A stretch of DNA of 20,000 nucleotides from an uncultured virus (IMG/VR IMGVR_UViG_3300045945_000056) (taxonomy: Duplodnaviria; Heunggongvirae; Uroviricota; Caudoviricetes). Shown here one piece after another: positions 1 to 20,000 of this stretch (positions within the stretch are counted from its first letter, which is position 1; every line of letters starts with the position of its first letter). The translations under genes were made by a program, and so were the position numbers. The stretch is taken from the IMG/VR virus record IMGVR_UViG_3300045945_000056; one strand, 5' to 3'. The notes under the pieces are model-generated. The model did not search any database. It was not told the DNA's origin and saw only the letters and a program-made list of their open reading frames with translations.

Positions 1-80
1 GTCAATATTTCTGGCAGCGGCTTTGAATAGATATTATTCCCGGGCATTAACAGCGTGTATAACCTGGAATCTTTAGCCAT
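1..80 (-). CDS. Hypothetical protein, 5' part only (runs off the left edge); MAKDSRLYTLLMPGNNIYSKPLPEIL...
   Basis: ATG at 80 on the - strand with GGAG (CTCC at 88-91) 7 nt upstream; frame open to position 1; overlaps the stop of the 73..249 ORF. Not in the ORF track. Confidence 0.55.
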   Translation of the reverse strand, partial: MAKDSRLYTLLMPGNNIYSKPLPEIL

Positions 81-249
81 TTTTATTCTCCGGTTTAGAA
101 ATGGTTTTAACTTTCGGATCCAATAAAAAATGCGTCAATTTGTGATTGCACACCGGGCACAGTCTAATTGTTACTCCCGGCTGAGTGCTGAGTGTAACTA
201 GGGCGAAAGCATTAGAAAACAATGCTAGTTCGCATATATTGCATTTCAT
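73..249 (-). CDS. Small putative zinc-binding protein (58 aa, CxxC...CxxC)
   Basis: MKCNICE...LCPVCNH; start moved from 288 to ATG 249 because AAGGAG (CTCCTT at 256-261) precedes it. Confidence 0.65.
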   Translation of the reverse strand: MKCNICELALFSNAFALVTLSTQPGVTIRLCPVCNHKLTHFLLDPKVKTISKPENKNG

Positions 250-275
250 AATGTTCTCCTTAGGACGTGAGTAAT

Positions 276-301
276 TGGGAGGGAACATTTGCTCCCTCCC
301 A
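276..301 (-). other. GC-rich intergenic stem-loop without a U-tract
   Basis: TGGGAGGGA (276-284) / TCCCTCCCA (293-301), directly downstream of the stop of the 308..706 ORF. Confidence 0.5.
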
Positions 302-307
302 TCTAAT

Positions 308-706
308 TTACTTTAGGTCTTTCAATAGCGCCTGCAGTAACTTCGCTAACTCCTTTTTCTCAGTGGCATCTTTAGTGGCCTTAACTGCGGCTGTAAAGTC
401 CGCTACTTTGTCGATGGCCGATTTTGGCGGATAACCCGTGCTATCAACAGTAGTAATACCCGCTTCATGTCCATCAGAGTTAATTTTCTTATCCCTAATG
501 GCATGCCCAACAGCGTGTTTTACTTTCTCAATAGCGCGGCGTTTCATATCCGCAAAATCTGCGAATTGAATGTTTATATGGTACTGGATTCCAGTTTCGC
601 CCTTAGCAGGGTAGTACATCACTGGAACATTGGCGGCAAATAGGTTAGCTGCCGTCAATTCCACATCAACATCCGCCACTACTAATTCTTCAGTCTTGCG
701 CGCCAT
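308..706 (-). CDS. Hypothetical protein (132 aa)
   Basis: Long ORF with AAGGA-like SD upstream, downstream of the leftward promoter; no motif recognised. Confidence 0.75.
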   Translation of the reverse strand: MARKTEELVVADVDVELTAANLFAANVPVMYYPAKGETGIQYHINIQFADFADMKRRAIEKVKHAVGHAIRDKKINSDGHEAGITTVDSTGYPPKSAIDKVADFTAAVKATKDATEKKELAKLLQALLKDLK

Positions 707-893
707 TGCAATTTCCTTTGCTGAGTATGCCGGCGTATCATGCCGGCTAGGTTAAACCGGTTAGGTACACTTGTGGCACACTGGACACAATTGCGGCTAG
801 TGTGGCCGAGCTGTATTTAGTTGTCAAAGACCGAGCTCAGCGCGGGCCCTCAGTCCGCCTGAGTCATGCTATTTACTATTTGATTGTGACTAT

Positions 894-921
894 ATTATAG
901 CACGCTCTCAGGAAATTGCAA
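894..921 (-). promoter_or_regulatory. Leftward sigma70-type promoter with extended -10
   Basis: - strand reads TTGCAA-N16-TATAAT with TG-N directly before TATAAT. Confidence 0.65.
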
Positions 922-1068
922 ATCGACTCGCTGGCAAATTTTGTTCGATGGGGACGATTTAGCTGCGCTAAATCGGGAGAACAGCTTTCGTTGTCGCATC
1001 ACTAAAATCAATTGTGAATTTAAAATAGCGTGTTATCTACAGATTCTTTTCTCTAGTATAACGGAAGC

Positions 1069-1097
1069 TTGACAAAAAATCAATAGTGGTCTACAAT
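1069..1097 (+). promoter_or_regulatory. Rightward sigma70-type promoter
   Basis: TTGACA (1069-1074), 17-nt spacer, TACAAT (1092-1097), upstream of the packaging operon. Confidence 0.75.
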
Positions 1098-1260
1098 TAT
1101 AGGCGGATGGCGAAAAGTTTGCTCTATATTGAGCAGATAGATTCGGAGTAATTAACCGATGAATATAGAATTATCGAAACGCGCAAGGAACGTAAATACT
1201 TAGCCAGTAGTAAGCCTGGCTACATTCAATATTTAGAGTTACATATACGGGGATTTAGAC

Positions 1261-1716
1261 ATGGATAAGCGATTCAAAGACGCTCGCAAATACAATATTA
1301 AAAAGCTATGGGAACTCCACGCAAATATAGCACAGCAAGTTAGTTTAGGTAAAACGAATATCGAAATTGCAGACGAGTTGCAGATTACTCCGCAGACAGT
1401 ATCGAATGTACGCAACAGTCCAATTGGTAAACAAAAAGTAGAATTACTTACAGCCGAAATGGACGCGGAAACAGTTGATATAGGTCGGCGCATACGTGAG
1501 TTCGCACCAAAAGCGCTAGAATACCTCGAACGAATAATTGAAGGACGCGAGCCAGGCGCATCGGTAGCACTTCGAGCTAAATACGCCGCACAACATCTCG
1601 GACGCGCGGGGTATGGTGAAATTACGAAAGTACATTCGCTTAACGCAACCGTTACACGCGAGGACATAGAAGCAATTAAATCTCGCGCACTTGAAGCGAG
1701 GAACATTACCCCATGA
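1261..1716 (+). CDS. Probable terminase small subunit (HTH DNA-binding protein)
   Basis: HTH-like segment GKTNIEIADELQITPQTVSNVR, helical middle region, AAQHLGRAG motif; 151 aa; first long gene of the operon containing TerL. Confidence 0.65.
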   Translation: MDKRFKDARKYNIKKLWELHANIAQQVSLGKTNIEIADELQITPQTVSNVRNSPIGKQKVELLTAEMDAETVDIGRRIREFAPKALEYLERIIEGREPGASVALRAKYAAQHLGRAGYGEITKVHSLNATVTREDIEAIKSRALEARNITP

Positions 1717-1919
1717 AATGCGTATATTGGTCGGATGAACGGAGCTACAGGCTCGATGGCACGCCATACACGCGGCTAACTTTGCGTATAGGTGAAGAAA
1801 AAGAAATATTTGCTAGTTGGCAAAGGCCGCTCGAAGCGATAGATATAGATAAAGTGCGAAGTCTAGTAGAAGATTTTAGCGCAAAAGGGTATGAGATATA
1901 TATGCCACGGGTAAATTAG
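1713..1919 (+). CDS. Hypothetical protein (68 aa)
   Basis: ATGA overlap with the upstream stop; GAGGA SD upstream. Confidence 0.65.
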   Translation: MKCVYWSDERSYRLDGTPYTRLTLRIGEEKEIFASWQRPLEAIDIDKVRSLVEDFSAKGYEIYMPRVN

Positions 1920-1939
1920 TTTCGGCAGTAGCCGACCCC
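1915..1939 (+). repeat. Intergenic hairpin repeat, copy 1
   Basis: ATTAGTTTCGGCAGTAGCCGACCCC; 23/25 identical to 2433-2457; stem TCGGC/GCCGA with AGTA loop. Confidence 0.8.
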
Positions 1940-1959
1940 TCGCTTGGAGGAGGAAAAAG

Positions 1960-2154
1960 TTGAAAACAAAAGTTAAACTACCCCCAGAAGTTGAAGCTAT
2001 TGCGGAGCGCGTTGATAATTCGTACATGGCACTCAGGAAACTTGTTAGTGAGGCAATACCAAATAACTACGAGAAAACTATAGCATTAAATGTTCTAAAG
2101 AATAGCGCGAAATGGGCTCAGCGTGCCCTCATCGAATCACGTCCTCGGAATTAA
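1960..2154 (+). CDS. Small helical-hairpin protein resembling Acb2/Tad1-type nucleotide-signal sponges
   Basis: Strong GGAGGAGG SD and TTG start; C-terminal PNNYEKTIALNVLKNSAKWAQRAL resembles the recalled P-x-x-RE(K/N)-x-(L/I)A-x-TKLEEA-x-MW pattern. The CDS is well supported; the function is tentative. Confidence 0.5.
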   Translation: MKTKVKLPPEVEAIAERVDNSYMALRKLVSEAIPNNYEKTIALNVLKNSAKWAQRALIESRPRN

Positions 2155-2169
2155 AATTTAATCAGTGGG
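2148..2169 (+). promoter_or_regulatory. 22-bp intergenic motif, copy 1
   Basis: GAATTAAAATTTAATCAGTGGG; overlaps the stop codon at 2152-2154. Confidence 0.7.
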
Positions 2170-2263
2170 GGAAATTTTGGTAGATATATTAGCAAGAGAA
2201 GTTGAAGTTGTGTTGAGTACAATATATGCTAAAATTAGACCAAAATATTTTAAGGATAAGACT

Positions 2264-2437
2264 ATGGAAGACCAAGCTACAGTTGATCTAGCACAGATTG
2301 CGTACGAAGTTTATGCCGAGCACCAAAATTGGAAAAATTATGCGGGTCAACCTATTCCGCGATGGGCGGATGTACGCGCAGATATAAAATCCGCGTGGAT
2401 TGCGGCAATAAGTGCAGTATTAGATTTGCGGCATTAG
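2264..2437 (+). CDS. Hypothetical protein (57 aa; the track's longer GTG start at 2165 is possible)
   Basis: AAGGA SD at 2252-2256 before ATG 2264; MEDQATVDLAQIAYEVYAEHQNWKNY...AWIAA. Confidence 0.65.
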   Translation: MEDQATVDLAQIAYEVYAEHQNWKNYAGQPIPRWADVRADIKSAWIAAISAVLDLRH

Positions 2438-2457
2438 TTTCGCCAGTAGGCGACCCC
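2433..2457 (+). repeat. Intergenic hairpin repeat, copy 2
   Basis: ATTAGTTTCGCCAGTAGGCGACCCC; the two differences from copy 1 are a compensatory G-C to C-G swap. Confidence 0.8.
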
Positions 2458-2487
2458 GCCACTGGAAAAGGATAAGCGAAATGATCC

Positions 2488-2509
2488 TGCAGTGGATAAA
2501 TTTTAAATT
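2488..2509 (-). promoter_or_regulatory. 22-bp intergenic motif, copy 2 (divergent)
   Basis: - strand AATTTAAAATTTATCCACTGCA. Confidence 0.5.
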
Positions 2510-2711
2510 GGAAATTACTCCCAAGAGACCTTCGCTACTGGTACAGCAAGCCGACGACCAACGGGAGGAGGCGATGACCGTAGGCACCTACCGCGGGTTA
2601 GCACCTGGTTATGGTACAGCGCATCTATGCTCCGAGACCACTCGCGGGGCTACGATGATACTGTTGGAACCTCTACTTACTTCCCAATGCGGAAGCATAA
2701 TTTGAGGTTAT

Positions 2712-4244
2712 ATGGCAACTTTAACTACTAATTTAAGCCTCGAAGATACACTTGGATTGTGTTACACTGATTTGGGTGTAATGAGTAAAACGTTCATGCC
2801 CCAAGCTTTCTCCGCTAGCTATTCTCCCCTTCATTATTCTGTAATTAAACACCTCGACTCACCCGCTAAGCAAATCGCTATTGCCGCACCTCGAGGTTTA
2901 GGTAAAACTTCCTTCGCTCGTGCTATGGTAATGCGCGCAATTTTATTCCGTCAATATGAGTTTATACTTTATGTCTCGAATAGTGAAACCGTGGCCGAAC
3001 TGCAAACAGAGAACATCAAGCGTGAGTTGCGGAGTAATCCCGAAATTAGGAAAATCTTTGGTGATATCGCTATTGCAGCAGACTCAGACGCGGATTTTTC
3101 TGAGACATTTTCTAAGCGCGCTTGGGTTGCTTTCGGTAATACATTGGTACTCCCGCGTGGTTCTGGACAGCAAGTGCGCGGATTGCTTTATAAACACGCC
3201 AGGCCACAGTTAATTATTATTGATGATTTGGAGAAACGTGATGAGTTAGAAAATCCGGAAAATCGACGCAAGTTAAAGGAGTGGTTTCATAGCGACTTAA
3301 TGAAATGTATTAATCGGTATGACAATAACTACAAGTTTATCTATTTAGATACGCTAAAACATAGCGATGCTCTTATGGAAGAGTTACTCAATTCGCCTGA
3401 GTGGGTATCAGAGCGGTTGGATATATGTACAGATACTGCAGAGGGTTTAGTATCTAATGTCCCCGAACTAATATCCACTCAGGAACTGCGCCGTGAATAT
3501 GAAATACATAAAGAAAATGGAACCCTAGATATATTTTACAGCGAGTTTCGTAATCTACCAATCGCTACTGAAAATCAAGGCTTTAGGCAGGAATATTTCC
3601 AACATTATTCAGAAAATCAGCTTGAAACTAAAAATCTAGAAAATTATATCATAGTTGATCCCGCGAAATCTGTGAATATGAGTTCGGCGGATTCAGCCAT
3701 TGTAGGAATTGGCGTAAATTTCCAAAGCGGCGCGATTTACATTCGTGATGTAGTGTCGCGTAAAATGTTCCCTGATGAATTGTATGCAGAAACGTTTGAT
3801 ATGAAGGTAAGACTCAATGCACACCAAATCGGAATTGAGGTTACGGGGCTGGAGGAATTTATTAAACAACCTTTTACCAATTACATGTTGGGACTCGATC
3901 CACGATTTAGCTGCGAACTTATTTGGCTCAAAGCTCGTGGCGGAGATCCGGGGGGTGATAAAGGAAAACTCAAACGAATTGGAACCTTGGCCCCTTACTA
4001 CCGAAAAGGCCACATTTATCATAATGCAACATGTACGTCCAAACTTGAAGGCCAATTGCTCAGTTTTCCTAAAGGCAAATTGGTGGACGTCGCAGACGCT
4101 ACAGCGTACATCATCGAACTTTTGGAACTCGGAGGTCGATATTTCACTTCGCCTGATGAAGTGATTGATCCTACGGGGGAAGATGAATTTGCCCAATTAG
4201 ATTATGAAGGAACAGGTACACTTTCGCGGTATCAGAGGATTTAA
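2712..4244 (+). CDS. terL: Terminase large subunit
   Basis: Walker A APRGLGKTS, VRG motif, Walker B LIIIDD, C-terminal RNase H-like nuclease motifs (IIVDPA...ADSA, IGIE, FPKG..VDVADA); GAGG SD. Confidence 0.95.
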   Translation: MATLTTNLSLEDTLGLCYTDLGVMSKTFMPQAFSASYSPLHYSVIKHLDSPAKQIAIAAPRGLGKTSFARAMVMRAILFRQYEFILYVSNSETVAELQTENIKRELRSNPEIRKIFGDIAIAADSDADFSETFSKRAWVAFGNTLVLPRGSGQQVRGLLYKHARPQLIIIDDLEKRDELENPENRRKLKEWFHSDLMKCINRYDNNYKFIYLDTLKHSDALMEELLNSPEWVSERLDICTDTAEGLVSNVPELISTQELRREYEIHKENGTLDIFYSEFRNLPIATENQGFRQEYFQHYSENQLETKNLENYIIVDPAKSVNMSSADSAIVGIGVNFQSGAIYIRDVVSRKMFPDELYAETFDMKVRLNAHQIGIEVTGLEEFIKQPFTNYMLGLDPRFSCELIWLKARGGDPGGDKGKLKRIGTLAPYYRKGHIYHNATCTSKLEGQLLSFPKGKLVDVADATAYIIELLELGGRYFTSPDEVIDPTGEDEFAQLDYEGTGTLSRYQRI

Positions 4245-4291
4245 TTTTATGGGCTGACGCCCCCGCGACTTGAACAGCATATCTGTTCAGC

Positions 4292-4313
4292 GAATTAAAA
4301 TTTTATCGCTGGA
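4292..4313 (+). promoter_or_regulatory. 22-bp intergenic motif, copy 3
   Basis: GAATTAAAATTTTATCGCTGGA; its terminal GGA(G) doubles as the SD of 4325. Confidence 0.7.
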
Positions 4314-4324
4314 GATGAAATTCC

Positions 4325-4540
4325 ATGTGTGATACTCCAGGATATGTTTCTTATATACCGTGTGAATCTGTTATAGAAGACAGACCTGCGTATTGGTTAA
4401 CATATCACATTACGTTTTATAAGTGGCATGAAGCCGAAACTAAAATGTACTTAAATTGTGTAATTACCTCACCTAAGAATTATCCGACTCCCTTGGAACA
4501 GTTATATCGTAGAATGAACGAAATGGATGCGTTATTATGA
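4325..4540 (+). CDS. Hypothetical protein (71 aa) between terL and portal
   Basis: GGAG SD; ATGA overlap with the portal start. Confidence 0.6.
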   Translation: MCDTPGYVSYIPCESVIEDRPAYWLTYHITFYKWHEAETKMYLNCVITSPKNYPTPLEQLYRRMNEMDALL

Positions 4541-6468
4541 GTGACCGAAATTTTAACTACGAATATCCCGGTGGGTTAGATTGGACACCTGGCGGTAAGT
4601 TACACCAGGACATTATGTCTAGATTAATTCGCTATGCTCAAGACGCAGCGTCTAACATACAAGAGCGCTACTCTAGCTGGCGTGAAATGGATAAAAAACT
4701 TCAAGCGTATATTCAAATTGATAAGAAAGAAAAGAAGGTACTCGAAGATGACCCGCGAAAGCCGGTATCAATTGTTTTTCCTTATACCTACGCAATTCTT
4801 GAAACATTGGTTTCTTACCTGGTTGCTGCTTTTACTCCTGAGCCGATATTTCGTTATGAAGGTGTATCGCCAGAAGACGTTGCTGGTGCAACGCTTATGG
4901 AGAAGGTAATTAATCTTCAATGTAATAAATCTAAAGTTGTACTCAATCTTCACACGTTCTTTAGAGATTGCAGCGCATACGGATTGGGTATAGTTGCACC
5001 ACAGTGGATAATTAAACGTGGAAAGAAGGTACGAAGTGTTAGAGATGGAATTTACGATGGAAGTGGACAATTTAGAGAGACGCGTAAATATAAGCGTACG
5101 GAATCCACAGTACTTTTCGAAGGTAATGCGTTAGATAATATCGATCCTTATTGCTATTTACCAGATCCGAATGTACCGATTCACGAACCGCAGCGGGGAG
5201 AATTCGTAGCTTGGATGGATAGCGACGCGTATGTTAATTTACTGTGTGATGAGGAAGTTGATGGCGATTTATTTAATGTAAAATACTTAAAAGATGTATC
5301 GTCGAAAAGCACTTCGATTTTTGGTGAAACATCACGCTCGCAAACACGTCGTCGAGATAACTGGACGCGGCAGTTTACCAATACAGCATTGCTTGAGCCC
5401 ATTGATTTACTTAACATTATTGTTAAACTTATACCTAAAGAATGGGATTTGGGTGATTCTACGTATCCTGAGAAATGGCTTTTTATGGTGGCGGCGGATA
5501 AAGTAATTTGCAAAGCAAAACCCCTTGAATTAAATCACGATATGTTTCCAGTTGCAGTAGCAGCACCTGAGTTCGATGGATATTCTCCAGTAGCATTTTC
5601 TCGGTTAGAAATACTCTCTGGCATGCAAACTGTTGTGGATTGGATGTTTAATAGTCATGTTACAAATGTGCGTAAAGCAATCAATGATCTTATTATCGTT
5701 GATCCATACTTGCTTAATTTACCTGATCTTGAAAACAGTGAGGCGGGCGGCATTATACGCTTACGACGCCCAGCGTGGGGACGCGGGGTGGAAAACGCAG
5801 CTATGCAGCTTAATGTTGTTGATATTACTCGTAATAATGTTGCGGACGTGGGCTTTGTTATTGATTTTATGCGGCAGATTGCTGGCACAGACAATCCGTT
5901 TATGGGCAATTTACGAGGCGGAGGACCAGAGCGACTTACCGCCAAAGAATTTCAAGGAACTGCCGCCGGAGCAATAAATAGACTAGAGCGTATCGCTAAA
6001 GTTGTTGGTGTTCAGGCTATGCAAGATATTGGTTATATGTTTGCGATGCACCTCCAGCAGTTTATGAGCGAGGATGTTTATGTTAAAACTGCTGGTGAAT
6101 GGCCTAGCAAAGTTCTACAGAACTTTGCTGTTAAGGAGGGTCGAGTTAAGGTTAGCCCGTATGATGTGTTGGTTGATTACGATTTAATTATCCGCGACGG
6201 TAGTATTCCTGGTGGCGCTTTTAGTGATGCGTGGATACAACTTTTTCAAATAATTAGCCAAAACCCGTTTTTATTACAGCGATTTGATGTAGTAAGACTT
6301 TTCAAATATATAGCCACAAATTTAGGTGCAAAGAATGTGGACGATTTTGAGTTAAGTATGGAAGCGCGGCCAGATGCGGAAGTTGAACAAGCAGTACAAA
6401 ACGGCAGTTTACAGCCACTCAGCTCGGAGGTTACGATGAATGGTGCTATTCCAGGGGGATTAGCCTAG
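4537..6468 (+). CDS. Portal protein (P22/SU10-like)
   Basis: 643 aa, follows terL; features such as GVSPEDVAGA, YGLGIV, YLPDPN and RLTAKE are typical of podovirus-type portals. Confidence 0.85.
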   Translation: MSDRNFNYEYPGGLDWTPGGKLHQDIMSRLIRYAQDAASNIQERYSSWREMDKKLQAYIQIDKKEKKVLEDDPRKPVSIVFPYTYAILETLVSYLVAAFTPEPIFRYEGVSPEDVAGATLMEKVINLQCNKSKVVLNLHTFFRDCSAYGLGIVAPQWIIKRGKKVRSVRDGIYDGSGQFRETRKYKRTESTVLFEGNALDNIDPYCYLPDPNVPIHEPQRGEFVAWMDSDAYVNLLCDEEVDGDLFNVKYLKDVSSKSTSIFGETSRSQTRRRDNWTRQFTNTALLEPIDLLNIIVKLIPKEWDLGDSTYPEKWLFMVAADKVICKAKPLELNHDMFPVAVAAPEFDGYSPVAFSRLEILSGMQTVVDWMFNSHVTNVRKAINDLIIVDPYLLNLPDLENSEAGGIIRLRRPAWGRGVENAAMQLNVVDITRNNVADVGFVIDFMRQIAGTDNPFMGNLRGGGPERLTAKEFQGTAAGAINRLERIAKVVGVQAMQDIGYMFAMHLQQFMSEDVYVKTAGEWPSKVLQNFAVKEGRVKVSPYDVLVDYDLIIRDGSIPGGAFSDAWIQLFQIISQNPFLLQRFDVVRLFKYIATNLGAKNVDDFELSMEARPDAEVEQAVQNGSLQPLSSEVTMNGAIPGGLA

Positions 6469-6710
6469 TGAGTGAGTACAACGCGACTCCGAGGGAGATG
6501 CGCGACTTCATTATATCCGCAATTTGGCGAGATTTACGCGATGAATTGCACCAATGGTTGGAGGACATACGCAATCAATTAGAAATAGAAAGTAATGTGG
6601 AAATAATTAGACGACTTCAAGGCAATGCTGAAGCGGTTAATAGATTTATTCGTTTACCGGAAGTTATGGTTGAAGCAATGGAGATGGATTATGGGCGAAG
6701 AGAACTTTGA
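6468..6710 (+). CDS. Small helical protein downstream of portal (80 aa)
   Basis: GTG start overlapping the portal TAG; SAIWRDL...RRLQG pattern; small genes commonly occupy this portal-scaffold position. Confidence 0.7.
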   Translation: MSEYNATPREMRDFIISAIWRDLRDELHQWLEDIRNQLEIESNVEIIRRLQGNAEAVNRFIRLPEVMVEAMEMDYGRREL

Positions 6711-7452
6711 TTTTAGTGAATTGGGAGATAGTGGTGGGGATGTTGCGGGAGAATCGCAACAAGAATTAGCTGAAACAACCAATCAAGGCATGGTCGAAGA
6801 GGCTCCTTCAAGCGGCGAAGCTCGCTCCGAGCCGCAACGTCCTTCCGCTATCTCTAACGAAGAATATACGCCACGCGAACGTGCGTTACTTGATCGAATC
6901 GAACAGCTTACGAATCAAGCGTATCAAAGCCAAAGTTCTCCGCAACAGTCTGCACAATTTGAAGCACAGACGCATAATTTTCTAGAAGGATTGGATATAG
7001 ATGAGGTACTTTCGAGCGGTGAAAATTTAAATAAATTGTTGCTCGCCGTTTATAATAAAGGGTTGCAGGAGTCCATGCGTATCGCGCGGGAGGGTTGGAC
7101 AGGCGCGGCGCCTGGTATGATTAGAACGCATATAGATCAGCATATGACTATGCGCGAACTCGTAGATAATTTTTATGCATCAAACCCTGATTTGGTTAAT
7201 GCTAGGAAAACAGTTGGCGCAATTGCTAATGAAGTTTCACAGGAGAATAGCGAATTAACTATTGAACAAGTTTTCGCTGAAGCTGCGAAGCGTACACGCG
7301 AGGTATTGGGACTGCCAAGCGTTTCACCTTCTGCAGAAGGTGAACAGCACGAGCGTCCTAATTTACCTCAGCGGCGTCAACCTGGAAATAGACGAAACGG
7401 AACTGCGACGCTTACTGGCGTTGCAAAGGAGATTGATGATTTAATTACATAG
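6691..7452 (+). CDS. Probable capsid scaffolding protein (253 aa)
   Basis: ATG 6691 with GGAG at 6680-6683; acidic low-complexity N-terminus, helical core, basic C-terminal region; lies between portal and capsid genes. Confidence 0.7.
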   Translation: MGEENFDFSELGDSGGDVAGESQQELAETTNQGMVEEAPSSGEARSEPQRPSAISNEEYTPRERALLDRIEQLTNQAYQSQSSPQQSAQFEAQTHNFLEGLDIDEVLSSGENLNKLLLAVYNKGLQESMRIAREGWTGAAPGMIRTHIDQHMTMRELVDNFYASNPDLVNARKTVGAIANEVSQENSELTIEQVFAEAAKRTREVLGLPSVSPSAEGEQHERPNLPQRRQPGNRRNGTATLTGVAKEIDDLIT

Positions 7453-7470
7453 GCGGGGCGACGATTGGAC

Positions 7471-7492
7471 TGCAGCGTTAAAATTTTAATTG
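7471..7492 (-). promoter_or_regulatory. 22-bp intergenic motif, copy 4
   Basis: - strand CAATTAAAATTTTAACGCTGCA. Confidence 0.7.
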
Positions 7493-7506
7493 CGAAGGGG
7501 CTCGGA

Positions 7507-7782
7507 ATGTTTGTTACAGGTGACTATGCAATGTTGCCTATAGATACAGTACTCAACGTTAATCCAGATACAGCTTTCGTGGAGGTAATGTTGCCATATG
7601 TTGGTGAAGCAGTGGGTAAGTTTTATTCTATTAACAATGTAGGTACAAGCGGAAATACGGTGCATGTAGTAGATCATGGTGATTCGACCGGCTTTGTTTC
7701 GCCAGACGATTTAACTAGTGGAGGAGCGAGTCTATATTTTAGTAATGGTGTGCAGTGGTTGCTCGTGTATAGTAATGTTTGA
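7507..7782 (+). CDS. Small beta-rich virion protein, possibly capsid decoration (91 aa)
   Basis: ATG 7507 after GAAGGGG; V.LP..GEAVGKFYSI and LYFSNGVQW patterns typical of small phage structural domains; located in the head module. Confidence 0.55.
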   Translation: MFVTGDYAMLPIDTVLNVNPDTAFVEVMLPYVGEAVGKFYSINNVGTSGNTVHVVDHGDSTGFVSPDDLTSGGASLYFSNGVQWLLVYSNV

Positions 7783-7798
7783 TTGAAGAGGATTAATT

Positions 7799-8113
7799 AT
7801 GAATTGGCAAGAAGAGATGATTAATCGAATAAATGAGTATGAACGTAATGCAAATACACCGGAAGAATTAGGGCGCGGCTATTTAACCGAAATGCTTCCA
7901 CCAGGTGAAATGGAAATTGTTATGGAATTAATTAACGATAGTAATAGTGCAGTGCCTATACTTACGGCTACTGATGCATTTGAAAAATGGCAAGGATTAT
8001 CCGAAGAAGGAAAGAAATTATTGAACACGTATACATTAGGTGAAAAAGATGTTAATGCAAAAGGTTTTGGCTGGCATATAGGAGCACCTTTAGGTATTCC
8101 ACTAACTAATTAG
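7799..8113 (+). CDS. Hypothetical protein (104 aa)
   Basis: GAGGA SD; fills the gap up to the capsid SD. Confidence 0.7.
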   Translation: MNWQEEMINRINEYERNANTPEELGRGYLTEMLPPGEMEIVMELINDSNSAVPILTATDAFEKWQGLSEEGKKLLNTYTLGEKDVNAKGFGWHIGAPLGIPLTN

Positions 8114-8123
8114 GAGATTAATT

Positions 8124-8144
8124 ATGGCATTCCAAGGCATGCGT
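8124..8144 (+). CDS. Major capsid protein, exon 1 (MAFQGMR)
   Basis: AGGAG SD at 8112-8116; ATG GCA TTC CAA GGC ATG CGT, then TAA inside the intron; joins in frame to GGA ACC GGC at 9030, giving MAFQGMRGTGNWAPDERP. Confidence 0.9.
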
Positions 8145-9029
8145 TAATTCTAGCGCATGTAAAACCGCTTAAAATCAGGGGAAGTCCTATTGGGATAATC
8201 CTGAGCCAATCCGATACGGAAGGTGCAACGACTATGAGTGATACGAGCTTTGAGGCGTTAATTACTATGACGATAGCAGCGGAAGCGTTCAATATAAAAG
8301 AAGTCACCGAAGCAATTTACTGGATGATCTTAGGTGATGGCCATGTGGAGAAACCGGAACGAGGTAATTGTAAATTATCCGTTTCTCATACGGTAGATCA
8401 CACGGATTATCTTATGTGGAAAGCTGCAATTATTGACCGCTTCACTGGATTTAGTATAAAAGAGCAAAATACGAGCGAATCATCCTTGAATCACTATGGA
8501 CGAAAACAGATGTTACGTCTTCGCTCCAGTGCTCATCCGTGGTTTACTAAGATACGAAATAATTTGTATCTTAGCGGACAGAAAACGATGAGTAAACACG
8601 CTATTTCTATACTAGGTCCAATTGGATTAGCTATACTCTATCAAGATGATGGCACACTTTCTACTACTAATAGTAGAAACCAAGCCGATAGAAATGTGCT
8701 AATTTATACGCTGAACCATAGTATATTTGAGTTGGAAGCTTTTACCAAACATGTGGTGGATAAATTTGGAATTATATTTAGAATTAACGCCACTCCCGGT
8801 AAGGGCCAAGGATTTCGATTAAGATTGCGAAATAAAGATATTGAAACTTTTTTCGCTTTAATCGAACCATATGTAGTTCCCTCAATGCTCTATAAACTCG
8901 GAAGAGGCGGCGATAGCGATACGTCTATCGGTAATATAGTCTGGGCTTCTTGGCAACAAGAAGAGGCGAGCAGAAATGACTCGTCCCCTGCGAGTAAAGG
9001 TTGGGAAACTCGTAGGAGTAACAATTCCG
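8145..9029 (+). mobile_element. Group I intron (885 nt) with homing endonuclease, in the major capsid gene
   Basis: P1 CATGCGT/GCGCATG with U8144-G8153 wobble; P3 CCGCTT(8165-70)/AGGCGG(8905-10); P4 TCAGG(8175-79)/CCTGA(8200-04); P7 GACTA(8230-34)/TAGTC(8937-41); P8 CGATAG..CTATCG(8911-30); P9 CTTCTTG-GCAA-CAAGAAG(8946-63); P9.1 and P9.2 stems; terminal G9029. Confidence 0.93.
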
Positions 9030-9052
9030 GGAACCGGCAACTGGGCACCTGA
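8267..9052 (+). CDS. Intron-encoded two-motif LAGLIDADG homing endonuclease (I-SceI-like)
   Basis: Motifs AIYWMILGDGH and GLAILYQDDGT, C-terminal LIEPYVVPSMLYKL; ATG 8267 has GAGG at 8252-8255 (the track starts it at 8234, inside the P7 region). Confidence 0.88.
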   Translation: MTIAAEAFNIKEVTEAIYWMILGDGHVEKPERGNCKLSVSHTVDHTDYLMWKAAIIDRFTGFSIKEQNTSESSLNHYGRKQMLRLRSSAHPWFTKIRNNLYLSGQKTMSKHAISILGPIGLAILYQDDGTLSTTNSRNQADRNVLIYTLNHSIFELEAFTKHVVDKFGIIFRINATPGKGQGFRLRLRNKDIETFFALIEPYVVPSMLYKLGRGGDSDTSIGNIVWASWQQEEASRNDSSPASKGWETRRSNNSGNRQLGT

Positions 9053-10304
9053 CGAAAGACCTTTGAACTGGCGCCAAGGAATTTTGTACCTTTATCCAAA
9101 CGGAAGGGCGCCGTTAACTGGCTTACTTTCGAAGATGGGAGAAGAAACTACTACTGATCCCCAATTTCATTGGTGGACGAAGAATTTGGCGCAACAGGGC
9201 GGAGCAATTACCGAACTTTATACGGATGCTGCAATGACTACCGCGCTGGCTGCTGGCGGTTCTGCCGCGGGTACACTTTTGTACGCAAAAGTTGCGCAAT
9301 TACTCGCAACTGAATTTCGAATTGGACATCAAGTTTTACTTCGGGTTTCGACAAATCTTAATGTTGATGTAAATGCGAAAGTAACTGGAGTTACACTTAA
9401 TGGTGCAGATTCACAAATTGCGGTGAAATTGCTCGAAGCAGACGATAATGGTGGTGCGACTAACCTTTCGACTGCGGATGTAATCTTGATCGTGGGTAAT
9501 ATTAACGCTGAAGGTGCGGCTATTCCAAACGCAATTGCTTACGATCCGATAAAGTATTTGAATTACACACAAATTTTTCGTACTCCACTCGATATTACTC
9601 GCACTGCAAGGAAAACGACACTTCGCACCGAAGACGCGTATAAAGAGGCGAAGCGTGAATCGCTTGAACTTCATTCAATTGAAATGGAAAAGGCGTTTTT
9701 GTTCGGCATACCAACAGAGAATGTTGGCTCGAATGGTAAACCAGAACGTACTACGGGTGGATTGACTTATGCGGTAAAACAGTTTGCACCACAAAATGTA
9801 TCGGATTATAGAGTAGATCCAAACTATGCAACTATGGATTGGCTTACTGGTGGCGAAGCGTGGTTAGATGAGAAATTTGAGCTTATTTTTCGATTTGGTT
9901 CGATGGATAAAATTGCATTTGTTGGTTCGGGGGCACTTTTGGGTATAAATAAGTTGGCTAAAAACGTGGGCCAATTTAATTTTACACCGCAAACTACTTC
10001 GTATGGAATTAAAGTGGTAAATTGGGTAACGCCGTTTGGAACTATTAGTCTATGGACACATCCGCTGTTCAGTTATGATGCTACAACGCGGAATGCTATG
10101 CTTATCTTCGAAGCGAGTATGTTGAAGTATCGGTATATCGATGATACTATGTTTATGGGAATGGATACAAATAAAGTTAGTCCATCGCATGAGAGACTTG
10201 ATGGAACTAAGGAGGAATGGCTTACGGAATGTGGACTAGAATTTCACCATCCGATTAAATTTGGATATTTAAATGGGGTAGGGTTAGATAATACTTTACC
10301 TTAG
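9030..10304 (+). CDS. Major capsid protein, exon 2 (SU10/DUF5309-like; spliced product 431 aa)
   Basis: NGRAPLTGLL, NYTQIFRT, EMEKAFLFG, RTTGGL and TPFGT motifs typical of this capsid family; position after the scaffold gene. Confidence 0.9.
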   Translation, partial: GTGNWAPDERPLNWRQGILYLYPNGRAPLTGLLSKMGEETTTDPQFHWWTKNLAQQGGAITELYTDAAMTTALAAGGSAAGTLLYAKVAQLLATEFRIGHQVLLRVSTNLNVDVNAKVTGVTLNGADSQIAVKLLEADDNGGATNLSTADVILIVGNINAEGAAIPNAIAYDPIKYLNYTQIFRTPLDITRTARKTTLRTEDAYKEAKRESLELHSIEMEKAFLFGIPTENVGSNGKPERTTGGLTYAVKQFAPQNVSDYRVDPNYATMDWLTGGEAWLDEKFELIFRFGSMDKIAFVGSGALLGINKLAKNVGQFNFTPQTTSYGIKVVNWVTPFGTISLWTHPLFSYDATTRNAMLIFEASMLKYRYIDDTMFMGMDTNKVSPSHERLDGTKEEWLTECGLEFHHPIKFGYLNGVGLDNTLP

Positions 10305-10349
10305 GCCCCCCTGCCCCCCACACGGAATATAATTTCCGTTGGCGCGGCG

Positions 10350-10371
10350 GAATTAAAATTTAAACGATGGA
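10350..10371 (+). promoter_or_regulatory. 22-bp intergenic motif, copy 5
   Basis: GAATTAAAATTTAAACGATGGA, running into the GGAGG SD of 10386. Confidence 0.7.
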
Positions 10372-10385
10372 GGTTAATTTACTTT

Positions 10386-11117
10386 ATGCCCTTGTTGGAT
10401 ATACGTAAGAGGTTTGTCGAATTTACTGGCCGGTGGGATTTAATTACTGATGATGAGAGCTTTCGCGATAAAGGAGCGAACTTTCTCATCCAAACCGGCC
10501 AGAAGTGGTTAGATCGCCAAGCTGAAGTAGCGTTTGGTGAAGGCAAGAGTTATTTGGATTTACCTGCTAATAGTTGGTTTGCTATGTTAAACAATTGCCG
10601 GAGCGTGAGATATGTGTTCTTGTCTAACGCTGAGGGAGAGAGGTGGCCCCTATACCGAAAAGATTATCCAGAAATCAGCGAATTGCGATTGCGTGACCCA
10701 ACTTTTGTTGAATCCGGATGCCCTAAGTATTACGCGCTTGCGAATATTCATACGCATCCTGAGACAATTGGGACAACTACAATTGCACGATTTGGACCTA
10801 CAACGAGTTATACTGCAGCTGGAAATCCGTGGGGTTTTAATGCAATAATCGTTGCCCCAAAACCAAGTGAAAATTTGTTAATTGAGGTGCAAGGTTTATT
10901 CTTTCAACCTGAACTGGTCGCTGATGGCGATCAGAATGTGTGGAGTGAAGAGTACCCGTTCATACTTGTTTTAGCTGCGTGTCGTCAACTCGAAATTTCG
11001 TATCGTAATACTTCTGGAGCTAGTGATTGGGAGAACGCGATTAACGCCGAATTGCTGACGCTCGGATTTGATTTAGTAGATCAAATTAGTAACGATATTA
11101 CCCAAATAAAGGGGTAA
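10386..11117 (+). CDS. Probable head-tail adaptor protein (243 aa)
   Basis: Follows the capsid gene; SGCPKYYA, IIVAPKP and DQNVWSEEYPFILVLAAC patterns resemble podovirus adaptor proteins. Confidence 0.65.
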   Translation: MPLLDIRKRFVEFTGRWDLITDDESFRDKGANFLIQTGQKWLDRQAEVAFGEGKSYLDLPANSWFAMLNNCRSVRYVFLSNAEGERWPLYRKDYPEISELRLRDPTFVESGCPKYYALANIHTHPETIGTTTIARFGPTTSYTAAGNPWGFNAIIVAPKPSENLLIEVQGLFFQPELVADGDQNVWSEEYPFILVLAACRQLEISYRNTSGASDWENAINAELLTLGFDLVDQISNDITQIKG

Positions 11118-11119
11118 AC

Positions 11120-11296
11120 ATGAGCGAGACTAGAACATACAACCCAATTCCGAGCGGTAAACCGCCGGTTAAAGAGTCGAAGTCGAAGACTTCGAGCGAA
11201 CCGAGTATGACAAAGCGTGGTAATACTGATAAGCGCGATGGAGGTACATTTATGGAGAGTCGCGCCAAGAAGAATGGCGCAAGTAATCCGGGGTAA
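11120..11296 (+). CDS. Small basic low-complexity protein (58 aa, MSETRTYNPIPSGKPPVKESKSK...)
   Basis: ATG 2 nt after the upstream stop, AAGGGG SD; below the ORF-track size cut-off. Confidence 0.6.
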   Translation: MSETRTYNPIPSGKPPVKESKSKTSSEPSMTKRGNTDKRDGGTFMESRAKKNGASNPG

Positions 11297-11299
11297 GGT

Positions 11300-11321
11300 T
11301 CCACTGATTAAATTTTAATTC
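11300..11321 (-). promoter_or_regulatory. 22-bp intergenic motif, copy 6
   Basis: - strand GAATTAAAATTTAATCAGTGGA; 11301-11321 is the exact reverse complement of 2148-2168. Confidence 0.75.
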
Positions 11322-11343
11322 GGAGAGTGTTAGCGTGTTTAAG

Positions 11344-11531
11344 TTTACGCACCATTCCATTTTTTCTGGTTTGGAATTTAGCATCACTTTGACAGATTGC
11401 TCCCAGTTCCCGTGCACAGCTTCCATCTGGACGGGCAGCGGAGCTGGACGTCGCCTTGCTTGCTGTGCACGCAATCTGTCAAAGGAATTATGCTAAATTC
11501 CAGGAGCCGGAAAAAATGTTTGGTGCTTAAA
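11344..11531 (+). ncRNA. Long imperfect hairpin, candidate structured ncRNA
   Basis: Nested helices GCACCA/TGGTGC, CATTTTTT/AAAAAATG, TGGAATTTAGCAT/ATGCTAAATTCCA, TTTGACAGATTGC/GCAATCTGTCAAA, GTGCACAGC/GCTGTGCAC. The inverted repeat is directly visible; RNA function is inferred. Confidence 0.6.
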
Positions 11532-11549
11532 ATAAGAGGAGAATGGAAA

Positions 11550-11726
11550 ATGCCTTACAAAGTATCCAAAACTAAAAAGGGTGATTATGAAGTTCGCTCA
11601 CCTCATGGCGTAAAAGCTAAACACACAACTAAAGCTAAAGCTAAAGCCCAACAACGGTTGCTTTATGCTATCGAAGAAGACCCTGATTTTATTCAGCGTA
11701 GAAAGAAAAAGAATGGTATGGATTAA
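11550..11726 (+). CDS. Small basic protein (58 aa, MPYKVSKTKKGDYEVRSPHGVKAKHTTKAKAKAQQRLLYAIE...)
   Basis: AGGAG SD at 11537-11541 before ATG 11550; the track's extension to 11397 runs through the hairpin and is probably spurious. Confidence 0.75.
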   Translation: MPYKVSKTKKGDYEVRSPHGVKAKHTTKAKAKAQQRLLYAIEEDPDFIQRRKKKNGMD

Positions 11727-11750
11727 AATTGCAAATCGGAGATTTGCAAA

Positions 11751-12089
11751 ATGATTACTCCAGAGGAACGCGCTGAACTTACGCGTGAAATAACCGAGCA
11801 TGTTTTATTATTACTTCCAGGAGTAATAGCGCATTTAATTAACAACATGTCTACCATGAAGGAGTTATCAAATCAATTTTACGAGCAACACAAAGATTTA
11901 GTTAAGCATAAAGAAACTGTTGGGACGGTAATAGAGCAGCTTGAAATTAAGTACCCTGGTAAATCTGTACAAGATTTATTGGATCTTGCTGCGCCTGAAG
12001 TGCGTAAATTATTATCCCAACAAAGTAAATTAGCCTCTGCGCCAAAAATGGGCGTTGAACAACTCGATAAAGTTTTGGGGAATTTATGA
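11751..12089 (+). CDS. Hypothetical helical protein (112 aa)
   Basis: GGAG SD within a hairpin; ATGA overlap with the next gene. Confidence 0.75.
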   Translation: MITPEERAELTREITEHVLLLLPGVIAHLINNMSTMKELSNQFYEQHKDLVKHKETVGTVIEQLEIKYPGKSVQDLLDLAAPEVRKLLSQQSKLASAPKMGVEQLDKVLGNL

Positions 12090-12583
12090 GAGAATTTGCC
12101 GTAGTATTTAAGGAAGGTTTAGCGCGGGGCCTGCGCGCAAGTGAGCACAATCCGCGGAACGAGGAGTTTTTGTATGTTGCTAAAGGATGTATACCGGAAG
12201 ATGGTGTTCTACAATCCTTGCCGGTTTTGCATAACACATTTGGATTGCCCGAGCAATGCCAATTCCCTTTTCCGCAAGTTTTTGTGTTACGTCAAATTGT
12301 ATTGGTCTTTACACAAACGCGTATTTATGAGCTACGATCGTTCGGGACCGAGCAAGTATTTCAAGATGCTCCTGCTGGTAGCACTTGGACTGTCGCCGAT
12401 TTTGGGGATTATATTTTGTGCTGCAACGGTCGTATACTTGTATATCGTGATCCTGTAACTGGAATGTTTACAGAATATATTGATTGTGAAATACCGCCGG
12501 GTACATGTATTATGAATTTAAATGGGCAGTTAATTGTAGGTTCACCTGGCGAAGTAGTTGGTACTGGATTTACCGGAGAATAG
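12086..12583 (+). CDS. Virion protein resembling the N-terminal part of a nozzle/head-closure (P22 gp10-like) protein
   Basis: GLARGLRA...NP.N...G.L start followed by beta-propeller-like blades (WTVADFGDYILCCNG, IMNLNGQLIVG). Confidence 0.5.
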   Translation: MREFAVVFKEGLARGLRASEHNPRNEEFLYVAKGCIPEDGVLQSLPVLHNTFGLPEQCQFPFPQVFVLRQIVLVFTQTRIYELRSFGTEQVFQDAPAGSTWTVADFGDYILCCNGRILVYRDPVTGMFTEYIDCEIPPGTCIMNLNGQLIVGSPGEVVGTGFTGE

Positions 12584-12584
12584 T

Positions 12585-12606
12585 TCCACTGTTCAAATTT
12601 TATTTT
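12585..12606 (-). promoter_or_regulatory. 22-bp intergenic motif, copy 7
   Basis: - strand AAAATAAAATTTGAACAGTGGA, 1 nt after the TAG ending at 12583. Confidence 0.6.
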
Positions 12607-12631
12607 CGTTGAAATTTCGGAGAAATTTCAA

Positions 12632-15187
12632 ATGTGGAAAATGTTAAATAATGGCGTATGCCCACCTCCGCCACCAAAAGTGTTTGGTTTTGTTACTGGT
12701 GATGCGGGTGATGGGGGCATGCAGATGGCCATAGATAATGCTGGACGAGTTTATGCGTGGGGTGCCACATCTTATGGTTACAGTGGACAAACGCCTATAT
12801 CCATCACAGGAACGTCTAATTTTTGGCGGCATCCGGATACGTATTATGAAACTGCAACACCAGGTAATTATCATCCGGCAACTTTAAAGCCTATTCAAGT
12901 TGGAACTAAATCAGATTTCGTTAAATGTAGAATGGGAGAAGATTTTTATACCGCGCTAGATTCTGAAGGATATTTATGGGGATGGGGTATGCCGTGGAGT
13001 TTTGGTTTAGGTGGATGGAATGATACTGCACAATATACTGGCAATGGTTATCCGCCTACTCCATTTACTCCTGGTGGTAGGCACGCCATAACGCCGCAAC
13101 GATTGTTTGATGTTGTGTGGAAAGATTTTATAAATGGTCAATATCATATGATTGCAATAAAACCTGATGGTTCACTTTGGATTTGGGGTAAGAATTTAGA
13201 TGGCACAACTTTTGGTAATAATACTTATGCTGAAGATTATGTATCTTTAGTTCCGATTGAAATGACGTGGGTGCCTGGTCCTGTAAAACTTGTTGCGGCT
13301 TATTGGAGTGTTACTGCCATAGTTACAGAGAGTAATCAAATTTGGATTTGGGGTGAGTGGTGGATTGCGGAATGGGGAGTGAATGGTTCTGTCGCGGCGC
13401 CAATGCAATTACCTTTAACTGTGCCCACGGGCGTGCAGATAACGCAGATTAGTTGTAGCTATTCTGGCGTGGTAGTTTTATTATCTAATGGCGATGTTTA
13501 CGCCGCAGGATATTGGTTTGGATTTAGCTCAACTTATACTACTGTACTTACCAAAGATCCTACTGGACGACATTTTGTACAAATTGATGTGGGGGAAACT
13601 GGCGCAGCGGGAGTGGATATAAATGGAAATATTTATGGTTGGGGAAGTGCTTCGTTTTTAATTTATCAACCTGGTTGGGTAGAGGATACTGTTGAAGTTT
13701 TACCTACACTAACCCAACCTGGACCGCAATATACTCATGTAAGTGTAGGCTACTGGTTTCATCAGGCTATAGATACCGAAGGTAGATTGTGGACTTGGGG
13801 ACGAAATGAGGATGGGGCGCTTGGTGTAGATGAGAAACAAACGGATTTACTTTATAGTTATCTTGCTGTCGAAGCAACTTATTTTGCGGAACTTGATGAT
13901 GGTACGCGAGCAATAGATGCTCCCGGTGTTGGACCAGCGGCACTACAATTTACTCTTGATTCGCCTGAGCAACTTAGCGAGCATAATCCATGCGGACATT
14001 GGCATAAGAAGGCAGTGGGTGCGCCAGGGTTTCGTATAGATATACCGAAATGTTGCTGGAATTTTGCTGTAGATGTGCGTGGCACTGATGTAATGTTATA
14101 TGGTCTTGGTATAAATTATCCGTGTCCAGTTATACCCCTTCGTTACAATATTAGTACGCGCCAATGGTATGGGCCTTATTGGCAAATAGAGAAGTTTTAT
14201 ACACGCGAATGGCTTGCGGGAGCAAGTATTAGTGGTGCTTTCGATGGACTTATGATGTATGGTGGAGATGATGCGGGCATATTAGGTTCGCCTAGTGTAA
14301 CAGGACATCGCATAGTAATTAAGACAGCGTATCATAATACCGGTGCAATTTATGAGCGGTTATTTCCGAGTGCGCGGCCACAAAATTGCGAAGGTAAGAT
14401 CGTTGTAGAAGACACCACCGGCAAAGTTATGGTATTAATCGAAGTAGGTACGAATATTGAATTGTGGTTATCTACGGATTATGGTAATACATACACTTTA
14501 GGCGAAACATGGGCGTTTGGTACAGCATATAAATATGCCAGAATAGTACGCAGTGGAAGCAACTATTACGTGAGCATATTTAGATCGGATGGTACATCCA
14601 ACGGTAGTATAACTACTTATTCTTCGACTGATGGTCTAACGTGGACCTCGAAGGCAATTATAAGTACACCTATCGGCAGTGCCAGGTTCAATATGTGGAC
14701 GGATAGTAACACGATTTATTTGCTGTGTTATGATAGATTGTTTTATAGCACGGATGGCGCAATGACATTTACTAGTAAAACAATGACGGGAATTACGAAT
14801 CATGGTTTTGCTAATGGAAGCACGTTTGATGCGACTATGTTCTATGCAGTTAAATTGCAAGGTACAGTGGATTATACGTTAAGTACCATAGTTTGGTTTG
14901 ATTTACCTGTAGCTGTGTTCGAGCATTATGAACTAACTGATTTTACTACTACACGTAACTCAGGCGATTACGGTGTGTATATGCGGGATAATTTATTTCT
15001 ACCTTTTGGTGCTACAACACGAATTGTATTACCGGTTACACAGGCACTAGGCACGCAATGGGAATTGGTGCAGACACCGCTGATTTATTTTAAAGAACCA
15101 ATAGATTCTTTGCATGGTGAGGATGATCCACGTTGGCGTTTTTCTCCAACGCGAGATAAAATTCCGCTTGATCCGCAATACAGATGA
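12632..15187 (+). CDS. RCC1/BLIP-II-repeat protein with C-terminal BNR/Asp-box region (851 aa)
   Basis: Repeated blades GRVYAWG, GYLWGWG, GSLWIWG, NQIWIWG, GDVYAAG, GNIYGWG, GRLWTWG; Asp-boxes STDYGNTY, STDGLTW, STDGAMTF. Confidence 0.85.
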   Translation: MWKMLNNGVCPPPPPKVFGFVTGDAGDGGMQMAIDNAGRVYAWGATSYGYSGQTPISITGTSNFWRHPDTYYETATPGNYHPATLKPIQVGTKSDFVKCRMGEDFYTALDSEGYLWGWGMPWSFGLGGWNDTAQYTGNGYPPTPFTPGGRHAITPQRLFDVVWKDFINGQYHMIAIKPDGSLWIWGKNLDGTTFGNNTYAEDYVSLVPIEMTWVPGPVKLVAAYWSVTAIVTESNQIWIWGEWWIAEWGVNGSVAAPMQLPLTVPTGVQITQISCSYSGVVVLLSNGDVYAAGYWFGFSSTYTTVLTKDPTGRHFVQIDVGETGAAGVDINGNIYGWGSASFLIYQPGWVEDTVEVLPTLTQPGPQYTHVSVGYWFHQAIDTEGRLWTWGRNEDGALGVDEKQTDLLYSYLAVEATYFAELDDGTRAIDAPGVGPAALQFTLDSPEQLSEHNPCGHWHKKAVGAPGFRIDIPKCCWNFAVDVRGTDVMLYGLGINYPCPVIPLRYNISTRQWYGPYWQIEKFYTREWLAGASISGAFDGLMMYGGDDAGILGSPSVTGHRIVIKTAYHNTGAIYERLFPSARPQNCEGKIVVEDTTGKVMVLIEVGTNIELWLSTDYGNTYTLGETWAFGTAYKYARIVRSGSNYYVSIFRSDGTSNGSITTYSSTDGLTWTSKAIISTPIGSARFNMWTDSNTIYLLCYDRLFYSTDGAMTFTSKTMTGITNHGFANGSTFDATMFYAVKLQGTVDYTLSTIVWFDLPVAVFEHYELTDFTTTRNSGDYGVYMRDNLFLPFGATTRIVLPVTQALGTQWELVQTPLIYFKEPIDSLHGEDDPRWRFSPTRDKIPLDPQYR

Positions 15188-15189
15188 GC

Positions 15190-15211
15190 GAATTAAAATT
15201 TTAACACTGGA
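15190..15211 (+). promoter_or_regulatory. 22-bp intergenic motif, copy 8
   Basis: GAATTAAAATTTTAACACTGGA, running into the GGAGG SD. Confidence 0.75.
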
Positions 15212-15225
15212 GGAGCTAATCCAAT

Positions 15226-15654
15226 ATGCCTACGCTACCTAGCAACCAGTTTAAAGACGATATAGGTCGTAAGATTATTTCGTTTCCTGCTGATGTGTTT
15301 AAAATTATACTCATGGCTAGTGGATTTACGTTTGACCGAGCAAATCATAATAGCTACGCCGATGTTACTGCAAGTGAGCTAACAACTGGCGCGGGCTATA
15401 CTGCGGGTGGGCAAACGCTAACTGGAGTAACATTAACCCGCGATAATATTAACAATGAGGAACGCGTAACTTGGAATAACGCATCGTGGCTCGCCACGGG
15501 AGGAGATATAGTTTCCCAGGGGGCAATTATTTTTGATGATACGGTAACTACTCCAGTTGCTGATCCAATTATAGGTTACATAGACTTTGGCGCGCCCACA
15601 ACTACGTTTGATACCGGCAATTTTACCATCGCAAACATTGCGGTGGTTTGGTAA
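15226..15654 (+). CDS. Tail-associated structural protein (142 aa)
   Basis: DVFKIIL, GYTAGGQTL and IGYIDFG patterns common in small phage tail proteins; GGAGGAG SD. Confidence 0.7.
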   Translation: MPTLPSNQFKDDIGRKIISFPADVFKIILMASGFTFDRANHNSYADVTASELTTGAGYTAGGQTLTGVTLTRDNINNEERVTWNNASWLATGGDIVSQGAIIFDDTVTTPVADPIIGYIDFGAPTTTFDTGNFTIANIAVVW

Positions 15655-15685
15655 ATAAGATAACGTATTATTAAGGACGTAGTCA

Positions 15686-16852
15686 ATGGCCGAGAATAAT
15701 CCAGAGCGTGACGTAACATTTAATTGTAATATAGATGAGCCGAATCGTTGGATCGTTTTAGAATTCGAAGTTCGCGGCGGACCATTAAATGTAGTTTTAT
15801 TCCCGGCATCAATTCGACTTTTATTAAGACTTCAAGGTACAACGTCGATTGGAATTCCGATTAGAACTGACACTCAAATCTTTCTAGCTTTTCAGCTAAA
15901 AGGAGAATTTGTAATTGAATCGGCTCGTAGAAACTGGGTAGGATGGAGTAAAATTGGCAGCGCTAGTTTTGTACTTGATCGAACTAATGACGCTGGTTTT
16001 AGGCCGATGGATTGGCGGGGATATGTATTAGCGTTAAAGCAATTACAAAATTCGGCTGTTGTGTATGGTACTAGTGGTGTTACACGAATGTCGCCTAGTG
16101 GAATAGCATTTGCATTTAGGAATATATTACCAATAGGAATAAAGAGTAAAGATAGTGTATGTGGTTCGCTTGCCATACACTATTTCATTGATCGAAATGA
16201 TCAATTTTGGTCATTAACAGATCAAGATTTAAATTTTCTTGGATATCAGGAATACTTAACTACACTCCAAAACCCAATTTTGTATTATGACGAGTATTTA
16301 ACGCGGGTAATTATTTCCGATGCGCGGGGTGGGTTTATTTATACTGCAAATGGTATGGGTGGCGGATACGGTAATTTAAGTGCGTATTGTTATTTAGAGG
16401 GAATATTAGTTACACAATCACCAGGTACAATTTTGCAAACTCCATTAGAGTTTGTTACGGATATTATTGATTTTGGCCGACGTGGACAAAAAACTTTGGA
16501 GAGCGTACATGTTGGGACTGATACAGATCAAAGATTGTTTTTGTCTTACGACTACAGATTTTCTAAAAGTTCCAATTTTGTTTCTACCCCTTGGGTTATT
16601 GTTAATCCTAGTGGTGTGGGATTCCTTAAATGTGCTGGCGAAGAATTTCGGATTAAAGTCCGTAGTTTTTATCTTACTGAATTTCAAATTGATTATATTA
16701 ACATTAATTATAAAACTACGGACCAAAGATTTAGCCGAAGTGCGCTAGTACCAATTGCACAGGGTGCTTTCGCAGGAGATTTACGAAGTGATAATACAGC
16801 TTCAGCCGGAACAATTGGTCGACGTATGGCCCGCAATCCAGGTAGGCGTTGA
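15686..16852 (+). CDS. Virion protein resembling the C-terminal part of a nozzle/head-closure (P22 gp10-like) protein
   Basis: VGWSKIG, VLALKQL..SAVVYG, GIKSKDSV..HYFID blades and a terminal beta-sandwich (IDFG...K, GEEFRIKV); AAGGA SD. Confidence 0.6.
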   Translation: MAENNPERDVTFNCNIDEPNRWIVLEFEVRGGPLNVVLFPASIRLLLRLQGTTSIGIPIRTDTQIFLAFQLKGEFVIESARRNWVGWSKIGSASFVLDRTNDAGFRPMDWRGYVLALKQLQNSAVVYGTSGVTRMSPSGIAFAFRNILPIGIKSKDSVCGSLAIHYFIDRNDQFWSLTDQDLNFLGYQEYLTTLQNPILYYDEYLTRVIISDARGGFIYTANGMGGGYGNLSAYCYLEGILVTQSPGTILQTPLEFVTDIIDFGRRGQKTLESVHVGTDTDQRLFLSYDYRFSKSSNFVSTPWVIVNPSGVGFLKCAGEEFRIKVRSFYLTEFQIDYININYKTTDQRFSRSALVPIAQGAFAGDLRSDNTASAGTIGRRMARNPGRR

Positions 16853-17219
16853 ACAAGTTGGGCGTATTATATCTGTTAATAGCGGATATATGCCTAATGT
16901 GTTGGTCTCTTTGCTTAGCGGAAAATTTCAGTTATGGGCGGCGTTGAATGAACAGAGAGAAACTTATGGATTTATAATAACCTGTGTTAGTCAAGATACG
17001 CTTACGAAAGAAGAATATCTAATAATAGAAATGGTGTATGGTTTTAGAAAGAGCAATGATGAAATTGTCTTTGAGACATGGGAATGTCTTAAAGAATTTG
17101 CTTTAGCGCAGGGATGTGAATATATTAAAGCAAATACGAACGTAGCCCGCGCCGCGGAATTATTAGAACGTGTTGGTTTTGTAGAAACGAGCAGGACTTT
17201 CATTGCGAGGATAAAGTAA
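16788..17219 (+). CDS. GNAT-like fold protein (143 aa)
   Basis: GTG 16788 with AGGAG at 16774-16778; LKEFALAQGCEYI...LLERVGF motif; occupies the pre-ejection-protein position typical of podoviruses. Confidence 0.65.
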   Translation: MIIQLQPEQLVDVWPAIQVGVEQVGRIISVNSGYMPNVLVSLLSGKFQLWAALNEQRETYGFIITCVSQDTLTKEEYLIIEMVYGFRKSNDEIVFETWECLKEFALAQGCEYIKANTNVARAAELLERVGFVETSRTFIARIK

Positions 17220-18097
17220 TGGGCGGTGGTGGTGAAATGACTGTACGATATGCGCCATATTTAGAAAAGACTCATCGGATGCTTACTGGTGTAGATGTTG
17301 TACCACCAGTGTTTACTATGAATCAGGCGCTTAACCAAGCTTTTTTTAATTCGCCTTATGCAACTGGTAACGTATTTGAGAGAATTACGCCCGAGCGTGG
17401 ATTTTTTGGTAATATTGCAGGCGAGCCTTCACAATTTTATAGAATAGAGGACTTTCCTTCGTTATGGGATATGTTTGGTAAATTTATGGGTGGATTAGAT
17501 TTACATATGTTATGGGGAGATGTATATGAAGATGTAGTACACGGACCAGAAGTAGCTAACAGTATAGCCGCGCACTCAGCACTGCTACGAGATGAAATTG
17601 ACTCGCGGGTGCTGCCACAATTTCTTATTGGTATGCGAGATATTAATGCTGTACAGGCAACTACATTTGTAATAGGGAAAAGCATCATTTATGACGCGCA
17701 TGTAAAATCGGTGAATGAATTTGCTGGAAATTTGCGTATTGCTTCATTAGATTTGTCGTACAAAATTTGGTTTAAACATCTAGATTGGTCAGCAAGTGTA
17801 GTTGGGGTATATAATGAACTATTTAAATCGTATTATTCAACCAAATTTGATAACGACGCACGACAATTGGAATATGAATCTAAACATAGACTTTGGGATT
17901 TAGGATTGTTCGAATATGCACGGGCATTTACCGGGGCATTAAATGGTGCTGCAGCGACAGTAGGACGTAATGAGCCTTCACAGTTACAGAAAAGTTTGGG
18001 TGGTGTGTTAAGTGGCGCAGCGGCAGGTGCTAGTATAGGCGGTCCATATGGAGCTGCGGCTGGTGCTGTGCTAGGCTTAGCGGGAAGTTTTATGTAA
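17219..18097 (+). CDS. Probable internal virion/ejection protein (292 aa)
   Basis: MGGGG N-terminus and Gly/Ala-rich hydrophobic C-terminus (GAAAGASIGGPYGAAAGAVLG); TAATG coupling to the upstream gene. Confidence 0.6.
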   Translation: MGGGGEMTVRYAPYLEKTHRMLTGVDVVPPVFTMNQALNQAFFNSPYATGNVFERITPERGFFGNIAGEPSQFYRIEDFPSLWDMFGKFMGGLDLHMLWGDVYEDVVHGPEVANSIAAHSALLRDEIDSRVLPQFLIGMRDINAVQATTFVIGKSIIYDAHVKSVNEFAGNLRIASLDLSYKIWFKHLDWSASVVGVYNELFKSYYSTKFDNDARQLEYESKHRLWDLGLFEYARAFTGALNGAAATVGRNEPSQLQKSLGGVLSGAAAGASIGGPYGAAAGAVLGLAGSFM

Positions 18098-18116
18098 TTA
18101 AAATTTTAACACTGGA
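18095..18116 (+). promoter_or_regulatory. 22-bp intergenic motif, copy 9
   Basis: TAATTAAAATTTTAACACTGGA; 21/22 identical to copy 8; begins at the TAA stop. Confidence 0.75.
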
Positions 18117-18124
18117 ATAAAGTT

Positions 18125-20000
18125 ATGCAAATAGTAGTCCAACCTACGCCGGTTTCTGGTGAACGTATAGATGACCAAGTGGCTGAATTGCTCCAAGCTG
18201 GAGTTAACATTAGTATTGATTACGATGATACCGCAAATACATTAACTATTGCTAGTCCAGGTTCGTTAACAGGTGAATGGGTTTACCGCAACATAGATAT
18301 AATGGTTGATCCTGGTGCAGGTAATTTTCGTATAAATGCAGCAAGTTTTGCACTTACAACGTCCTTCGCTATATCTATAACGACAGATGGTGGCGTGAAT
18401 GCTGGTAACGTTTTAGGTGCAATTCAAGTTGGAGATAGTCTGTACATACAGGAAAAGGTTGACTCTGCAATTTGGGCACGTTATACAATTGATAGCATTG
18501 TAAACAACACTAGTTGGTACTTATTTGCGGTAACTTATGTTACTGGCGGTACTGGGATGATATCCAATGCTTTCGCCGCTATAATACAGTTTGGTTCTGG
18601 TGGCGGTGGCGGCGGTACTGGATATACCGACGAGCAGGCACAAGATGCGGTGGGATTAATATTAGTGGATAGTTCTACTATTGATTTTACTTATAATGAC
18701 GCCGGACCTTCAATTACCGCAAACTTGCTAACTGGCTCAGTAACTGAAACGCATATTCAGTTAAGTGATAGTACTGCTGATAATGCGGATACAACTAAGC
18801 ATGGATTTTTGCCTAAACTAAGTGGCAATATGACGCAGGTTCTGACTGGTGCTGGAACATGGGTAACTCCTAGTGGGGACGCGCCTAACAATGCTGAATA
18901 TATAACGGGTTCAACTAACGCAATACTTACCGCTGAAAGAGTGCTTACTGATACCGCCACAATTGCATGGGACAAAGCTACTGCTGGACAGATGAAAGCT
19001 AATTTACTAAGTGGTTCAGTCACGGAAACGCATATTCAACTCAGTGATTTAACTGCGGACAATGCCAGCACCTTGCAGCATGGCTTTTTACCAAAACTCT
19101 CTGGCGCGGCTACGCAGTATTTAGATGGCACTGGCGCGTGGACGATTCCACCAGGCGGCGTGACGGACTTTCTTGGCTTAAGTGATACGCCCAATAGCTA
19201 CGCCAGTAATGCCAACAGTATGGTCCGCGTCAATCCTGGCGCGACGGCGTTGGAATTTATCGCGCCGAGTAATAGCACGACGACGACGATAACAACATCG
19301 CTGTCTTGGATAGCATTAAACTCAGGCAGCGGGGCAGCAGCAGATGCGTATTGGTGGGTTGATGCGCTCCCCATTCAGCATGGATGTTATTGGCAAGTCC
19401 CATCAAATTATGCTGGAGGTGATGTAACGTTTCATTTTAAGCGTCGTAGTAGTGTGACAGGAACCGCGACAATGTACTGCGAAGGATTCCGGCACCGGAA
19501 TAACGCTTCCCCTTTAGGGGTGTTAGGACCGATTCAATACAATTTTACTGCCTCGGATAACCTTATTTACGAAGACACTGTTGTATTAGCGTCTGGAAAT
19601 GTTCAAGTTGGAGATACGGTAAAATTTAATCTCATTCGAGATGGCGGAAATGCTAGCGATACAAAAACTGGACACGTCTATAACGATGGCATGGCCGTGA
19701 CCTACACCGCCTACGTTGGCGCCTCGTTTGGTTATCCCACGCTGCTCTCTTTAAGCGATACCCCTGATACTTACACTGGTAACGCCAGCAAAGTCCTGCG
19801 TGTCAATGCGGCGGCGAATGCGACGGAGTTTGGCGATGCGCTCGGCACCATGGCCACGCAACACGCCAATGCGGTGGCGATTACGGGCGGAAGCGTCGCG
19901 CTTGGCGGTGCAACTAGTGGCTTGGCACAGTTGGTGCTTAGTAGTAACCAGGGCAACTCAGATAATCCTTTGGCTTGGACAGCACAGCGCGTATATCCGC
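18125..20000 (+). CDS. Tail fibre / receptor-binding protein, partial (>625 aa, runs off the right edge)
   Basis: Frame open from ATG 18125 (MQIVVQPTPVSGERIDDQVAELL...) to the window end; poly-Gly linker; HGFLPKL, LSDTP..Y and LGTMATQ.ANAVAITGG fibre-type motifs. Absent from the ORF track because there is no stop in the window. Confidence 0.85.
   Translation, partial: MQIVVQPTPVSGERIDDQVAELLQAGVNISIDYDDTANTLTIASPGSLTGEWVYRNIDIMVDPGAGNFRINAASFALTTSFAISITTDGGVNAGNVLGAIQVGDSLYIQEKVDSAIWARYTIDSIVNNTSWYLFAVTYVTGGTGMISNAFAAIIQFGSGGGGGGTGYTDEQAQDAVGLILVDSSTIDFTYNDAGPSITANLLTGSVTETHIQLSDSTADNADTTKHGFLPKLSGNMTQVLTGAGTWVTPSGDAPNNAEYITGSTNAILTAERVLTDTATIAWDKATAGQMKANLLSGSVTETHIQLSDLTADNASTLQHGFLPKLSGAATQYLDGTGAWTIPPGGVTDFLGLSDTPNSYASNANSMVRVNPGATALEFIAPSNSTTTTITTSLSWIALNSGSGAAADAYWWVDALPIQHGCYWQVPSNYAGGDVTFHFKRRSSVTGTATMYCEGFRHRNNASPLGVLGPIQYNFTASDNLIYEDTVVLASGNVQVGDTVKFNLIRDGGNASDTKTGHVYNDGMAVTYTAYVGASFGYPTLLSLSDTPDTYTGNASKVLRVNAAANATEFGDALGTMATQHANAVAITGGSVALGGATSGLAQLVLSSNQGNSDNPLAWTAQRVYP

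Follow-up and report, generated by a model that had tools for sequence, protein, structure and literature searches.

What does a long, rod-shaped inverted repeat do between two small genes of a phage virion operon, and does it work as RNA, as DNA or only for its own spread? The question was raised by positions 11344 to 11531 of an uncultured Caudoviricetes virus (IMG/VR record IMGVR_UViG_3300045945_000056), of which a stretch of 20,000 nt was analyzed, referred to here as the window. A first-pass annotation, made from the sequence without database searches, had proposed an undescribed phage noncoding RNA, ribozyme, RNase III substrate or decoy RNA with an internal pseudoknot, possibly bound by the basic proteins encoded on either side. 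We find that the long hairpin is a real, structure-conserving, lineage-specific element. The view of it as an undescribed element holds; what that first description lacked is that there are three copies, that they travel together with a promoter-like motif and that they are missing from relatives.

Gene setting of the hairpin

The window covers the late (virion) module of the phage, with PHROG matches to a large terminase, portal/adaptor, a LAGLIDADG endonuclease ORF, the major head protein and tail proteins. The major head protein is 48.6% identical to its closest GenBank relative. The hairpin, copy 1 of the family described below, is located 1 kb after the major head gene, between two 58-aa genes. 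The upstream one (s58a, 11120 to 11296, plus strand) has a codon score of 0.23, like other real genes, and homologues at 78% (L009/L026) and 46% (L029). It is followed by a reversed copy of a 24-nt promoter-like motif (11299 to 11325, minus strand), in which 24 of 25 nt equal the reverse complement of 2144 to 2168, by a spacer (11326 to 11344, plus strand) listed together with a GGAG at 11322 to 11325 and a GTG at 11335, and by the rod hairpin itself (11345 to 11530, plus strand). An alignment with the empty site of the relative L009 delimits the next segment (11527 to 11549, plus strand), which holds an AT-rich remnant (TTAAAAT), the Shine-Dalgarno (SD) sequence GAGGAG at 11534 to 11539 and the spacer to the start of the downstream basic 58-aa gene (MPYK, 11550 to 11726, plus strand). 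This SD lies outside the hairpin, leaving a gap of about 3 to 7 nt from the hairpin end. The setting is thus the one given by the first-pass annotation, with flanking 58-aa ORFs, a motif copy just before and an SD just after the element, and with the motif copy in reversed orientation.

The MPYK protein, which has 10 homologues and carries no family assignment, is 64 to 72% identical among phages, compared with ca. 40% for its neighbours (window 11550 to 11726; loci L029, L031 to L033 and L068 to L096). In L029 it reaches 72%, against only 40% for the neighbouring p243, and the gene occupies differing positions of the module in different phages. Two small hairpins, TTGCAAATC-GGA-GATTTGCAA at 11729 to 11749 and GAAATTTC-GGA-GAAATTTC at 12611 to 12628, expose a GGAG in the loop directly before a start codon (11751 and 12632, respectively) and may represent a recurring design for starts, with the SD in the loop. 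An inverted repeat inside the 112-aa gene (11918 to 11932 with 12008 to 12022) has a stronger counterpart in L009 (3168 to 3184 with 3256 to 3272; 17 nt, 94%) and may be a conserved structure within coding sequence. The LAGLIDADG endonuclease ORF (8234 to 9052, Pfam E 7e-22) separates the 104-aa gene from the major head gene, whose listed start it overlaps. Since in L009 the head gene comes directly after the 104-aa gene, this ORF is another lineage-specific insertion.

Fold and integrity of copy 1

Folded as RNA (ViennaRNA), positions 11344 to 11531 form one rod of 69 pairs with a minimum free energy (MFE) of -94.5 kcal/mol. None of 200 dinucleotide shuffles was as stable (mean -49.8, z -10.84), and all the helices listed in the first-pass annotation were recovered at the positions it gave. 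The rod is interrupted by TTC/TT, by a GG bulge, by CA/GAATT and by an 11-nt bulge on the 5' side (11401 to 11411, plus strand), and it is capped by a GC-rich apical domain of 41 nt. The helix GTGCACAGC/GCTGTGCAC surrounds this domain (11412 to 11470, plus strand), within which the MFE structure forms an apical hairpin, pairing 11430 to 11433 with 11449 to 11452 and 11436 to 11439 with 11443 to 11446 (plus strand). The minus-strand RNA reaches -84.9 kcal/mol, so that the plus strand is better by 9.6 kcal/mol. This agrees with the earlier choice of the plus strand as the folded RNA, which had been argued from G-U pairs; in the MFE structure 2 of the 69 pairs are of this type (11367/11509 and 11370/11506), with the U always on the 5' arm.

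The sequence of copy 1 is identical across the three IMG/VR contigs containing the region and in Logan contigs from four runs, and all sampled words of the stretch are present in 13 soil runs; therefore, the hairpin is not an assembly artefact. Neither an element-less variant nor joints appeared in the Logan contigs of the four runs, in which uncovered parts and contig breaks at the apex do not count as evidence.

A family of three copies

Extension of the window by 10 kb at each end along its 91-kb contig brought out a second copy (L099 7456 to 7627), ca. 2.5 kb upstream of window base 1. With copy 1 as its only input, a covariance model (R1; core 11349 to 11526, plus strand) matched copy 2 with 77 bits (E 2e-17) and, in a search of 67 sources (372 kb), also found a third copy with 26 bits (E 4.7e-4). 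Copy 3 is located at L101 5213 to 5381, equivalent to G003 13363 to 13531, on a contig that overlaps the same phage. The model had no match beyond copies 2 and 3 in the 372 kb of related loci, and only the known copies were found in 138 kb of G002, G003 and G004. Copies 2 and 3 also fold into rods (-92.6 kcal/mol, z -8.4, and -97.8 kcal/mol, z -10.1, respectively), and the length of the rod across the copies is 167 to 178 nt.

The 13-mers CATTCCATTTTTT and AAAAAATGTTTGG at the termini are identical in copies 1 and 2, as are the outer helices, and the GCAC...GTGC ends are retained in copy 3. The inner stems of copy 2 are unlike those of copy 1 in sequence and still self-complementary. In a model-guided alignment of these two copies, 94.5% of the cells are standard pairs and both sides have changed at 22 of 66 pairs, a number that none of 500 shuffles reached and that compares with 0 to 2 in slid controls. 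Homologues with compensatory changes, on which the first-pass annotation had made its RNA candidate depend, thus exist, as paralogues and not as orthologues. The covariation is drawn from two or three paralogues in an alignment fitted to the model, and equal counts would result from a palindrome-symmetrising process at the DNA level. It is the apical hairpin of the MFE structure, and not the alternative of the first-pass annotation, that is conserved in copies 1 and 2, with two compensatory changes. The 5' strand GCACAG of the helix around the apical domain is kept in all three copies; just before it, all three have extra bases on the 5' side, as the 11-nt bulge in copy 1 and, at that position in copies 2 and 3, as mini-hairpins. 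An indel in one arm of the hairpin has its mirror image in the other.

Copy 3 shares its strand with the genes on either side, a 269-aa and a 1,728-aa one, and stops 15 nt short of the SD of the larger gene, which is left uncovered. The small genes flanking copy 2 are on the opposite strand, with the hairpin antisense to them; read in the direction of the genes, the order there is stop (L099 7628), hairpin, forward motif, SD and ATG (7417). The 1,728-aa ORF directly downstream of copy 3 (L105, G003 8149 to 13335, minus strand) matched only a PHROG of unknown function; its product could be an internal or ejection protein of giant size.

Over its first 3,320 nt, G003 matches the region upstream of the window with 100% identity; the rest of it equals G004, a related phage without motif or hairpin. 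From these overlaps we infer that the three copies belong to one phage of ca. 45 kb, all in one absolute orientation, and that the 91-kb contig joins two related phages. Both the 91-kb and the 64-kb IMG/VR contigs (those behind L098/L100, G003 and G004) look like joins of two related phages of ca. 45 kb, with a junction at a shared stretch of ca. 0.6 kb (window 19837 to about 20463, 98.9%). The structural genes of G004 show 62 to 80% nucleotide identity, and the CheckV completeness of 100% for G003 may be misleading. At ca. 0.9 to 1.1 kb upstream of window base 1 (L098 10936 to 11150) there is a gene-poor stretch with ca. 47 uninterrupted T, flanked by a 33-nt imperfect inverted repeat (GATAGCTCAAAAAAC.../...GTTTTTTTGAGCTATC), which could be origin-like or a sequencing oddity.

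The adjoining 24-nt motif

In three of three copies, the reversed motif is found 10 to 27 nt 5' of the hairpin. Its consensus is about CGAATTAAAATTTTAACACTGGAG, also written CGAATTAAAATTT[T/A]A[A/T]C.. TGGA, with a palindromic TTAAAATTTTAA core and a GGAG at the end. The window contains 11 matches compared with 1.4 expected (no shuffle out of 200 reached 11), and 13 sites are found in the 40 kb assembled around it: window positions 2149, 4293, 7478 (minus), 10351, 11307 (minus), 12592 (minus), 15191 and 18096, together with five more in the 10 kb upstream (L099). Since most copies have the orientation of the genes and precede a start codon by 10 to 20 nt, the motif looks like a phage promoter or initiation signal, as far as its sequence and placement indicate. 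It is loosely reminiscent of the 23-mers of T3/T7-type phages. A consensus scan found no good sigma-70 -35/-10 pair at the motif, and PF00940 (T7-type RNA polymerase) was unmatched in G001 to G004, as were the search's own controls. The related phage G004 has no motif copy. The giant hairpin occurs at only 3 of at least 13 motif sites, and short stem-loops of 6 to 7 bp precede some motif copies (4294, 10352 and -8834). Beside the hairpins the motif points away from the rod; at copies 1 and 3 its direction is opposite to that of the operon.

Relatives and wider searches

In the only close relative (L009/G002, with the neighbour protein at 78% aa), the same two small genes are separated by a gap of 22 nt with a forward motif and the SD. 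The spacer between its 269-aa and 1,728-aa genes, 195 nt long, carries a forward motif but forms no rod (MFE -63.3, z -1.8), and the hairpin is thus absent from G002 at both of the junctions that could be checked. The gap is 34 nt in the more distant L029, which has both small genes, and in 28 further loci the MPYK homologues mostly abut the upstream gene, with no comparable inverted repeat. With the MPYK protein occurring in so many loci without such an upstream hairpin, the suggestion that the flanking basic proteins bind it finds no support. The empty junctions of the relatives indicate a lineage-specific gain of ca. 230 nt that comprises the reversed motif, the spacer and the hairpin. Since the relative thrives with both of these junctions empty, whatever the hairpin does is dispensable or confined to this lineage.

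Exact-pattern scans with inner-arm and outer-stem patterns, which diverged copies would escape, returned only the three identical contigs from IMG/VR and five chance loci from 185,579 species genomes, none extending past the pattern and three of them membrane-protein-like by eye. BLAST of the element gave no match among GenBank phages and a single 32-nt match among plasmids (E 0.6), which is noise. A scan of metagenomes for the 243-aa neighbour returned the known relative alone. In 37 plus 31 related loci, self-BLAST showed no comparable inverted repeats; as copy 3 came out only second within its own locus, this method is poorly suited to bulged rods, and the R1 search is the better negative.

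At the gathering threshold, Rfam had no matches in the 20-kb window and none in L099 plus L101, and a relaxed scan of 11250 to 11620 gave only E values of 3.3 and 8.8, both outside the hairpin. The comparison with Rfam proposed by the first-pass annotation therefore matched no described family, and its ribozyme option is unsupported, with no Rfam match on the hairpin. A terminator scan found no terminator-like site at the hairpin, and all copies lack a U-tract on the 3' side, so that none is a canonical intrinsic terminator. Integron attC sites are 57 to 141 bp long with RYYYAAC/GTTRRRY ends. They were considered because conserved ends, a variable paired middle and extrahelical bases are common to attC and the hairpin, and they were set aside, as the hairpin ends do not fit by eye and no integrase was seen. 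A retron msr/msd, a protelomerase target and an invertible switch were also discarded, with the partner gene missing from the available DNA and the centre not palindromic.

Transcription and strand preference

When the three copies were compared, the sense RNA exceeded the antisense RNA in stability by about 10 kcal/mol in copy 1 (-93.0 versus -83.4) and copy 3 (-94.8 versus -84.3), and the two strands were equal in copy 2, the one lying antisense (-87.8 versus -88.4). A sense preference in the sense copies with equality in the antisense copy is the pattern expected if pairing is selected in the transcript. The tally of pairing types over the three copies was 9 G-U versus 4 A-C-type positions, which are small numbers.

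Contigs of two metatranscriptome runs cover 11285 to 11435 and 11471 to 11652; they are identical to the window and bridge the upstream gene with the hairpin and the hairpin with the downstream gene. They are consistent with co-transcription, with the reservation that DNA carry-over is possible and that such contigs do not prove transcription, ends or strand. The RNA-library depths (2.3 to 5.5) were similar to those of the neighbouring genes, and such depths rank nothing. The structure also has what is expected of an RNase III processing site of the T7 type, imperfect double-stranded RNA of at least ca. 20 bp, here a predicted 69-bp rod with internal loops, between co-oriented genes. Judged by this predicted fold, the RNase III substrate among the options of the first-pass annotation is a live reading.

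Possible roles of the element

With a probability of about one in two, we favor a three-copy, lineage-specific hairpin-plus-motif cassette of which copy 1 resides in the operon mRNA as a processing, stability or attenuation hairpin. The cassette would consist of the reversed 24-nt motif, a spacer of 10 to 27 nt and a rod hairpin of 167 to 178 nt, and this lineage would have acquired it at tight gene junctions where the motif was already present. It probably spread through recombination at the palindromic core of the motif, by analogy with what has been proposed for the PeSL cassettes of T4-type phages. Copy 1 would be transcribed within the late polycistronic mRNA and form a long imperfect double-stranded hairpin just upstream of the next SD. 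Its action there would most likely be in cis, either on processing or stability between cistrons or by attenuation, the options being an RNase III-type target, an exonuclease barrier and a brake on read-through. The expected result is that expression of the downstream genes is set apart from that of the upstream ones; an attenuator would divide abundant head genes from low-copy genes downstream. Since copy 2 is antisense to its flanking genes, one strand-specific RNA function does not fit all three copies.

The same three dispersed copies with conserved termini, present or absent relative to G002 at two of two junctions and with indels mirrored on both arms, could also represent a selfish palindromic mobile cassette (MITE- or foldback-like) that has no function for the phage and whose arms are kept complementary by hairpin-templated repair or copying. 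The constant vicinity of the same AT-rich palindromic motif is what a target preference would give, and the terminal inverted repeats are conserved among the copies, as in a MITE. However, there is no target-site duplication at any copy and no direct repeat abuts the hairpin ends in any of them, a MITE would come in many copies with a transposase, and here we found only three copies, no transposase and no further copies (none with the two exact patterns in IMG/VR and only the five chance loci in the 185,579 genomes). The insert starts 47 nt to the left of the copy 1 hairpin, so that the ends of the hairpin are not those of the insert. In addition, covariation in the mid-stems contrasts with sequence conservation at the apex and in the GCACAG helix, a pattern that resembles functional constraint, and the sense strand is favored in copies 1 and 3. 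A selfish origin is for these reasons possible, on the unlikely side.

Somewhat more doubtful is a new class of structured phage RNA, a rod of ca. 170 to 190 nt with a conserved branch on the 5' side, the GCACAG/CUGUGC helix and the apical hairpin. Such an RNA would have its origin at or beside a 24-nt promoter motif of its own and, through recognition by a phage or host protein (e.g., RNA polymerase, RNase III or a small basic protein), would switch or partition the expression of late genes; within the genome it would spread as a self-contained promoter-plus-RNA module.

It seems improbable that the element works at the DNA level, as a hairpin or cruciform beside an AT-rich unwinding motif, used for initiating or priming replication, for recombination or as the recognition site of a phage protein. 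Copy 1 does fold strongly as DNA (-56 kcal/mol, z -10.2), each copy adjoins the palindromic AT-rich core, and the three copies have one absolute orientation whatever the direction of the genes, if the left 17 kb of G003 are colinear with the phage, as they appear to be. Nevertheless, the same orientation in three of three has a 1-in-4 chance, three origins or sites inside operons would be unusual, and the element is absent from the relative. Moreover, in copies 1 and 3 the G-U-type mismatches favor the sense RNA, a bias from which pairing as DNA would gain nothing.

A discrete trans-acting noncoding RNA, started at the adjacent motif, folded with a bulge-loop pseudoknot or with intermolecular pairing and serving as a decoy or as a target of phage proteins, is still harder to sustain. 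The palindromic motif core does precede the hairpin by 10 to 27 nt in every copy, and the polarity of the fold is conserved, with the model matching only the plus strand of copy 2. The complementarity between bulge and loop noticed in the first-pass annotation is also present in copy 1, with 8 bp instead of 7 (11403 to 11410 with 11440 to 11447; duplex -14.8 kcal/mol). However, 8 bp or more were obtained in 2.5 to 3% of the trials in which the bulge or the apical domain was shuffled (P about 0.025 to 0.03, before post hoc correction), the apical "loop" partner is largely paired locally in the MFE structure (CAGC/GCTG), and the apical fold of the first-pass annotation lies 6.2 kcal/mol above the MFE. 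In copy 2 the insertion is a mini-hairpin of its own with a GAA loop, and the complementarity is at most 3 bp at the positional homologue and 6 bp anywhere in the apical domain, typical of shuffles. The pairing is thus not conserved, and the proposed internal pseudoknot is not supported. Besides, no terminator follows the hairpin and Rfam has no match to it, while the RNA-library contigs run from the upstream gene (11285) into the hairpin and from the hairpin into the MPYK gene, at depths (2.3 to 5.5) like those of the neighbouring genes, though these rank nothing.

Finally, a 53-aa protein gene through the hairpin (11335 to 11496, plus strand, GTG 9 nt after GGAG), with the hairpin incidental, can practically be set aside: other genes that start after the motif have a similar SD-like GGAG and start spacing, but this ORF has no homologue in 5.8 billion clusters, not even as its own called gene, and no Pfam or PHROG family, copies 2 and 3 have the structure in common and not the reading frame, and its codon score of -0.10 is that of noncoding sequence (null -0.04 +/- 0.14, with 63% of 75 noncoding frames scoring as high), compared with 0.16 to 0.37 in 9 of 10 other ORFs and 0.01 in one 74-aa ORF.

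Comparison with known systems

The pRNA of phi29 is a phage RNA of ca. 170 nt with a bulge and a hairpin loop that are complementary, and the rod of copy 1 also has a bulge complementary to its apical region. It differs in the lack of an Rfam match and in a complementarity that is not conserved in copy 2; furthermore, this phage has an ordinary large terminase, and the element is found inside operons. In T7, promoters are paired with R sites (RNase III sites), and these sites are about three times shorter than the rods of this phage. RNase III processes hairpins of the T7 polycistronic precursor (PMC3867540). As in T7, the rods described here would be intercistronic imperfect double-stranded RNA with internal loops in long phage transcripts, in several related copies per genome and just before gene starts. 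As candidate processing sites, the rods have no sequence similarity to those of T7.

ERIC elements are intergenic palindromic repeats of bacteria. Correia elements (CREE) are dispersed intergenic palindromes of bacteria that form long hairpins when co-transcribed (PMC2649163). As in our case, elements of this kind are dispersed, have 100 to 190 nt, produce long hairpins upon co-transcription and vary in presence among relatives; some contain promoter elements, and RNase III can bind or cleave them (PMC2649163). However, they reach tens to hundreds of copies in bacterial chromosomes, against three in one phage, and Correia has a TA duplication (PMC2649163), whereas no target duplication is found here. 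Compared with those repeats, the copies of this phage are far more diverged in sequence, with pairing kept.

The PeSL of T4-type phages are composites of a stem-loop and a promoter in the gaps between stop and start codons, which recombine, mediate indels and terminate transcription (PMC2839356, PMC4122927). The likeness lies in a repeated stem-loop with a promoter-type motif in the short interval between a stop and the next SD/ATG (PMC2839356, PMC4122927) and in the fact that close relatives differ by indels at exactly such sites, as G002 does here by lacking the hairpin at two of two junctions (PMC2839356). In the orientation of its genes, copy 2 even has the order of PeSL: stop, stem-loop, motif, SD and ATG. 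On the other hand, the stem here is a rod of 167 to 178 nt with ca. 65 bp and not the short GC stem-loop depicted for PeSL, and in copies 1 and 3 the motif runs against the operon, which is not the depicted layout. The hairpin is found at only 3 of at least 13 motif sites, the putative promoter motif is not a sigma-70 -35/-10 pair, and the host genome is that of a podovirus-like phage of ca. 45 kb and not of a T4-type myovirus.

Cassettes of hairpin plus promoter are thought to drive gene gain and loss in T4-type phages (PMC2839356, PMC4122927). Here a comparable cassette logic is seen in a small soil phage unrelated to them, whose hairpin is unusually large and has stayed paired despite many double changes. 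Should the hairpins serve to process or attenuate late mRNA, they would be a simple and portable way of tuning the ratios of virion proteins, a regulatory RNA spreading as a cassette; if they are selfish, they would represent a rare palindromic mobile element living inside a phage genome. Under either reading, three copies together with a relative that has the empty sites provide a clean experimental system.
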